A stretch of DNA of 64,000 bases from an uncultured Clostridia bacterium. GTDB taxonomy: Bacteria > Bacillota > Clostridia > Christensenellales > UBA1242. The first letter of the stretch is position 1. Each line of letters opens with the position of its first letter. The notes beneath the pieces were generated by a model, which had not been told where the DNA came from, did not search any database, and was given only the letters and a program-made list of their open reading frames with translations. This document shows positions 1-64,000 of the stretch, one piece after another. The translations under genes and the position numbers were made by a program. The stretch lies in the NCBI GenBank assembly GCA_947588355.1, contig CANPYI010000007.1, positions 601 through 64,600 of the forward strand, given 5' to 3'.

Positions 1-56
1 AAGACGAAACAAAAAAAATGGAAAAAATATTGAATATCATCAGTGACAAAGCATAA
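1..56 (+). CDS. 3' end of an unidentified CDS truncated by the window edge (...DETKKMEKILNIISDKA-stop)
   Basis: Open frame from window start to TAA at 54-56, followed directly by a hairpin terminator; too short to assign. Confidence 0.25.
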   Translation, partial: DETKKMEKILNIISDKA

Positions 57-85
57 AAAAAATCACCAGAAAGGTGATTTTTTAT
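55..85. terminator. Bidirectional rho-independent terminator
   Basis: AATCACC-agaaa-GGTGATT hairpin flanked by an A-run and a T-run, between convergent gene ends. Confidence 0.7.
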
Positions 86-753
86 TGATCATAGTTTTTC
101 AGTTTAAGCACAGCATCTTTTTTGTTTTTGCTTGAATAAACAAAATTTCCACTCACAATTATGTCTGCACCATTTTCGACAATTTGACGAACATTCTGTT
201 CGTTGACACCTCCATCAAATTCTATCTTGAAGGCAAGATTGTTGCTTCGTCGAAATTCGTCAATTTCTTTCACCCTGTCAATCATTTCAGGCAAAGTTGT
301 TTGCCCACTTGCACCAGGCTCAACACCCATCACAAGCACCACGTCACAGCCAAACACAAACGACTTTATCTCCTTGAACGGTGTGGCTGGCTTCAAAGAA
401 ATCCCCGCCAAAGTGTGACTATCTTTGATAAATTTGAGTGCAGCAACAAGATCCTCTTTGTTTTCAAATGCTTCATAGTGCACAGTGACAATGTTTGCAC
501 CCGCCTGAATATATTTTGAAATGTCTTCACTTGGCTCATTTTGCATAAGATGGACATCAAGCATGATTACACTGCTTCTGTTTATGCTTCCGACCAAAGA
601 GTAGTCAAACGTGTTTTTCTTGACAAAATTTTCATTCATAATATCGCAATGCAAAAACTCTGCCACCCCTTGCATTGAGCGAGCATATTCCACAATGTTT
701 TGATAATCTTCAATCGGCTCGGTTGAAACAGATATGTCCACATTTTTTTTCAT
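82..753 (-). CDS. rpe: Ribulose-phosphate 3-epimerase
   Basis: 223 aa; TIM-barrel Rpe-like sequence (LHCDIMN, LDVHLM, VMGVEPGASGQ, EFDGGVN); sits beside rsgA as in many Firmicutes. Confidence 0.85.
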   Translation of the reverse strand: MKKNVDISVSTEPIEDYQNIVEYARSMQGVAEFLHCDIMNENFVKKNTFDYSLVGSINRSSVIMLDVHLMQNEPSEDISKYIQAGANIVTVHYEAFENKEDLVAALKFIKDSHTLAGISLKPATPFKEIKSFVFGCDVVLVMGVEPGASGQTTLPEMIDRVKEIDEFRRSNNLAFKIEFDGGVNEQNVRQIVENGADIIVSGNFVYSSKNKKDAVLKLKNYDQ

Positions 754-811
754 AGTTCTGTCCTTTCAAACAAAAAGATTTTAGCAAAAAAATCCAAATT
801 TTCAAAATAAA

Positions 812-1657
812 TCAGTACTTTTTTATATTTTTTAAAATTTCATAAAGTTTCAAGTAGTTTGAATATCTTTCTTTTGATATCTTTCCGTCTTCAACTGCTT
901 TCGCAACACCGCAATCTTTATCTTTGATATGTTGGCAAGAAGAATATTTGCAATCGCTTGAAAATGGAAGAAACTCTTGAAAATAATTTTTTGCTTGACG
1001 GCAATCAAGATTAAGCAAATGCTCGTCAAGTTTGGAAAAACCCGCCGTGTCTGCCAAAAAATTACCGCGATTTATGTTGTAAAGTTGCACCGTGCGTGTG
1101 GTCTGTTTTCCTCGCTCAATTTTTTTGCTGAAAGTGTCAATTTTTGCGACATTTTTTCCCAAAATTGCATTTATGATAGAAGATTTCCCAACGGCACTTT
1201 GTCCAGCAAGAGCACAAACGCCTTTTATTTGTGGAACAATCTTCAAAACACTGTCGTCAATTGTGGAGAAAATAATTGTTTTTGCCAGATTTTTGTAAAT
1301 TTTTTCAATTTCCTTGCAATATTTTTCATCTAAGTCTCGTTTGTTGACACACAAAATTGGCTCAATATTGTTCAATTTGCAAAAAATAAGCAATTTGTCA
1401 AGTGTATATAGGTCGGCCTTTGGCACGGGAGCGACAACAATAAACATTCTGTCAACGTTTGCAAGTGGCGGTCTTACAAGCAGATTTTTGCGATGTTGAA
1501 TTTGACTGATCATATTTTCATCGTCCAAAACAACATGGTCACCAACAAAAACGCCATCTTTTTTGAGATTTTTACGTGCTTTTGTGACAACATTTTGCCC
1601 GTTTTCAAGACAGACAACAAATTCGTCCGCTTGTTTTTTCAAAACGAGGCCGTTCAT
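812..1657 (-). CDS. rsgA: Ribosome small-subunit-dependent GTPase A
   Basis: GQSAVGKSS P-loop and C-terminal Cys cluster CKYSSCQHIKDKDCGV; start set at MNGLVLKK behind GGAGGTG, overlapping the rlmN stop. Confidence 0.9.
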   Translation of the reverse strand: MNGLVLKKQADEFVVCLENGQNVVTKARKNLKKDGVFVGDHVVLDDENMISQIQHRKNLLVRPPLANVDRMFIVVAPVPKADLYTLDKLLIFCKLNNIEPILCVNKRDLDEKYCKEIEKIYKNLAKTIIFSTIDDSVLKIVPQIKGVCALAGQSAVGKSSIINAILGKNVAKIDTFSKKIERGKQTTRTVQLYNINRGNFLADTAGFSKLDEHLLNLDCRQAKNYFQEFLPFSSDCKYSSCQHIKDKDCGVAKAVEDGKISKERYSNYLKLYEILKNIKKY

Positions 1658-2679
1658 TTTGCACCTCCCAAGCGATTGCGAAGTTGTCCACATGCACCGT
1701 CAATGTCTTCGCCCAAACTTCGGCGAACGGTGGCACTTACGCCCAATTTTTGAAGTTTTTCTGCAATAGCATATGCTCTTTTGCGCGTAACTCCCAAAAG
1801 TTTTTTCTCCTTAACGGAATTAAGGGGTATCAAGTTGACATGGCACGTTCGCCCTTGAAGGATTTTTGATAACTTTAAAATACAATCATCTGTGTCATTC
1901 ACGCCTTCAATCAGGGAATATTCAAAGCAAATTCTTCGACCCGTCTTGTTGAAATAATAATCGCATGCTTGCAAAATTTCCTCAATTTTGTAAGCGTTGG
2001 CAATTGGCATTATTGTTTTTCGCAAATCATCATCAGGTGCGTGCAAAGAGATTGTCAACGTGACAGAAAATCCATCGTCAGCAAGTTTGTATATGTTTGG
2101 AACAAGTCCGCAAGTAGAAAGTGAAATGTTGCGTTGACTGACATTCAAACCATCTTCGGCACAAACAAGCCTCAAAAACTTTGTCACATTGTCATAATTG
2201 TCCAAAGGCTCGCCGCATCCCATAAGTACAATATTGGTGATTTTACGTTCCTTAAGTGTCCCACCAAGATAAGCGTTGAAAAAGAGTACTTGAAGCAAAA
2301 TCTCTCCAGAGGTCAAATTGCGCTGCAGACCATTTAATGTGGAGGCACAAAATTTGCACCCCATTCTGCAACCGACTTGCGTTGAAACGCAAACTGTATG
2401 GCCATATTTGTAAGAAAGCAGCACGCTTTCCACAACACTGCCGTCGGAAAGTTTGATTGCCACTTTTTCTGTGCCGTCTTTGGACTTTAAGTGAGCCAAA
2501 ACTTCATACGAAAAATAGTCTTTTTGCACTTTTTCCTTAAATGATTTTGAAAGTGTGGAAATATCTTGCAAATTTTTCAGCATATAGGCGCCCTCAAAAA
2601 GTTGTTTTGCACGGAATTTTTGCTCGCCCAAACCACAAACATATTCTTCCATTTCTTTCAAACTTAAATCCAAAATCAT
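1654..2679 (-). CDS. rlmN: 23S rRNA/tRNA (adenine-C2)-methyltransferase, radical SAM
   Basis: GCRMGCKFCAS radical-SAM motif, RlmN-like length; start set at MILDLSLKE behind GGTGGTGGA. Confidence 0.9.
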   Translation of the reverse strand: MILDLSLKEMEEYVCGLGEQKFRAKQLFEGAYMLKNLQDISTLSKSFKEKVQKDYFSYEVLAHLKSKDGTEKVAIKLSDGSVVESVLLSYKYGHTVCVSTQVGCRMGCKFCASTLNGLQRNLTSGEILLQVLFFNAYLGGTLKERKITNIVLMGCGEPLDNYDNVTKFLRLVCAEDGLNVSQRNISLSTCGLVPNIYKLADDGFSVTLTISLHAPDDDLRKTIMPIANAYKIEEILQACDYYFNKTGRRICFEYSLIEGVNDTDDCILKLSKILQGRTCHVNLIPLNSVKEKKLLGVTRKRAYAIAEKLQKLGVSATVRRSLGEDIDGACGQLRNRLGGAK

Positions 2680-3611
2680 ACGTCCACCACCATTTTTGTG
2701 AAATGAAAACCATTCAAAAAAGAAGAAGCGTCCAAAATTTTGCCGCCGGCTGACTGACATTTCAAAATCTCAAAAATGCCATTTTGTGTATTTATCAAAA
2801 ATCGCTTTTTTGTACACAAAATCTCGCCAAAAACAGTGCTTCCTTGCAATTTTTTTGCAAATTCATCTTCTGCAGATTTGGCTTTGAAAACCTTTATACG
2901 CTCGCCGCCAACAAAAAAGTATGCCACCGGCCCGCCAACAAAAGCACGGACCTTGTTCACAAGTTTTTGTGCAGACTGCGAAAAATCCAAAAGTCCATCT
3001 TCTTTGTATATCGGTTTCACAAAGGTTGCTTTCAAACTGTCTTGAGGCGTTCTTTTTGCAGTGCCGTTTTCCAATTTTGCCAAGGTTTCAAGCAAAAGTT
3101 TTGAGCCAACTTCTGCAAGTTTTGGAAGAAGTGTGTTGTAATCATCATCTGGCAAAATTTCCACTTTTTGTTGCGAAAAAATGTCGCCATCATCCATGCC
3201 AACCTCAGTCTTCATAATGGAAACACCTGTGATTGTGTCGCCATTTAATAGCGCACTTTGTATAGGCGTTGCGCCACGATATTTTGGAAGAAGTGACGGG
3301 TGAACATTTATGCAAAGTTTGAGGTCCAAAAGTGCCTTTGGCAAAATTTTTCCATAAGAAGCCGTGACAAAAATGTCACAATCAATTTGTTTAAACTGTT
3401 CAAGGTGCTGTGACAATTTTTCAAACTGAAAAACAGGAATATTGTGAGCCTCCGCCAAAGATTTGATGTGCGGAGAAACAAGTTTGTTCCCTCGCCCTGC
3501 CGGTTTGTCCGTTTGACAAACCACGGCCACAACTTTGTGAGTGGAATTTATCAATTTTTCAAGCACAATTTCGGCAAAAATAGGCGTTCCAAAAAATAAA
3601 ATCTTCATCAA
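2676..3611 (-). CDS. fmt: Methionyl-tRNA formyltransferase
   Basis: 311 aa; N-terminal KILFFGTP, HPSLLPKYRG motif; classic def-fmt adjacency. Confidence 0.92.
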   Translation of the reverse strand: MMKILFFGTPIFAEIVLEKLINSTHKVVAVVCQTDKPAGRGNKLVSPHIKSLAEAHNIPVFQFEKLSQHLEQFKQIDCDIFVTASYGKILPKALLDLKLCINVHPSLLPKYRGATPIQSALLNGDTITGVSIMKTEVGMDDGDIFSQQKVEILPDDDYNTLLPKLAEVGSKLLLETLAKLENGTAKRTPQDSLKATFVKPIYKEDGLLDFSQSAQKLVNKVRAFVGGPVAYFFVGGERIKVFKAKSAEDEFAKKLQGSTVFGEILCTKKRFLINTQNGIFEILKCQSAGGKILDASSFLNGFHFTKMVVDV

Positions 3612-4084
3612 ACAACTCCATGCGACTTTTTGTATTCTTTTCCTTCGTCAGTAAGGTCAACAAACAAAACACCATTAAGGTGGTCAATCTCGTGGCATAT
3701 GCAACGTGCAACATAGTCCTCACCTTCAAATTCAAAAGGCTTGCCATTGCGGTCAAACGCCGAAATTTTGACATAGCGCGGACGTGTGACATCACAATAA
3801 AAACCTGGCACACTCAAGCAACCCTCGCTGTCGGTGACTTTGCCTTTTGTTTTGATAATCTCGGGATTGATAATCTCCAAAAATTCGTCATCTCCCAAAT
3901 CAATGACAATAGCACGGCGCAAAACTCCAACCTGAACAGCAGAAATTCCCATGCCTTTTTTTGACAGCATGGTGGCCTTCATATCGTCCAAAAGTTGCCC
4001 CAAAGACTCATCAAAACTCACAACCGGCTTGGACTTTTTTCTTAATGTTTCATTTCCCAAAACAACAATTCTTCTGGTGGTCAT
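3608..4084 (-). CDS. def: Peptide deformylase
   Basis: EGCLSVPG and HEIDHLNG motifs; start set at MTTRRIV behind AAGGAGA. Confidence 0.93.
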   Translation of the reverse strand: MTTRRIVVLGNETLRKKSKPVVSFDESLGQLLDDMKATMLSKKGMGISAVQVGVLRRAIVIDLGDDEFLEIINPEIIKTKGKVTDSEGCLSVPGFYCDVTRPRYVKISAFDRNGKPFEFEGEDYVARCICHEIDHLNGVLFVDLTDEGKEYKKSHGVV

Positions 4085-4098
4085 AAAAATTCTCCTTT

Positions 4099-6270
4099 TC
4101 AACTCAAATTGTTTGGATTTATCTCAAAAAACACCGAACTTTTGCATTTTTGGTCAATGCAATCAAAAACTTGTTTTTCAAGTTGGTCGGCTTTTGAAAG
4201 TGCAAAACGCATCATAATTTGATAGCGAAATTTGTTTTTAATTTTGTTGAGCGGTGCTTTCATAACATCAAGATAAACAAATTCCTCGGGTGAAGCATCT
4301 TTGATTTGCTTGATTTTATTATAGCACGCTTTACACTCATCGGCAACTGTCTTTTCGTTTTCATGAGAGAACAATATTCTGACAATTCTTGCGTAAGGCG
4401 GAAATTTGGTAACCTTTCGCAAATTAGTTTCCTTTTTGAAAAAACCTTTATAGTCATAGTTTGTTGCAAAACGATAAACATAGTGCCTTGGCGAATATGT
4501 TTGCAAAATCACCTTCCCTTGAGTTCCGCTTCTGCCAGCCCGCCCCGCAACCTGCGTGATAAGTTGAAAAGTCCTTTCGATCGAACGAAAATCCGCCTGA
4601 TACAAACTTTGGTCGGCATCAACAATTCCAACAAGCAACACATCTTCAAAATCATGCCCTTTTGCAATCATTTGAGTGCCAACAAGTATTCCGGGCTTGC
4701 AATTTCGGAATTCATTCAAAATTTTTCGGTGACCATTTTTTTGAGAAGTGGTGTCGTTGTCCATTCTCAGCACCGGAACATCTGGAAACATCTTGTGAAG
4801 TTCTTCCACCACTCTTTCGGTGCCAATTGCGCCCTGCTTTATATCTCGGCTTCCGCAACTTGGACAGACATCAAGCGCGTGATAACGTTTCCCGCAATAG
4901 TGACATTTCAAGCGATTTTCAAAGCGGTGATAAACAAGTGAAACATCACAATCGCTGCATTTTGCAACATAGCCACACTGTCTGCACCTTTGAAAAGAGG
5001 AAAAACCACGGCGGTTGATAAAAATCATTGCTTGTTTTTTCTTTTCAACGATATCTTTAAGTTCAAATATCAGCGGAAGAGAAAAAATGTTGTTGTTGCC
5101 GTGCCTTAGTTCCATAAGCATGTCAATAATTTGTATTTTTGGCATGTCCATACCATTCACGCGTTCCGGCATTTCCACAAGAGTAAACTCTCCGTCAATC
5201 GCTTTGGCATAACTTTCAATAGACGGCGTGGCACTTCCAAGCACCAAAGTGCAGTTGTTGTATTTTTGTCTAAACTGCGCAATATCTCGGGTGTCATATC
5301 TTGGATTGCTCTCCGAAACATAACTTTGGTCATGCTCTTCGTCAATGATAATAATTCCAAGATTTTCTATCGGCGAAAATATTGCTGAACGCGCACCAAC
5401 AACAACGCGTGCTTGTCCAAAGAAAATACGCTTCCATTCGTCAAATCTCTCGCCTGCGGAAAGGCCGCTATGAATAAGTGCCACTTGCCCACCAAAGCGT
5501 GCCTTGAAATTTGAAACAACTTGTGGCGTAAGCGAAATTTCTGGCACAAGCATAAGTGCTGTTTTTCCGGCAGCAAGTTGCCTTTCAATCAAGTGCATAT
5601 AAACTTCCGTTTTTCCGCTTCCTGTCACGCCATGCAAAAGATAGGTTTTGTTTTCGCAGATGGTGTCCACTGCCCTCTGTTGCAAGGCAGTAAGTTTGTG
5701 TTGAGCATTTTGAACAACATCGATTTCAGGATTTCTGTTGATTTGCTCATTTTCAACGACAACCGTTCCATTTTTCACCAAAGCACTCAATGGCGCATAG
5801 CCAAACTGTGCCGAAATATCCGAAAATTTCTGACGGCCATTTTTTTGCAAAAACTGAACAATTTCAAGTTGTTTTTTTGCACGATTTGACGGCATCTGAA
5901 AATTTTCTGCCAAAAAAACATATCTGACGACAAGTTCCTTAACTTTGTCCGTGCGCATTTCTGCCGGAAGAAACAGTCGTAAACAACTTGCAAGTTTAAG
6001 ATGCAATTTGTCTGCCATGTAAAACATAAGTTGCAACATCTCGGGCTTGATTACAGCAAAATCCTCTATCTTTTGAGAGATTTCTTTAAGTTTTTTCTCG
6101 TCATATTCGCACTTTTCGGAAAGTCCAACCACAAAGCCTTGCAAAAGTCTGACGCCAAAAGGAACAAGCACGCGTTCGCCAACGCTTACTTGCAAATCAT
6201 GTGGCACAATGTATTCAAATTCTCGGTCAAGCGCCTTTGCGTCTTGGTCGATTATCACTTTTGCAAACAC
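4099..6270 (-). CDS. priA: Primosomal replication restart helicase PriA
   Basis: 723 aa; GVTGSGKTEV Walker A, DEEHD box, Cys-rich zinc-binding insert (CRQCGY..CSDC..CHYCG..CPSCG). Confidence 0.93.
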   Translation of the reverse strand: MFAKVIIDQDAKALDREFEYIVPHDLQVSVGERVLVPFGVRLLQGFVVGLSEKCEYDEKKLKEISQKIEDFAVIKPEMLQLMFYMADKLHLKLASCLRLFLPAEMRTDKVKELVVRYVFLAENFQMPSNRAKKQLEIVQFLQKNGRQKFSDISAQFGYAPLSALVKNGTVVVENEQINRNPEIDVVQNAQHKLTALQQRAVDTICENKTYLLHGVTGSGKTEVYMHLIERQLAAGKTALMLVPEISLTPQVVSNFKARFGGQVALIHSGLSAGERFDEWKRIFFGQARVVVGARSAIFSPIENLGIIIIDEEHDQSYVSESNPRYDTRDIAQFRQKYNNCTLVLGSATPSIESYAKAIDGEFTLVEMPERVNGMDMPKIQIIDMLMELRHGNNNIFSLPLIFELKDIVEKKKQAMIFINRRGFSSFQRCRQCGYVAKCSDCDVSLVYHRFENRLKCHYCGKRYHALDVCPSCGSRDIKQGAIGTERVVEELHKMFPDVPVLRMDNDTTSQKNGHRKILNEFRNCKPGILVGTQMIAKGHDFEDVLLVGIVDADQSLYQADFRSIERTFQLITQVAGRAGRSGTQGKVILQTYSPRHYVYRFATNYDYKGFFKKETNLRKVTKFPPYARIVRILFSHENEKTVADECKACYNKIKQIKDASPEEFVYLDVMKAPLNKIKNKFRYQIMMRFALSKADQLEKQVFDCIDQKCKSSVFFEINPNNLS

Positions 6271-6281
6271 AAAAACTCCTT

Positions 6282-6310
6282 AAAAAAATCACTGAAACTG
6301 CTTTCAGTGA
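6282..6310 (-). terminator. Rho-independent terminator downstream of rpoZ
   Basis: TCACTGAAA-gcag-TTTCAGTGA followed by T7 on the minus strand. Confidence 0.75.
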
Positions 6311-6349
6311 CATTTTAACATAAAACAAACAAAAACTCAAATAAAAACT

Positions 6350-6553
6350 TCAGTCGTCAATTTCGCTTGGAACAATTTTGCCTTCATATATCTCATCAAG
6401 AGCGATACTGATCGCCTTTTTGTCGGCGGTGGCAAGTTCGCTGCGACGAGTTGTTTCAATCTCTTTTGCGCGCTTTGCTGCCAACACAGAAAGAACATAT
6501 TTGTTTCCGCCAGTCTTTTGTGCAAGTTCGTCAATAGGTGGTTCAATCATCAT
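6350..6553 (-). CDS. rpoZ: DNA-directed RNA polymerase subunit omega
   Basis: MMIEPPIDELAQKTGGNKYVLSVLAAKRAKEI is a typical RpoZ N-terminus; start behind AAGGAGA, and the longer ORF-track start is rejected. Confidence 0.85.
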   Translation of the reverse strand: MMIEPPIDELAQKTGGNKYVLSVLAAKRAKEIETTRRSELATADKKAISIALDEIYEGKIVPSEIDD

Positions 6554-6642
6554 AAGCCAAAAATCTCCTTCAAAATAAATCTTTGCCATTTTAACACAAA
6601 AAAAAAGAAAAATCAAGTATTTTTCTTAAAATATAAACAAAA

Positions 6643-6999
6643 TCAACTTACAAAGCCCAAAGAAATCAAAAGGGCACGGTTGACCTCTTTCATTTTGTGA
6701 GCATCAAGGGTGGTCACTTTTTCCTTCAAACGTCTTTTGTCAAGTGTGCGAATTTGTTCCAAAAGAACAACCGAATTTTTTGGAAGTTTGCTGTCGTCGG
6801 CAGGAAGTTCGATATGAGTTGGAAGTTTTGCCTTGCCAAGTTGACTTGTTATGGCAGAAACAATCACTGTTGGAGAAAATTTGTTGCCAACATCGTTTTG
6901 AATGATAAGCACAGGACGCGTTCCACCTTGCTCACTCCCAACAACGGGACTAAGGTCAGCAAAATATATTTCTCCTCGTTTAAAAATATTCTCCATCAA
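6643..6999 (-). CDS. mazF: MazF/PemK (EndoA-type) mRNA interferase toxin
   Basis: 118 aa; [29 protein letters not shown]...[11 protein letters not shown] matches the MazF/EndoA fold signature. Confidence 0.88.
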
Positions 7000-7261
7000 A
7001 CCTACCGTTCTTTAAATCGCACAAATCGGCAAGTTCAAGTTCGTGAAGTTCCTTTTGCAAGGTTCTATCCAAAAGAAAATCAAAATCCTGGACGTCAATT
7101 TGTGAATAAATTTCCGAAAGAGACTTCTGTCTCATTCTCATATTATGCTCGTCTTTTGAAATTGTTGAAAAGGCGGCAAAGTCTTGAAGACTGCCAAAAA
7201 TTCTTTCGATTTTTTCTGCTTTTTCAACAAGTTTTCTGTATGCTTCTTGCATAATTTTCAC
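6980..7261 (-). CDS. Putative cognate antitoxin (no recognisable family)
   Basis: 93 aa ORF overlapping the mazF start by 20 nt; acidic C-terminal half; no obvious ribbon-helix-helix N-terminus; start is GTG 7261 or ATG 7252. Confidence 0.55.
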
Positions 7262-7280
7262 CCGTATTCCAAGATTTTAA

Positions 7281-7297
7281 ACTTATTTTAAATAAGT
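7281..7297. promoter_or_regulatory. Perfect palindrome upstream of the toxin-antitoxin pair (candidate operator)
   Basis: ACTTATTT-T-AAATAAGT, 8-bp arms, about 20 nt upstream of the antitoxin start. Confidence 0.4.
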
Positions 7298-7328
7298 ATA
7301 AAAAATTTATTCATTTGTAAAAAATTTT

Positions 7329-7679
7329 TTAGTCAGCAATGGCAACCGCTCCAACAATGTTTTGCTGATGAGAGATTGAAATTTCAATTTTCTTCAAATT
7401 CAACCTTTTAAACTGCGCTTTTGCCTGCCCGTGCAACAAAACATATGGAGTACCAGATTTTTTGTGACATAGTTCAATTTCCTTGTAAGAAATTTGACCA
7501 CTTTGCAAGTCTAAAGCCTTGAAAACTGCCTCTTTGACCGACCACAAGGACGCCACATGCATAGGAAAGTCTGTTTTGTATTTTTGTATGTAGGCTATCT
7601 CGCTTTCGCATGCAATTTTTTGGAGCAATTTTTCCGCATCTTTAATTTTTGCAACCTCTTGCAAGTCAAATCCAATCAT
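7329..7679 (-). CDS. acpS: Holo-[acyl-carrier-protein] synthase
   Basis: MIGFDLQEV N-terminus and WSVKEAVFKA motif; start behind GGAGGAAACA. Confidence 0.88.
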   Translation of the reverse strand: MIGFDLQEVAKIKDAEKLLQKIACESEIAYIQKYKTDFPMHVASLWSVKEAVFKALDLQSGQISYKEIELCHKKSGTPYVLLHGQAKAQFKRLNLKKIEISISHQQNIVGAVAIAD

Positions 7680-8301
7680 TTGTTTCCTCCTCAGTAAAAG
7701 CAAAAATCTTGTCGGTCACTTTTTTTGCCACAGAATAATCATATCCTTTGTAAATCAAATGAGCAAGGCATTTTTGCTTGTTTTTTGCCGTTTTTTCACG
7801 ATTTTTTGCGAATTTTTCGCCCAAAGTTAAGGCATTTTCAATTTGGCTGTCTTCTTCAACACCTTCCAAAATGTTGTCAACAATCTCTTTGGGCACCCCT
7901 TTTTCCAAAAGTTTCCTGGCAATATTTCTTTTTCCATGACCTGTTGAAAGGCTGTCAAAATAATTTTTTGCAAATTTTTCGTCGTCAATCATGTCATATT
8001 CTTTAAGTTTTTCACAAGTCTTTTTTATCGTTTCAAATGAAAAGCCCTTCTTTTTCAGATAATCCTTCAATCCTTTCTCACTGACGACATATTTTTCAAG
8101 ATAAGTGACTGCCATATCAAAGGAAACTCTTTCATCGTTTTCTGCCTTGATTTTTTTGAAAATTTTTTCGTCAATTTCTTGCCCGGTTTTTAAGGCATAC
8201 TTTGCCAAAATTTCGTCAAGAAAAACACCCGACCACTGTTCGTCAAGATACAAATGAAAACGGTTTGTTGTGCCTATGCGCTTTATTTTTGTGATTGTCA
8301 T
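7666..8301 (-). CDS. recX: Recombination regulator RecX
   Basis: 211 aa with repeated three-helix RecX-type modules (YLKKKGFSFETI, RKLLEKGVPKEIV). Confidence 0.8.
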   Translation of the reverse strand: MTITKIKRIGTTNRFHLYLDEQWSGVFLDEILAKYALKTGQEIDEKIFKKIKAENDERVSFDMAVTYLEKYVVSEKGLKDYLKKKGFSFETIKKTCEKLKEYDMIDDEKFAKNYFDSLSTGHGKRNIARKLLEKGVPKEIVDNILEGVEEDSQIENALTLGEKFAKNREKTAKNKQKCLAHLIYKGYDYSVAKKVTDKIFAFTEEETNDWI

Positions 8302-8654
8302 GACAGCACCTCGCTTGTCACTTTTGTGTATGCTCGCACAAGTCCGCCCGCGCCAAGTTTTATCCCGCCAAAATATCTGACCACAAAAACACAGGCATCT
8401 TTCACCCCTTTCTTTTGCATTACAGAAAGTATTGGCCGACCAGCCGTGCCACCCGGCTCACCATCGTCAACCGCTTTTTCCAAAAACGGAAATTTTAAAG
8501 AATAAGCATAGCAAATATGCGTTGCTTTTTTGTGCAGTTGTTTTAAATAATTCAAGGCATTTTCAATTTCATCGACAGTTTGACAATGCAAAAGAAAACC
8601 CAAAAATTTGGATTTTTTCTCGATAATTTCAACTTCTTTAGCAAACTTTGGCAT
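8298..8654 (-). CDS. IMPACT/YigZ family protein (N-terminal domain only)
   Basis: KSKFLGFL...HICYAY...GEPGGTAGRPIL...VVRYFGGIKLGAGGLVRAY signature; lacks the usual C-terminal domain. Confidence 0.75.
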   Translation of the reverse strand: MPKFAKEVEIIEKKSKFLGFLLHCQTVDEIENALNYLKQLHKKATHICYAYSLKFPFLEKAVDDGEPGGTAGRPILSVMQKKGVKDACVFVVRYFGGIKLGAGGLVRAYTKVTSEVLS

Positions 8655-8656
8655 GT

Positions 8657-9889
8657 TTAAACCACTTTAACTTTTACAAAACTTTTTTTGCCTTTTTTAA
8701 GTAGTGAACCATCAACTTGCTCGGCAGTCAAATTTAAATTAAAATCGGCAACTTTTTCATTTTTGAAAGTTATTGCTCCGCCTTGAATCAGTCTTCGAGC
8801 CTCACTTTTTGATGGTGCAAGATTTGTCTTGAAAAGCAGGTCACAAATGCTCATAGGAAATTCCGATTTTTCTATTTCAACTTCCGGTGCATCATCGCCG
8901 CCCTGCGAAAACAAGTTTTCGCTCATTTTTTGTGCCAAAAGGGCATCTTGCTCGCCTCGAACAAATTTTGTCACTTCAAAAGACAATGTTTTCTTTGCAG
9001 AAACTATATCCGCTTTTATCATTGTGCGAACTTCTTCCATAGGAATATCTGTGAAAAGTGCAAACATCATTTCAATGCATGCATCTGGTGTTTGGTAAAC
9101 GCCTTGATAAAAATCATAAGCGGAAATTTTTTCACGATTTATCCAGATAGCACCCTTTTCGGTCTTGCCCATCTTTTTGCCTTCTGGAGTCATCAAAAGC
9201 GGATTTGTTGCACCTATCAAATTTATGTCAGTGCCGTTGGCAAAATTAAGTTTACGTTGCAATTCACACCCAGCAGTGATATTTCCCCACTGATCTTGAC
9301 CACCAAATTCCAACACACAGTTGTATTTTCGATTTAAGTGCACAAAATCATACGCCTGCATAAGCATATAGCCCATCTCAAAGAAAGTCAACCCACCTTC
9401 CTCCAAACGATTGGCATAAATCTCGTTGGTCAGCATTTTGTTGACGTTGAAATGCACACCAACATCTCGCATGAAAGAAACATAATCATAACTATCAAAC
9501 CATTCCGCATTGTTGACGATGATTGCAGGATTTTCGCCGTCAAATTTCAAGAAAACTGAAAGTGTTTTTTTGATGCTTTCTATGTTTTTGTCAATCTCTT
9601 CCTTTGACAGCATCTTTCTGATTTGGTTTCTGCCGGAAGGGTCACCAATTCCTGCCGTTGCACCACCCATCAAAAGCAAAACCCTGTGCCCTGCTTGTTG
9701 AAAACGACGCAAGATGCAGTAAGGCACACAGTGACCAATATGCAAACTGTCAACTGTAGGGTCTGTTCCTTCGTACAAAGTGATTGGCTTGCCACTTTCA
9801 AGCAATTTTTTAAATGCAGGCTCATCGGTGCATTGATACAAAAGCCCTCTTTGCTTCAAAACGTTATACAAATTTGTGTCAACTTTCAT
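8657..9889 (-). CDS. tyrS: Tyrosine--tRNA ligase
   Basis: 410 aa; HIGH motif (HIGHCVP), KMGKT motif, C-terminal S4-like domain (SEARRLIQGGAI). Confidence 0.93.
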   Translation of the reverse strand: MKVDTNLYNVLKQRGLLYQCTDEPAFKKLLESGKPITLYEGTDPTVDSLHIGHCVPYCILRRFQQAGHRVLLLMGGATAGIGDPSGRNQIRKMLSKEEIDKNIESIKKTLSVFLKFDGENPAIIVNNAEWFDSYDYVSFMRDVGVHFNVNKMLTNEIYANRLEEGGLTFFEMGYMLMQAYDFVHLNRKYNCVLEFGGQDQWGNITAGCELQRKLNFANGTDINLIGATNPLLMTPEGKKMGKTEKGAIWINREKISAYDFYQGVYQTPDACIEMMFALFTDIPMEEVRTMIKADIVSAKKTLSFEVTKFVRGEQDALLAQKMSENLFSQGGDDAPEVEIEKSEFPMSICDLLFKTNLAPSKSEARRLIQGGAITFKNEKVADFNLNLTAEQVDGSLLKKGKKSFVKVKVV

Positions 9890-10027
9890 AAAAAACTCCT
9901 ATTTGAGAAATTGTAACTCACAACCTCTTTTCAAGTCAAGAAAAATTGGCAAAGGTGTTTTTTTGTTTTGAAAATCCCTCAAATATTGATATAATATCCC
10001 AGTAAAAAAACAAAAAAGGAGAAAAAA

Positions 10028-10705
10028 ATGGAAGAATTTAATTGCGTAAAAAATATGCCCGGATATGGTCCATCTCCAATTCCACAAGAAGGACATTGGG
10101 ACCAAACCAAAGAAATAACACAAATTTCTGGCTTTTCGCATGGATGCGGAATGTGTGCTCCTCAACAAGGCGCTTGCAAACTGACCTTAAATGTGAAAAA
10201 TGGAATTATCAAAGAGGCACTTGTGGAAACTATTGGCTGCTCTGGAATGACTCATTCCGCAGCAATGGCGGGTGAAATTTTGATTGGAAAAACCCTTTTG
10301 GAGGCATTAAACACCGACCTTGTGTGCGATGCCATAAACGATGCCATGAAAAACATCTTTCTGCAACTTGTGTATGGCAGAAGTCAGTCAGCATTCTCTC
10401 TTGGCGGACTTCCTGTAGGCACAAGTTTGGAGGATTTAGGAAAATACAAAACAAGTCAAGTTGGCACAATTGTTTCAACCGACAAAGGCGGTGTAAAATA
10501 TCTCAACTTGGCAGAGGGCTACATCACAAAAATGGCTCTTGACAAAAATGGCGAAACGATAGGCTATGAATATGTCAACCTTGGACTTTTGCTGAAAAAT
10601 TTGCAAGACGAAAAACTTTCAAAAGCGAAAGCAATTGAAAAATCGACAAAGCGATATGGTCGTTTTGACGAAGCAGTGAAAGTTGTAAATCCACGGGAGG
10701 TGTAA
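10028..10705 (+). CDS. NifU/IscU-like scaffold-domain protein, partner of the GGGtGRT gene
   Basis: 225 aa; GCGMC...LNVKNGIIKEALVETIGCSGMTHSAAMAGE...GKTLLEAL resembles the IscU/NifU N-terminal domain; strong RBS. Confidence 0.6.
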   Translation: MEEFNCVKNMPGYGPSPIPQEGHWDQTKEITQISGFSHGCGMCAPQQGACKLTLNVKNGIIKEALVETIGCSGMTHSAAMAGEILIGKTLLEALNTDLVCDAINDAMKNIFLQLVYGRSQSAFSLGGLPVGTSLEDLGKYKTSQVGTIVSTDKGGVKYLNLAEGYITKMALDKNGETIGYEYVNLGLLLKNLQDEKLSKAKAIEKSTKRYGRFDEAVKVVNPREV

Positions 10706-10707
10706 TC

Positions 10708-11694
10708 ATGGATGAACTTAAAAAATACGAATATTTGCCAAAAAAGTTGAAAGAATATGGCTTCAAAAACATTGATGAAGCAAAAGAATTTTGCCTAAAA
10801 GCAGGCATTGATGTAGAAAAAACAGTGCGTGAAATCCAACCAATATGCTTTGACAACGCAGTTTGGGCATACACCCTTGGCACAGCGATTGCATTGAAAA
10901 GCAACTGTAAAAATGCCAGCGAATATGCCGAAAAGATTGGTGAAGGTTTGCAGGCATTTTGCGTGAAAGGCTCGGTGGCTGACGAACGTCAAATCGGGCT
11001 TGGACATGGCAGACTTGCCGGCAGGCTTTTGGACGAAAACACAAAATGTTTTTGTTTTTTGGCAGGACACGAAAGTTTTGCGGCTGCAGAAGGTGCTATG
11101 GGAATAGCAAAAACAGCAAACAAAATCAGAAAAACACCCCTCAAAATCATTTTAAACGGGCTTGGCAAAGATGCTGCCTACATCATCGCTCGCGTGAATG
11201 GTTTCACTTATGTCAACACACAATTTGACCATAAAGAACAAAAACTGAAAATTTTGCAAGAAATCCCATTTTCAAAGGGCGAACGCGGAAATGTGAAGAT
11301 TTATGGCGCTTATGACGTTTCGGAAGGCGTTGCAATTATGCAGCACGAAGGCGTTGACGTGTCAATCACAGGAAATTCCACAAATCCAACGCGTTTCCAA
11401 CACCCTGTTGCCGGAACTTACAAAAAATGGTGCTATGAGAATGGCAAAAAATACTTTTCAGTTGCCTCTGGTGGTGGAACAGGCAGAACGTTGCACCCAG
11501 ACAACATGCATGCCGGTCCAGCAAGTTATGGCATGACAGACACAATGGGCAGAATGCATTGTGACGCACAATTTGCCGGTTCATCTTCCGTTCCCGCCCA
11601 TGTTGCGATGATGGGCTTTATTGGTATGGGAAACAATCCAATGGTTGGTGCAACGGTGAGTTTGGCCGTTGCAGTTGCCATGGCAAAAAAATAA
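10708..11694 (+). CDS. GGGtGRT family protein (function unknown)
   Basis: 328 aa containing the family-defining SGGGTGRTLHPDN motif; translationally coupled to the upstream NifU-like gene. Confidence 0.8.
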   Translation: MDELKKYEYLPKKLKEYGFKNIDEAKEFCLKAGIDVEKTVREIQPICFDNAVWAYTLGTAIALKSNCKNASEYAEKIGEGLQAFCVKGSVADERQIGLGHGRLAGRLLDENTKCFCFLAGHESFAAAEGAMGIAKTANKIRKTPLKIILNGLGKDAAYIIARVNGFTYVNTQFDHKEQKLKILQEIPFSKGERGNVKIYGAYDVSEGVAIMQHEGVDVSITGNSTNPTRFQHPVAGTYKKWCYENGKKYFSVASGGGTGRTLHPDNMHAGPASYGMTDTMGRMHCDAQFAGSSSVPAHVAMMGFIGMGNNPMVGATVSLAVAVAMAKK

Positions 11695-11893
11695 AGCCCA
11701 TATGGCCGAGTGAAACGAGGACATATGACAAACATTTGGTATGGGGAACAATCCAATGGTTGGTGCAACAGTAAGCCTTGCGGTCGCAGTGAGTTTGGCG
11801 AAAAAGTGAATAAAGCCCATATGGCCGAAACGAAGTGAGAAACAATCTTGCAACGGTTTCACTTGCCGTTGCGGTTGCTATGGCAAAAAGTGA
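11623..11893 (+). repeat. Three tandem copies of the 3'-terminal coding segment of the GGGtGRT gene (in-gene copy plus two orphan copies)
   Basis: Units start at 11623, 11738 and about 11837. Each encodes (GMGNNPMVG)ATVSLAVAV(A/S)(M/L)AKK; the first two are followed by stop + AAGCCCATATGGCCGA, while copy 3 lacks that 16-mer and has lost its stop through a 1-nt A-run deletion. Confidence 0.9.
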
Positions 11894-11912
11894 ACGAAAT
11901 TTGACTTATAAA

Positions 11913-11946
11913 ACAAAAAAAAAGCGAGATTTTCGCTCCTTTTTTA
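11913..11946. terminator. Bidirectional terminator between the GGGtGRT locus and the thyX-like gene
   Basis: AGCGA-gattt-TCGCT hairpin flanked by A9 and T-runs. Confidence 0.55.
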
Positions 11947-13062
11947 TATCAATCTTTCACCGGTCACGCCCTCTTTAAAACCGCATGGATGCTCGCATTT
12001 GTAGTCTGGAAATGTGCAACGTGACCCATGTGTGTAAGGCTCCAATTCCTTTGCTGCAGGATGATTTTGTGCCTTCAAGGCTTCAAGCATTTTCTTTTCA
12101 GTGGCAACCGTTTGTCTGTTTATTTCAAGTTGAGCCATAGTGCATTTTCTTTCTTTTGTCTTTAAGATAAAGTTTTCAAGTGTGCCGCGCTCGTTTATCT
12201 TGACAAGCATTCCTTGTGGAAAATTGTCCGCAAGTTTTTCGCAGTCGCTCTTCCATTCCTTAACCAAATTTGGATATTTTTCAAGGATTGGTGGCACAAA
12301 AAATTGAGGTTTTTCAAGCATTTCCATTGAATAATCTATGGTCCTGTGGCGGTGTGCTTGTGCAAGCTCGGCAAATGAACCCAAATAAGATGTGCAATAT
12401 GTATCTCCAAATTGTTCAATCATAGGTCTGCCGCGATGAATGAGTGACAAATTTCTGTTTTTTCTGTTGTCGGCAAGTTCTGTGTCGTAATAGCCAAGTT
12501 TTTTGAGATCTGCATTAAGTTCTTGCAAATTTTCCGCCAATTTAAGTGCAAATGGCGTGTTTTCGCTTCTCAAAACACTCACTTCTTTGTCCAAAAGTCC
12601 ATGCAAAACATTAAGTTGTCCGTATGGCAAGGAATATATCATTGAAGTTGGTGTGAAAACAGAGGTCAAATATCTGGCATTTTCTTGAGCCAATTTTGTG
12701 ATTTTGACATCATTGAAAAATTCTGGACATTTGTCCTTATATTCTTTTTCAATAAGGTCTTTAAAAATTTCCAACCATTTGTCATAATAAACTTGCTCGT
12801 TTTCCGGCAATGCCATACGTTTGTATCTTGCAGATTTTTCGCTTGTGGTGTAAAATTTTTCATTATTGAGCGCCATTGCCACAATTTTTGGAATGTTGTC
12901 AAGTTGTATTGTCAACTGCGGATGGCCAAATGGACTGTGATGCCCGCTTTGCTTGATGCTGCCCTCACGACGAATAGTCTTTTCTTCTGGCTCATCAAAA
13001 AGGGTTTCTATCGTGTCTGGCAAATAGCAAACACCAGCAGTAAGCCCTCCTATTTTGTCCAT
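11944..13062 (-). CDS. ThyX-like flavin-dependent thymidylate synthase family protein (long, rearranged form; 5' end probably extends to 13120 across a frameshift)
   Basis: SGHHSPFGHP, SEKSARY, AHRHRTIDYS and AQLEI resemble ThyX motifs in unusual order; a strong RBS+ATG at 13120 lies out of frame by 1 nt. Confidence 0.55.
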   Translation of the reverse strand: MDKIGGLTAGVCYLPDTIETLFDEPEEKTIRREGSIKQSGHHSPFGHPQLTIQLDNIPKIVAMALNNEKFYTTSEKSARYKRMALPENEQVYYDKWLEIFKDLIEKEYKDKCPEFFNDVKITKLAQENARYLTSVFTPTSMIYSLPYGQLNVLHGLLDKEVSVLRSENTPFALKLAENLQELNADLKKLGYYDTELADNRKNRNLSLIHRGRPMIEQFGDTYCTSYLGSFAELAQAHRHRTIDYSMEMLEKPQFFVPPILEKYPNLVKEWKSDCEKLADNFPQGMLVKINERGTLENFILKTKERKCTMAQLEINRQTVATEKKMLEALKAQNHPAAKELEPYTHGSRCTFPDYKCEHPCGFKEGVTGERLI

Positions 13063-13261
13063 TTCTTGCTTAGGTGCAACATATCCTAATTTTGAAGATG
13101 CAACTATTTTTTGCTTCCATAAAATTCTCCTTTCTGGAAAATTGTATCATAATCATTACCAAAAAGTCAACGCCAAATTTTATGTTTTTGTACGATTATT
13201 TTTTTTATTTTTGCACACAATAAAATAAGAAAGTGGGCACACTTTCAAAAAGGAGGAAAAA

Positions 13262-13456
13262 ATGCAAAATCAACAAAAATATCGTTCTGGTGACGTTGTG
13301 CCAATGAGTTGCAGATACAAAGCATATGACCAAAACGGCGAAAGCAGAGATGACGAGACAACCTATCTTGAAAAAGGAAACAGATTTCCACCAACACAAC
13401 ACGAAGGCTCTTACTGGGTTATGGATATGACCAAAAAGAATGTAAGAAACAAATAA
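13262..13456 (+). CDS. YjzC-like small protein
   Basis: 64 aa; pattern YRSGDVVP...YLEKGNRFPPT...W resembles the YjzC family; AGGAGG RBS. Confidence 0.55.
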   Translation: MQNQQKYRSGDVVPMSCRYKAYDQNGESRDDETTYLEKGNRFPPTQHEGSYWVMDMTKKNVRNK

Positions 13457-13469
13457 ATAAAAATAAAAG

Positions 13470-13499
13470 CAAAAAAGAGCGGAAGACACGCTCTTTTTT
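13470..13499. terminator. Bidirectional terminator
   Basis: AGAGCG-gaagaca-CGCTCT hairpin with flanking A and T runs between convergent genes. Confidence 0.7.
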
Positions 13500-14334
13500 A
13501 TTTCTTTTTATCGTAAAGTTGATTGAAATCATACTCCTCATCTTGATATTTCACACCAACAAGTGTGTCCAATTGGACGTTGTGAATACTTTTGAAAATA
13601 TGGTCCTCCACTTCCGGAATTTGGCCTTTCAAAGTTTTGATAAGTTCTCGCGTTTGAACTCTTGCACTTTCGTCCGGCTCAGTTTGACAGTTTTCCGTGA
13701 AACGACACGCACAATTCAAAAACTGCAACTTGTTGTAATTTTGCCAAGCCACAATATCGTCCAAATGCACACAATAAAGCGGCCTAATGAGTGTCATTCC
13801 GTCAAAATTCTTGGATTTGAGTTTTGGCGGCATGGCCTGAATCTGCGCTCCGTACAACATTCCCATAAGTGTGGTTTCAATAACATCTGAAAAATGATGT
13901 GCCAAAGCAATTTTGTTGCAACCACGTTTTTGAGCCTCACTGTAAAGATATCCCCTCCTCATTCTGGCACAAAGATAACATGGATTTTTTTGAACATTTA
14001 CAACACTGTCAAAGATATCTGTTTCAAAAATTTGCAGCGGAATTTCCAGAAGTTTGGCATTTTCTTCCACTTTTTTGCGATTTTCAGCCGAATATCCCGG
14101 GTCCATGCACAAAAACACAAGTTCAAACTTTGTGTCGCTGTACCTTTGAAGCATCTGCATAAGTTTGGCAAGCAAAAAACTGTCCTTGCCACCAGAAACA
14201 CAAACGGCAATCTTGTCACCGTCTTCCACCAGATTATATCTTTTGAGTGCAAGAATAAACTTTGTCCAAATTTGTTTACGATATTTTTTCATCAGACTTC
14301 TTTCAATATTTTGCACACGCGAAAGTTCTTTCAT
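13498..14334 (-). CDS. TtcA-family PP-loop tRNA thiolation ATPase
   Basis: VCVSGGKDS PP-loop and TtcA-like layout; start uncertain (ATGs at 14346, 14334, 14292). Confidence 0.75.
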   Translation of the reverse strand: MKELSRVQNIERSLMKKYRKQIWTKFILALKRYNLVEDGDKIAVCVSGGKDSFLLAKLMQMLQRYSDTKFELVFLCMDPGYSAENRKKVEENAKLLEIPLQIFETDIFDSVVNVQKNPCYLCARMRRGYLYSEAQKRGCNKIALAHHFSDVIETTLMGMLYGAQIQAMPPKLKSKNFDGMTLIRPLYCVHLDDIVAWQNYNKLQFLNCACRFTENCQTEPDESARVQTRELIKTLKGQIPEVEDHIFKSIHNVQLDTLVGVKYQDEEYDFNQLYDKKK

Positions 14335-14475
14335 ATAAGTTATCATAACACAATTCAACAAAAAAGAAAACAAAAACAACCTATTGACAATCACCAAAAA
14401 ATGTGATAGATAATAGACTTACCATAGTTTTTTATTTTTTTTAGATTTGTGCACAAAATAAAAACATGAAAAAGA

Positions 14476-14504
14476 AAAAAAAGAAAAAGTCCACTTTCGT
14501 GGAC
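14476..14504 (-). terminator. Terminator downstream of degV
   Basis: GTCCAC-gaaa-GTGGAC followed by a T-run on the minus strand. Confidence 0.65.
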
Positions 14505-14591
14505 AAAAATGACCCATTGGGTGCTTATACTGGCACTCCAATTGATGGGCAAACACCCGTTCAAGATGCAGACGACCTGTGAAAAAGTTTT

Positions 14592-15443
14592 TCAGTCAAC
14601 CTTTGCGCCGTCGTTGATATACAAAATTCCAAGTGTGTGCTCTCCGCAATGGCTGGCAATTGTTCCGCCTGCACGTGTTTCCAAAATCGTTCTGAATCCT
14701 CGATTTTGCAAAGCGCGTTTTGCCGCCTCAACCATCTCTGGTGTGGCAGTGGTATATGTGACAAAGGCAAGGTCAAGGTCAGGAGTGTTAAATTCGTTCA
14801 AAGTGTCAGTGCAATAGTTTTCCACAACTTTGCCAATATTTCCGCGATATTTTTTGTAACTTCCCATTTTACCGTCTTTGACCAAAATTTGTGGACGAAT
14901 ATGCATCAAGTTTGCACCAAAGTAAGCAAGAGCACTGCACCTGCCACCCTTGTAAAGATAGTCCAATCTTTCGATGACAAAACTTGCCTGAACATTTGGC
15001 ACACGCCTTTGCACCCTTTTTGCTATTTCCTCTGCCGTAAGGCCATTGTCAGCAAGATTGCGTGCGTAAATTGCCAAAAGTGCGATGCCGGTTGAAAGCG
15101 ACATGCTGTCCACGACATAAACATTCTCAAGTTCCGCTGCTGCGTCTTTTGCGTGCTGACAAGCAGAAGAAATTTGCGAGGAAAGACTGATATGCACAAC
15201 GGCATCAAAACTTTTCAGTTGTTCCTTAAAAAACTGCAAATACTGCTCTTTGTTTATCGCAGAAGTTTTTGGCAAGACCTTGTTTTGCTCAACAAACTTG
15301 AATATATCTTCCGAAGTGACTTGTCCGTCAAAATATTCCTTATCACCCAAAATGACCATAAACGGAATTGTGTTTATGTTGTATTCTTCCAAAATTTGCT
15401 TTGGCAAATCGATTGTTGTTTCGGCAGTGACGGCAATTTTCAT
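14592..15443 (-). CDS. DegV family fatty-acid-binding protein
   Basis: 283 aa; MKIAVTAETT..DLP N-terminus and overall DegV-like sequence. Confidence 0.85.
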   Translation of the reverse strand: MKIAVTAETTIDLPKQILEEYNINTIPFMVILGDKEYFDGQVTSEDIFKFVEQNKVLPKTSAINKEQYLQFFKEQLKSFDAVVHISLSSQISSACQHAKDAAAELENVYVVDSMSLSTGIALLAIYARNLADNGLTAEEIAKRVQRRVPNVQASFVIERLDYLYKGGRCSALAYFGANLMHIRPQILVKDGKMGSYKKYRGNIGKVVENYCTDTLNEFNTPDLDLAFVTYTTATPEMVEAAKRALQNRGFRTILETRAGGTIASHCGEHTLGILYINDGAKVD

Positions 15444-15544
15444 AAAAACCTTCCTTAAAAAATATTTTCAAGCAAAATTATATCACAAAAACAAAAAGTA
15501 TCCAAAACTTTGCATAAAAAAACGCTCAAAAACGAGCGAATTTT

Positions 15545-16327
15545 TTATTTTTTGTTTCTTTCCAAAATTCTGGCAACAAATTTGAGAACTGTCCAAATTA
15601 TATACAAAAGTTCCGATATGAATTGCAGCCAATAATCTGTCAAATAAGTTTTGTAAAGATGTTTTGCGTCTTCAATTTCTTCTTCGGTCAACAAATTGAT
15701 TTTTTGCATATATTCAACAGCGGTTTTGCAAGCACGTTTTTCAATTTTTATATTCAAGATAACGACAATAAATGATGAAAGATAGTAAAGCAAAGCGACA
15801 GCAGCAAAAACAAATGAAAAGATATTTAATTGTTGCCAAATAACATAGTCAAGCAAAAAGCCAATGACAATAAGAGGCAACACTGCAAAAGGAGCAAAGT
15901 AACCCATTGCCATAAAAGTGGCGCGCGCACCGATTTTTTTGTCACCTTCGTGATGGCGTTGTGCAATAGCAACTTTTTGCGCTGCCAAAGCAACTGCGGT
16001 CAAACTTGCTGTGTTGTAAATATTTTTGCGCAAACGAATGGTCTTTTTTCTTGGGCTGTAAGAGTTTCCAAAAATCATTGACCTAAACCAACCGATTTGC
16101 TCCACTTTGACATCTGTAAGACCCAAGCCTTCCAGCATCTTTTCGGCAACTTGTCTGCCTGTCATGTTGACAGCAACTTTTTGCTTGTTGTATCTGCGAT
16201 AGCGAAAAGCAAGAACCCATTTCCAGATTGCTGCAATCAAGGAAAATGTTAAAAATATCAAAGCAATGCCAATTGCGATGAAAGCCCAAATACTCAGTTG
16301 TGTAAAAATTCCCTCTATTGTGTTCAT
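15545..16327 (-). CDS. YugP-like membrane 'zinc metallopeptidase' homologue lacking the HExxH motif
   Basis: MTGRQVAEKML..VKVEQI...YSPRKKTIRLRKNIY aligns to the YugP family, but the AAHExGHAxQ site reads AAQKVAIAQ. Confidence 0.7.
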   Translation of the reverse strand: MNTIEGIFTQLSIWAFIAIGIALIFLTFSLIAAIWKWVLAFRYRRYNKQKVAVNMTGRQVAEKMLEGLGLTDVKVEQIGWFRSMIFGNSYSPRKKTIRLRKNIYNTASLTAVALAAQKVAIAQRHHEGDKKIGARATFMAMGYFAPFAVLPLIVIGFLLDYVIWQQLNIFSFVFAAVALLYYLSSFIVVILNIKIEKRACKTAVEYMQKINLLTEEEIEDAKHLYKTYLTDYWLQFISELLYIIWTVLKFVARILERNKK

Positions 16328-16396
16328 ATTCCTCTCCTTTTTTTTGAAAATATCTTAACATAAATATTACTTTTTTCAAAACAAATTTTAAATAAA

Positions 16397-17158
16397 TTAC
16401 TTTTTGAGTTTTGAAAAGTCAACACCGGTGTTTTGCTGCTCTGTATTTTCAACAGGAGGCTCTTCAAGTTTTTCCTTTTTTTGAACATTGTTGATTCCGT
16501 TTAAATTGTCAAAATTTGGGCCATGATAAGTTTCGCTATATTCTTCCATTTTCGCCGTCTGATATTTTTTGAGACGTTTTTTCGTCAAAACAACATCCAC
16601 TATTTTGAAAATAAACCCCAGCACCAACAGACAGGACAAAACAATGCAAACCAAATTGCTTGCTTCCCCGCTTGTTATCGAAGCAAATATAATCACAAAA
16701 ACAAGCAAAAGCATGTCAAAAACAGCTGTGGCAATGATAAGGCCATTGTTGTTTTTTCGGTCACTCTTGAATGAGGAGACAATGGTTGAAATCCCGCCGA
16801 TCAAAAACAAGATTGCTGTGACCGCCATAATCGCAATCATCAGAATGAGAAACGGCCACATTATGACTCCAAACAAAAAACCTTCAAGGTTGTTGTGCGA
16901 GACAAAATCAATAAATGAAACATAAATATAAAGACCCATCCCGATAACTGCTGCAAAAAGGACAAGGTCAAAAATGCCGGAGAAAAACGCAAATGGTTTG
17001 AGCCCATGTTTTGCCTTCACTTTTTTCTTTGGCTGCTCTTGTGCATGCTCCGAAGCGGTGTCATTAACCTCCACCTGAGGGTCATTTGCCACCAAATCAG
17101 TTTTTGTTTTGTTCTTTTTTCTTTTGTCAATGACAGGAGAAAATTCTTCGTTATCCAC
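16397..17158 (-). CDS. Hypothetical multi-pass membrane protein
   Basis: Lys/Glu-rich N- and C-termini around about 4 hydrophobic helices; GTG start 5 nt after AAGGAG preferred over the ORF-track ATG. Confidence 0.6.
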   Translation of the reverse strand: MDNEEFSPVIDKRKKNKTKTDLVANDPQVEVNDTASEHAQEQPKKKVKAKHGLKPFAFFSGIFDLVLFAAVIGMGLYIYVSFIDFVSHNNLEGFLFGVIMWPFLILMIAIMAVTAILFLIGGISTIVSSFKSDRKNNNGLIIATAVFDMLLLVFVIIFASITSGEASNLVCIVLSCLLVLGFIFKIVDVVLTKKRLKKYQTAKMEEYSETYHGPNFDNLNGINNVQKKEKLEEPPVENTEQQNTGVDFSKLKK

Positions 17159-17268
17159 CTTCACTCCTTTACAACTTGTTTTAAATATATCATATTTTAT
17201 TAAATTTCCAAACAAAAAACGCTTTATACAAAAAAAACTTCCTGTCAAAACAGAAAGTTTTTACACTG

Positions 17269-18600
17269 TTATTTTGTCACCGTCAAGCGATAGCAAGTTG
17301 GAGAATTTTCGTCAACGCGCACTTTTTCACTGACCTCCACACCGGCAATCACATACACCTCGTTTCCGCTTGCAAGCACCGGAATGTAGTCCCTAACGCG
17401 CACCGGGATTTTTCGGTCAATCAAAAACGACTTTAATTTTTTTGTTCCGCCGCCAAACTTTTCAAAAACATCGCCGTCTTCACGATAACGCCATTTTGCA
17501 TCTTTTGGCAATTTTCTTTGGTCAAAATAAAGAGCATTTTCTTCGCGCGGCCTTTTGGTGCTCACACGATTTATTGTCACTTTGCCAAAACCTTTTGCTT
17601 CAAATTCGCCAATTTCCAAAGATTTTGAAAGTGTTGGCTTTTCAACGTAATTGTTGACAAAAGTCAAGAAATCATATTCTTTGCTAACTGTCACATCAAA
17701 AGGCAATTTTATTTTTTTGCCATTCTCTGCAAAAGCAAGTTCTTTAATCATTTCAATATGCACGCGCTCAATATCTTTTTTAACGCCAATCAATGAAAAC
17801 ACTTGAAACAAAATCCTGCTGTAAATGGCACTACTCAAATTGAAGTAACTGCACGGCATCTGCACAACTTTGTCATCAACAATAAGCGAATTTGTGTCCA
17901 AACGCGACTTGATATAGTCGTCGTCCTCACACACTGCTTTGGCAAAATTGTTGATTGCTTCGATGGCATTTGGCCATTTTTTCAGCACTTCTTTCATGAC
18001 AACATTTCGGATAAAGTTGCGAGAATAAGAACTGTCCTTGTTGCTGGAGTCCTCCACAAAATCAATGTTGTTTAAAGATGCATAATTTTCAATTTCCTCT
18101 TTTGAAACAGGCAACATAGGTCGAATATAAATATTGTCCCGAATAGGCTCCATTCCCCTCGCGCCAGAAAGTCCGCTTCCACGGAAAATGTGCATCAAGA
18201 TTGTTTCGGCCTGATCGCTTTGATGATGCGCCAAAGCAATTTTGTCCACGATATCCTTTCGCACCAAGGCATCAAACACGCCATATCTTCCGTCACGTGC
18301 CGCCGTTTCAAGCGAAACATGACGCTCTTTGGCAAGTTTTGGAGCGTCTATACTGAACTTGTAAACATGCACGCCCATTTCTTTGCATTTTTGCACAACA
18401 AAACGCGCCTCATCATCACTCTCTTCCCTTATGCCGTGATTGATATGAATTGCCACCACGTCGATGTCAAGCACCTGCTTGTTGGCATTCAAAAAATGAA
18501 GCAAACACATACTGTCAATGCCACCGCTCACACCAACACCCACAACTTCGCCCGGCTTTATCAATTTTTTTTCTTTAACAAAATCCAATATCTTTTCCAT
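17269..18600 (-). CDS. tilS: tRNA(Ile)-lysidine synthase
   Basis: GVGVSGGIDS PP-loop, TilS-like length and C-terminal domain; start at MEKILDF behind GAGGAAA. Confidence 0.9.
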   Translation of the reverse strand: MEKILDFVKEKKLIKPGEVVGVGVSGGIDSMCLLHFLNANKQVLDIDVVAIHINHGIREESDDEARFVVQKCKEMGVHVYKFSIDAPKLAKERHVSLETAARDGRYGVFDALVRKDIVDKIALAHHQSDQAETILMHIFRGSGLSGARGMEPIRDNIYIRPMLPVSKEEIENYASLNNIDFVEDSSNKDSSYSRNFIRNVVMKEVLKKWPNAIEAINNFAKAVCEDDDYIKSRLDTNSLIVDDKVVQMPCSYFNLSSAIYSRILFQVFSLIGVKKDIERVHIEMIKELAFAENGKKIKLPFDVTVSKEYDFLTFVNNYVEKPTLSKSLEIGEFEAKGFGKVTINRVSTKRPREENALYFDQRKLPKDAKWRYREDGDVFEKFGGGTKKLKSFLIDRKIPVRVRDYIPVLASGNEVYVIAGVEVSEKVRVDENSPTCYRLTVTK

Positions 18601-18786
18601 TGCTTTCCTCAAAATTTCAATAAAAATTATACAACAATTTGCACACAAAAACAATACTATTTTCAAAAAAATAGCAAAAAATCAACTTTTTTGCTTGATT
18701 TTAAGCACTTTTTTCAAAAAAAATCGCAAAACATCTTGACAAATTTTTTTTAAGTGATAAAATTACCCTAGAAATAGGGGGATAAT

Positions 18787-19209
18787 ATGAACACAAAAGT
18801 TGAAGAAGCGAAAAAAATCAGAAATTCACTGATAAGACAAAACTTGAGATTATTTCACGAAATCCAAAGATTAACTTCCAAAGATCACAGGGTGATTGAC
18901 AAAATTGAAGAAACTCTTGGCGAAAATTACAATATGTCTTTAAAAAACAGATCAATATCTTTGGAAAATGGAATATTGTCCTTTAATGGCAAAAAAATGG
19001 ACGAAAATGCTCGAAATTTTTTGAAAAATAAAAAAGAAATCAATCAAAACACTGAAAGAGTGGACGAAGACACAAAAAAATCCAGTGAAATTTTGAAAGA
19101 TCTCAAATCAAAATTGAAAACATACCAAGAAAACAACAATAGAATTAAAGAACTTGAAAAAACAATAGCGGCAGAAAAGCCTGCCAAAATTTCAGCAAGA
19201 AATTTGTAA
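18787..19209 (+). CDS. Hypothetical coiled-coil protein (orphan; ends in the shared hairpin)
   Basis: 140 aa, Lys/Glu/Asn-rich; own TTGACA...TAAAAT promoter; inserted antiparallel between tilS and spoIIE. Confidence 0.6.
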   Translation: MNTKVEEAKKIRNSLIRQNLRLFHEIQRLTSKDHRVIDKIEETLGENYNMSLKNRSISLENGILSFNGKKMDENARNFLKNKKEINQNTERVDEDTKKSSEILKDLKSKLKTYQENNNRIKELEKTIAAEKPAKISARNL

Positions 19210-19238
19210 AAAAAGCATATCACCCGATATGCTTTTTA
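19209..19238. terminator. Shared hairpin terminator, copy T1 (GCATATC-ACCC-GATATGC)
   Basis: Stem 19215-19221/19226-19232 with flanking A and T runs; same sequence as T2-T4. Confidence 0.8.
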
Positions 19239-21530
19239 ACTTTCCAAAATCTTTACAACCAGCACCGTCATATCGTCAACCGCATAACCATTGTTGCAAG
19301 CAAGCGCACGCTGTAAAAGTTCCTCGGAAAATTCCTGAGGATTTTTTGTTTTTATAGATTTTATGCACGAAACAAGTTCGTCATCACTTTCAAAACTATC
19401 TGCAATTCCGTCAGACACCAAAATTACAAAATCTTGTGCAGAGATGACATTTTTGTTTGTGAGTGGTTTGGAATTTTCCACAATGCCGATAGGAAGCGAC
19501 CCTGTTTCCACTATTTTACACTCATCTTCACTTAAGATAAATGATTTTGGTGCAGCCATTTTAATAAAATCTGCAAGGCCGTTTCTTTCATCAATCACGC
19601 AAATGTCCATAGCACTGAAAATTTCTTCCTTGTGAAGTGCAAGCAGTTTATTTACGGTAGACAAAATAAGTTCGTTGTCAAAGCCTGCACGATAGAAGTT
19701 TTCAATAAGTGATATTGAAAGTTCGCTGGCATTTTCTGCTTTTTCGCCACTGCCCATGCCGTCACTTATCACAAACAGCAGTCTGTCGCTGTCAAGTTTG
19801 ACCACACTGTAGGTGTCACCACTGACTTTGCTGCCATTTTTTGTGTGTTGACTTACACCAAACAAGCAGTCGTATTTTGGTGCGGTGCGAAGATTAAGCA
19901 CGGTGTAGCCCGGTCGCACAGAAGAAAAACTTTCAAAAACGCTCATTTTTTTGCCACAAACTTTGCTGACAACATCGCAAATACGCAGTTTTTCCGCATC
20001 TTCGTTTCGCACAACCACTGATGTTTCCATTGTCCAAATATCCTTTTCAAAAACAACGGCGTCTATACATATTATATTGTGATAAGTCAGTTCGTCCAAA
20101 ATTTTATTTTCACGCGCCGTGTCAAAAGAAATATTTGTTTCCACTTCTTTGGAAAGTTCGCCCATAATTTTGGAAACGCCCAAAAGTTGATCGGCAATGA
20201 TGAGTTTGCTGGTGTCAACATCATGTGTCATACTGATATATTTTTTGTACTGAGCAGTCAGTGTGTTTATGCTGCCCAAAATCGCAGTTGTTTGTTTGCA
20301 ACGTGAGGTCAGATAAGACGGAATGTCCAACAGTGTTGCACGACCTTTTTCGAAAGAGATTTTTATCAGGTCATCAAACACTTTTCGCGTGCTTTCCGCG
20401 TGAGTGCGATGACAATGATTTTTTTCGGGACAAAAAGAACAAATTTTTTCGGAGATTTCCTGAAAAAGCACACCCTGAACCTCTTGCAAAGTCATGCCCG
20501 ACTTCAAAAGTCGTCTGTAAAGCAAGTTCATGTCATTGAAAATTTCACTCAAATTGCCCAAACGTTTGTGCAAGATTTCTCGATTGCGATTGACAACATT
20601 TTTCATCGCAATGCGGTCTTTTGAAAGGTTGAAAATTATGGAAACTTCCTTCATGACATTTTTTGGTAGCACAAGAAAAACAGCGCATGAAATAAGAAGC
20701 GGCAAAATTTCTATTATGCCAAACGATGTGTACAATTTGAAATAGTAGCCGATGATGATTTCTATGCACAGCAGCGAAACGACCATAAAAATGCGAAAAC
20801 GTTTTTTAAACAGCAAGCAAACAAGCGCCCAAATCAAAAATGGTGCAACAAAAATAGGGTTGTTTGTGGCAACAAGCGCGCCAATTCCGCCTATTGCCGC
20901 CACTAAAACTGTCAGAAGAGGAGTGGAACAAAATGCAAATATCAAAAGCACAAAACTCATAAAAAGTTTCAAAAAACTGAAATTTTGTATATTCAAAACC
21001 ACAAGACCGCCACAAAAAACGCCGATCACCGCAAAAAGCGAAACTGTTTCAAGAATTGTCAATTTGTTTGTAAATCCCCGAATGATAATTGCCTCAAAAA
21101 TATTCATGCACGCCAACATAAACACAACGCCCACAACAACACTGACAAGAGAAAGTATTGGCGAAAAACCATTCACGCAGTCAAATGCCACCACAGCAGT
21201 TTGGCTCAAGATGGCAAAAATTATAAATTCCCATTTTTTCATCGTTTTTTTTGCCAGAATATGTGCAAAATATGGCACAATGAGGCAAAAAACAGTCACA
21301 AGCATGCAAATAGCAAACTCCAATGTTGGCTCAAACACCACCCCTGCCAAAATATATGCCGGCACAAGCAACCAAACTTTTTGATTTGCCCACAAAAGTG
21401 CAAACAGCATTCCAAAGGCAAACGGAAAAATGACCATATTGACGCTGGCGTTGAAAAGAACAAAAAACAAGCCAAAAAACACGGCAAATTGCAAAACAAA
21501 AAGCAGATATTTGTTTATTTTCAAATTCAT
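19236..21530 (-). CDS. spoIIE: Stage II sporulation protein E (membrane PP2C phosphatase)
   Basis: About 10 N-terminal TM helices plus C-terminal PP2C domain (ISDGMGSGEKA, VLVSDGI); start at MNLKINK behind AAGAGGA. Confidence 0.88.
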   Translation of the reverse strand: MNLKINKYLLFVLQFAVFFGLFFVLFNASVNMVIFPFAFGMLFALLWANQKVWLLVPAYILAGVVFEPTLEFAICMLVTVFCLIVPYFAHILAKKTMKKWEFIIFAILSQTAVVAFDCVNGFSPILSLVSVVVGVVFMLACMNIFEAIIIRGFTNKLTILETVSLFAVIGVFCGGLVVLNIQNFSFLKLFMSFVLLIFAFCSTPLLTVLVAAIGGIGALVATNNPIFVAPFLIWALVCLLFKKRFRIFMVVSLLCIEIIIGYYFKLYTSFGIIEILPLLISCAVFLVLPKNVMKEVSIIFNLSKDRIAMKNVVNRNREILHKRLGNLSEIFNDMNLLYRRLLKSGMTLQEVQGVLFQEISEKICSFCPEKNHCHRTHAESTRKVFDDLIKISFEKGRATLLDIPSYLTSRCKQTTAILGSINTLTAQYKKYISMTHDVDTSKLIIADQLLGVSKIMGELSKEVETNISFDTARENKILDELTYHNIICIDAVVFEKDIWTMETSVVVRNEDAEKLRICDVVSKVCGKKMSVFESFSSVRPGYTVLNLRTAPKYDCLFGVSQHTKNGSKVSGDTYSVVKLDSDRLLFVISDGMGSGEKAENASELSISLIENFYRAGFDNELILSTVNKLLALHKEEIFSAMDICVIDERNGLADFIKMAAPKSFILSEDECKIVETGSLPIGIVENSKPLTNKNVISAQDFVILVSDGIADSFESDDELVSCIKSIKTKNPQEFSEELLQRALACNNGYAVDDMTVLVVKILES

Positions 21531-21625
21531 ATAAAAATCCTCTTTTTGATTGTAAAACACATTTCAAAAAGAGGAATAATCAAATTTTGTCATAAAAGGC
21601 AAAAAAATGTCACTTTTTGCATTTT

Positions 21626-22315
21626 TTAAGCAAACCGATAAAATTGCAATATGCCACAAAACAGATGATAGCAAAACTTGTGCATGTATTCTCTGTTTTG
21701 CAAAAGCAGTTCTTCATTTGGATTGGACAAAAAACCGCACTCCACCAAAATGCTAGGACACGGCGAAACGTTCAATACATAAAAATCGCCGACCTTGGAA
21801 GTGAGTTTGGCGTTATCAAAATTGTCATGCAAATTTTTTGAAACACTGTCGGCAAGCGCCTGACCACTTTCACTTCCGTCAGCATAATAAACCTGCGCAC
21901 CGCACGCCTCTGACGACGGAAAACTGTTCATGTGAATGCTGACAACAATATCTGGATTGCTGTTTTCAATCACCTGCTTGCGTTTTTCCATCTCGCTTTT
22001 CTTTTTGTTTGGCGCAAGAGGGTCATACAGCCCCGCCATACTCTCCCTTGTCATCACAACTTCAAATCCATATTGCTCGCATATGCCCGCCAACGTTTTG
22101 GCATACTCCAAATTTAAGTAACTTTCAGTTGCCTCAGTCGTCTTTCCAACCGCCCCGCCGTCCTTTCCGCCGTGCCCAGCATCAATCACAATCACATGCT
22201 CCGGCTTTGGCATAAAGGTCGGCCGAATTGCCGTGAAATACACCACCACACTTGCCAAAACAAGCAAGAAACATAAAACAATCAAAATCCACTTTCGTTT
22301 TAAAGTTAAAAACAT
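21626..22315 (-). CDS. cwlD: N-acetylmuramoyl-L-alanine amidase, CwlD-like
   Basis: 229 aa; signal-anchor then VIDAGHGGKDGGAVG, SIHMNS and LVECGFLSN amidase_3 motifs. Confidence 0.85.
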   Translation of the reverse strand: MFLTLKRKWILIVLCFLLVLASVVVYFTAIRPTFMPKPEHVIVIDAGHGGKDGGAVGKTTEATESYLNLEYAKTLAGICEQYGFEVVMTRESMAGLYDPLAPNKKKSEMEKRKQVIENSNPDIVVSIHMNSFPSSEACGAQVYYADGSESGQALADSVSKNLHDNFDNAKLTSKVGDFYVLNVSPCPSILVECGFLSNPNEELLLQNREYMHKFCYHLFCGILQFYRFA

Positions 22316-22385
22316 ATGATATTTTATGAAAATCTCACAAATTTAAGAACAAAAAGGCATTTTTATCAAATTTTTTAAAAAAGGC

Positions 22386-22412
22386 TTGACAAACGCCCCC
22401 CCGTGTTAAAAT
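22386..22412 (+). promoter_or_regulatory. Promoter of the ankyrin cassette with a C7 tract in the spacer
   Basis: TTGACA(22386-91)-15 nt including C7 (22396-22402)-TGtTAAAAT extended -10. Confidence 0.6.
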
Positions 22413-22444
22413 GACCTTGTAAACAAAATTTTTTGGAGGTATAT

Positions 22445-23449
22445 ATGAAACAAGAATTGAAAGACAGCATTTATAATCTTTTCAAACAGGCACTCTCTTT
22501 GGGAGAATTTGAACAAGCAGAGCAAATCTTAAAATCGCTTAATATAGATGATGCCATGTTAAACGCTGCAGTAGACGATCAACTGGATTTCGAATCTCCC
22601 GACATTAAAAGCATAAAATGGTTGCTTGCACACGGCGGAAACTTCAAAGATGACGCTTTATTTAAAATCGTGAGAAAAGACAGTAAAGAATTGATTGACT
22701 TGGCTTTAAAACAAGGTGTCAACATAAATGCTCAAGATGAAAATGGTCGCACGCCCTTGTTCGTTGCTGCGCTGTTTGGAAAAGCCGATATTCTTGATCT
22801 GTTACTTAAAAATGGAGCAGATCCAAATGTTAGAGACAACAGTGGCCAAACCGCGATGTTTTCTTGCGCCGCCACTTATGTTGCTTACAGCACCGAACAC
22901 GTGAAAAAGATTAAACTGCTTGCCAAAAGTGGCGCAGATGTAAATGCCAAAGATAATCAAGGCAGAACTCCAATAATGTTTGCAGACAAACATGGAGTTG
23001 AAGCATTATCTTCATTGGGCGCCGATGTAAACGCCAAAGATAATGATGGCAAAACAGCATTGCTGCATATCTTATCCACCAACGTAACCACTTCTACCAG
23101 GCAAATATTCGTGAAAGATTTCTCAGAAATAGTTCCCGCTGCAAAGATGTTGATAAAAAATGGCGCAGATGTCTTTGCAACAATAGATTGTGTGGACGAA
23201 CAAAATATCCTCTTCCAAAGAAACTTGTTTGATATTGCCAAAGACAATCATAATTTGGACGTCTTAGAAGAGATAGTTGGAAAAAATTTATATAAAAAGT
23301 TGTTTGAAGCAAGCAACCGCTTAAAATATGCTCATCAAACAGCAGAGTCTCCAACATCAAAGCTTAGTGCTACTGGAGAAAGATGTCTTGCTGTCTGCCA
23401 AGACCCGCCATCTGAACATAAAATTCAAAACAAAGATAAAACAAAATAA
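22445..23449 (+). CDS. Ankyrin-repeat protein
   Basis: At least 5 ANK repeats (GRTPLFVAALFGKADILDLLLKNGADPN, NQGRTPIMFA, GADVNAKDNDGKTALLH); ATG 22445 behind GGAGG. Confidence 0.85.
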   Translation: MKQELKDSIYNLFKQALSLGEFEQAEQILKSLNIDDAMLNAAVDDQLDFESPDIKSIKWLLAHGGNFKDDALFKIVRKDSKELIDLALKQGVNINAQDENGRTPLFVAALFGKADILDLLLKNGADPNVRDNSGQTAMFSCAATYVAYSTEHVKKIKLLAKSGADVNAKDNQGRTPIMFADKHGVEALSSLGADVNAKDNDGKTALLHILSTNVTTSTRQIFVKDFSEIVPAAKMLIKNGADVFATIDCVDEQNILFQRNLFDIAKDNHNLDVLEEIVGKNLYKKLFEASNRLKYAHQTAESPTSKLSATGERCLAVCQDPPSEHKIQNKDKTK

Positions 23450-23455
23450 AATTTT

Positions 23456-23483
23456 AAAAGCATATCACCCCGATATGCTTTTT
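23456..23483. terminator. Shared hairpin terminator, copy T2
   Basis: GCATATC-ACCCC-GATATGC + T5. Confidence 0.8.
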
Positions 23484-23500
23484 AATTGCTTTTAATTTCT

Positions 23501-23692
23501 CTACAGTCCTAACTTGACATCCAACCCGCCGTGGCCGGCATCAATAACAATCACCTTTTGCGTGTTTGGACGAAATGTCGGCTTTATGGCAGTGAAATAA
23601 ACAACGGCTGTTGCAATCGCAAGCAAAAAACAAGTCGCCAAAACAAAATATTCCTTTTTCAAAACAAAAAATCTGTGTTTTTTAGAAAACAT
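23501..23692 (-). pseudogene. Truncated 5' fragment of cwlD (copy B)
   Basis: 63 codons; ...VVYFTAIKPTFRPNTQKVIVIDAGHGG then LDVKLGL-stop; matches the cwlD N-terminus and breaks at the same point as copy C. Confidence 0.85.
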
Positions 23693-23745
23693 AAGATATT
23701 TTATTTTTCAAACATTTCACTTATAACAAAAATTTGGCACAAATG

Positions 23746-23775
23746 ATTGAAGCCCTAAATTTTTGATGATACAAT
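23746..23775 (+). promoter_or_regulatory. Promoter of the MuF-motif/DUF4926-like cassette
   Basis: TTGAAG-18 nt-TGaTACAAT extended -10. Confidence 0.5.
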
Positions 23776-23804
23776 CACCGAAAATATTATCAAAGGAGAA
23801 CATT

Positions 23805-24376
23805 ATGAATATTTTTGATTGGTTGTTTAATTGGGTCAAAAAATAATTGGTGGCTTTGGTGGGGATTTTATTCAAAAAATAAGTTTAAGCAGTTTGGATT
23901 TGGAAAAATGTAATGGAGAAGCAATATCTGATGAATTAACTAACACTTGTGAAATATGTGTCGCTTTAAACAAAACTGTTTTCAAAAGTAATAATAGTCC
24001 AACATACACACATCCCCATTGCAAATGCATTCAAATTCCAACAACTTTATCATCGCCTTCGCTCATATTTGATATGAGGAAAATAACAGATTATCTTTTT
24101 ATTGACAAAAGCAAGTCAAGAATGATAAAATCAATGGGATTTTATCCAGAAGATGCACAATTCCTATATGATTATGTATCTTTAAATGTTACAAAAGAAT
24201 TTGTAAATGGCAACTACATATTAAAGAATTTAAATAAAAATGGTCAACATTTTCAAATTAATTATAATATTAATGGTAAACGAGACCATTCAAACGAGAC
24301 TTTTCAATGCTATGCGGGTTGTATTGCATATCCAAACGGAAAAATTAAAATTGCAACACCTTTAGTAAAAATATAG
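23805..24376 (+). CDS. MuF-type zinc-motif + DUF6883-like protein, interrupted by a -1 frameshift at A6 (23838-23843)
   Basis: ATG 23805 behind AAAGGAGA stops after 13 codons; one extra A would join it to the 23831..24376 frame; CEIC..x20..HPHCKC motif; KITDYLF...GFYPED... C-terminal domain. Confidence 0.6.
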
Positions 24377-24387
24377 GAGAGATGAAC

Positions 24388-24717
24388 ATGAAACTATACG
24401 ATGATGTCAGAGTCATAAATGACAAATATGAAAACATTGGCATAAAAAAGGGCAGCCATGGTGCAATTGTTTTGGCTGAAATCCGAGGACACAGTGTGGA
24501 AGTGGAATTTTTTGATCTTCCAAAAGATGTTTTTGCTCTGCAATGCATAGACATCGAAGATTTGGAAGTGACGCATGAATCTGCGGTAACAGATGAGCAT
24601 ATTTTGGACGAACTCCCCTCACATGACAAACGATGGTGGTGCAAAGTCGAAAATGGTTACATCGTAAATTTGCTTGGTGAAAAGAAAAACAAAATGCCAT
24701 ATGATTACAATTCATAA
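24388..24717 (+). CDS. DUF4926-like small protein (candidate antidote/immunity partner)
   Basis: MKLYDDVRVINDK...GSHGAIVLAEIRGHSVEVEFFD resembles DUF4926; its AGGAGA RBS overlaps the upstream stop codon. Confidence 0.6.
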   Translation: MKLYDDVRVINDKYENIGIKKGSHGAIVLAEIRGHSVEVEFFDLPKDVFALQCIDIEDLEVTHESAVTDEHILDELPSHDKRWWCKVENGYIVNLLGEKKNKMPYDYNS

Positions 24718-24746
24718 AAAAGCATATCCCATGATATGCTTTTTTT
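24716..24746. terminator. Shared hairpin terminator, copy T3
   Basis: GCATATC-CCAT-GATATGC + T7. Confidence 0.8.
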
Positions 24747-24927
24747 ATTTCCAATACAGCCCTAACTTGACATCCAACCCACCGTGCCCAGCATCAATCA
24801 CAATAACATGCTCCGCCTTTGGCATAAATGTCGGCCGAATCGCCGTGAAATACACCACCACGCTTGCCACAACAAGCAACACACATAAAACAATCAAAAT
24901 CCACTTTTTCTTTAAGGTCAAAAACAA
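24745..24927 (-). pseudogene. Truncated 5' fragment of cwlD (copy C)
   Basis: 60 codons; MFLTLKKKWILIVLCVLLVVASVVVYFTAIRPTFMPKAEHVIVIDAGHGG then LDVKLGLYWK-stop; start codon is TTG instead of ATG. Confidence 0.9.
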
Positions 24928-25008
24928 ATGATATTTTATGAAAACAGCAGAAAAATAAGAACAAAAAGGCGTTTTTTATAAAAAATATAAAAATTTTTGA
25001 AAAAGGGC

Positions 25009-25036
25009 TTGACAAGTCCCCCCCCCGAGTTATAAT
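25009..25036 (+). promoter_or_regulatory. Promoter of the third cassette with a C9 tract in the spacer
   Basis: TTGACA(25009-14)-16 nt including C9 (25018-25026)-TATAAT(25031-36); paralogous to the 22386 promoter. Confidence 0.65.
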
Positions 25037-25069
25037 GATCGCGAAAATTGAAAATGAAGGAGAAAAATT

Positions 25070-25693
25070 ATGAAATTTGAAAACGAAATTTATATGGTTG
25101 TTAATAAAAGCAACCTTGCACAAGGTGGAACAACAAAAATAGGAGCAGACGACGACCTTCTTGAAATCGAAATCCAGAATGATTACAATATGGGACACTT
25201 CCGCACAAAATGTTCATTAAGTGACCTTATTGGGCTACTAAAAATTTGGGAATTCGACTTCAAAACTCAAACACCAAATTGTTTTTCTCGTGAACCAATA
25301 ATTATTTTAGATCCTAATGATACTGAAAATATAGCAAGACGGCAAGAAAATCAGAAAATAGATTACAGTTTAAAAAGTTCTAAAGTTGAAAAATTTTTGA
25401 GTTGCTGGGATGGCAGTATAACAATTCAATTCGGAGAACAAAAATATTTAATCGCATTTCCTGCTAAAGATTTGTCCAATGATTTTCAAAGTGTTGTAAA
25501 AGATTTAAAAGATAAATCTGTTGAATTTAAAGAAAATGTTAATCTTCGCCCCTCACTCACGATCACTGGAGATGATTGTTTTGAAAAATTTATTAATTTA
25601 TCGCTAGAAACTCAAGAAAGACTAGAGAAAAGAGTGGCTGAAAGCAAAGGCAAAAGCGGAAATAAACACAAATCCAGAGAAAAAGAAAAATAA
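25070..25693 (+). CDS. Hypothetical protein (orphan cargo of the third module)
   Basis: 207 aa, no recognisable motif, Lys-rich tail; AAGGAGA RBS. Confidence 0.6.
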   Translation: MKFENEIYMVVNKSNLAQGGTTKIGADDDLLEIEIQNDYNMGHFRTKCSLSDLIGLLKIWEFDFKTQTPNCFSREPIIILDPNDTENIARRQENQKIDYSLKSSKVEKFLSCWDGSITIQFGEQKYLIAFPAKDLSNDFQSVVKDLKDKSVEFKENVNLRPSLTITGDDCFEKFINLSLETQERLEKRVAESKGKSGNKHKSREKEK

Positions 25694-25703
25694 ATTTTCA
25701 TTT

Positions 25704-25734
25704 AAAAAAGCATATCACCCGATATGTTTTTTTT
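25704..25734. terminator. Shared hairpin terminator, copy T4 (slightly decayed)
   Basis: GCATATC-ACCC-GATATG + T8. Confidence 0.7.
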
Positions 25735-25870
25735 GTGGTCGTTACGTATAATTTTGCGTGGAGATTTGTTATGGGTGTTTTTACATGATTTGATGGCTCT
25801 GTGTAAGATTGTGGTTTGAGTTTGTTAAAAAATTTGGCGGATTTATGAAAAATGTGATAAAATGATATAT

Positions 25871-26542
25871 ATGAAAAAGATTTTGCTTGTTTTGTCATTT
25901 TTTTGCCTTGTTTTGACATTTTTTATGCCAACAAATTTTGCTTGCGCACAAGAAGACAACACATCATCAAACTATATTGTCACGGCGGACTATGCGATTG
26001 TTTTTTCGGAGGCAAATTTTGCGTCAGGAAAACTTGCCACTTTATCTCACAAACACGACGTCAAAATTTTGTTAGAAGACAACTCCCCCGTCTGCGAAAA
26101 ATACGGTGAATTTGTTTTTTATAAATTAGATTTGCAAGAAAATGATATACAAAATTCCGATTTTCAATTTGGCTACATTTTGTCTGACTTGATTGTCGAA
26201 AAAACTGCTGAGATTGTGGCATATCCAAACTTTAATGCAAGCACAAATCAAGAATGTGTGGTTTTTGCTCTGCGCGGACAAGAATATGTTGAAACAAACA
26301 ATGTTTTGCCACAAAACACAAAAATATTTCTTTATCGTGGCTTCAACAAAAAACTGAATTATACTGCCATTTGTTTTGTTGCCAACGATTCTGTTGAATA
26401 TGGATATCTCAAAACAGACTGTATCAATCCCAATGGCATAAATCCGGTTCTTATCACTTGTGTGGTTTTGATTGTGGCAATTCTTGGAATAATATTTGCG
26501 TGGATATTTATGAAAAACAAACGCGTGAAAATAAAAAAATGA
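25871..26542 (+). CDS. Secreted, C-terminally membrane-anchored hypothetical protein
   Basis: Signal peptide MKKILLVLSFFCLVLTFF..ACAQ and C-terminal TM helix + KNKRVKIKK; alternative ATG at 25862. Confidence 0.6.
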   Translation: MKKILLVLSFFCLVLTFFMPTNFACAQEDNTSSNYIVTADYAIVFSEANFASGKLATLSHKHDVKILLEDNSPVCEKYGEFVFYKLDLQENDIQNSDFQFGYILSDLIVEKTAEIVAYPNFNASTNQECVVFALRGQEYVETNNVLPQNTKIFLYRGFNKKLNYTAICFVANDSVEYGYLKTDCINPNGINPVLITCVVLIVAILGIIFAWIFMKNKRVKIKK

Positions 26543-26605
26543 CACAAAAAATTGAAAAAAGAAAAATTACTCCTTACAATTAAAAAAAACTAAGGAGTAT
26601 TTTTT

Positions 26606-27415
26606 ATGACAAAAATAGAAGACATGGAATTAGACGTCGAAAATCTGAAAGAATTTTTTAAAGAGATGTCTCAATTTATGAAAAAGTGGAGTTCAAATGA
26701 CCCAAACTTGTTGCAAGAATTGGCAACTCAGTTGAGCAATCTTTCAAAAAGTTTTTCGGATTTTCAAGAACAAAACAAAACTTTTCAGCAGCAACTGAGC
26801 GAAATTTCCACAAAACAGGCAAATGTTGATTCGCGGCTAAATTCACTTGAAAACAACTGCTCCAACCTGGCGACAAATTTAGGTCAAATGACGGAAGTAT
26901 TGGACAGTTTGCAAACTTCGGTGACAAACATAACCGACACCGTGATACCAGAACTTGAAAACAAAATCGAACAATCTGGCGGAAGTTCGGGCTCTGAATG
27001 GACGTTGATTTATGACATGGACAGCCCAGACCCCGAAATCAATCGTGGAGAGACTGGAGGTGTGGGATACAATGAAGCAATCACTGCATTTAAGGGCATA
27101 AACATGATGCCATATAATTACATCCGACTGAAATTAAAATTTGGTAGTTATTTTAGTTATTTTGTTATTTACATTGGCGAGTTGAAAACAAGCGACCGAA
27201 CAGAATACAACAGATTTTTTGCTATCAATGAAGAAGCAATCATAATTTATGCTGGCTCTTTGAAAACAAACAAAATTGCAGAAGATAATCTTGAAATTTC
27301 TTTATCTTCCATCTACAAATTAGTATATTCAACTTCAGCAAAAACTTGGAAACTTACAAAAACTTCGGACGATATTACAGATTATCATGTATGCAAAATT
27401 GAAGCAAAAATTTAA
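26606..27415 (+). CDS. Hypothetical protein: N-terminal coiled coil + beta-rich C-terminal domain
   Basis: 269 aa; heptad-like Leu/Gln/Ser/Asn-rich first 120 aa, GGSSGS linker, then aromatic beta-strand-like region; AAGGAG RBS. Confidence 0.6.
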   Translation: MTKIEDMELDVENLKEFFKEMSQFMKKWSSNDPNLLQELATQLSNLSKSFSDFQEQNKTFQQQLSEISTKQANVDSRLNSLENNCSNLATNLGQMTEVLDSLQTSVTNITDTVIPELENKIEQSGGSSGSEWTLIYDMDSPDPEINRGETGGVGYNEAITAFKGINMMPYNYIRLKLKFGSYFSYFVIYIGELKTSDRTEYNRFFAINEEAIIIYAGSLKTNKIAEDNLEISLSSIYKLVYSTSAKTWKLTKTSDDITDYHVCKIEAKI

Positions 27416-28350
27416 TTTAATGTTGTGCGGCTTTTAATAAAATCAAAGACTTTTTTCTCATACAATATTCCCGCCACAGAATAAGAAAGAATGTGTGTAG
27501 CGCCGTCAACAACAAATTTGTCACGTAAATTTTTTGGCGTTGCTGAATACAGATTATTCAGGTTTTCAACCGGAACAAAATCATCTGCATTTCCATGAAT
27601 AAAAAGTATAGAAATTGTGGTGTTTTTCACTTGTTTTATCGCGTCAGCCTGCATGATATCAAAATTGTAAAGTCTTTTTGTGTAACTGTAAACAAACTTT
27701 TTTAATAATTTAAGTGAAAATTTGCGTTTTTTCATAATAAAATCAATTTCACGATTGGCGTTGTCAAAAGCACTGTCGCTGACAATCGCAACAACATTTT
27801 TCAAATTCTTTTCACCCGAAGTCATACACACCGCACTTGCACCCATAGAAACTCCAAACAATAAAATTTTGCTGTTTGGAGTTTTTTCATTCAGATATGC
27901 CACCCACTTCAATATATCCAATCTGTCAAGCCAACCAAAACCAACGCAGTTTCCCTCGCTTTGTCCATGAGCACGGCAATCCACTGCCAAAACGTTGAAG
28001 TCACGCTCCTGAAACATCTTGCAATATGGTTGCATTTCCAAGTAACTCCCGCCAAATCCGTGAACTATAAGGGCAGTTTTTTCAGATTTTGCATCATAAT
28101 ATCGACCGGCAAGTTTCAGCCCGTCAAAACTTTCAATAAAAACTGTTTGAAAATCAACTTTTTGCCACCAACACAAATCTATTTTGTTTTCTTTTATTCT
28201 TCTTTCGGTGTCTTTGCGTAAAACTCGTGCCGAAATGCTTTTTCTTGAAAACAGTGCTTTAAAAAGTATGGCACCAACAACAAGATACAGTATAAGCGCC
28301 AAAAAAATAAAAGTTATTATTCCAAACACAACCCACGCAAATATTTTCAT
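27412..28350 (-). CDS. Membrane-anchored alpha/beta hydrolase
   Basis: N-terminal TM helix, HGFGG oxyanion region, GVSMGAS nucleophile elbow, late HGNADDFVP and H (THIL). Confidence 0.8.
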   Translation of the reverse strand: MKIFAWVVFGIITFIFLALILYLVVGAILFKALFSRKSISARVLRKDTERRIKENKIDLCWWQKVDFQTVFIESFDGLKLAGRYYDAKSEKTALIVHGFGGSYLEMQPYCKMFQERDFNVLAVDCRAHGQSEGNCVGFGWLDRLDILKWVAYLNEKTPNSKILLFGVSMGASAVCMTSGEKNLKNVVAIVSDSAFDNANREIDFIMKKRKFSLKLLKKFVYSYTKRLYNFDIMQADAIKQVKNTTISILFIHGNADDFVPVENLNNLYSATPKNLRDKFVVDGATHILSYSVAGILYEKKVFDFIKSRTTLN

Positions 28351-28361
28351 TTACACCTCTT

Positions 28362-29285
28362 TTAGTCCAAGATTGCTTTTATTGGTTCTCCCGTTGTGGC
28401 ATCTTGATATGTCATCCAATAGCCAAAGCCTTTTTCCTCTGCAAGAGGAAGCCAAATTGGATAGCCGTCAAGTTCCTCCGGCGGTTGTTCGTCATAAACT
28501 GACGGAACACCATAACAAACATATTTCACTTGTCCAATGTCGTCATAAATCAAACCAAACACAAAAAAATCACCTTCATCTTCATATTCCACCCTCACCC
28601 ATTTTGAAGAAGGAAAAATTTGTTGCAAATTGTTTTCGGCTGGATTGTTTTCAAACAGTTTGTCAATTTGCGGCTTGAGTTTGTCAAAAAAAACAACCTT
28701 TTGAGAAGTTTTTTCTTCTTTCAAATCGTTTTCTTGTTTTACACTTTCTGTTTCAACATTGTTTGAAGAGGGATTTTCATAAAAATATTTTTTGTAAATG
28801 CAGTTTTCACAATCTAAATGACAAAGGGCATCATCAATATCCTTCTCGATTTCTTTTTTGTCTTCTTCTTCAAATTCAACACCATATTTGTCAAGTGTGT
28901 TTTTAGTGTTTTCAATAGAATTATTTTCGGAAATTGTGCTGATTATATCGCCATAAATATTGTCGTCGTTGCCTTCACTTGAACCAAAAAGCACCGGTTT
29001 TGCCTCAGCATTTTGAAAATTGACAACGGCACAAGAAAAAACTTTTGGTATGTTTTTAAGATTTACAAAAAATTCATACAACATATGATTCTTCAGTGTC
29101 AGACCTGCTTTGTACACCTGCTTGTCGGCATATATGCCAAGCGACAATATACCGTCTGGCTCATTCGGAAAATTATACAACCTGACCGTTCCCGAAATTC
29201 CAGATTTTTCTTCATTAAGTGACAAAACGGCTTTCTTGTTGGAATTTGAATTTGTGTCACTTAAAACAATACATTTTTTCAACAT
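28362..29285 (-). CDS. Hypothetical protein
   Basis: 307 aa ORF with GAGGTG RBS; acidic middle region; no motif recognised. Confidence 0.55.
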   Translation of the reverse strand: MLKKCIVLSDTNSNSNKKAVLSLNEEKSGISGTVRLYNFPNEPDGILSLGIYADKQVYKAGLTLKNHMLYEFFVNLKNIPKVFSCAVVNFQNAEAKPVLFGSSEGNDDNIYGDIISTISENNSIENTKNTLDKYGVEFEEEDKKEIEKDIDDALCHLDCENCIYKKYFYENPSSNNVETESVKQENDLKEEKTSQKVVFFDKLKPQIDKLFENNPAENNLQQIFPSSKWVRVEYEDEGDFFVFGLIYDDIGQVKYVCYGVPSVYDEQPPEELDGYPIWLPLAEEKGFGYWMTYQDATTGEPIKAILD

Positions 29286-29365
29286 AACACCTCACTTATG
29301 TATATTTTATAAGTTCAGTTTTTATGTTGATAAGATTTTAAACGCAGAATAATGTCGAAAAATGC

Positions 29366-31336
29366 CTATTTTTGTGATTTTATTTTGTTTTCTACAAATT
29401 TTACAAGATTTTTCACAGTAAAGCCAGCGCCTGCATAAACTTCGTCGCCGCTTCCACTTTTTTGATAATCTTCCACTCCAAACAAAACTGTTTTTTCTCC
29501 TAAAACTTTCAGCCACTTGCAATCATTGCTTGCTTCGATTGCCACAATAAGTTGTGCATCTTTGCAAATCACTTTGTTTTTGTATTGAGTTGTCTGTTTT
29601 TCAAAAACTTCCAACGAAGGCATGGAAACCACATTAACTGAAAACTTTTTCTTAAGTTCGGCAGCCGCATTGACAGCAAGAGGAACTTCTGAGCCGCTTG
29701 CCACCAATATTATTTGTGGCTTTGAACAATTGTTATCCAAAATATAACCGCCACAAAGAGCACCTTCAAACGAGGTGTTGTCAATATGTGCAATATCCTG
29801 TCTTGAAAGAGCAAAAACCACTGGCATATATCCTTTTATTGCTGTGTGATAGCCGGCCACCAATTCTTTGAAATCACACGGACGGAAAACTGTGTTGCCA
29901 ATGATAGAGCGAAGTTGTGCAAGTTGCTCAATAGGTTGGTGAGACGGACCGTCTTGACCTACCGCCAAAGAATCGTGTGTGAAGAAAGACATGACTGGAA
30001 GTTTCATAAAACTTCTCATGCGTAATGCCGGGATAGCATAGTTTGAAAAGCACAAAAAAGTGCTGTCAAAAGTGATAAAATCTTCATAGAGTGCAATTCC
30101 GTTGGCAATTGCAGACATGGCATGCTCTCTGACACCAAAATGAATGTTTTTCCCTCGTCGATAGCCAGCCGAAAAGTTTCCGGCATTGTCAATTGTTGCA
30201 AGTGTTGACGGCCCGACGTCCGCTGTTCCGCCAATAACTTGCGGACACTGATATGCAAGTTCGCTGATAGCGTGATGATTCACCTTTCTCAAACTTTCAC
30301 CGTCATATTTGGAGATATTTTTCAGAATTCTTTCAAAGTTTATTTTTTTGCGGTCGAAAAATGCCATAAACGACTTGTAAAGTTCTGGATGAGTGCTGGA
30401 ATACATAGCCAAATTTTGATTCCACTTTTCGTGATTAAGTTTCCCGCGTCTTGTTGTCGCCATGCAAAGTTCTCGAACATCAGTTGGAATAAAAAAGTTT
30501 TCCTTTACGCCCAAATTTTCCTTGAAAACAGCAAGTTCTTCCGCAGAAAGCACGGCAGAGTGCACAGCAGATGTTCCCTCTTTTTGAGTGCCTATACCAA
30601 TTGTGGTGTTGAAGATGATGATTGTCGGCTTTTTGCTGTGTTTTGCTCGTGAAATCGCATGTGTGCAAAAATAATAACTGTTGCCTTGTGGCACGCGAAT
30701 GACATTCCAACCCATTGCAGCAAATTTTTTGGCAACATTTTCTTTGTTTGCAAGACCAAGTGCACCGTCTATGGTCACGTCATTGCAATCATAAAGCAAA
30801 ATGAGCCTTCGAAGGTTTAAAGTGCCTGCCAAACTGCAAGCCTCTTGTGCGACACCCTCCATAAGACAACCGTCACCAACAAAACAATAGGTGTAGTTGT
30901 TGATAATATCAAATCCAACAGTGTTGAATCTTTCTTCCATGACTGCTTCCGCAATAGCCATGCCAACAGCGTTTGCAACACCCTGTCCGAGTGGACCTGT
31001 GGACACCTCCACGCCATCAGTTGTGCGATATTCTGGATGACCAGGTGTTTTTGAACCGGTTTTACGAAATTCCTTCAAATCTTGCAAAGAAACATCAAAT
31101 CCAAACATGGACAAAAGCGAATAATATAATGCACTTGCATGACCAGCAGACATGACAAGCCTGTCACGATTTAAAAAATCTGTGTCGGAAACATCAAAAT
31201 TGTAGTGGTCTTTGAAAAGTGCAAACAAAATTGAAGATGCCCCCAAACTTATGCCCAAATGACCTGATTTTGCATTGGTGATTGTTTCTGCTGACAGCGC
31301 CTTCAAGTAATTTATTGCTTTCTGGTTTATATTCAT
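29366..31336 (-). CDS. tkt: Transketolase
   Basis: 656 aa; GHLGISLGAS, TGPLGQGVANAVGMA, VGDGCLMEG thiamine-diphosphate motifs. Confidence 0.93.
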   Translation of the reverse strand: MNINQKAINYLKALSAETITNAKSGHLGISLGASSILFALFKDHYNFDVSDTDFLNRDRLVMSAGHASALYYSLLSMFGFDVSLQDLKEFRKTGSKTPGHPEYRTTDGVEVSTGPLGQGVANAVGMAIAEAVMEERFNTVGFDIINNYTYCFVGDGCLMEGVAQEACSLAGTLNLRRLILLYDCNDVTIDGALGLANKENVAKKFAAMGWNVIRVPQGNSYYFCTHAISRAKHSKKPTIIIFNTTIGIGTQKEGTSAVHSAVLSAEELAVFKENLGVKENFFIPTDVRELCMATTRRGKLNHEKWNQNLAMYSSTHPELYKSFMAFFDRKKINFERILKNISKYDGESLRKVNHHAISELAYQCPQVIGGTADVGPSTLATIDNAGNFSAGYRRGKNIHFGVREHAMSAIANGIALYEDFITFDSTFLCFSNYAIPALRMRSFMKLPVMSFFTHDSLAVGQDGPSHQPIEQLAQLRSIIGNTVFRPCDFKELVAGYHTAIKGYMPVVFALSRQDIAHIDNTSFEGALCGGYILDNNCSKPQIILVASGSEVPLAVNAAAELKKKFSVNVVSMPSLEVFEKQTTQYKNKVICKDAQLIVAIEASNDCKWLKVLGEKTVLFGVEDYQKSGSGDEVYAGAGFTVKNLVKFVENKIKSQK

Positions 31337-31806
31337 AAGATTCCTCCAATGGATTTTATTATTTTATCACAAACAAAATCTACGTTTGTGTTTTGAATTT
31401 TTTCTGTTATATCTGCAATTTGCTCCAAACGCTTTGACCTTACATCAAATGCAAGACTGTTTACACTGCTTTCATTTTCTTTGACATATTTTTTTGTTAG
31501 CCTCAAAAAAACAATCAAACTTTTTTCATTTAGTGTATTCAAGTTGTGCGTCAAATAATCAAAATTGATTGCAACGACAACATTTTCAAAAGAAGAAATA
31601 TGTTTTATTACTTTCTTTTCGGCATTGTCCAGATATTCTTTTGTGGAAAATTTTTTCAACCTTTCCCTGTCAATAAGTTCGTACTCAACCAAATCTTTGG
31701 TGTCACAAAACATCATGTCAAGACTTTGTGACAAGGCTTTTCCGATTTTTTTTGAAAAATCATCACAAAGTGACACTATGACAATTTTGTTGAAATCTTT
31801 TCTCAT
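31333..31806 (-). CDS. Shikimate-kinase-like protein lacking the P-loop
   Basis: 157 aa; layout resembles AroK, but the GxxGxGK(S/T) position reads SLCDDFSKK; ATGA overlap with tkt. Confidence 0.4.
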   Translation of the reverse strand: MRKDFNKIVIVSLCDDFSKKIGKALSQSLDMMFCDTKDLVEYELIDRERLKKFSTKEYLDNAEKKVIKHISSFENVVVAINFDYLTHNLNTLNEKSLIVFLRLTKKYVKENESSVNSLAFDVRSKRLEQIADITEKIQNTNVDFVCDKIIKSIGGIL

Positions 31807-31829
31807 GCCTATATTTTATCACAAAGTTC

Positions 31830-32921
31830 TTATATTACAAAATTTTTTAAACTATTATTTGCAAAAGCAATTTTCGGAGATTTGTAAACAAATTTCAACA
31901 AAACAAACAACGCACATGTGAATATCACGACAAAAAGTGGAATATCCACAAAAACATCAAGAGTGCAGATGACAAAATGTCCACCGACCGAAACTCCAAC
32001 ACCTATCATGCCATCAGTTTTTGTGACATAAACATCTTGAACTTGGACATTTTGAAGTCTTTTCAAAACTTCGTGTGACGGGTGAGAAGAATCGCCCGCA
32101 CTTACAAATGCAAATTTTGGCGAAATTGCCTGCAAAAATTCCGGAGTTGAGGAGTATTTTGACCCGTGATGTGCAACTTGAAAAAAATCTACACACAAAG
32201 TTCGACTTTGCATTGAAAGTTCTGTCAAAAACTCTGTTTCGCGTTCTTGTGTGGCATCGCCAGTAAACAAAAATGTGCGATTTGAAATTGTCAAGACTAT
32301 GTAAGGAGAATAAGAATTTGTGTCAGAATATCTTTCCTCGTTTGCAGCAAAAATTTCCAAAGAATAATCATTTTCAAAAAATTGTTTATCCTCAACAAAC
32401 GAGATTTGACAGTCAGGCTCGCTGCTTATTGCGTTTATGACGTTTTTGTATGTTAAAGTTGTTGAAATACTATAGTCGAAATCGTTTTTTTCATCAGCGG
32501 ACAAAATTTTGGGCCTGTAAACATTGTTGACTTGAAAACTCTCAAAAACAGAAACCGCTCCGCCGACATGGTCGGCATCTGAATGGGTCAAAATCAACAG
32601 GTCAATATCTTTCAAATTGTTTCTATTCAGCAAAAACTTGACATCAGAAACAAAATCATTTGCACTGTCTGTGCTTCCGGTGTCAATCAAAAGTGTTTGG
32701 TCGTTTGGAAAAATCACAAGAGTTGCACTTGCCTGCCCAACGTCAAGGAAATAAACCTGAAGATCACTTTGTGTGACATTTTGAAAGCCATTAAATAAAA
32801 ATTGTATGTTTTGTTGATTTATGACAATCAAAATCAAACAACAAAACAAAATCAACAGCAATGTCGCCTTGAAAATTGAAACATTTTTAATTTTGTTTAA
32901 ATTTTTCCTTAAATTTTCCAC
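31830..32921 (-). CDS. ComEC/Rec2-related metallo-beta-lactamase-fold protein
   Basis: N- and C-terminal TM helices; LILTHSDADHVGG and VAHHGS motifs. Confidence 0.7.
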   Translation of the reverse strand: MENLRKNLNKIKNVSIFKATLLLILFCCLILIVINQQNIQFLFNGFQNVTQSDLQVYFLDVGQASATLVIFPNDQTLLIDTGSTDSANDFVSDVKFLLNRNNLKDIDLLILTHSDADHVGGAVSVFESFQVNNVYRPKILSADEKNDFDYSISTTLTYKNVINAISSEPDCQISFVEDKQFFENDYSLEIFAANEERYSDTNSYSPYIVLTISNRTFLFTGDATQERETEFLTELSMQSRTLCVDFFQVAHHGSKYSSTPEFLQAISPKFAFVSAGDSSHPSHEVLKRLQNVQVQDVYVTKTDGMIGVGVSVGGHFVICTLDVFVDIPLFVVIFTCALFVLLKFVYKSPKIAFANNSLKNFVI

Positions 32922-32976
32922 ATCTTTTGTCTTTATTTTTTTATTCGATTTTATCTAGCGAAAAAACACTTGAAAA

Positions 32977-33816
32977 TTATATAAAATCAATCTCACCTTT
33001 ATCAAAATCCTTCAAATGTTTTTTCTTTGCTTTTCCCTGAAAAATTTTGATAATCTGTGGCATAAGGTCAATAGCATTGTGATAACCTGCCTCCACCATT
33101 TCGTCAATTCCTTCCAATTTTGTGGACTTGAATCGTTTGTTGTCAGTGGCGATCATCACATCGGCACACATATAGCCCTTCACCGCATTACTTTTCATCA
33201 AAGTACGGATTGTGCAACCAAGCACGTCCAAAACTTTTGTGCTGTCAGTGCCATAAGTCCTTGTGCTGTTGCAATCAACCGCAATCACATAGTCGCAGTC
33301 AAAATAACGTGGAATGTTTGCAGGAATTGTGTTTTGCAATCCTCCGTCACACAAAAGTGCATCTCCAAATTCCACCGGCTGAAAAATCCCCGGCACACAA
33401 CAACTCCCTGCAACCGCTTTTGCAAGATTGCCATGGCTTATGCAAAGTTCTTTTGTAGTTTTTATATCCACAGCAACTGCCGAAAAAGGTGTTTTAAGGT
33501 CTTCGACGTTTATGTCGCCAAGAGTGTCCACCATCAAACTTTCAATCCCCTCTGTTTTGGATGGAACAAAAAAAACTTTGCTTGTTCGGATATCACTCAC
33601 CTTAAGGGTTTTGGCAATGTGGTACAGTTCTTTCCAAGTTTTTCCGCTTGCATATGCCGCCCCGATAATACTTCCAACACTTGTGCCACAAATATAGTCA
33701 AACTTCAGACCATATTCCTCAAAAGCCTTAATCACTCCGATGTGAGACATTCCCCTTGCTCCGCCTCCACCAAAGGCAAGCCCGATTTTCAGTTTTTTTC
33801 TGCCAAAAATATTCAT
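32977..33816 (-). CDS. Patatin-like phospholipase
   Basis: GGGGARG oxyanion motif, GTSVGS serine motif, DGG aspartate motif. Confidence 0.88.
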   Translation of the reverse strand: MNIFGRKKLKIGLAFGGGGARGMSHIGVIKAFEEYGLKFDYICGTSVGSIIGAAYASGKTWKELYHIAKTLKVSDIRTSKVFFVPSKTEGIESLMVDTLGDINVEDLKTPFSAVAVDIKTTKELCISHGNLAKAVAGSCCVPGIFQPVEFGDALLCDGGLQNTIPANIPRYFDCDYVIAVDCNSTRTYGTDSTKVLDVLGCTIRTLMKSNAVKGYMCADVMIATDNKRFKSTKLEGIDEMVEAGYHNAIDLMPQIIKIFQGKAKKKHLKDFDKGEIDFI

Positions 33817-33921
33817 GTTTGTATTATATCAAAAAACGGTCCAGATTAAAAACAAATTCTTGTAATAATTTAAAAAAGTGGTTTATGCATACCTTTTTAA
33901 CTCACAAAATACAATAAATGT

Positions 33922-34647
33922 ATGAAAAAATTTTCACCACTTACATTTTTTATTATTATCATAGGATTCTGTGTGGCGGTGTCGTGTGGAAGTTTGCTTT
34001 CAAACGCCTTAATCTCCACGGGAATAATAACAAATATGGAAATTAGCACTCCGCAGTGTAATTTTTTTGCAATTTCCACTGCAAATTGTCAAAAAAGTGA
34101 GGACCTGAACGAACAAAAAAATTTTTTACAACAAAACACTGGTGCGGGATATGTGAAACAGTTGAATGAAACTTTTTATCTTTTGTCGGGAGTGTATGCC
34201 AACAAAGCAGATGCCGAACTTGTCAAAAACAACTTATCACAAAACATTGAATGTGAAATACTTACAATTGCTTTTCCAAAAATAAAAATAGATGGCAATT
34301 TCAACTCAAATGAAAGATTGGTTCTTTCCAATTGCGTAAACTCACAAACAAGCATCTACACTGCACTTTATGATGTGGCGATAAGTTTGGACACGGGCGT
34401 GTTTGATTTGGAAAAGGCAAAACTGCAATGCAACACGATTTACTCCAATTCGATTTCAACAAAAGCAAACTTTGAAACTTTTTTCAAAAACAAAACTGAA
34501 AAAAATGATGATTTAAAGCAATTATATGAAATTTTACAGAACAATGAAAAATGCTTGTCAAATCTAGTTTCAGAACAATATGAATCCGAAAATCAAACTT
34601 TTTCTTCACTCATAAAATTGACCTATTGTAAGATTTTGTTCCAATAA
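33922..34647 (+). CDS. Hypothetical membrane-anchored protein (possible SPOR-like domain)
   Basis: N-terminal TM helix; GAGYV..FYLLSGVYANKADAELVKNNL is reminiscent of SPOR. Confidence 0.5.
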   Translation: MKKFSPLTFFIIIIGFCVAVSCGSLLSNALISTGIITNMEISTPQCNFFAISTANCQKSEDLNEQKNFLQQNTGAGYVKQLNETFYLLSGVYANKADAELVKNNLSQNIECEILTIAFPKIKIDGNFNSNERLVLSNCVNSQTSIYTALYDVAISLDTGVFDLEKAKLQCNTIYSNSISTKANFETFFKNKTEKNDDLKQLYEILQNNEKCLSNLVSEQYESENQTFSSLIKLTYCKILFQ

Positions 34648-34661
34648 AAAAGGGCCCAATT

Positions 34662-35543
34662 TCAGCCCCTAAATTCATCTACGAAAATATTTAAATTTTT
34701 GTCAGCAAGCACACGTACGCCAAAAACTTTTTTGTTGATACAAAATTCAACTTCCTTGGCAAATTTGTCGACCATCTCCAATTCTGACCTTGTTGGTTTT
34801 CCACCTCGTTGTGTTCTGCCAACAATTTGATATTTCACATTTTCAAAACCCAATATTTCATTAAGTTTGTTGGCAATTTCGTCAACTTTTTTGATATTTT
34901 CTCGCAAAATAATGCAAGTGCTTTGTGATCTTATGTAGTTTTGCAAGATGATATTTTTAATTTTTTCAAAATTCAAATCATCTTTTTCGCCCACAACATA
35001 GTCTGCGCCAACTTGTTTTGCCACTTCTTTTGCAATCATAGGACATTTGCGCCCCATAACTTCAAAAATGCACGAATTTCCCATCGTTTCTATGCTTGGC
35101 ATAATATTTCTTACGGCATATATGCCCTCGTTTACGGCCGTGAAAAATCCAACTGAATAAAAACTATCCAAAACATCGTTGTCTATTGTCATAGGAACAA
35201 AAATTGTGTTTACGCCATTTTCAAAAAGTTCTTTGGCACCATTTTCACTGCCGTTTCCGCCCATAACAATAACACAATCAAATTTTTTTGCATTTTCGAG
35301 GGCTATTTTAAAATATTTTCTTTCTTTAAACTCTGGGCATCTTCCACTTTTTATAACAGCACCCGCTTCATCTTTTTTGTTTTTGTCAAAAACTTGGTCA
35401 AGTGGAAAAATTTGATTGTCAATAAGTCCGCGAAAGCCAGAAAGGGCAAAAAACACATCATGTTTAAATTTTATAAAAATGTTGTAAATAAATCGGTTTG
35501 TGCCTGGTGCATCGCCGCCACTACAAATCAATAAAATCTTCAT
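34662..35543 (-). CDS. pfkA: ATP-dependent 6-phosphofructokinase
   Basis: MKILLICSGGDAPGTN, VMGGNGS, MTIDND, VMGR motifs; start behind GAGGAG. Confidence 0.88.
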   Translation of the reverse strand: MKILLICSGGDAPGTNRFIYNIFIKFKHDVFFALSGFRGLIDNQIFPLDQVFDKNKKDEAGAVIKSGRCPEFKERKYFKIALENAKKFDCVIVMGGNGSENGAKELFENGVNTIFVPMTIDNDVLDSFYSVGFFTAVNEGIYAVRNIMPSIETMGNSCIFEVMGRKCPMIAKEVAKQVGADYVVGEKDDLNFEKIKNIILQNYIRSQSTCIILRENIKKVDEIANKLNEILGFENVKYQIVGRTQRGGKPTRSELEMVDKFAKEVEFCINKKVFGVRVLADKNLNIFVDEFRG

Positions 35544-35553
35544 ACTCACTCCT

Positions 35554-38500
35554 CTATCCAACCACAATATTTTCATTTCCAATAATTCCGGAAAGTTCAT
35601 TTAAAAGATAGTTGTTTATTTGAACTGTTTGTTGATAAACAAAAGTTTTGTCAGTGTAGGTGCATTTTATCACAACCTTGCAATCGCCTGGATAAGATGC
35701 AATGGAATTTTTGACACGTGTGTAAATATCCGGGTCTTTTGTGTTGAAACGCAAACAAAGTCTTTCAGTTTTGTTTGTTTGTGCAGGGCTTTTTTCGTCG
35801 TCTTCTTTCCAAAGAACAAAATTGTCTGCCACAAGCGATGGTGCCATTCCGTCCCGAATGTTTATTTTGCCACGAATTGTCACAAGATTGTCCTCCTCAA
35901 GTATAGAACGATATCTTGTGAAAGCATTTGAAAACACCGTAACTTCCATTGTGCCTTTAAGGTCCTCAACCTTTAAATAGCACATTTCTTTGCCGTTTTT
36001 GGAACGCTTGCGATTCACTTCAGTGATTATTCCGCCGCAAATCACTTGTTGGCCGTCATAAAGGTCAAACTCATTTGCCAACTGTTGTTCTTCATTTTCG
36101 TCGTCGATATTTTCTTCGTTGTCGACATGCAACATCTCTGACGAAAAATTAAAGTCGTCAAATTTTTTCAAGTATGATTGCAAAGGGTGGCCGCTCATGT
36201 AAACGCCTATGATATCACGCTCATTTTTAAGCAAAGTTTTTTTGTTAAATTCTTTTATATTTGGATAATCAACGGTATCAACAATTTGATTTTCCCCAAA
36301 GAAAGATATTTGGCCAAGTTGTCCACTTTTTTTGTCTTTGACTGCTCGGTCAATTATTTTTTCATACACTGCCATGTATTGCGAACGATTATATCCAAAG
36401 CAATCAAATGCCCCGCTTAAAATCAAACACTCAATCGCTTTTTTGTTTATGCCGCCAACAGAAACAGCGCGCGTCAAAAAGTCCTCAAACGATTTATATT
36501 CGCCGTTTTGCTCTCGCTCTTTGATTATGCTTTCAGTGACCGCCAAACCCACATGCTTAAGTCCTGCAAGCCCAAATCTTATTGCATGACCTTCGGTCTT
36601 AAAGTAGGAGCCGGATTTGTTGATGTGTGGTGGCAAAGGTTCAATACCTTCACTGCGTGCAAAAGAGACATATTTTTTAAGTTCATCTGCTTTGTCGATA
36701 CGGTTGTTTAGGACTGCGGTCAAAAATTCAGTCTCATAATAGCACTTCAAGTAGGCAGTTTGATATGCAACATATGCGTAAGCCGCCGCGTGAGATTTGT
36801 TGAACGCATATTTGGCAAATTCTTTCATCTCATCAAATATTTTTTCAGCGACCTCTTTTTTGTGGCCAAGTTTTATCGCACCAGGAATGGAATGCTTGCC
36901 ACTTGGATCTTCCCAGCCATTGATAAACTTCACTCGCTCGGCATCAATCTTGTCGACTTGCTTTTTGCCCATAATACGCCTGATGTTGTCCGCTTGTCCA
37001 AGACTGTAGCCTCCCATAACCTGAACGATTTTCATGACTTGCTCTTGATAAACTATACAGCCATATGTGACGTTCAAAATATCTTCCAAACATGGATCGT
37101 CATATGTGACTTGGTCTGGATTTGCCTTGTTTTTGACAAATTTTGGAATGGAATCCATGGGCCCTGGTCGATACATCGACACACCGGCGATGATATCTTC
37201 CAAACAGTTTGGTTTGAGGTCTCTCATAAACTTTTTCATGCCGGCACTTTCAAGTTGAAACACCGCATCAGTTTTTCCGGCAGCAATCATGTTGTACACA
37301 TTTTGGTCGTTGTACTCCATGTTGTAAAAATCGATTTTGATATTGTGATTTTCATAAATATAATCACACGCTTTTTTTATATCGGTTAGGTTGGCAAGCC
37401 CCAAAAAGTCCATTTTCAAAAGTCCAAGGTGCTCAAGTTCTATCATGCTGTATTGTGTCACGCGCTCGTTGTCAGTTTTTGCAACCGGGACATAGTTTGT
37501 GACATCTTCGGGCGCAATCAAAATTCCGCAAGCATGCTGAGAAGTGTTTCTTGGAACGCCCTCAAGTTTGTTGGCGATATCAATGATTTTCCTCATATGA
37601 GGGTCGTTGTCATAGACCTCTCTAAGTTCCGGAATGATAAACTTATCGTTTTCCGGCTTGCCTGTAAGTCCAAAATAATATTTCAGTACTGGTGGCTTTT
37701 TTATGCCATCTGGCAATTTGTTTGGTATCAGTTTTGTCAAACGCATAACATCTGGAATAGGTGTTTTCATAACGCGTGCCACATCGCGAATGGCATTTTT
37801 TGCTTGCATACAACCAAAAGTTCCAATGCCGGCAACATGACTTTCGCCGTATCGGCGTTTGACATATTCAACAACTTCTCCACGACGTTCAGTACAAAAA
37901 TCGACGTCAAAGTCGGGCATAGAAACACGTTCTTTGTTGATAAAACGCTCGAAGAACAAATTATAACGCATTGGATCAACGCGCGTAATTCCAGACGTGT
38001 ATGCCACCAAACTTCCGGCACCGCTTCCACGACCCGGCCCAACAGGAATGCCAACTTGATTGGCGTAGTTGATGTAATCCCACACAATCAAAAAGTACTC
38101 CACAAATCCTTGGTCATTGATTATTTTCAGTTCCATTTCAAGACGGTCAATAAGTTCTTGTGTGATTGTTTTGTAATTTTTGTGCAAGCCCTCATAAGAA
38201 ATCCTGCGCAAAAACTCATAAGGCTCTTCGCCGGTGCTTGTAACGTACTTTGGAATGTGGTTTTTGTTTGAAGGCAGTTTATATTTTTCGTCTATGCCAT
38301 AAACTTCTCCCAAAGATTTTGTTTGAATGACAACATCGCACTTTTGGGCAATTTCAAGTGTTGTTTCAAGAGCCTCCTCGTATCCAGCCATCGCTTCCAG
38401 CATTTCGTCATATGTTTTCAAATAAAATTCGTTTGTGGGAAATTTCATTCGGTCTTCGTCATCAACAAATTTGCCCATTTGGATACACATCAAAACATCT

Positions 38501-39150
38501 TGAAGTTCGGCATCATCTTTATTGAGATAATGCACATCGTTTGTGGCCACAAGTTTTATGCCAAATTTTTTTGATATTTCAGAAAGATATTGATTGACAA
38601 TTTTTTGCTCAGGTATGCCATGATTTTGCACTTCAAGATAAAAATCTCCGTCGTCAAACATGCTTTTAAGTTTAAGTGCCAACGCATCTGCTTCGTCAAA
38701 ACGACGCTGCAAAATAAGATTTGGAATATGCCCTGCAAGACAAGCAGAAAGACAAATCACTCCTTTTGAATGCTGTGCAAGTGTTTGGTAGTCAATACGT
38801 GGCTTGTAATAAAAACCATCACAAAAGGCGATTTCATTAAGTTTCATCAAGTTTTTGTAGCCTTCGTTGTTTTTTGCAAGCAAAATAATGTGTCCGATAT
38901 CATCTTTTCCTTGTTTTCTGGTCAAATCATTGCAGATATAAAACTCGCAGCCCAAAATAGGCTTTATGCCCGCCTTTATGCATTCTTCATAAAAAGCCAA
39001 AGCACCATACATATTGCCATGGTCAGTGATTGCCACAGCGCTGTATCCACGCTCTTTTGTATAGTCCACAAGTTTGTTTATGCGGGCAATTCCGTCAAGC
39101 AAAGAATATTCCGTATGTACATGCAGATGCACAAAATCTTTTTTATCCAC
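35554..39150 (-). CDS. dnaE: DNA polymerase III alpha subunit
   Basis: 1198 aa; N-terminal PHP domain (HLHVHTEYSLLDG), PDFDVDF catalytic motif, C-terminal OB fold. Confidence 0.95.
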   Translation of the reverse strand: MDKKDFVHLHVHTEYSLLDGIARINKLVDYTKERGYSAVAITDHGNMYGALAFYEECIKAGIKPILGCEFYICNDLTRKQGKDDIGHIILLAKNNEGYKNLMKLNEIAFCDGFYYKPRIDYQTLAQHSKGVICLSACLAGHIPNLILQRRFDEADALALKLKSMFDDGDFYLEVQNHGIPEQKIVNQYLSEISKKFGIKLVATNDVHYLNKDDAELQDVLMCIQMGKFVDDEDRMKFPTNEFYLKTYDEMLEAMAGYEEALETTLEIAQKCDVVIQTKSLGEVYGIDEKYKLPSNKNHIPKYVTSTGEEPYEFLRRISYEGLHKNYKTITQELIDRLEMELKIINDQGFVEYFLIVWDYINYANQVGIPVGPGRGSGAGSLVAYTSGITRVDPMRYNLFFERFINKERVSMPDFDVDFCTERRGEVVEYVKRRYGESHVAGIGTFGCMQAKNAIRDVARVMKTPIPDVMRLTKLIPNKLPDGIKKPPVLKYYFGLTGKPENDKFIIPELREVYDNDPHMRKIIDIANKLEGVPRNTSQHACGILIAPEDVTNYVPVAKTDNERVTQYSMIELEHLGLLKMDFLGLANLTDIKKACDYIYENHNIKIDFYNMEYNDQNVYNMIAAGKTDAVFQLESAGMKKFMRDLKPNCLEDIIAGVSMYRPGPMDSIPKFVKNKANPDQVTYDDPCLEDILNVTYGCIVYQEQVMKIVQVMGGYSLGQADNIRRIMGKKQVDKIDAERVKFINGWEDPSGKHSIPGAIKLGHKKEVAEKIFDEMKEFAKYAFNKSHAAAYAYVAYQTAYLKCYYETEFLTAVLNNRIDKADELKKYVSFARSEGIEPLPPHINKSGSYFKTEGHAIRFGLAGLKHVGLAVTESIIKEREQNGEYKSFEDFLTRAVSVGGINKKAIECLILSGAFDCFGYNRSQYMAVYEKIIDRAVKDKKSGQLGQISFFGENQIVDTVDYPNIKEFNKKTLLKNERDIIGVYMSGHPLQSYLKKFDDFNFSSEMLHVDNEENIDDENEEQQLANEFDLYDGQQVICGGIITEVNRKRSKNGKEMCYLKVEDLKGTMEVTVFSNAFTRYRSILEEDNLVTIRGKINIRDGMAPSLVADNFVLWKEDDEKSPAQTNKTERLCLRFNTKDPDIYTRVKNSIASYPGDCKVVIKCTYTDKTFVYQQTVQINNYLLNELSGIIGNENIVVG

Positions 39151-39153
39151 TGC

Positions 39154-40122
39154 CTACTCCTCCAAGTTTTCTGCAATTTTAATTAGTTTTCTAAATCTGT
39201 GTGCAAGTCCCGACCTTGTCAACTTGATTGTGGAAAGTTTCAGTAGTTCGTCCAAACTTTCTTCGGGATTGGCGAGTCTTAAAACAGCAACCTCTTGCAA
39301 ATCTTCCGGCAAACTTTCCAAGCCTATGGTTTCCTCAATTGCGTTGATTGCTGACGTTTGCTTAAAACTTGCCTCAACTGTTTTGTTTATGTTGGCATTT
39401 ATGCAATTCACCTGCCTGTTGACCTTGTTTCTAAGTTCTCGCGTCACAATTTCGTTGGAAAGTTGCAAAACACTGTTGTTGGCGCCCAAAAGAGCCAAAA
39501 GGTCTTGAATTGTTTGAGCATCTTTGATATAAAGCACAAACGAGTTTTTGCGCTCAAAAATTTTTCCGATTATACCATATTCGGCCAAAATGTGAGAAAG
39601 TTCGGTCAAAAATGAATGACTTTGACTGGAAAATTCCATATGATATCCCGATCCGCAACTTTGCGCTACACCGTCTGACAACTTTATACTCGATGTGCCA
39701 GCACCTATGTATGCTCCACGCAAAAAAGCACGTTTTGTTTCATCTTCAAACAAAAGATTCTGGTCAAGGTCAAGTTTCAAACTTATTTGCCCGTCCAAAA
39801 CATCTATAATGCCAACATTCAAAAGCATATTCTTAAATTTTTCAAGTTCAAATGAAATTTCATAGTAAGTGTTTTTGTTTATGTTGTAATTTTCTGAAAT
39901 TTCTGGAGAAATGGTCTGTCCAAAGTATTTTTTCAAAAGTTTATTGACAAAATCAAAAAGTTGCTCAACGTCTGAAACGATTTTAAAAAACAGTTTGCCA
40001 TCTTTCTTTTCAATTTGTCCACAAGAATGAAAAAGTCCAGACAAAAAAGCAAGTGCCTGTGAGTCGTCCTCAACAACCGTTGTTTTTATTATCTCAACTT
40101 TTGAATCTCTTGAAAAACTCAC
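39154..40122 (-). CDS. whiA: DNA-binding sporulation/cell-division regulator WhiA
   Basis: 322 aa; MSFSRDSKVEI N-terminus, LAGLIDADG-like core, C-terminal HTH (LTRSGLAHRFRKL). Confidence 0.88.
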   Translation of the reverse strand: MSFSRDSKVEIIKTTVVEDDSQALAFLSGLFHSCGQIEKKDGKLFFKIVSDVEQLFDFVNKLLKKYFGQTISPEISENYNINKNTYYEISFELEKFKNMLLNVGIIDVLDGQISLKLDLDQNLLFEDETKRAFLRGAYIGAGTSSIKLSDGVAQSCGSGYHMEFSSQSHSFLTELSHILAEYGIIGKIFERKNSFVLYIKDAQTIQDLLALLGANNSVLQLSNEIVTRELRNKVNRQVNCINANINKTVEASFKQTSAINAIEETIGLESLPEDLQEVAVLRLANPEESLDELLKLSTIKLTRSGLAHRFRKLIKIAENLEE

Positions 40123-40132
40123 TTATTTCTCC

Positions 40133-40897
40133 TTAATTTCCACGTTTTTTGTGAAATTTTGGTAATTTGTCTATATTTCCGACCTGCGAAAGAGGTATTC
40201 CAAGCCTGTAAATCAAATTCATGGCACTGTTCACTTCGCCAACTCTTTCTGGACGATGTGCGTCACTGTCGCAAATAAATTTCACACCTTCGCTTGCCAT
40301 AATCTGCATTTCCTCATCTGTAAAATTGATGTGCTTGCCGTTGAGTTCAACGTACACACCCTTTTGTTTTGCCATTTTTGCCACGGCAATAGTGTCAGTT
40401 TCAAATCCATAATTAAGATGTGTGATAATATCGATTGGATACTTGTCCAAAGTTTTTAAAAATGCGGTCGTGTTGCGATTTATTCTTTCCTTGCTTGGAC
40501 GAAACACTTCGCTATATATGTTTGCCCAATTCAGGAGAGCCTTATCCCGCAAAGAATTCATATGCGCAAAGCGGTGATGCCCGACCAAAAGAATATCCAA
40601 AAATTCATAATCCTCTTCTTTGATATCTATATCGCCATCAAGCGAAATAAGATTGGCTTCCACGCCAAGCAAAATATCCACGCCTGTGATTTCTTTGGCA
40701 TTTAATATATCTTCTTGCAGTTGTGGAATTTTGTTGCGACGAACAGAAAAAAATTCGTGATTAAAGCCATGGTCTGTGATGGCGATTTGCTTCAGCCCTT
40801 TATCAGCAGCAACTGAGGCATTTTCAAGCACGGTTCCTTTTCCATGATTAAATCTTGAATATATCGTGTGTGTATGATAATCTCCGTATAAAAGCAT
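40133..40897 (-). CDS. PHP-domain phosphoesterase
   Basis: YGDYHTHTIYS, ITDHG, SDAHRP metal-binding motifs. Confidence 0.8.
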   Translation of the reverse strand: MLLYGDYHTHTIYSRFNHGKGTVLENASVAADKGLKQIAITDHGFNHEFFSVRRNKIPQLQEDILNAKEITGVDILLGVEANLISLDGDIDIKEEDYEFLDILLVGHHRFAHMNSLRDKALLNWANIYSEVFRPSKERINRNTTAFLKTLDKYPIDIITHLNYGFETDTIAVAKMAKQKGVYVELNGKHINFTDEEMQIMASEGVKFICDSDAHRPERVGEVNSAMNLIYRLGIPLSQVGNIDKLPKFHKKRGN

Positions 40898-40945
40898 TGC
40901 TTTTCCCTTCTATTTTTATTTTTTCAATTTTTACAATAAATAAGA

Positions 40946-41401
40946 TTATTCTTTCGTCAAATCGTCATATTTTATCAATTTCACGCCTGCCTCATCACAG
41001 ATTTCACGCGCAAAATCGTCTGGATATCCCTCTTTGTAAATAACTTCCTTTATTCCTGCGTTTATGATCATCTTGGCGCAAACAACACAAGGTTGATGTG
41101 TGCAATAAAGTGTGCAGCCCTTCAAACTTATCCCCTCGCGTGCTGCTTGAATGATGGCATTTTGCTCGGCATGTGCGGCATAACAAGTTTCCGCATGAGT
41201 GCCACTAGGAATATTAAGTTTTGTCCTTAAACAAAAGCCACGTTCAATACAAGTTTTCACTCCCGCAGGTGCGCCATTATAGCCTGTCGTCATGATACGC
41301 TTGTCCCGAACAATAACCGCACCAACTTGACGCCTTATACAACTTGACCACGTTGCAACATGTTCTGTCAGCTCCATAAATCTTTTATGCCATTTGTCCA
41401 T
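40946..41401 (-). CDS. comEB: dCMP deaminase (ComEB-type)
   Basis: HAEQNAI and PCVVCAK zinc motifs; start at MDKWHKRF behind AAGGAGG. Confidence 0.85.
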   Translation of the reverse strand: MDKWHKRFMELTEHVATWSSCIRRQVGAVIVRDKRIMTTGYNGAPAGVKTCIERGFCLRTKLNIPSGTHAETCYAAHAEQNAIIQAAREGISLKGCTLYCTHQPCVVCAKMIINAGIKEVIYKEGYPDDFAREICDEAGVKLIKYDDLTKE

Positions 41402-42278
41402 TTTGTTCCTCCTTAAGCACCACAATTTCTCTTTCAACATTCACTCCAATTTCGGCAAGTTTCTGCTCCAAAAAAACGATTAAATTCAAAACATCGGCAC
41501 TTGTGGCGTTTCCACAATTTACAATAAAACCGGCATGTTTTGTTGAAACCTCTGCTCCCCCTATTTTAACACCTTTTAGGTGCATTTTGTCAATCAATTT
41601 GGCAGGGTGAATTTCAGGTTTTGTTTTTATCACTTTAAACACACTTCCAAGCGAGGGCATTTCACACGGCTGTTTTTCTCGCTTCAAATTTAAGTAAAAA
41701 TCCATATTTTGTTTTATTTTGTCGGGTTTTTCCGCAAAAAGTTGCAATTTTGCGCTCAAAACAACGCAATTCTGCAAATTTGAATGCCGATAAGAAAAGT
41801 CACAATCCTCTGCTTTTAAGACAAAAATCCTGTCGTTTTTAAGCACTTTGACTTCTTGAACAAATTCGCAAATTTCGTGTTCAAAACAGCCGCCATTCAT
41901 CACCAAAAAACCACCTATGGTTGCAGGAATTCCATAACAAAATTCCAATCCCGACAAACCATGTTTGCAAAGCGCCATATTCAATGCAAAAAGATTGACC
42001 CCTGCCGACACTTCAACAACATTATTTTCCAAAAAGGTGATATCTTGCATTTTTTTGAGGCAAATTATCGCTCCGGAAAACCCCTTATCATCAAACAAAA
42101 CATTGCTTCCGTTACCTAAAATAAACGTTTTTATGTCATTTTTGCGGCAAATTTGCAAATTTTTTTTTATTTCATCAGCATTTTTTGGAAAAATAATATA
42201 TTTTGCTTTCCCGCCAACTTTCATTGTAGAGAAGTCCTTGAGGTCAGCATTTTCAATAAAATCAAATTTTTCAAACAT
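41385..42278 (-). CDS. murB: UDP-N-acetylenolpyruvoylglucosamine reductase
   Basis: FSTMKVGGKAKY, ILGNGSN, GLSGLEF, SLGSVFK motifs; start taken at ATG 42278, no clear RBS. Confidence 0.85.
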   Translation of the reverse strand: MFEKFDFIENADLKDFSTMKVGGKAKYIIFPKNADEIKKNLQICRKNDIKTFILGNGSNVLFDDKGFSGAIICLKKMQDITFLENNVVEVSAGVNLFALNMALCKHGLSGLEFCYGIPATIGGFLVMNGGCFEHEICEFVQEVKVLKNDRIFVLKAEDCDFSYRHSNLQNCVVLSAKLQLFAEKPDKIKQNMDFYLNLKREKQPCEMPSLGSVFKVIKTKPEIHPAKLIDKMHLKGVKIGGAEVSTKHAGFIVNCGNATSADVLNLIVFLEQKLAEIGVNVEREIVVLKEEQNGQMA

Positions 42279-42340
42279 AAAAATATATATGATTTTTTTA
42301 AAAACTTTACCTAAACACAAATTTAGACGTAAATATAAAT

Positions 42341-42371
42341 AAAAAAAATCTCTTTTTCAAGAGATTTTTTG
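42341..42371 (-). terminator. Terminator at the end of the alpha operon (after rplQ)
   Basis: ATCTCT-tgaaaa-AGAGAT followed by T7-8 on the minus strand. Confidence 0.75.
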
Positions 42372-42881
42372 TTACACCAATTCAACAACTGCCATCTGTG
42401 CAGCATCACCACGACGAGAGCCAAGTTTGATAATTCTTGTGTAGCCACCGCCTTGTCCAGAAGTTTTTGCACGTTCAGCATATTTTGGTGCATAAACATT
42501 GAATATCTTCTCCAAAAGTGGATGATTGATACCTTCAATACGAGCCTTGTACGCTTGCATACTTTCTTTTGGCTTTCTTTGTTCTTGCACGTCATAAACA
42601 TAGCCCATAATCTTTCTGCGAGCAGCAAGTTTTTTTGGACCGTCATTAAGAACTTCTTTTTTCACTTTTTTGCCGTCAGCACCTTTGATGTCCTTGACAA
42701 CTTTCAAAGTGTCTTCATAAGAATTGATTGCCAAAGTGATGATTTTTTCAGCGATTCTTGCAGTTGATTTTGCTTTTGCAAGAGTTGTTTCAAGCCTTCC
42801 GTTCCAAAGCAGAGCGGAAACTTGACCGCGAAGCATTGCATCTCTTTCTTTTGAAGGTCTGCCTAATTTATCGTTAGCCAT
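42372..42881 (-). CDS. rplQ: 50S ribosomal protein L17 (with internal insertion)
   Basis: KLGRPSKERDAMLR...GGYTRIIKLGSRRGDAAQMAVVELV; about 50 extra residues in the middle compared with Bacillus L17. Confidence 0.9.
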   Translation of the reverse strand: MANDKLGRPSKERDAMLRGQVSALLWNGRLETTLAKAKSTARIAEKIITLAINSYEDTLKVVKDIKGADGKKVKKEVLNDGPKKLAARRKIMGYVYDVQEQRKPKESMQAYKARIEGINHPLLEKIFNVYAPKYAERAKTSGQGGGYTRIIKLGSRRGDAAQMAVVELV

Positions 42882-42958
42882 TATTTTTCTCCTTACGGGC
42901 ATTTTGCCCTTTTTTTATTGTTTTGTTGGAAACAAACCAACATAAAGTGAAATTTCAC

Positions 42959-43912
42959 TTATTCTTCTTCTTTTCGAAGTGAAAAACCATAACTTTCAAG
43001 TTTTTGAATGACTTCTTCAACAGATTTTGCACCCAAGTTGCGAACCTTGAACATGTCGCTTCTTGTCTTTTTCAACAAGTCTTGAATAGTGTTCAAACCT
43101 GCACGTTTCAAGCAGTTGTAAGAGCGAACTGAAAGGTCCATTTCTTCAATAGGAAGTTCCATAAGTTTCACTTGTTTGTCTTCTTCACGAGAAAGCAAGA
43201 TTGTCATATCGCTCATCTCGGCACAAAGTTCGATAAACAAATTTACGTGTTCGTTGATGATTTTTCCCGCCAAAGAAACGATTTCACGAGCGGTTGTTGT
43301 GCCATTTGTGGTCACTTCCAAAGTGAGTTTGTCGTAGTCAATGCTTTGTCCAACACGAGTTGCACTTACATTGAAGTTGACTTTTTTGACTGGTGAAAAG
43401 ATACTGTCAACAGCAATAAAGTCAATATCATCAAATTTTGCTTTATTTTCTTCGGAAGGAACATATCCACGGCCGTTGCCAATCATAACATCAAGGTCAA
43501 ACACGGCGCCTTCGTCCATTGTGCAGATGTGAAGGTCAGGATTGAGCACTTCAACTTGGTCGTTGCTTTCAAAATCTTTTGCAGTAACCTCTCCCGCTTT
43601 GTTTTTACGAAGTTTAAGGTAGGTGACAAAATTTTTGTCTTGATTTGAGCATTTTACTGCCAAACTTTTAAGATTCAAAACAATGTCAACAACATCTTCA
43701 GTAATTCCGCGAATTGTAGAAAATTCGTGTGAAACGCCTGCAATACGGAATGCAATCACAGCGGAACCAGGAAGTGAGGACAAAAGTGTTCTTCTCATGC
43801 AGTTTCCAAGAGTGATGCCGTAACCCTTTTCAAGAGGCTCTACCACAAATCTTGCAAAATTGCCTCCGTCTGTTTCTTCACAAGTGATTTTTGGTTTTTC
43901 CATTTCCATCAT
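42959..43912 (-). CDS. rpoA: DNA-directed RNA polymerase subunit alpha
   Basis: 317 aa; typical RpoA N-terminal domain and C-terminal domain (LSVRSYNCLKRAGLNTIQDL). Confidence 0.95.
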   Translation of the reverse strand: MMEMEKPKITCEETDGGNFARFVVEPLEKGYGITLGNCMRRTLLSSLPGSAVIAFRIAGVSHEFSTIRGITEDVVDIVLNLKSLAVKCSNQDKNFVTYLKLRKNKAGEVTAKDFESNDQVEVLNPDLHICTMDEGAVFDLDVMIGNGRGYVPSEENKAKFDDIDFIAVDSIFSPVKKVNFNVSATRVGQSIDYDKLTLEVTTNGTTTAREIVSLAGKIINEHVNLFIELCAEMSDMTILLSREEDKQVKLMELPIEEMDLSVRSYNCLKRAGLNTIQDLLKKTRSDMFKVRNLGAKSVEEVIQKLESYGFSLRKEEE

Positions 43913-43932
43913 AATTATATTTTCCCCCTATT

Positions 43933-44553
43933 TTATCTTGAATACAACTCGACAATCAGTTGTTCTTTGATGTCGCTGTCAATATCTTCACGCGTTGGAT
44001 TTGCCAAAACTTTTCCTGTCAAGGTTTCGCTGTTGAATTCCAACCATTTTGGCATAACAATCTTCATTCCCTTAAGACCTTTAAACATCTCAAGTTGTTG
44101 TTTGTTTTCCTTAACTGTGATAACGTCACCAGGTTTAACCCTGAAAGATGCGATAGAAACGCGTTTTCCGTTCACACAGATGTGTCCATGATTGACAATC
44201 TGACGGCACTCTGCTCTGGAAGCACCAATGCCCATACGATAAATCACATTGTCAAGACGTCTTTCAATCAAAGAAAGCATTGTTTCGCCGGTTGCACCTT
44301 TACTACGTGAAGCATCTTCAAAATATTTTTCGAATTGTCTTTCCAAAATGCCATACATTCTTTTTACTTTTTGCTTTTCGCGAAGTTGGAGTCCGTATTC
44401 AGTAACCCTTTTACGAGAAGCACCATGTTGGCCAGGAATGACAGGTCGTCTTTCCATAGCACATTTTTTGGTCAAGCATCTTTCTCCCTTAAGAAAAAGT
44501 TTGCGACCTTCTCTACGGCATTGACGGCAATCTGGTTCAATAGTTCTTGCCAT
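43933..44553 (-). CDS. rpsD: 30S ribosomal protein S4
   Basis: 206 aa, CRQCRREG zinc-type N-terminus, S4 domain. Confidence 0.95.
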   Translation of the reverse strand: MARTIEPDCRQCRREGRKLFLKGERCLTKKCAMERRPVIPGQHGASRKRVTEYGLQLREKQKVKRMYGILERQFEKYFEDASRSKGATGETMLSLIERRLDNVIYRMGIGASRAECRQIVNHGHICVNGKRVSIASFRVKPGDVITVKENKQQLEMFKGLKGMKIVMPKWLEFNSETLTGKVLANPTREDIDSDIKEQLIVELYSR

Positions 44554-44568
44554 TTGTCTTTTCTCCTT

Positions 44569-44982
44569 TTAAACTCTTCTTCTTTTTGGAGGTCTGCAAC
44601 CGTTGTGAGCGATTGGAGAAACATCCTTGATAAGTGTGACATTAAAGCCCAATGTGGAAAGAGCACGAATAGCATTTTCTCTGCCATTTCCTGGACCTTT
44701 AACATAAACTTCAACGGATTTCATACCGTTGTCCAAAGCAACTTTACCTGCTTGCTCAACGCAAGTTTGAGCAGCAAATGGAGTGCTTTTCTTGGAGCCT
44801 TTCAGCCCAAGTCTTCCAGATGAGCATGAAGAAATAACATTGCCGTTCATATCTGTGAACACAATGATATTGTTGTTGAAAGAAGTTGTGATATGAACTT
44901 GACCTTTTTCAACATTTCTTGAAACTCTTTTTCTTGTCTTTACAGTTTTCTTTTTTGCTGTAGTTTTAGTGTTTGTTGCCAT
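44569..44982 (-). CDS. rpsK: 30S ribosomal protein S11
   Basis: 137 aa, [14 protein letters not shown]...[13 protein letters not shown]. Confidence 0.95.
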
Positions 44983-44992
44983 TGCTCACCTC

Positions 44993-45370
44993 TTACTTAC
45001 CTTTCTTTGAGCTTCCGCTCACGATTCTCTTTGGACCTTTTCTTGTACGTGCGTTGTTTTTTGTGCTTTGTCCACGAACAGGAAGTCCTTTTCTGTGACG
45101 AATACCACGATAGCACCCAATTTCGTTGAGTTTTTTGATATTCATGCTTACTTTTCCTTTAAGTTCGCCTTCCACAACAAGATTATGGTCGATATAGTTA
45201 CGAAGTTTGGCTATCTCATCTTCTGTCAAATCTTTGACACGAACGTCCAAAGAAATTCCTGTCTCTTTGCAGATTTTACGAGATGTTTCAGGTCCAATTC
45301 CGTAGATGTATGTCAAACCATATTCCAACCTTTTTTCTCTTGGAAGGTCAACACCAGCAATTCTCGCCAT
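44993..45370 (-). CDS. rpsM: 30S ribosomal protein S13
   Basis: [14 protein letters not shown]... 125 aa. Confidence 0.95.
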
Positions 45371-45418
45371 TTAATTTTCTCCTTGAAATTTTGTTTTTTT
45401 TGTTTGACAATTTGATTG

Positions 45419-45535
45419 TCAGCCCTGTGTTTGTTTGTGTTTTTTGCTCTTGGAGCAAATAACCATCACTTTGCCATCTCTTTTGATGACTTTGCATTTA
45501 TCACACATAGGCTTTACAGATGCTCTAACTTTCAT
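45419..45535 (-). CDS. rpmJ: 50S ribosomal protein L36
   Basis: Not in the ORF track (38 aa): [38 protein letters not shown], in the expected position between infA and rpsM. Confidence 0.9.
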
Positions 45536-45546
45536 TTTTTGCTCCT

Positions 45547-45771
45547 TTACTGTCCCTTTTCTCGCCAAGTGATGCGTCCCTTGGTGAGATCGTACGGGCT
45601 CATTTCAATTTTCACTTTGTCACCTTCGATAATACGAATGAAATTTTGACGCAGTTTGCCCGAAATGTATGCCGTGATGACATGACCATTGGAAAGTTCT
45701 ACCTTAAAGGTCATGCTTGGCAAAACCTCAATCACCTTTCCTTCAAATTCAATCACATCTTCTTTCGACAT
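45547..45771 (-). CDS. infA: Translation initiation factor IF-1
   Basis: [18 protein letters not shown]...74 aa. Confidence 0.95.
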
Positions 45772-46028
45772 AAGTTTGTCTCCTTCAAAAAATTTCTGAT
45801 GGCCGCATTGACATTCTCTTGTTCAGATGCAAGTTTTGTTTCGTCAAAACCCACTTTCAAAGCCTTCTGAACATGTTTGAGGCTCTTTTTTTTCGGTTTG
45901 CAAAGTTTCAAGCGGTCACCGTCCACCAAAAAGCAATACTTTTCGTCCAAATCTTTGACCACAAAAAACTGATTTTTTTCTTTTCCCGCAGTGGCAATGA
46001 CCACATCACCTTTTTTGATGTTCATCAT
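45753..46028 (-). CDS. KOW-domain RNA-binding protein
   Basis: 91 aa, [24 protein letters not shown] motif; position between map and infA as in many Clostridia. Confidence 0.7.
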
Positions 46029-46776
46029 CTGCCTCCAAAGTCAAGATTTCCAGCCCACTTCGCGTAAACAAAACTGTGTTTTCGTAGTGAGCAGAGGGTT
46101 TTCTGTCTCGTGTGACAATCCCCCATCCATCACTCAGCATTCCAATTTCTTTTTTTCCGGCATTTATCATAGGCTCTATGGCAAGCACAGCATTTTCGGT
46201 GATAATTGGACCATCAGTTTCTTTGCCATAGTTTAGCACTGATGGTGCTTCGTGCATTTTTCGACCTATTCCATGTCCACAAAGTTCTCGGACAACCGAA
46301 AATCCGTTTCCTTCGGCATGAGTTTGAATAGCATGTGAAAGTTTTCCAAGTCTGTCACCAATACGAATGTTTTCAATACCCTTAAAGAAACATTCTTTGG
46401 TCACACTGATGAGTTTTTGCTTTTCTTCGCTCACATTTCCAACAGGATAGGTCCTTGCCGCATCGCCGTGATAACCTTTGTAGGCCACAACAATGTCGAT
46501 GCTGACAATATCGCCCTCTTTCAAAATGATGTCTTTACTTGGAATACCATGGACAACCATTTCGTTGACCGAAATGCAAGTTGCGGCAGGATATCCCTCG
46601 TATCCAAGGCACGCTGGGCGTCCACCACTTTCAATTATAAACTTTTCTATGGATTTGTCAAGATCATAAGTGGAAATTCCCGGTTTTACAAGTGTTTTTG
46701 CAAACACAAGTGCATCTCTGGTGAGTTGACACGCTTTTTTGATCAAGACAATTTCCGCAGGAGTTTTTTGAATCAT
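46006..46776 (-). CDS. map: Type I methionine aminopeptidase
   Basis: 256 aa; DIVSIDI, GYHGD, GHGIG, EPM metal-ligand motifs. Confidence 0.93.
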   Translation of the reverse strand: MIQKTPAEIVLIKKACQLTRDALVFAKTLVKPGISTYDLDKSIEKFIIESGGRPACLGYEGYPAATCISVNEMVVHGIPSKDIILKEGDIVSIDIVVAYKGYHGDAARTYPVGNVSEEKQKLISVTKECFFKGIENIRIGDRLGKLSHAIQTHAEGNGFSVVRELCGHGIGRKMHEAPSVLNYGKETDGPIITENAVLAIEPMINAGKKEIGMLSDGWGIVTRDRKPSAHYENTVLFTRSGLEILTLEADDEHQKR

Positions 46777-47397
46777 TCAAATTTTCCCTTTCAAAAAGTT
46801 TTTGACGATTTGATATGTCGCATCTGCGTCTTTTTGACCCTTCACGACAAACAACCGTTCAGCGTAGAAGTCTATGAGTGGTGCTGTTTGATTTGCATAG
46901 ACTTCCAGACGAGCATTTACTGTTTCCAGATTATCGTCATCTCTTTGGAACAGTGGTGAACCGCATTTTTTGCAGGTAGGTTTATCATAGGTCGACGTGT
47001 TGTAAATTTCACCACATTTACTGCACGTTCTTCGACCTAAGGCGCGACGTCTGATTTCATCAAACGGAACGTCAAGTTGAATGACAGTGTCTATTTCAGC
47101 AATTTTTTTCAGCGCTTCTGCCTGTGGAATTGTACGAGGAAAGCCGTCAAGGATAAAACCTTTTTGGCAGTCCTTTTGTGCGATGCGTTGTTTCAACATC
47201 TCCACCGTCACACTGTCCGGAACAAGTTGTCCTTTGTCCATAAAACTTTTTGCCAACATTCCGACATCTGTTCCATTTTTTATATTTTCGCGGAAAAGGT
47301 CACCTGTGGAAATTTGCACAAGACCAAAGTCCTCTGTTAATTTTCTTGCCAAAGTGCCCTTTCCCGAAAACGGAGCACCAAGTAAAATGATATTCAT
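46777..47397 (-). CDS. adk: Adenylate kinase (zinc-lid type)
   Basis: MNIILLGAPFSGKGT P-loop; CSKCG...CKKCG lid; start behind AAAGGAG. Confidence 0.93.
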   Translation of the reverse strand: MNIILLGAPFSGKGTLARKLTEDFGLVQISTGDLFRENIKNGTDVGMLAKSFMDKGQLVPDSVTVEMLKQRIAQKDCQKGFILDGFPRTIPQAEALKKIAEIDTVIQLDVPFDEIRRRALGRRTCSKCGEIYNTSTYDKPTCKKCGSPLFQRDDDNLETVNARLEVYANQTAPLIDFYAERLFVVKGQKDADATYQIVKNFLKGKI

Positions 47398-47412
47398 ATA
47401 AACTCCTTTCAC

Positions 47413-47645
47413 TTGTTTTTGCTTTATAAACTTCTTTCAATATCATGTTTGCATTTGCTTTCATACTCCAACCAAAATTTTGTAGTGACAAGGCTTCGCC
47501 CGCTCTCAAAATTTTGGTGGCACCTCTCTCGCAGCAAAATGTCCAGCGGAATTTTGCAAGAGGCGAAAAGGGGTCCGCGGGAAAAACGAATTTTAGCGGT
47601 TAGCGTGAGCGTGTCCGCGTCAAAAAATTCTAGTTGTCTCCGCGA
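47413..47645 (-). other. Unusually long, locally GC-rich, hairpin-rich secY-adk spacer (candidate structured RNA element)
   Basis: Hairpins at 47472-47517 (11-bp arms) and 47521-47565 (nested stems, better with G-U pairs on the minus-strand transcript); CGCGGA repeated 3 times. Confidence 0.4.
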
Positions 47646-48947
47646 TTAGTCGAGAAATCCCTTATAGTTTCTCATAAGCATTTGTGCTTCCAGGCTCTTG
47701 TCAAATTCAAGAGCAACCGAAACTATAATCATAAGCCCTGTGGTTGAGAATGCGTTTACAAGTGTTGCAAGTGTGTAGTCATCAATCGCTTTAAAGGCAA
47801 GTGACGGCAACAGTGCAATTATCGCCAAGAACACTGCACCAAAAAGTGTGATACGCTTTGAAATCTTTTTCAAATAGTCGCCTGTGGTTTTCCCCGGTCT
47901 TATGCCCGGAATAAATCCACCTTGTTGTTGCAGCCTACGTGAAATATCGTCGGTGTCGAAAGTGATTTGTGCATAGAAGAATGCAAAAGCAAAAATCAAA
48001 ACTGCAAGGAAAACTATATAAACCCAAGAACTTGTGCCCATATATGTTTGATACCAAATATAAGCATCAGAATTCGGCCAGAATATACTCATAACCAATT
48101 GAGGCAGTGTCAAAAGAGATGTCGCAAAAATGATTGGCATAACCCCTGACGCATTCAATTTGATTGGAATAAATGTGTCTTGTCCACCATACATTCTTCT
48201 GCCTTTGATTTGTTTGGCATACTTAACACCAACACGACGCTCTGAACTGTCGATAAACACGATAAGTCCAAACACAAGCACCAATGCAACGATGTAGATG
48301 ATCACACTCCACAAATTGTTTATATCTTCACCAACTTGCAAGAAAGCATTGTAAATTCCGTTTGAAGCGGACGAGATAATGCCGACAAAAATCAACAAAC
48401 TCATACCATTTCCAACGCCAACTTGTGTGATTTTTTCACCAAGCCAAACTGTGAACATTCCGCCTGCTGTAAGCATCAGCACAATGCCGGTGCAAATCAA
48501 CCATTGTGGCAAATTGAGTACATTTGTGGCAACATAGCCTTGAAAACTTACAACAATTCCGATTGCCTGTGCAAGAGCAAGCACAAGAGCGCAAATTCGA
48601 GTGTAAAACTGAATTTTTCTTCTGCCGTCCTCACCTTGTTTTGACAACCTTTCCAAAGCAGGAATTGCAACTGTCAAAAGTTGTATAACAATTGATGCCG
48701 TAATGTAAGGCGAAACACCAAGTGCAAGGATTGAGCCGTTTGAGAGTGCGTCACCGGACAAAAGGTTCATCAAGGAAAAGAATGTCGTTCCACTTGACGA
48801 GCCTGCAACTGCGTCCTTAAGGTTGAAACCCGGGCAAACAAGTGCGCAACCAACACGGAACAATATCAAAAGCCCCAAAGTAATGAGGATTTTCTTTCGC
48901 AATTCCTTTATTTTAAAGGCATTTGCAAGAGTTTTAAACATATTCAA
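47646..48947 (-). CDS. secY: Preprotein translocase subunit SecY
   Basis: 433 aa, 10 TM helices, typical SecY sequence. Confidence 0.95.
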   Translation of the reverse strand: MNMFKTLANAFKIKELRKKILITLGLLILFRVGCALVCPGFNLKDAVAGSSSGTTFFSLMNLLSGDALSNGSILALGVSPYITASIVIQLLTVAIPALERLSKQGEDGRRKIQFYTRICALVLALAQAIGIVVSFQGYVATNVLNLPQWLICTGIVLMLTAGGMFTVWLGEKITQVGVGNGMSLLIFVGIISSASNGIYNAFLQVGEDINNLWSVIIYIVALVLVFGLIVFIDSSERRVGVKYAKQIKGRRMYGGQDTFIPIKLNASGVMPIIFATSLLTLPQLVMSIFWPNSDAYIWYQTYMGTSSWVYIVFLAVLIFAFAFFYAQITFDTDDISRRLQQQGGFIPGIRPGKTTGDYLKKISKRITLFGAVFLAIIALLPSLAFKAIDDYTLATLVNAFSTTGLMIIVSVALEFDKSLEAQMLMRNYKGFLD

Positions 48948-48994
48948 CTCCTCCGAAAATTTTTATCTTCATTTTTATTGAAATGTGCAAGTGA

Positions 48995-49441
48995 TCACTC
49001 TAAAACGATTTTTCCGCCTGCTTTTTCAATCTTTTCTATTGCGGACTTTGTTGCTTTGGCTGCATGGATTGTGTATGGTTTTGTCACTTCTCCGTCACCC
49101 AAAACTTTCAAGCCATATGGTTGTCTTTTGCCAATAACACGTGTTTCGTACAAAAGTTCTTCAGTAATCTCTGCGTTTGCCTCAAAAATTTCAAGGTCGC
49201 CAACATTGACTGTGGAGTAAACTTTTGCAAAATTTTTGTTGTTGAATCCTCTGATAGGAATCTTTCTGATCATCGGAATGTTTCCGCCCTCAAATCCGGC
49301 TTTAACACCGCCACCACTTCTGGCATTTTGACCTTTATGACCTTTTCCAGAAGTTTTGCCAATTCCAGAACCAATTCCACGTCCGATACGTACTTTTTTT
49401 GTTTTTTCACCGACTGCCGGTTTCAGATTTTCCATTTTCAT
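48995..49441 (-). CDS. rplO: 50S ribosomal protein L15
   Basis: 148 aa, GRGIGSGIGKTSGKGHKGQ. Confidence 0.95.
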   Translation of the reverse strand: MKMENLKPAVGEKTKKVRIGRGIGSGIGKTSGKGHKGQNARSGGGVKAGFEGGNIPMIRKIPIRGFNNKNFAKVYSTVNVGDLEIFEANAEITEELLYETRVIGKRQPYGLKVLGDGEVTKPYTIHAAKATKSAIEKIEKAGGKIVLE

Positions 49442-49641
49442 AACTGCACCTCACTTTCTTCTACCACTCTAACGAGGTGTGCAACATGGTGCAAACTTCC
49501 ACGAACGCTCTCGTTGTCTGGCAAAATTCTTGTTTGATGAAGTTTCTTAAATCCAAGTGCTTCCATAATTTTCATTTGGCTTTTGTTGTAGCCAATAGCA
49601 CTGCGAATCCAAGTTACTTTCAATGTTTTTTCTTTGTTCAT
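49438..49641 (-). CDS. rpmD: 50S ribosomal protein L30
   Basis: 67 aa, LKVTWIRSAIG... Confidence 0.9.
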   Translation of the reverse strand: MNKEKTLKVTWIRSAIGYNKSQMKIMEALGFKKLHQTRILPDNESVRGSLHHVAHLVRVVEESEVQL

Positions 49642-49653
49642 ATCACCCTCCGC

Positions 49654-50274
49654 TTAAATTTCCTCGGGCTTTTTGCCACGACGAGCAGCAATTTCTTCGC
49701 GAGTTTTCAAAGTGTTAAGTCCGTTTAATGTTGCTTTCACAACATTGATGCTGTTTGTTGAGCCATGAATCTTTGTCACAATGTTGCTTATTCCAGTAAC
49801 TTCCAAAACTGCACGCGCGGCACCACCGGCAATAACACCGTGACCTTGTTCTGCTGGCATCATCAAAATGTTTGTTGTGCCAAATTTTCCATTTGTTTGA
49901 TGAGGAATTGTTCCGTCAACAAGTGAAACTTTTTTCATACTCTTTTTTGCAGCAACAGTGGCTTTGTCGATAGCGATAGGCACTTCATTTGCCTTTCCAA
50001 TACCCATTCCAACACTTCCTTTGTGGTCGCCCACAACAACAAGTGCGGAAAATCTGAGTGTACGTCCGCCTTTGACAACCTTTGTTACACGGCGAACAGA
50101 CACCATTCTTTTATCCAAGCCATCATCTTCACGTTTTTGAGAACGCTCTCTGTCGCGACGTCCGTCACGGCGGTTGTTTTGGCTTCTGCCTTCACCACGG
50201 TTTTCTGCTCTGTTAGGTTTGCTGTTTTCAGTGTTTTGTGTTTCAACAGGCTTCTTTTCAATTTCTTCTGCCAT
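49654..50274 (-). CDS. rpsE: 30S ribosomal protein S5 (with Arg/Glu-rich N-terminal extension)
   Basis: RVTKVVKGGRTLRFSALVVVGD core; about 40 extra N-terminal residues. Confidence 0.93.
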   Translation of the reverse strand: MAEEIEKKPVETQNTENSKPNRAENRGEGRSQNNRRDGRRDRERSQKREDDGLDKRMVSVRRVTKVVKGGRTLRFSALVVVGDHKGSVGMGIGKANEVPIAIDKATVAAKKSMKKVSLVDGTIPHQTNGKFGTTNILMMPAEQGHGVIAGGAARAVLEVTGISNIVTKIHGSTNSINVVKATLNGLNTLKTREEIAARRGKKPEEI

Positions 50275-50283
50275 AACGTCCTC

Positions 50284-50652
50284 CTAAAATTTCAAGCCTG
50301 CTGACCTTGCTCCGTCAGCCAATGCTTGAACACGTCCTGTATAAAGGTAGCCACCTCTATCAAAAACGACTTCTTTGATTTTCTTTTCAACGGCTCTTTG
50401 CCCCAAAATTTCGCCAACGATTTTTGCGGCTTCGGTTTTGGTTTTTCCCGCAACTTTTGCTGCAATTTCTTTTTCGCGAGTGGAAGCAGAAACAATAGTG
50501 TTTCCTTTGACGTCATCAATAATTTGAGCGTAGATGTTTGACAAACTGCGATTTACACACAAACGTGGGCGATCAGCAGTGCCAGAGACAGTCTTACGTA
50601 CTCTTTTGTGACGAATTTGTCTTTCTTGATTTTTGTCTTTAACGTTTATCAT
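50284..50652 (-). CDS. rplR: 50S ribosomal protein L18
   Basis: 122 aa, ...[26 protein letters not shown]. Confidence 0.95.
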
Positions 50653-50668
50653 CTATCTTTCCTCCCGC

Positions 50669-51208
50669 TTACTTTTTCTTTCCTGCAGCCTTGCCGACCT
50701 TGTGAATAAGTTGTTCGCCTTCAACATGGATACCATAGCCATGATAAGGTTCATAAGGTCTTTTTGCACGAATAACAGCACAGAACTGTCCGACTTTTTC
50801 TTTATCAATGCCCGAAACAACAACTTCGGTTGGTTGAGGGCAATTTAATTTAAGTCCTTCTGGAATTTCAACTTCCACTTGGTGAGAAAGTCCAAGACTC
50901 ATAACAAGTTTGTTTCCAGAAACCTGTGCTTTCCAGCCAACTCCGGCAATAACAAGTTTTTTCTCCCAGCCCTTTGTCACTCCAATAACCATATTGTTTA
51001 CGAGTGCACGAGCAAGACCTTGTTTTGCATTTAGGTTTTCGTCTTCATAAGTGAAATGTACAAGTCCGTCTTTCACTTCTGTCTTGACGCCTTTGTCGAT
51101 ATAATGAGTGAGGGTGCCTTTTGGTCCAGTCACCTTAATTTCGTCGCCATCACGTACAAATGTGACGCCTGCTTCAAGTTTGATTGGTTTGTTTCCTATT
51201 CTTGACAT
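50669..51208 (-). CDS. rplF: 50S ribosomal protein L6
   Basis: MSRIGNKPIKL start chosen; typical L6. Confidence 0.93.
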   Translation of the reverse strand: MSRIGNKPIKLEAGVTFVRDGDEIKVTGPKGTLTHYIDKGVKTEVKDGLVHFTYEDENLNAKQGLARALVNNMVIGVTKGWEKKLVIAGVGWKAQVSGNKLVMSLGLSHQVEVEIPEGLKLNCPQPTEVVVSGIDKEKVGQFCAVIRAKRPYEPYHGYGIHVEGEQLIHKVGKAAGKKK

Positions 51209-51221
51209 CTTCTCGCCCTCC

Positions 51222-51626
51222 TTACCATACATACGCCAAAACTTCACCACCAACACCAAGGTTTCTTGCAACTTTGTCAGTTACAATTCCTTTGTTTGTG
51301 GAAATAATGGCAATTCCAAGGCCGCTAATAACCTTTGGAAGATTTTGCTTTTCAGAATAAATACGAAGGCCCGGTTTTGAAATTCTTTTCAAACCTTGAA
51401 TGACACTTTGTCCTTCTTCATCATATTTGATAGAAATTTCAATGTTTTTAAATTTGCCGGCGTCAACAAGTTTGTACTCGTTTATATATCCTTCGTCTGA
51501 AAGAATCTTAGCGATTTCAACTTTTTCTTTAGATGCAGGGATTTGCACAGTGTTGTGTTTTGCTTGAATAGCATTGCGCAATCTTGTAAGCATATCTGCA
51601 ATTGGATCTGTTGTAAATGTAGACAT
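51222..51626 (-). CDS. rpsH: 30S ribosomal protein S8
   Basis: [19 protein letters not shown] start chosen. Confidence 0.93.
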
Positions 51627-51640
51627 TCTTTCTCCCCTCC

Positions 51641-51826
51641 TTACCAACTTGACTTTTTGACACCAGGGATTTCCCCACGGTTTGCCATTTCTCTGAAACA
51701 AATTCTGCAAATACCATACTTGCGAAGCACAGCATGAGGTCTGCCACAGATAGAGCAACGAGTGTACGCTCTTGTCTTGTATTTAGGTTCTCTTTTTTGC
51801 TTTGCAATCAAAGATTTTTTTGCCAT
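51641..51826 (-). CDS. rpsZ: 30S ribosomal protein S14 type Z
   Basis: 61 aa, [23 protein letters not shown] zinc form. Confidence 0.93.
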
Positions 51827-51838
51827 AACTTATTCTCC

Positions 51839-52387
51839 TTATCTATTGAAAGGCAAGCCAAGTGCCTTCAAGAGTGCTTTTGCCTCTGCATCAGTTTTTG
51901 CAGTGGTGATGAACGAAATGTCAAGCCCTCTGATTTTTTCGACTTTATCATAAGAAATTTCAGGGAAAATCAACTGTTCTTTGATGCCCATAGAGTAATT
52001 TCCACGACCATCAAAAGATTTGTCAGAAATTCCGCGGAAGTCACGTACACGTGGAAGTGCAATCGCCGTCAATCTGTCAAAAAACTCATACATTCTTGTG
52101 CCACGAAGTGTCACTTTTGCACCAATTTTCATGCCAGCACGAACTTTAAAGTTTGAAATTGCCTTTTTCGCTTTTGTGGTGACAGGTTTTTGTCCTGCAA
52201 TAAGAGCAAGTTCGTCAACAGCGATATTAAAACTTTTGGAATTGTCCTTAACATCTCCAAGTCCCATATTAAGCACAATTTTTACAAGTTTTGGAACTTC
52301 GTTGATGTTTTTGTATCCAAACTCTTTGATAAGTTCTGGAACAATTTCCTCTTTATAACGCTTTGCGGTTTGATTTTGTTCTTTCAT
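51839..52387 (-). CDS. rplE: 50S ribosomal protein L5
   Basis: 182 aa typical L5. Confidence 0.95.
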
Positions 52388-52405
52388 TTTTCGGCTCCTT
52401 GCGTC

Positions 52406-52978
52406 TTACTTTGATGCCTTGTTTGTTTTGGCATTCGACTTTTGTGCACTTGTGGTTTTTTCAGTAGTTTTTGATGCTACTTTTTTTTCTGCAGGTTTTT
52501 CTGTTTTTGCAGTTGTCTTTTTGGTTTCAGTTTTTGGTTTTGAAACTGTTTTCTTTTCTGCAACTTTTGTTTCTGCAGGTTTTGCCTCAGCTTTTTCTGT
52601 TTTTGTTTGTTTTACTTCGGCCTTTGCAACTTTTTTGGCTTCTTTCTTGGTGCTTTTTACAAATTCTTTATCCAAACTTCCGCCACATTTGCAAACGCGA
52701 ACTTTTTTGCCATCAATTTCTTTGTGATGTACTCTTGTCGCTTTGCCGCATACGGGACAAACAACCATAACATTTGAAGCATTGATTGGAGCAGGCTTTT
52801 TGACAATTCCGCTCTTTTCTTGTTGATTTCTTGCTTTTTGATGACGAGAAACTATGTTCACTCCGTCAACCAAAACTCTGTTTTGTTCGGGAAAAACTTC
52901 CAAAACTTTGCCGGTTTTGCCTTTTTCTTTTCCGGTGATAACAACAACGTTGTCACCTTTTTTTATTGTCATTCTCAT
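52406..52978 (-). CDS. rplX: 50S ribosomal protein L24 with zinc ribbon and about 85-aa Lys/Ala/Thr/Glu-rich C-terminal tail
   Basis: KOW IKKGDNVVVITGKEKGKTGKV; CPVCGK...CKCGG; tail KKEAKKVAKAEVKQTKTEKAEAKPAETK... Confidence 0.9.
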   Translation of the reverse strand: MRMTIKKGDNVVVITGKEKGKTGKVLEVFPEQNRVLVDGVNIVSRHQKARNQQEKSGIVKKPAPINASNVMVVCPVCGKATRVHHKEIDGKKVRVCKCGGSLDKEFVKSTKKEAKKVAKAEVKQTKTEKAEAKPAETKVAEKKTVSKPKTETKKTTAKTEKPAEKKVASKTTEKTTSAQKSNAKTNKASK

Positions 52979-52991
52979 GTTTCAGCCCTCC

Positions 52992-53360
52992 TTAAATAAC
53001 CTCTGGAGCAAGGGAAATAATTTTCATATAGCCCTTGTCACGAAGTTCTCTTGCGATTGGTCCAAACACACGAGTGCCTTTTGGCTGTTTTTGATTGTCG
53101 ATAATCACAGCTGCATTGTCGTCAAAGCGAATATGCGAGCCATCATTTCTGTTGAGACCTTTTGTTGTACGCACAACAACTGCCTTGACAACATCACCTT
53201 TCTTTACGCTTCCACCAGGAATGGCTTTTTTGACAGATGCCACAATAACATCACCAATATTTCCACTTCTTCTGAAAGAACCGCCAAGCACTCTGATACA
53301 CATAATTTCTTTTGCACCAGTGTTGTCAGCAACTTTAAGTCTTGTTTGAGGTTGTACCAT
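52992..53360 (-). CDS. rplN: 50S ribosomal protein L14
   Basis: [18 protein letters not shown]... Confidence 0.95.
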
Positions 53361-53372
53361 ATTCCACTCTCC

Positions 53373-53630
53373 TTACTTAGCCTTTTCGACGATTTTGACA
53401 ACTCTGTGATATTTGTCTTTTGAAAGTGGACGGCATTCTTCAATCAAAACTGTGTCGCCCATTCCGCAGATGTTTTCTTCGTCGTGTGCCTTAAATTTTT
53501 TTGTTCTTTTTACGACTTTTCCGATTTTTGGAGCCTTAACATTGCTTGTTACTTCAACAACAACGGTCTTGTCCATCTTTCCAGCGCTGACAACAACACC
53601 TTGTCTTGTGTTTCTTTTATTTCGTTCCAT
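53373..53630 (-). CDS. rpsQ: 30S ribosomal protein S17
   Basis: [15 protein letters not shown] start chosen. Confidence 0.93.
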
Positions 53631-53838
53631 TGTTGTTTCCTCCATTTGATTTTTCTTTTATAGCAGTTTGCACTCTTGCGATATCACGTCTTACATTTCT
53701 GATTGCAAGCGGATTTGAAAGGTTGCGAGTTGCATGTGAAAAACGAAGATTGAAAAGTTCGTTTTTAAGTTCTTTGAGTTTTGCATTCAGTTGTTCTAAA
53801 GACAAAGTTTTGATTTCTTCATTCTTCATTTTGTTCAC
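53617..53838 (-). CDS. rpmC: 50S ribosomal protein L29
   Basis: [23 protein letters not shown]; start uncertain by 3 codons. Confidence 0.9.
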
Positions 53839-54262
53839 CTACTTTTTCTTCAACACCCTCTTTCTTTATGAATTTGGTTTTGCAAGGAAGTTTGTGTCCA
53901 GCAAGACGAAGTGCCTCACGAGCAGTTTCCTCTGCAACACCTTCGATTTCAAAAAGAACTCGACCAGGTTTTACAACTGCCACCCAAAATTCTGGATTTC
54001 CTTTACCGGAACCCATTCTGGTTTCAGCAGGTTTCTTTGTGACAGGCTTGTCTGGAAAGATTTTTATCCAAACTTTTCCGCCACGTTTGATATATCGAGT
54101 CAGCGCAATTCTGGCAGCCTCAATTTGATTTGATTTAATCCAGCAAGGCTCTGTTGCCACGATTCCGAAAGTGCCATAAGAAAGAGTGTTTCCTCTTGTG
54201 GCCTTTCCGGTCATACGACCGCGCATAACCTTTCTTCTTTTAACTCTTTTAGGCATTAACAT
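53819..54262 (-). CDS. rplP: 50S ribosomal protein L16
   Basis: [17 protein letters not shown]... Confidence 0.95.
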
Positions 54263-54926
54263 TGTTCTGACCCTCCTTTATAGGATTTTTAGACAGAATT
54301 TCGCCTTTGTAAATCCAGCATTTGATGCCAAGTTTGCCATAGTTTGTGTAAGCAGCGGTCTCAGCATAGTCAATATCTGCACGAAGAGTGTGAAGTGGAA
54401 GACTTCCTTCCATATACTTTTCTGTTCTGCCGATAGTGTTTGCACCGTCAATAACACCACTCACCTGAACTTTGCAACCTTTTGCCCCTGCCTTCATAAC
54501 TCTTTGAAGGGCAGACTTCAAGGCACGACGCCATTGAATACGCTTTTCAAGTTGTTGAGCAATACTCTCTGCAACAAGTTTTGCATCAAGGTCCGGCTTT
54601 TTTACTTCTTTGACATTCAACACAAGATTTTTTACTGGGCGAACAAGAGTGTTGAGTTCTTTTTTAATTTGTTCGATGCCTGCACCCTTTGTTCCGATAA
54701 TCATTCCAGGTTTTCCTGTGTAGATATCAATTTCAAGTTTGTTTTCTGTTCTTTTGATTTCAACTTTTGCAATAGCAGCATTTGAATGCTTTTTTGCAAA
54801 AAATTGACGAATATCGTGGTCTTCTTTGATGTTTGCGGCAAAATCACCTTTCTTGGCATACCATGTTGATTGCCAATCTTTGTTTATTCCGATTCGAAGT
54901 CCATACGGATTAACTTTTTGTCCCAT
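54249..54926 (-). CDS. rpsC: 30S ribosomal protein S3
   Basis: [20 protein letters not shown]... Confidence 0.95.
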
Positions 54927-55324
54927 TATTTTGCCTCCTTTAATTCGTCAAGGATTATTGTGATATGACAACTTCTTTTCAAAACTCTGTTGTCAACACG
55001 ACCACGTCCTCTGAATGTCACGCGGCGCATCATAGAACCGCTGTTTGAAAAGCATTCTGCAACATAAAGATTGTCAGATGAAAGTCCTTTGTTGTTTTCT
55101 GCGTTGGCAATAGCACTTTTCAAAACTTTCAAGGCTTCTGCTGCACCCGCTTGTGGCATGTATGAAAGTATCGCAACCGCTTCATTTGCTTTTTTGCCAC
55201 GAATTTCGTCCAAAACGATTCTGACTTTTGAAGGGCTCATGCGAACACCTTTTGCAACTGCAAATGGACGTTTATCTTTTTCGGCTGCTCTTTTTTCTGC
55301 TTTTTGTCTAATTCTTGTAGCCAT
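54926..55324 (-). CDS. rplV: 50S ribosomal protein L22
   Basis: 132 aa, typical L22 with a short N-terminal extension. Confidence 0.93.
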   Translation of the reverse strand: MATRIRQKAEKRAAEKDKRPFAVAKGVRMSPSKVRIVLDEIRGKKANEAVAILSYMPQAGAAEALKVLKSAIANAENNKGLSSDNLYVAECFSNSGSMMRRVTFRGRGRVDNRVLKRSCHITIILDELKEAK

Positions 55325-55332
55325 ACTTCACC

Positions 55333-55614
55333 TCAACTATTCTTTGCGGTTTCTTTCTTTTGACCCGCATGTCCTTTGAAAGTTCTTGTGAGTGAAAACT
55401 CTCCAAGTTTGTGACCAACCATATCTGCTGTAACGTAAACAGGAATGTGTTTTTTACCGTTGTGAACAGCAAATGTAAAGCCGACAAATTCTGGATAAAT
55501 GGTCGAACGTCTTGACCATGTTTTGATAGGTTTTTTAACGCCACTTTCAGCCATCTGATTTACTTTTTTCATAAGTTCTGGGCTGACATAAGGCATTTTT
55601 TTCTCGTTACTCAT
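55333..55614 (-). CDS. rpsS: 30S ribosomal protein S19
   Basis: 93 aa, ...[23 protein letters not shown]. Confidence 0.95.
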
Positions 55615-55625
55615 TTCTCGACCTC

Positions 55626-56453
55626 CTAGTTCACTCTCTTAACCATCAAACGGTTAGATTTGTTTTTCTTCTTTCTGGTCTTAAGTCCAAGTGCTGGCTT
55701 ACCCCAAGGTGTTTGAGGAGATGCCATACCAACTGGGCTCTTTCCTTCACCACCGCCGTGTGGGTGGTCGTTAGGGTTCATAACAACACCGCGGACTGAT
55801 GGTCTTACACCCATGTGTCTTGTTCTTCCGGCCTTGCCAAGAGATACAAGTTCGTGGTCCAAATTTCCAACAGTTCCAATAGTTGCTCGGCAAACAAGCA
55901 AAACTTTTCTCATTTCGCCTGAAGGAAGTCTCAAAGTTGCAAATTTTCCTTCTTTTGCCATAAGTTGAATCTCAGCACCTGCAGCACGTCCAAGTTGTCC
56001 GCCTTTTTTAGGCTCAAGTTCGATGTTGTGAACCAAAGAACCAACTGGAATGTCTGAAAGTGGAAGATTGTTTCCAACTTTGATTTCGCTGCCGCTTCCG
56101 CTCATAACAATGTCACCAACTTTCAAGCCAACAGGTGCAATAATGTATCTTTTTTCACCGTCTTTGTAAGAAAGAAGTGCAATGTAAGCAGTACGGTTTG
56201 GATCGTATTCAATGGCAGTAACTTTTGCAGGAACGCCGTCCTTGTTGCGTTTAAAGTCAATGATACGATATTTTTGTCTGTTTCCGCCGCCATGGTGACG
56301 AACGGTCAATTTGCCCTGATTGTTTCTGCCTGCATGTTTTTTCTTGACATCAAGCAAAGATTTTTCAGGTGCTTTTTTTGTCAATTCTTCGGTGGAGAGT
56401 TTGGTATAAAATCTTCTTCCTGCCGAAGTTGGATTACTTTTTACAATAGCCAT
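55626..56453 (-). CDS. rplB: 50S ribosomal protein L2
   Basis: 275 aa, ...[16 protein letters not shown]. Confidence 0.95.
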
Positions 56454-56468
56454 TTTTTCCTCCCACCT

Positions 56469-56771
56469 TTATGACAAACTTTCAAAGAACGCAATAGGTT
56501 TTGATTTTTCGGTCAAGGTTACTATCGCTTTTTTATAGTCACTTGTACGACCTTCCGTTCTTCCTTGTCTTGTGTTTTGAGATTTTTTGTGCCCTTTCAT
56601 AACAAGGGTGTTGACTTTTGCCACTTCAACATTAAACATTGTTTCAACTGCACGAGCAATTTCAACTTTGTTTGCATCTTTGGCGACAATAAAGCTGTAG
56701 ATTTTGTTTTGTATTCCGCCGTAAGATTTTTCAGTAAGAAGTGGACGAATGATGATTTCGCTTGCTTCCAT
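56469..56771 (-). CDS. rplW: 50S ribosomal protein L23
   Basis: 100 aa typical L23. Confidence 0.93.
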
Positions 56772-57394
56772 TATTCTGCACCCTCCTCTAAGAATTTGAT
56801 TGCATCAAGTGTGAGAACAATATTTTTGTTTGCAACAACTTCATATGTGTTGAGAAGTTCCACATTCACAACGTTGATTGTTGGGATATTGTCAGTTGCT
56901 CTTAATGTTTTGTCTGTGCTGTTTGTGGAAACAACCAAAACAGAGCCATTAAACTTGAAAGCATCCAAAAATTTTTGAGCATTTTTTGTTTTTCCGTCTT
57001 TGATATCAAATTTGTCAAGTACGGTCAGATTTTTGTCCGAAACTTTTGCAGAAAGTGCGCTCACCAAAGCGCCATATTTTTTCACTTTGTTCACTTTCTT
57101 TGAAAAATCTCTTGGTTTTGGAGCAAAAACAACTCCGCCGCCTCTGAATTGTGGCCCTTTTGTTGAGCCTTGTCTTGCATTGCCTGTGCCTTTTTGTCTG
57201 TAAGGTTTTGCAGAATGACCTCTCACTTCACTTCTTGTCAAAGTGCTTTTGTTGCCCTGTCTTTGATTTGCATTGTAAGCAACAATCACTTCATGAATCA
57301 GAGGTTCGTTATATTCAGCGCCAAAGATTTCTTTTTTAAGGCTAACTTCGCCAACTTCTTCGGCTTTCATATTGAAAACTTTAACCTTTGCCAT
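56771..57394 (-). CDS. rplD: 50S ribosomal protein L4
   Basis: 207 aa, ...[15 protein letters not shown]. Confidence 0.95.
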
Positions 57395-57408
57395 TTTTAT
57401 CTCCTAAA

Positions 57409-58026
57409 TTACTTTACAGATTGTCTGATTGTAAGGATTGCGCCCTTTGCACCAGGAACATTACCTTTGATCAAAAGCAAGTTTCTGTCTGCATCGACTT
57501 TTACGATTTCCAAGTTTTGAATGGTCACTCTTTCGTTGCCATATTGTCCTGGCATGTGTTTGTTTTTAAACACTCTTGATGGAGATGAGTTTGCACTCAT
57601 TGATCCAACTTCTCTGTGAACAGGGCCAGTACCGTGTGTCATCTTAAGACGATGTTGATTCCATCTTTTGATAACACCTGAAAATCCGTGACCTTTTGTG
57701 ATGCCAACAACATCAACTCTGTCCTTTGCAGCAAATGTGTCTGCTTTGACAACACTGCCAACTTCCAACTCGCCGTCAAGAGCAAGTTCTTTCAAAACTT
57801 TGCAAGGTTCAACCTTTGCTTTGTCAAACAAGCCTTTTTCAGGTTTTGTGACATTTTTCTTTTTTTGATCGAAAGCACAAACGTATGTGTTGTAGCCATC
57901 AACCTCTTTTGTCTTTTTTTGAACAACTGTTATTGGACCAGCCTCAACAACAGTCACTGGAATGACCAAACCGTCTTCGGTGAAGACCTGAGTCATGCCA
58001 AGTTTTTTACCAATAATTGCTTTCAT
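57409..58026 (-). CDS. rplC: 50S ribosomal protein L3
   Basis: MKAIIGKKLGMTQVF start chosen. Confidence 0.95.
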   Translation of the reverse strand: MKAIIGKKLGMTQVFTEDGLVIPVTVVEAGPITVVQKKTKEVDGYNTYVCAFDQKKKNVTKPEKGLFDKAKVEPCKVLKELALDGELEVGSVVKADTFAAKDRVDVVGITKGHGFSGVIKRWNQHRLKMTHGTGPVHREVGSMSANSSPSRVFKNKHMPGQYGNERVTIQNLEIVKVDADRNLLLIKGNVPGAKGAILTIRQSVK

Positions 58027-58036
58027 GTCTTCCTCC

Positions 58037-58345
58037 TTACAGTTTGATGCTAATCTCAACGCCGGCAGGAAGTTCCAACTTCATAAGAGCGTCAACTGCC
58101 TTGGCATTTGGACTATAGATATCAATAAGTCTTTTGTGGGTTTTGCTTTCAAATTGTTCTCTTGAATCTTTATCCTTGTGAGGAGAACGAATCACAGTGA
58201 CCACTTCTCTGTCTGTTGGAAGTGGAATAGGCCCAGAAACCTTTGCACCGTTCTTTGCAGCAGTGTCGATAATTCTTTTGCACGCTTCATCGATAAGTGT
58301 GTGTTCATAGGCTTTAAGTTTGATTCTCATTTTTTGATTTGCCAT
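58037..58345 (-). CDS. rpsJ: 30S ribosomal protein S10
   Basis: 102 aa, [15 protein letters not shown]... Confidence 0.95.
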
Positions 58346-58625
58346 TTTTGTTTTTTACCTCCATGTAATGTTGCTTACCAACAGTGTTGCATTTTCTTTG
58401 CGGATTTGTGTTTTTGCAACTTGTTCCCACAAACAAGTGTTGCTCCGAACACTACCCCGTGTGTGTCATGCTGTTTGACTTAAAAAAATGTCACTTTGGT
58501 CGCCTCAGGTCGTTGCCCGAAACTTGGTCCACGCAAATTATCTTCTCACCGCTTGAATAGGTGTAAGCAACCTTGCGTTTCGCACCCGATGACCATTACG
58601 CGATACACTCGCATAATTGACAGCA
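58346..58625 (-). promoter_or_regulatory. Long (about 280 nt), comparatively GC-rich 5' leader of the S10 operon (candidate r-protein autoregulatory leader)
   Basis: Lies between a consensus promoter and rpsJ; contains local hairpins and a 9-nt 5' segment (GUUGCUUAC) complementary to GUAAGCAAC, whose 3' end lies 10 nt upstream of the GGAGG SD. Confidence 0.45.
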
Positions 58626-58630
58626 CGCTT

Positions 58631-58659
58631 ATTATAACACACACCCCACCGCTTGTCAA
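58631..58659 (-). promoter_or_regulatory. Consensus sigma-A promoter of the S10 operon
   Basis: Minus strand TTGACA-17 nt-TATAAT (exact consensus). Confidence 0.75.
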
Positions 58660-58748
58660 CCGTTTTATAGAACTTTTTCAAAGTTTTTTCTTACAATTTT
58701 GCGTTGAAATAGAGAATATCAAAAAAGTAAAAAATTTTGTGAAATTTA

Positions 58749-58777
58749 TTGACAAAGCAAAACTTATTTGCTAAAAT
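58749..58777 (+). promoter_or_regulatory. Promoter of tRNA-Asn
   Basis: TTGACA-17 nt-TAAAAT about 30 nt upstream of the tRNA. Confidence 0.7.
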
Positions 58778-58808
58778 ATTGCAGTATCTTGTTTGAAGAT
58801 GCATATAT

Positions 58809-58883
<75 letters not shown>

Positions 58884-58890
58884 AAAAATT

Positions 58891-58912
58891 ACTGCGGAGA
58901 CGCAGTTTTTTT
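58891..58912 (+). terminator. Terminator after tRNA-Asn
   Basis: ACTGCG-gaga-CGCAGT + T7. Confidence 0.8.
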
Positions 58913-58932
58913 GTTCTAAAAACCTTGTGTTT

Positions 58933-58994
58933 GCATCGCAAAGCGATGCACTTGCTATGCAAGTAACAGCCACCAGTGGCGGAACGCAAAGCGT
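58933..58994. repeat. Cluster of four short perfect hairpins with a recurring GCAAAGCG core
   Basis: GCATCGC-aaa-GCGATGC, ACTTGC-tat-GCAAGT, GCCAC-ca-GTGGC, ACGC-aaa-GCGT back to back. Confidence 0.6.
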
Positions 58995-59055
58995 AACGGA
59001 GCAAAGCGGAGGAATAAACAAGGTGATAACCTCAAATCAGGTGTGCAAGTAAACT

Positions 59056-59083
59056 AAAAAAGCAAGGCAAAACCTTGCTTTTT
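59056..59083. terminator. Terminator downstream of the ABC exporter gene
   Basis: AGCAAGG-caaaa-CCTTGCT with flanking A5/T5. Confidence 0.75.
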
Positions 59084-60961
59084 CTATATGTTTTCTGCCA
59101 AAAACATGGCTTTAAACTTTTCATTACGCGCAAACAATTCGTCAAATGTTCCTTCATCAACAATAATGCCGTTGTCAAGAAAGAATATGTGGTCAACATT
59201 TTTGATTGTTGAAAGTCTGTGTGCAACAATGACAATTGTGCTTTTGCCCTTCAATCCGTCTATACTTTTTTTCACTTCGTTTTGAGCAAAGTTGTCAAGA
59301 GAAGATGTACTTTCATCAAAAATAATGATATTGGAATTTCTTAAAAGTGCCCTTGCAATAGCCAAGCGCTGCTTTTGACCGCCGGAAAGTTTGATACCGC
59401 TTTCGCCTACCTGCGTGTCAATCCCTTTTGGCAAACTTGAAACAAATTCGTCCAAACTTGCCTTTTTGATGCTGTCCCAAAGTTCTTCATCTGTGGCATC
59501 GGCCTTTGCAAGCAGCAAATTTTCTTTTATAGTCATGTCAAAAATGTAAGGAAATTGATTGACAAGTGAAATTGTGGAACGCAAAGTTTGTTTGTCCAGA
59601 TCTTTTATATCCACACCATCAATCAAAACTTGACCGCTGTCCGCCTCGTACATTTTGCTCATAAGATTGAGGATTGTCGATTTTCCGCTTCCACTTTTTC
59701 CAACAAATGCAACTGTGGTGTTTGGAGAGATTTTGAAAGACAACTTGTCAAAAATTTTGTTTTCAGAGACCAATTCTTTTTTCTTAGGTTGTTTTGTATG
59801 CTTTTTAAAAAATCCCCCCCCCGCATTTTTCTGCGGCTGGTTCATACTTGGATATTCATATTCACGGAAAGTGTAGGAAACATCTTTAAATTCGATTGTT
59901 CCTACAACATTTTCAAGTTTTTCAACTCCAAAACGTTCAGTAACAAATTCATCTTCGTCAAAAAGTGCCGCCATACGCTTGTGACTGACTTTTATGTCCA
60001 CAATGCTGTTTGTAACGCTTCCAATACCCGAAATGAGTGTCCATAACGATCCACGATTGGAATAAATTATCATAAATGTAGCCAAAGTCAAAAGTCCAAG
60101 ATTCATAAGATGAATTCCAAGCAACAACACCAACATTGTTCCTATGCCAATAACAAAGTTTCGTGAAGACCAAAATTTTAAATCAGAAAGATCCATTTTG
60201 TATCTTGCTTTGCGATAATCTTCGTAATTTGTCCTGGAAACGTCCGAAAGTTTTTGCTCCAAGCCTAAAGATTTTATGTCTTTTTCACTTCTGACAATTT
60301 CGGTGGTCAGAGAGTTGATTTTATCATTTTTTTGACGAACAACAAATCTGTTTTTACGGCGAATTTTCACACGATAGTATTCCAAAACAAAGCCAATCAG
60401 CACAATCGCCAAAAGACACAGCGACACCCAACCATTAAGTGTGGTTATATAAATCAACATAACCACAGATGTGATCATTTCAAACAAAATGTCCACAACT
60501 GTTGCAAGTTGATCAACGATTCTGGCAGGATCCTCAACAATTCGCATAACAAATGTACCGGTGTCGTGGTCGTTGTAGGTCTTTGAATTCAGTTTGAAGG
60601 CTTGCTTTGCAAGGTCAAGATTAAGATTTGCCATTATTTTGTTGGAATATTTGAAATAAATCCAAGATATTGTATACCAACAAAAACGTTGCAAAACAGC
60701 TATTGAAATTGTAATCAAGCCTGTGATAAGCGCTTTGTGAAAGTCGGGTGGAATCGTGACTGTTTCGCTGACAATCTGTGGAGTCACATACACAATAACT
60801 TGTGCAAGCAAAATAGTGAGAAGAATGTCACAAACGCCTGCAACAATTGTCAAAAAGAAATACAGAAAAATCCAGAATTTGTATTTTGATAAATATTTTC
60901 CGAGTTTAAATTCGTTCTGCTTTTTCTGTGTTTGATTGTTTTCAATAATATTTTTACTCAT
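59084..60961 (-). CDS. ABC exporter, fused permease/ATPase (MsbA/multidrug type) with an insertion at the start of the NBD
   Basis: 625 aa; 6 TM helices, GKSGSGKST Walker A, LSGGQKQR signature, IIIFDESTS Walker B; contains a G9 tract (plus-strand C9 59814-59822). Confidence 0.9.
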   Translation of the reverse strand: MSKNIIENNQTQKKQNEFKLGKYLSKYKFWIFLYFFLTIVAGVCDILLTILLAQVIVYVTPQIVSETVTIPPDFHKALITGLITISIAVLQRFCWYTISWIYFKYSNKIMANLNLDLAKQAFKLNSKTYNDHDTGTFVMRIVEDPARIVDQLATVVDILFEMITSVVMLIYITTLNGWVSLCLLAIVLIGFVLEYYRVKIRRKNRFVVRQKNDKINSLTTEIVRSEKDIKSLGLEQKLSDVSRTNYEDYRKARYKMDLSDLKFWSSRNFVIGIGTMLVLLLGIHLMNLGLLTLATFMIIYSNRGSLWTLISGIGSVTNSIVDIKVSHKRMAALFDEDEFVTERFGVEKLENVVGTIEFKDVSYTFREYEYPSMNQPQKNAGGGFFKKHTKQPKKKELVSENKIFDKLSFKISPNTTVAFVGKSGSGKSTILNLMSKMYEADSGQVLIDGVDIKDLDKQTLRSTISLVNQFPYIFDMTIKENLLLAKADATDEELWDSIKKASLDEFVSSLPKGIDTQVGESGIKLSGGQKQRLAIARALLRNSNIIIFDESTSSLDNFAQNEVKKSIDGLKGKSTIVIVAHRLSTIKNVDHIFFLDNGIIVDEGTFDELFARNEKFKAMFLAENI

Positions 60962-60987
60962 AAAAAAACCTCCGCTGATTGATTTTC

Positions 60988-61051
60988 GCGAAGGTTAGAT
61001 GTCTTTTTTTTCCCCCCCCCGCAAAGAGAGGAATTTTTGGCACACCTTCGC
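60988..61051 (-). promoter_or_regulatory. Leader inverted repeat enclosing a G9A8 tract (candidate attenuator) upstream of the ABC exporter
   Basis: GCGAAGGT (rc of 61044-61051) pairs with ACCTTCGC (rc of 60988-60995); plus-strand T8C9 at 61004-61020 lies in the loop. Confidence 0.4.
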
Positions 61052-61052
61052 A

Positions 61053-61094
61053 TCAAGAAATATAAGAAACATAAACATTTTCTACTATTTCCAC
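61053..61094 (-). CDS. Candidate 13-codon leader peptide (MEIVENVYVSYIS)
   Basis: GTG start 9 nt after AAGGAGG; stop codon ends 1 nt before the 5' arm of the leader inverted repeat. Confidence 0.35.
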   Translation of the reverse strand: MEIVENVYVSYIS

Positions 61095-61129
61095 GAGAGT
61101 GCACCTCCTTTTCAACAAATTATGTTATA

Positions 61130-61159
61130 TTTATATCAAAATACGCCAATATTTGTCAA
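61130..61159 (-). promoter_or_regulatory. Promoter of the ABC exporter leader
   Basis: Minus strand TTGACA-18 nt-TATAAA. Confidence 0.55.
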
Positions 61160-61176
61160 TACTTTTTTCAAAAAAA

Positions 61177-61851
61177 TTAAATCTCTCTGTTTTTATCTTC
61201 GTTGATTTCTTGAGTCTTTTCCAAGTCTGCACACATTTTTTCTATTTTATCTTTTTTGTCATATACCTTTTCTTTGATAAATTTTGTCAAATCTGGAAAC
61301 CGTACAAACAAATCATTGTTTATTTCGCCTAAATCGGATTCTGGATTTTTTGCATAATAGTCAGCAATTATCTCTTCAATTCTCACAGGGTCACAATCCT
61401 GGTTTCTGTCCTGAGCAAAATATGCCTCTTTTGGCAACAAGCCATTCATGTTTGGATAGTAATGTCCTTTTCCTTGCATATCAAAACGGCCTATCACCAC
61501 CCCGCCATCGTTTAAGATGTCATAAACCTCGTTTTGTCTGTGAGCAATATACAAACCTTCGCCATAGATTGTTTTGTCAAGAGACAAAATTCTGTCATAT
61601 GGTATATCTTTGATTTCTTCCTTAAATAAGTTCCCTCTTGAGCGAATTTTTGACACCGATTCAGTTCGTTCAACAAGAACTTCTTTTTTCTGCATTTTTT
61701 TGTGGAATTTGAAAACAGAAAAAAGTTTTGCAATCCCGCTGCCTTTAGTTTGCACTTGCTCTGTCACTATGTCGAAAAATCTGTAATGTATATAAACTAT
61801 TCCGTTGTTTTTTAAGGCATTTTGTATGTATTTTATGTCAATCCGTTCCAT
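61177..61851 (-). CDS. Hypothetical protein
   Basis: 224 aa ORF, no recognisable motif. Confidence 0.55.
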   Translation of the reverse strand: MERIDIKYIQNALKNNGIVYIHYRFFDIVTEQVQTKGSGIAKLFSVFKFHKKMQKKEVLVERTESVSKIRSRGNLFKEEIKDIPYDRILSLDKTIYGEGLYIAHRQNEVYDILNDGGVVIGRFDMQGKGHYYPNMNGLLPKEAYFAQDRNQDCDPVRIEEIIADYYAKNPESDLGEINNDLFVRFPDLTKFIKEKVYDKKDKIEKMCADLEKTQEINEDKNREI

Positions 61852-62034
61852 ATTTCACTCTTTTAAAAGCGATAAATTATATCATTTATTGTTTTCTATG
61901 TCAATATAACGTCGAATTTAAAAAAAATATATCAATTTTTTACATAAAATTTAAAAAAAATTGCAACTTAATAATAAATCCTTAAATTTCTTGCGATTTT
62001 GCTGAAAAAAGGAAAAAAATAAAAGGAGAACAAT

Positions 62035-62562
62035 ATGAAAAGAAACTTGCTTACAAAATTTGCTTGTCTTGCATTGGTGGTGCTTGCAACGTTAAGTTTT
62101 GCCGGCTGCGGAGAGATGCAAAACTACATCACAACAGAAGGAGCAACACTTTCAGATGTAAAATTTGAAAACTCATCAGATTTTCAAATCAAGAAAGTTG
62201 ACGAAAAAACCTTCAAAGCAACCGGCTCTGCATCAAAATTCAGTCAAGAACAAGCAAGTGCATTCGGCGGCTCAGTTACAACAGACAATTATTACGTTGT
62301 TGTGACTGTAAAAGCAGAAGAGGGACAAACTGTAAAAGAAAAGTTCTTTAAAGCGGAAGATGTGACTGACGGCAACTACGACATGACAAAAGCAAAAACC
62401 GACACCGCAGATGAAACGGGCTCTCACTGGATTTTAAACCTCAACTCAACATCTGAAAAGTGGCTTTGCGTGTTTGAAGTTGAGCCTACCACAGAAGGCG
62501 AGCCAACCATCTACACAATTGATTTTTCTGGCGTGAAAGACTCCCTCAAAAAGCAGGCCTAA
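62035..62562 (+). CDS. Lipoprotein, function unknown
   Basis: Signal peptide with lipobox LSFAGC; AAAGGAGA RBS. Confidence 0.75.
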   Translation: MKRNLLTKFACLALVVLATLSFAGCGEMQNYITTEGATLSDVKFENSSDFQIKKVDEKTFKATGSASKFSQEQASAFGGSVTTDNYYVVVTVKAEEGQTVKEKFFKAEDVTDGNYDMTKAKTDTADETGSHWILNLNSTSEKWLCVFEVEPTTEGEPTIYTIDFSGVKDSLKKQA

Positions 62563-62564
62563 CC

Positions 62565-62598
62565 AAAAAACATATGTCGATATGACATATGCTTTTTT
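62565..62598. terminator. Bidirectional terminator
   Basis: CATATGTC-gatat-GACATATG hairpin with flanking A6/T6. Confidence 0.7.
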
Positions 62599-63151
62599 AT
62601 TTGACAACTCTCAGGTCACCGCGTTGATACAAACTTTCCTTATTTGAAAAATCCTCACCTTTTTTGTAACTTTCATTGATACCCCTGACATCTTCTGCAA
62701 ATTTGCTTGAAAGTTCTTTGTAGTATTTAATTTCGTCAATGAAGGCTTCACAATTCAAATCAAAATAATCTAAACAATTGTCATCTAATTTCTTAAGATG
62801 TGTGAAGTCTGTGCAAGAGATTGTGCCTTTTTTGGTTATTCTTCCAAGAAAACGAACTTCTTCACAAACTTCTTTGTAAAACAAGAACATATTTTTGTAA
62901 AGATTGTTGAAATTTATGTATGTGTTTTCCAAAAGTTCGCCAAAAGCCTTGTATTTTTGACTGATAGTGTTTGTTTTGTCTTTTGCAACAATATTAGAAA
63001 AAAGTTTAAGTACCTTAAAAAGCAAGCCATTGACATCATCAGCCAAATCGAAGGCGTTTTTTAAATCTTTTTTTATATCGGCGAAATACTCTTCAGTTTG
63101 CGAAACATACAAGTGATTTGCCGCATAGTCGATATTATAAATCTCTGCCAT
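62597..63151 (-). CDS. Hypothetical helical protein
   Basis: 184 aa from MAEIYNIDY behind AAGGAAGGA; no recognisable motif. Confidence 0.55.
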   Translation of the reverse strand: MAEIYNIDYAANHLYVSQTEEYFADIKKDLKNAFDLADDVNGLLFKVLKLFSNIVAKDKTNTISQKYKAFGELLENTYINFNNLYKNMFLFYKEVCEEVRFLGRITKKGTISCTDFTHLKKLDDNCLDYFDLNCEAFIDEIKYYKELSSKFAEDVRGINESYKKGEDFSNKESLYQRGDLRVVK

Positions 63152-63349
63152 ATTTATCCTTCCTTTGAAGGATTGTAGCATACCTCCCCCGATTTGTCAA
63201 TACCCAAAATTCAACTTTTTTTCGCCAGTCATCGACACCCTCACGCTTTGACTGTTTTTCTCGGACTCGGGAAAATTGTTTTGCAACACAAAACGGCACA
63301 CTTTGTGTGCCAGAACACTGCGTTTTTGAAAAAGAAAATGTTTTTGCAA

Positions 63350-63375
63350 CAAAAAAGCAACCTCGTGCGGTTGCT
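63350..63375 (-). terminator. Terminator at the end of the rRNA operon
   Basis: Minus strand GCAACC-gcacga-GGTTGC + T6 just downstream of 5S. Confidence 0.75.
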
Positions 63376-63383
63376 TTAATGAT

Positions 63384-63500
63384 AACCAGCAGTGTTCTAT
63401 TTTCCCGGGCCGTCGCCAGCCAAGTATCTTCGACGATGAGAAGCTTAACTTCTGTGTTCGGGATGGGAACAGGTGGACCTTCTCTCTATCGCCACTGGTT
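63384..63500 (-). rRNA. rrf: 5S ribosomal RNA
   Basis: Reverse complement reads ...CCAGTGGCGATAGAGAGAAGGTCCACCTGTTCCCATCCCGAACACAGAAGTTAAGCTTCTCATCG...; ends approximate. Confidence 0.9.
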
Positions 63501-63649
63501 TGGTATTATTTCAACTTACGTTGGAATAAACAAGTATAATTGAATATTGCCTTAAAAAGAAAGGAGGATAGGATAACAGACAATATTCAATCAGAGAAAA
63601 AGTTCTCTGACAACTACATATTGGAAGAAAGAAGCCTAATGCTAAAATC

Positions 63650-64000
<351 letters not shown>

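What the first reader, a model, noticed from the sequence alone, without database searches (positions are those of the whole stretch)
23805..24717. MuF-type zinc-motif + DUF6883-like protein coupled to a DUF4926-like protein: candidate toxin/antidote cargo
The first ORF combines a short segment carrying the Cys/His pattern typical of the C-terminal end of phage MuF/SPP1-gp7 head-morphogenesis domains (TCEICVALNKTVF...SPTYTHPHCKCIQIP) with a roughly 100-aa C-terminal region. That region (KITDYLF..SKSRMIKSMGFYPEDAQFLYDYV....NGQHFQINYNINGK...) looks like the DUF6883 family as far as I recall it. MuF domains are known carriers of polymorphic toxin tips in temperate phages. The second ORF starts 12 nt after the first ORF's stop codon, and its RBS overlaps that stop. 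It begins MKLYDDVRVIND...GSHGAIVLAEI..HSVEVEFFD, which matches my memory of DUF4926, a family I recall being found next to DUF6883 genes. Here the pair is isolated from any phage and sits in the cassette array.
Basis: inference. Interest (0 to 1): 0.65.

Follow-up and report, generated by a model that had tools for sequence, protein, structure and literature searches.

The report
Frameshifted RNase toxin–immunity gene cassette
This is a small mobile two-gene module from an uncultured rabbit-gut Clostridia bacterium: a predicted RNase toxin built on a leftover piece of a phage head protein, followed by its antidote. The toxin gene in this strain carries a one-base frameshift; the module is a new subfamily of a known kind, not a new kind of system.

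Summary

- **ORF1 N-terminus:** residues 6-70 match the C-terminal, Cys/His-bearing half of a bona fide phage MuF domain.
- **ORF1 C-terminus:** residues 79-181 are a divergent DUF6883 domain. Its confident model matches the BECR-fold tRNase toxin CdiA-CT of Klebsiella pneumoniae 342 (TM 0.70).
- **ORF2:** 24388-24717 is a DUF4926 domain plus a conserved 50-residue extension.
- **Pairing:** 37 of 41 species-level loci have the pair, 6-27 nt apart between the aligned ends of the two gene products. Three of three canonical DUF6883 genes are followed by a DUF4926 gene.
- **Decay pattern:** 12 of the 41 toxin genes are broken, 8 of them with intact immunity. Six loci carry 2-3 immunity copies.

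An A6 run (23838-23843) stops translation after 13 codons. Sister strains carry A7 and an intact 190-aa gene.

The pair lies between two truncated copies of the cwlD 5' end, each abutting the same 24-nt motif, in a strain-variable region with no phage genes within about 5 kb. Toxicity is inferred, not shown.

The parts
23747..23775 (+). Promoter-like site TTGAAG-17-TACAAT with a TG extension, upstream of ORF1
   Evidence: Consensus scan. The region is collinear with the cwlD-pair intergenic region of L009.
23793..23798 (+). Ribosome-binding site AAGGAG, 6 nt before ATG 23805
   Evidence: Read from the sequence.
23805..23846 (+). Original start of the toxin gene: 13 codons (MNIFDWLFNWVKK) followed by TAA, cut off from the rest by the frameshift
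   Evidence: This N-terminus aligns with those of the 188-203 aa homologs.
23838..23843 (.). A6 run, the frameshift site. Sister strains carry A7; the ortholog carries AAAAAC followed by A.
   Evidence: an A is inserted after 23837 in the contigs of runs X5 and X6.
23831..24376 (+). Main toxin reading frame as it stands in the window (181 aa from TTG 23831, which has no ribosome-binding site)
   Evidence: The AF2 model has pLDDT 93.5.
23846..24040 (+). Cys/His-bearing C-terminal half of a MuF (phage head-morphogenesis) domain. In 181-aa numbering, C40, C43 and H61 are invariant and C64 and C66 are at least 90% conserved.
   Evidence: PHROG 1657 and 115 hits. BLASTP against a bona fide Phage_Mu_F protein gives E 5e-7. 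BFVD minor capsid protein hits. Conservation.
24065..24373 (+). Divergent DUF6883 domain with a BECR-like fold (three helices, then a four-stranded sheet). Conserved residues are K84, Y88, K95, Y129, K171 and T176.
   Evidence: membership through relatives. Model pLDDT 95.5. Foldseek hit to 6cp9_G with TM 0.70/0.67.
24376..24381 (+). Ribosome-binding site GGAGAG for ORF2, overlapping the toxin's stop codon (translational coupling)
   Evidence: Read from the sequence.
24388..24717 (+). Immunity gene, 109 aa (MKLYDD...)
   Evidence: 231 homologs. Always directly downstream of toxin homologs. dN/dS 0.057 against the L009 ortholog.
24394..24567 (+). DUF4926 domain of the immunity protein
   Evidence: The window copy scores 21.6-21.7 bits against a cutoff of 29.1. 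23 of 48 members hit at E of 0.01 or better, the best at 4.6e-8.
24568..24714 (+). Conserved C-terminal extension of the immunity protein (..DELPxxDxxWWCKVExGYIxNLLGEKKNKxPYDYNS). It matches no known family.
   Evidence: It is absent from the 58-65 aa DUF4926 partners of canonical DUF6883 proteins.
24717..24746 (+). Terminator hairpin AAAAAGCATATC-CCAT-GATATGCTTTTT. The same stem follows the ankyrin gene at 23456-23482.
23502..23525 (+). 24-nt motif TACAGTCCTAACTTGACATCCAAC, abutting the truncation point of cwlD fragment 1
   Evidence: 2 copies found, 0 expected.
24755..24778 (+). Second copy of the 24-nt motif, abutting cwlD fragment 2. Homology to L009 ends at 24754.
23526..23692 (-). Truncated 5' end of a cwlD-type amidase gene (fragment 1). 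It ends at ..DAGHGG and then reads LDVKLGL* into the motif.
   Evidence: Collinear with the intact L009 cwlD 5' end.
24779..24927 (-). Truncated 5' end of cwlD (fragment 2), 87% identical to the 5' end of the intact gene and broken at the same point
21626..22315 (-). Intact CwlD-like N-acetylmuramoyl-L-alanine amidase gene. Its 5' end is the third repeat copy.
   Evidence: TIGR02883 E 1.5e-48, below the equivalog cutoff.
22433..23449 (+). Neighbouring cassette: an ankyrin-repeat protein, absent from sister strains
   Evidence: Ank families; PADLOC PDC-M72A at 1.4e-21. (depth 0 in X5, X6 and X7).

Best explanation
This is a mobile two-gene toxin-immunity (TA-like) cassette that acts inside the cell carrying it.

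- **Toxin.** In intact alleles the first gene makes a protein of about 190 aa. It has a small Cys/His (probably zinc-binding) module descended from the C-terminal half of a phage MuF head-morphogenesis domain. This is fused to a divergent DUF6883 domain with a BECR-type RNase fold.
- **Likely activity (inferred).** By analogy with its closest structural match, CdiA-CT of K. pneumoniae 342, the domain most likely cleaves tRNA. The candidate catalytic set is Lys-Tyr-Thr (K84, Y88, T176) with K95 and K171 assisting.
- **Immunity (inferred).** The second gene is translationally coupled to the first. It makes a DUF4926 protein with a family-specific C-terminal extension. I infer that it neutralises the toxin by direct binding.
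- **Mobility.** The module moves between genomes as a unit of about 1.25 kb and is gained and lost between strains.
- **State in this window.** The toxin allele carries a 1-nt deletion (A7 to A6) after codon 13, so it is probably silenced or strongly attenuated. The immunity gene is intact.

Shown: homology, fold, gene pairing, mobility, the frameshift and the decay pattern. Inferred: toxicity, RNase activity, tRNA as substrate and neutralisation by binding.
For: **Domains**
- The half-MuF assignment rests.
- DUF6883 membership through relatives rests.
- The C-domain model (pLDDT 95.5) has one clear PDB match, 6cp9_G: probability 1.00, TM 0.70/0.67, rmsd 3.0.
- PMC9086364 describes that toxin as a BECR tRNase with an alpha-helices-then-four-strands fold and a Lys-Tyr-Thr triad plus His and Arg (K157, Y160, H170, R252, T255).
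- The conserved ORF1 residues K84, Y88, K95, K171 and T176 have similar spacing.

**Pairing**
- 37 of 41 species-level loci have the immunity homolog 6-27 nt from the toxin, measured between the aligned ends of the two gene products. All 28 intact toxins are paired.
- Six further metagenome contexts show the same pairing.
- Canonical DUF6883 genes are followed by a DUF4926 gene in 3 of 3 cases.

**Toxin-like evolution**
- 12 of 41 toxin genes are split or truncated, and 8 of those loci keep a full immunity gene.
- Six loci have 2-3 full immunity copies. L011 has a C-terminally frameshifted toxin plus three immunity genes.
- dN/dS against the L009 ortholog is 0.23 for the toxin and 0.057 for the immunity gene.

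**Mobility**
- The module and the adjacent cwlD 5' end are 87% identical to L009, against 68-75% for the flanking chromosome.
- Homologs sit in varied contexts: after hisS, after rsmG, next to the S10 operon.
- Sister strains show contig joints that omit the pair or its neighbours.

**Literature**
- A 2026 bioRxiv preprint on BECR ribonuclease classification contains both 'DUF6883' and 'DUF4926'. I could not open it.
Against: - No experiment bears on this pair.
- The direct Pfam scores of the window proteins are below the curated cutoffs.
- The Foldseek E-value is only 0.015. I assigned chain G as the toxin from its secondary-structure composition, not from the entry's annotation.
- The whole-protein model found nothing in the PDB.
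- The conserved set has no counterpart to the His needed in CdiA-CT Kp342; a Lys (K95) occupies that position.
- ORF2 has no DNA-binding domain and lies downstream of the toxin, unlike most type II antitoxins.
- Tandem and orphan immunity genes are more typical of toxins delivered between cells.
- PADLOC and NCBIfam give no hit for either protein.
- The window allele is frameshifted, so the toxin may do nothing in this strain.
Confidence: 0.62

Rival explanations
1. The toxin is an interbacterial weapon delivered through a phage or phage-like particle. The retained half-MuF module still docks the toxin at a portal or capsid supplied in trans, so the toxin is injected into neighbouring cells. 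The immunity genes protect kin.
For: MuF toxins are capsid-associated polymorphic toxins, each followed by a small immunity ORF (PMC5576092). ORF1 keeps the conserved C-terminal half of that domain. BFVD 'minor capsid proteins' of 473-497 aa match across both ORF1 domains. Tandem and orphan immunity genes beside decayed toxins are typical of delivered toxins. The toxin-then-immunity gene order fits too.
Against: About half of the MuF domain and the whole N-terminal region are missing. There are no portal, capsid or other phage genes near the pair here, and the annotated neighbour genes in the other contexts examined are mostly housekeeping, with no portal or capsid gene. Neither protein matches 50,697 phage genomes by tblastn. 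The IMG/VR scan found only ordinary MuF proteins, not this architecture. The toxin has no secretion signal or secretion-system domain.
Confidence: 0.15
2. The pair is an abortive-infection sensor. The half-MuF module mimics a phage head-assembly protein. Binding an incoming phage's portal or scaffold releases the RNase from the immunity protein and shuts down translation in the infected cell.
For: The module lies in a strain-variable region next to an ankyrin protein that matches the candidate defence gene PDC-M72A. The immunity protein has an extra conserved domain only where the toxin carries the half-MuF module (against 56). That would fit a three-way switch. From general knowledge, several TA systems are triggered by phage capsid proteins.
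Against: This is an argument from architecture only. There is no PADLOC hit for either protein. I did not test for enrichment in defence islands. Frequent toxin decay with retained immunity is not what a maintained defence system would be expected to show.
Confidence: 0.1
3. The pair is not a toxin system. ORF1 would be a harmless zinc-binding nucleic-acid-binding or structural protein, and ORF2 its partner or chaperone.
For: Toxicity is untested. All family hits are to domains of unknown function. The fold match is modest by E-value.
Against: The DUF6883 domain sits at the C-terminus of larger, varied proteins and is always followed by a small DUF4926 gene, once beside an eCIS_core gene. The closest fold is a proven toxin. 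The first gene decays while the second is kept and multiplied.
Confidence: 0.08

Closest known systems
DUF6883 (PF21814) / DUF4926 (PF16277) gene pairs
   Same: The toxin's C-terminal domain is homologous through relatives, and the immunity protein's N-terminal domain is homologous. Both have the toxin gene followed directly by the small partner gene.
   Different: In the canonical pairs, DUF6883 sits at the end of larger proteins (225-531 aa, some with PG_binding_1), and the partners are 58-65 aa. Here the carrier is only a 70-residue half-MuF module, and the partner is 109 aa or longer with an extra conserved domain. The window proteins score below both Pfam cutoffs.
CdiA-CT/CdiI of Klebsiella pneumoniae 342 (PDB 6CP9), a BECR-fold tRNase toxin with its immunity protein
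   Same: This is the best structural match (TM 0.70, rmsd 3.0 over 116 aligned columns, gaps included). Both have helices followed by a four-stranded sheet, similarly spaced conserved Lys/Tyr...Lys(Arg)/Thr residues, and a beta-rich immunity partner.
   Different: Identity is 16% with no detectable sequence homology. CdiA-CT is the tip of a very large secreted CdiA filament in a Gram-negative organism. Here the protein is about 190 aa with no secretion domain, in Clostridia. There is no equivalent of His170. The substrate and any need for EF-Tu/EF-Ts are unknown.
MuF polymorphic toxins of temperate phages (Jamet et al. 2017, PMC5576092)
   Same: The MuF-derived sequence lies directly upstream of a C-terminal toxin domain, and a small immunity ORF follows.
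   Different: Only the C-terminal half of the MuF domain is kept. The gene is not in a prophage and not next to a portal gene. The family has a fixed short architecture across 499 cluster representatives (E up to 1e-3) instead of variable tips on one trunk.
Type II toxin-antitoxin modules with RelE/BrnT-type (BECR) toxins
   Same: Both are small two-gene operons with overlapping translation signals. The toxin belongs to the same fold superfamily. Both are scattered across the chromosome, horizontally mobile and prone to decay.
   Different: The toxin gene comes first. The partner has no recognisable DNA-binding domain. Tandem partner arrays occur. Ribosome dependence and antitoxin lability are unknown.
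Integron gene cassettes and orphan toxin-immunity cassette arrays of CDI/Rhs loci
   Same: Short cargo units, including TA pairs, lie between repeated boundary sequences in a strain-variable array. Each boundary breaks at one exact point.
   Different: The repeat is the promoter and first 55 or so codons of a housekeeping gene (cwlD) plus a 24-nt motif. I found no attC-like paired inverse core sites or hairpin by inspection, and I identified no integrase. The repeats are not fragments of the toxin gene.

Membership tests
Pfam DUF6883 (PF21814) | Score at or above the gathering cutoff (27 bits) against the family HMM | tested here: not met
   The window protein scores 15.8 bits, E 0.018, over residues 79-156. 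Thirteen of 64 family members hit at E of 0.1 or better, the best at 4.6e-5.
Pfam DUF6883 (PF21814) | Homology to accepted members, shown through a family profile | tested here: met
   The profile of 64 relatives finds proteins at E of about 1e-16 to 1e-19. Seven of the ten tested pass the DUF6883 cutoff with 27.5-38.6 bits, over the same region.
Pfam DUF4926 (PF16277) | Score at or above the gathering cutoff (29.1 bits) | tested here: not met
   The window ORF2 scores 21.6-21.7 bits, E 1.3e-4.
Pfam DUF4926 (PF16277) | Close homologs are accepted members and the full domain is covered | tested here: met
   23 of 48 homologs hit, the best at 4.6e-8. Many carry a precomputed PF16277 assignment. 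Residues 3-60 align to positions 1-56 of the 57-position profile.
Pfam Phage_Mu_F (PF04233) domain | Complete MuF domain (112 positions) at or above the 29.6-bit cutoff | tested here: not met
   There is no hit for the window protein at E up to 1. One of 64 relatives hits at 0.092. hhalign against SPP1 gp7 found nothing. Only the C-terminal half is present: ORF1 residues 6-70 align to residues 232-297 of a phage protein whose MuF domain spans 188-295. PHROG 1657 hits at E 2.4e-5.
MuF polymorphic toxin (Jamet 2017) | Encoded in a phage or prophage, in the head/packaging module next to the portal gene | tested here: not met
   The neighbours are TilS, SpoIIE, CwlD, an ankyrin protein and a hydrolase. 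The other contexts examined are chromosomal. There is no tblastn match in phage genomes.
MuF polymorphic toxin (Jamet 2017) | C-terminal toxin domain after the MuF region, with a small immunity ORF directly downstream | tested here: met
BECR-fold ribonuclease toxins | The alpha/beta core fold: N-terminal helices packed on a four-stranded antiparallel sheet | tested here: met
   The AF2 C-domain model (pLDDT 95.5) has three helices and four strands. It matches 6cp9_G at TM 0.70/0.67 with probability 1.00, and 6CP9 is classed as BECR in PMC9086364.
BECR-fold ribonuclease toxins | A catalytic residue set equivalent to that of a characterised member | tested here: inconclusive
   Conserved K84, Y88, K95, K171 and T176 resemble K157, Y160, H170, R252 and T255 of CdiA-CT Kp342 in order and spacing. 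I had no residue-level superposition, and there is no His equivalent.
BECR-fold ribonuclease toxins | RNase activity and growth inhibition relieved by the cognate partner | not testable with these tools
   This needs expression and in vitro cleavage assays.
Type II toxin-antitoxin system | A labile antitoxin that binds the toxin and usually represses the operon through a DNA-binding domain | tested here: inconclusive
   ORF2 has no DNA-binding family hit in Pfam or NCBIfam. Binding and lability cannot be tested here.
Integron gene cassette | An attC site (paired RYYYAAC / GTTRRRY boxes in an imperfect hairpin) at the cassette end, and an IntI integrase | tested here: not met
   The 24-nt motif ends in ATCCAAC (RYYYAAC), but I found no partner box or attC-type hairpin by inspecting the flanks. 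I did not search for an integrase.

The most novel reading that the evidence does not exclude
The pair is cargo of an undescribed kind of small insertion cassette that targets one fixed point in the 5' end of the sporulation amidase gene cwlD. Each unit, of about 1.25-1.35 kb, would carry its own copy of the cwlD promoter and first 55 or so codons, a cargo (ankyrin protein or toxin-immunity pair), a shared terminator hairpin and a shared 24-nt end motif. Each insertion would then restore cwlD and push the previous 5' end upstream, building an array without a recombinase encoded in the cassette. Related modules in Christensenellaceae are likewise bounded by 60-270 nt direct repeats, often a shared element of about 110 nt ending in GCAACCA.
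Probability: 0.2. Interest if true: 0.7.

Novelty: new variant of a known kind. Interest (0 to 1): 0.45.

Why it matters
- **An unannotated family gets a testable function.** The family has at least 499 cluster representatives at E up to 1e-3 and carries no precomputed Pfam annotation among the listed homologs. It is common in gut Clostridia and Christensenellaceae. The proposal is a BECR-type RNase toxin with a two-domain immunity protein.
- **A phage toxin domesticated as a TA-like cassette.** A phage MuF toxin tip appears to have become a stand-alone chromosomal cassette while keeping only the Cys/His half of MuF. The immunity protein gained an extra domain only where that half-MuF module is present, which suggests the two parts interact.
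- **A natural on/off pair of alleles.** The A7 (intact) and A6 (frameshifted) alleles in sister strains, together with presence/absence variants of the cassettes, give a natural system for studying how such modules are gained, silenced and lost.
- **Limits.** The overall kind, toxin plus immunity, is well known, and nothing here has been shown experimentally.

Tried and rejected
- Foldseek of the whole two-domain model against the PDB gave only noise (best E 0.16, CorA). Only the C-domain-only model gave the CdiA-CT hit.
- Profile searches of both families against PDB sequences found nothing meaningful.
- hhalign of the toxin family against the single SPP1 gp7 sequence gave no alignment. gp7 lacks the first CxxC.
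- tblastn of both proteins against 50,697 phage genomes found no match.
- NCBIfam and PADLOC gave no hit for either protein.
- PHROG scans of the longer DUF6883 proteins found no MuF there, so I found no full-length MuF-DUF6883 fusion by sequence.
- The metagenome scan for the 18-nt core of the 24-nt motif gave three unrelated chance hits.
- The search for related loci with the 64-sequence alignment failed for lack of a conserved stretch. I repeated it with the 8-sequence alignment.
- I considered the integron attC reading of the cassette ends and rejected it because there is no paired box or hairpin.
- I considered whether the 24-nt motif is simply diverged cwlD sequence. The similarity is too weak to decide.
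- The bioRxiv preprint that mentions DUF6883 and DUF4926 could not be opened under any identifier. I cite only the fact that it contains both terms.
- All runs holding this sequence are stored as contigs, so A6/A7 heterogeneity within a sample could not be checked at read level.
Full report
**1. What is in the sequence**

The interval holds two same-strand ORFs. The long first frame runs from TTG 23831 to TAG 24376 and gives 181 aa.

A promoter-like TTGAAG-17-TACAAT with a TG extension lies at 23747-23775. But this ATG is in another frame. It reads MNIFDWLFNWVKK and stops at TAA 23844-23846, just after an A6 run at 23838-23843.

The second ORF is best placed at ATG 24388 (MKLYDD..., 109 aa, ending 24717). 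Its GGAG(AG) site at 24376-24381 overlaps the toxin's stop codon, and all homologs begin with MK. A hairpin terminator follows at 24717-24746.

**2. The frameshift is real and strain-specific**

- Homologs are 188-203 aa, and their N-termini align with the 13-codon leader.
- The ortholog in a rabbit-gut Clostridia MAG (L009/L019, CANQRE01) reads GTCAAAAACATAATT where the window reads GTCAAAAAATAATT.
- The A6 allele is present in six independent assemblies, which also share the whole local gene arrangement.
- Contigs of about 99% identity from two other rabbit-gut runs carry one extra A. That A7 restores a 190-aa ORF from 23805.

So the window carries a one-base deletion allele of a gene that is intact in sister strains. 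TTG 23831 has no ribosome-binding site. Any product would therefore need reinitiation or a -1 slip on the A run. I consider the toxin here probably silenced or strongly attenuated, but I cannot show that.

**3. What the first protein is**

The family. Direct search found 8 homologs. A profile search in the word-indexed protein collection found 182. An exhaustive profile search found 499 cluster representatives at E up to 1e-3. Most of the best-scoring ones are about 180-220 aa, and none of the listed homologs carries a precomputed Pfam domain. Across 64 diverse members, C40, C43, N47, H61, K95, Y129, G138 and G149 are invariant. C64, C66, K84, G103, P168, G170, K171 and T176 are at least 90% conserved. 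Y88 is at least 90% conserved in the closer 11-sequence alignment.

The N-terminal segment.
- Pfam gives no usable MuF hit.
- Residues 35-74 hit PHROG 1657 'head morphogenesis' at 2.4e-5. Relatives also hit PHROG 115 'minor head protein'.
- The full model's best viral matches are 'minor capsid proteins' (E 1.2e-5).
- A scan of IMG/VR found phage proteins that match only residues 6-70.
- One of these is a 312-aa protein directly after an SPP1-type portal gene. It passes the Phage_Mu_F cutoff (42.2 bits, domain 188-295). Its residues 232-297 align to ORF1 residues 6-70 at 38% identity, E 5e-7.

The segment is therefore the Cys/His-bearing C-terminal half of a MuF domain. The rest of MuF is absent.

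The C-terminal domain.
- The direct DUF6883 hit is sub-threshold (15.8 bits against 27). It recurs in 13 of 64 relatives.
- The family profile retrieves longer proteins (225-531 aa) with this domain at their C-terminus. Seven of the ten I tested pass the DUF6883 cutoff.
- A model of residues 79-181 alone has pLDDT 95.5, with three helices and then four strands.
- It has one clear PDB match, chain G of 6CP9: probability 1.00, TM 0.70/0.67, rmsd 3.0 Å, 16% identity, E 0.015.

[quoted passage not shown] The review PMC9086364 lists the toxin as a BECR-fold tRNase with helices followed by four strands. It cleaves uncharged tRNA-Ile in the acceptor stem and is stimulated by EF-Tu, EF-Ts and GTP. It uses a Lys-Tyr-Thr triad plus His and Arg (K157, Y160, H170, R252, T255). 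Its immunity protein is almost all beta-strand.

On secondary structure alone, the matched chain can only be the toxin. The conserved K84, Y88, K95 ... K171, T176 of ORF1 have similar order and spacing. This is an inference, because I had no residue-level superposition.

**4. What the second protein is**

- There are 231 homologs.
- The window copy scores 21.6-21.7 bits against DUF4926, whose cutoff is 29.1. Of 48 relatives, 23 hit at E of 0.01 or better, the best at 4.6e-8.
- The domain covers residues 3-60.
- The last 50 or so residues (..WWCKVExGYIxNLLGEKKNKxPYDYNS) are the most conserved part. They match no Pfam family and no PDB sequence.

**5. The pairing and its evolution**

- In 41 loci from GTDB species representatives (gut Clostridia and Christensenellaceae MAGs), 37 have an ORF2 homolog 6-27 nt from the toxin homolog, measured between the aligned ends of the two gene products. 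All 28 intact toxins are paired.
- Six further metagenome contexts show the same pairing in different neighbourhoods: after hisS, after rsmG, and beside the S10 ribosomal operon.
- Three canonical DUF6883 proteins are each followed by a DUF4926 gene of 58-65 aa. One of them sits beside an eCIS_core gene.
- The long immunity form occurs only with the half-MuF toxins. This suggests the extension deals with that extra module (inference).
- Twelve of 41 toxin genes are split or truncated, and eight of those loci keep a full immunity gene. Six loci carry 2-3 full immunity copies.
- L011 has a C-terminally frameshifted toxin followed by three immunity genes. L008 and L010 hold other broken toxins.
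- Against the L009 ortholog, dN/dS is 0.23 for the toxin and 0.057 for the immunity gene.

This asymmetry is what a harmful gene with a protective partner should show. MAG assembly errors may inflate the count of broken genes.

**6. Context and mobility**

The neighbours are TilS, SpoIIE, a CwlD-like amidase, an ankyrin-repeat protein, two proteins with no family, a coiled-coil protein and a hydrolase. There are no phage genes in this stretch.

The 5' end of cwlD occurs three times: on the intact gene (21626-22315) and as two truncated copies (23526-23692 and 24779-24927). Both truncated copies break after the same codons (..DAGHGG). Both continue into the same 24-nt motif TACAGYCCTAACTTGACATCCAAC (2 found, 0 expected). 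Each motif is preceded by the same hairpin stem.

The segment 23518-24754 (fragment 1, the pair and the hairpin) is 87% identical to L009. There, cwlD is intact and directly abuts the pair. The flanking chromosome is only 68-75% identical. This points to horizontal transfer of the unit.

Contigs from sister strains lack the ankyrin segment. They also show joints consistent with three other forms: an empty site, loss or replacement of the pair alone, and loss of fragment 2 together with the 207-aa ORF.

Many homologous loci are also bracketed by direct repeats of 60-270 nt. In several Christensenellaceae these are a shared element of about 110 nt ending in GCAACCA. In L035 the repeat is a duplicated promoter and ribosome-binding site.

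The mechanism is unresolved. A Campbell-type insertion of circles carrying a cwlD 5' copy would give exactly this structure. I found no attC-like site, no recombinase and no further copies of the motif elsewhere.

**7. Interpretation**

Best supported is a mobile toxin-immunity (TA-like) cassette. Its toxin is a BECR-type RNase, most likely a tRNase, fused to a relic of a phage MuF toxin trunk. The toxin is neutralised by a DUF4926-based immunity protein. In this strain the toxin is frameshifted.

Rivals concern the biological role:
- delivery through phage-like particles by way of the MuF relic;
- a phage-sensing abortive-infection switch;
- no toxicity at all.

The lack of any secretion feature and the non-phage neighbourhoods favour an intracellular module. 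The tandem and orphan immunity genes keep the interbacterial reading open.

**8. Novelty**

The DUF6883/DUF4926 neighbourhood exists in the databases. A 2026 preprint on BECR RNases mentions both names, but I could not read it. MuF toxins were described as exclusive to temperate phages (PMC5576092).

New here:
- the fixed short architecture of half-MuF plus DUF6883;
- the extended immunity protein;
- the family's spread as a chromosomal cassette in gut Clostridia;
- the intact and frameshifted allele pair.

This is a new variant of a known kind, of moderate interest. The cwlD-targeted cassette structure is the more unusual lead, and it remains open.

Noticed in passing
window 22131-22381, 23490-23700, 24743-24993; motif at 23502-23525 and 24755-24778: There are three direct copies of the cwlD promoter and 5' coding end. 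The two truncated copies break at the identical codon and run into an identical 24-nt motif preceded by the same hairpin stem. The pattern looks like successive insertions that each brought a replacement 5' end of cwlD. No recombinase or attC-like site was found.
   Followed up: partly
window 22433-23449: The neighbouring cassette encodes a 338-aa ankyrin-repeat protein that matches the PADLOC candidate defence protein PDC-M72A (E 1.4e-21). It is absent (depth 0) from the contigs of three other rabbit-gut runs.
   Followed up: partly
window 21600-25900 (contig joints in runs X5, X6 and X7): Contigs of related strains show several joints. 21861>23535 joins cwlD straight to fragment 1. 22219>24848 and 22364>25018 look like an empty site. 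23799>24731 has the pair missing or replaced. 24715>25706 has fragment 2 and the 207-aa ORF missing. These are presence/absence variants of each unit.
   Followed up: partly
window 25070-25693, with promoter at 25009-25036: A 207-aa ORF with no Pfam, NCBIfam or PADLOC hit sits behind a perfect TTGACA-16-TATAAT promoter. It behaves as a third variable unit: it is absent in L009 and in some sister-strain contigs.
   Followed up: no
L025 2154-2264 and 4888-4997; L030 3699-3809 and 4907-5004; L058 2531-2610, 3029-3140 and 4936-4994; also L023, L026, L033, L034, L059: A conserved element of about 110 nt (a terminator hairpin plus about 80 nt ending ...AATTAAGTTAGCGNNNGTGCAACCA) recurs at the boundaries of toxin-immunity modules in Christensenellaceae MAGs, up to three copies per locus. 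It shares only a ...CAACC end with the window's 24-nt motif.
   Followed up: partly
L011 4417-6112 (also L012); L036 4552-5562: Arrays of three tandem immunity paralogs lie downstream of one toxin gene. In L011 the toxin is frameshifted near its C-terminus, and the locus sits next to the S10 ribosomal protein operon.
   Followed up: partly
L023, L027, L033, L058 (for example L058 4470-4643 and 4752-4934): Short ORFs that match only the DUF4926 half (profile positions 3-63) follow the full-length immunity gene. They may be minimal immunity genes or decayed copies.
   Followed up: no
window 23843-24714 compared with L009: Synonymous divergence differs about threefold between the two adjacent genes (dS 0.22 for the toxin, 0.61 for the immunity gene). 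This hints at a mosaic or recombinant history inside the module.
   Followed up: no
window 11621-11695 and 11736-11810: A 75-nt direct repeat at 79% identity encodes a hydrophobic ..GMGNNPMVGATVSLAVAV..K* peptide end, once at the 3' end of ORF 10708-11694 and again 115 nt downstream.
   Followed up: no
L062 3143-5228: A canonical DUF6883 protein with a PG_binding_1 domain sits directly after an eCIS_core (PF13699) gene and before a 62-aa DUF4926 gene. This suggests that some DUF6883 toxins are cargo of contractile injection systems.
   Followed up: no
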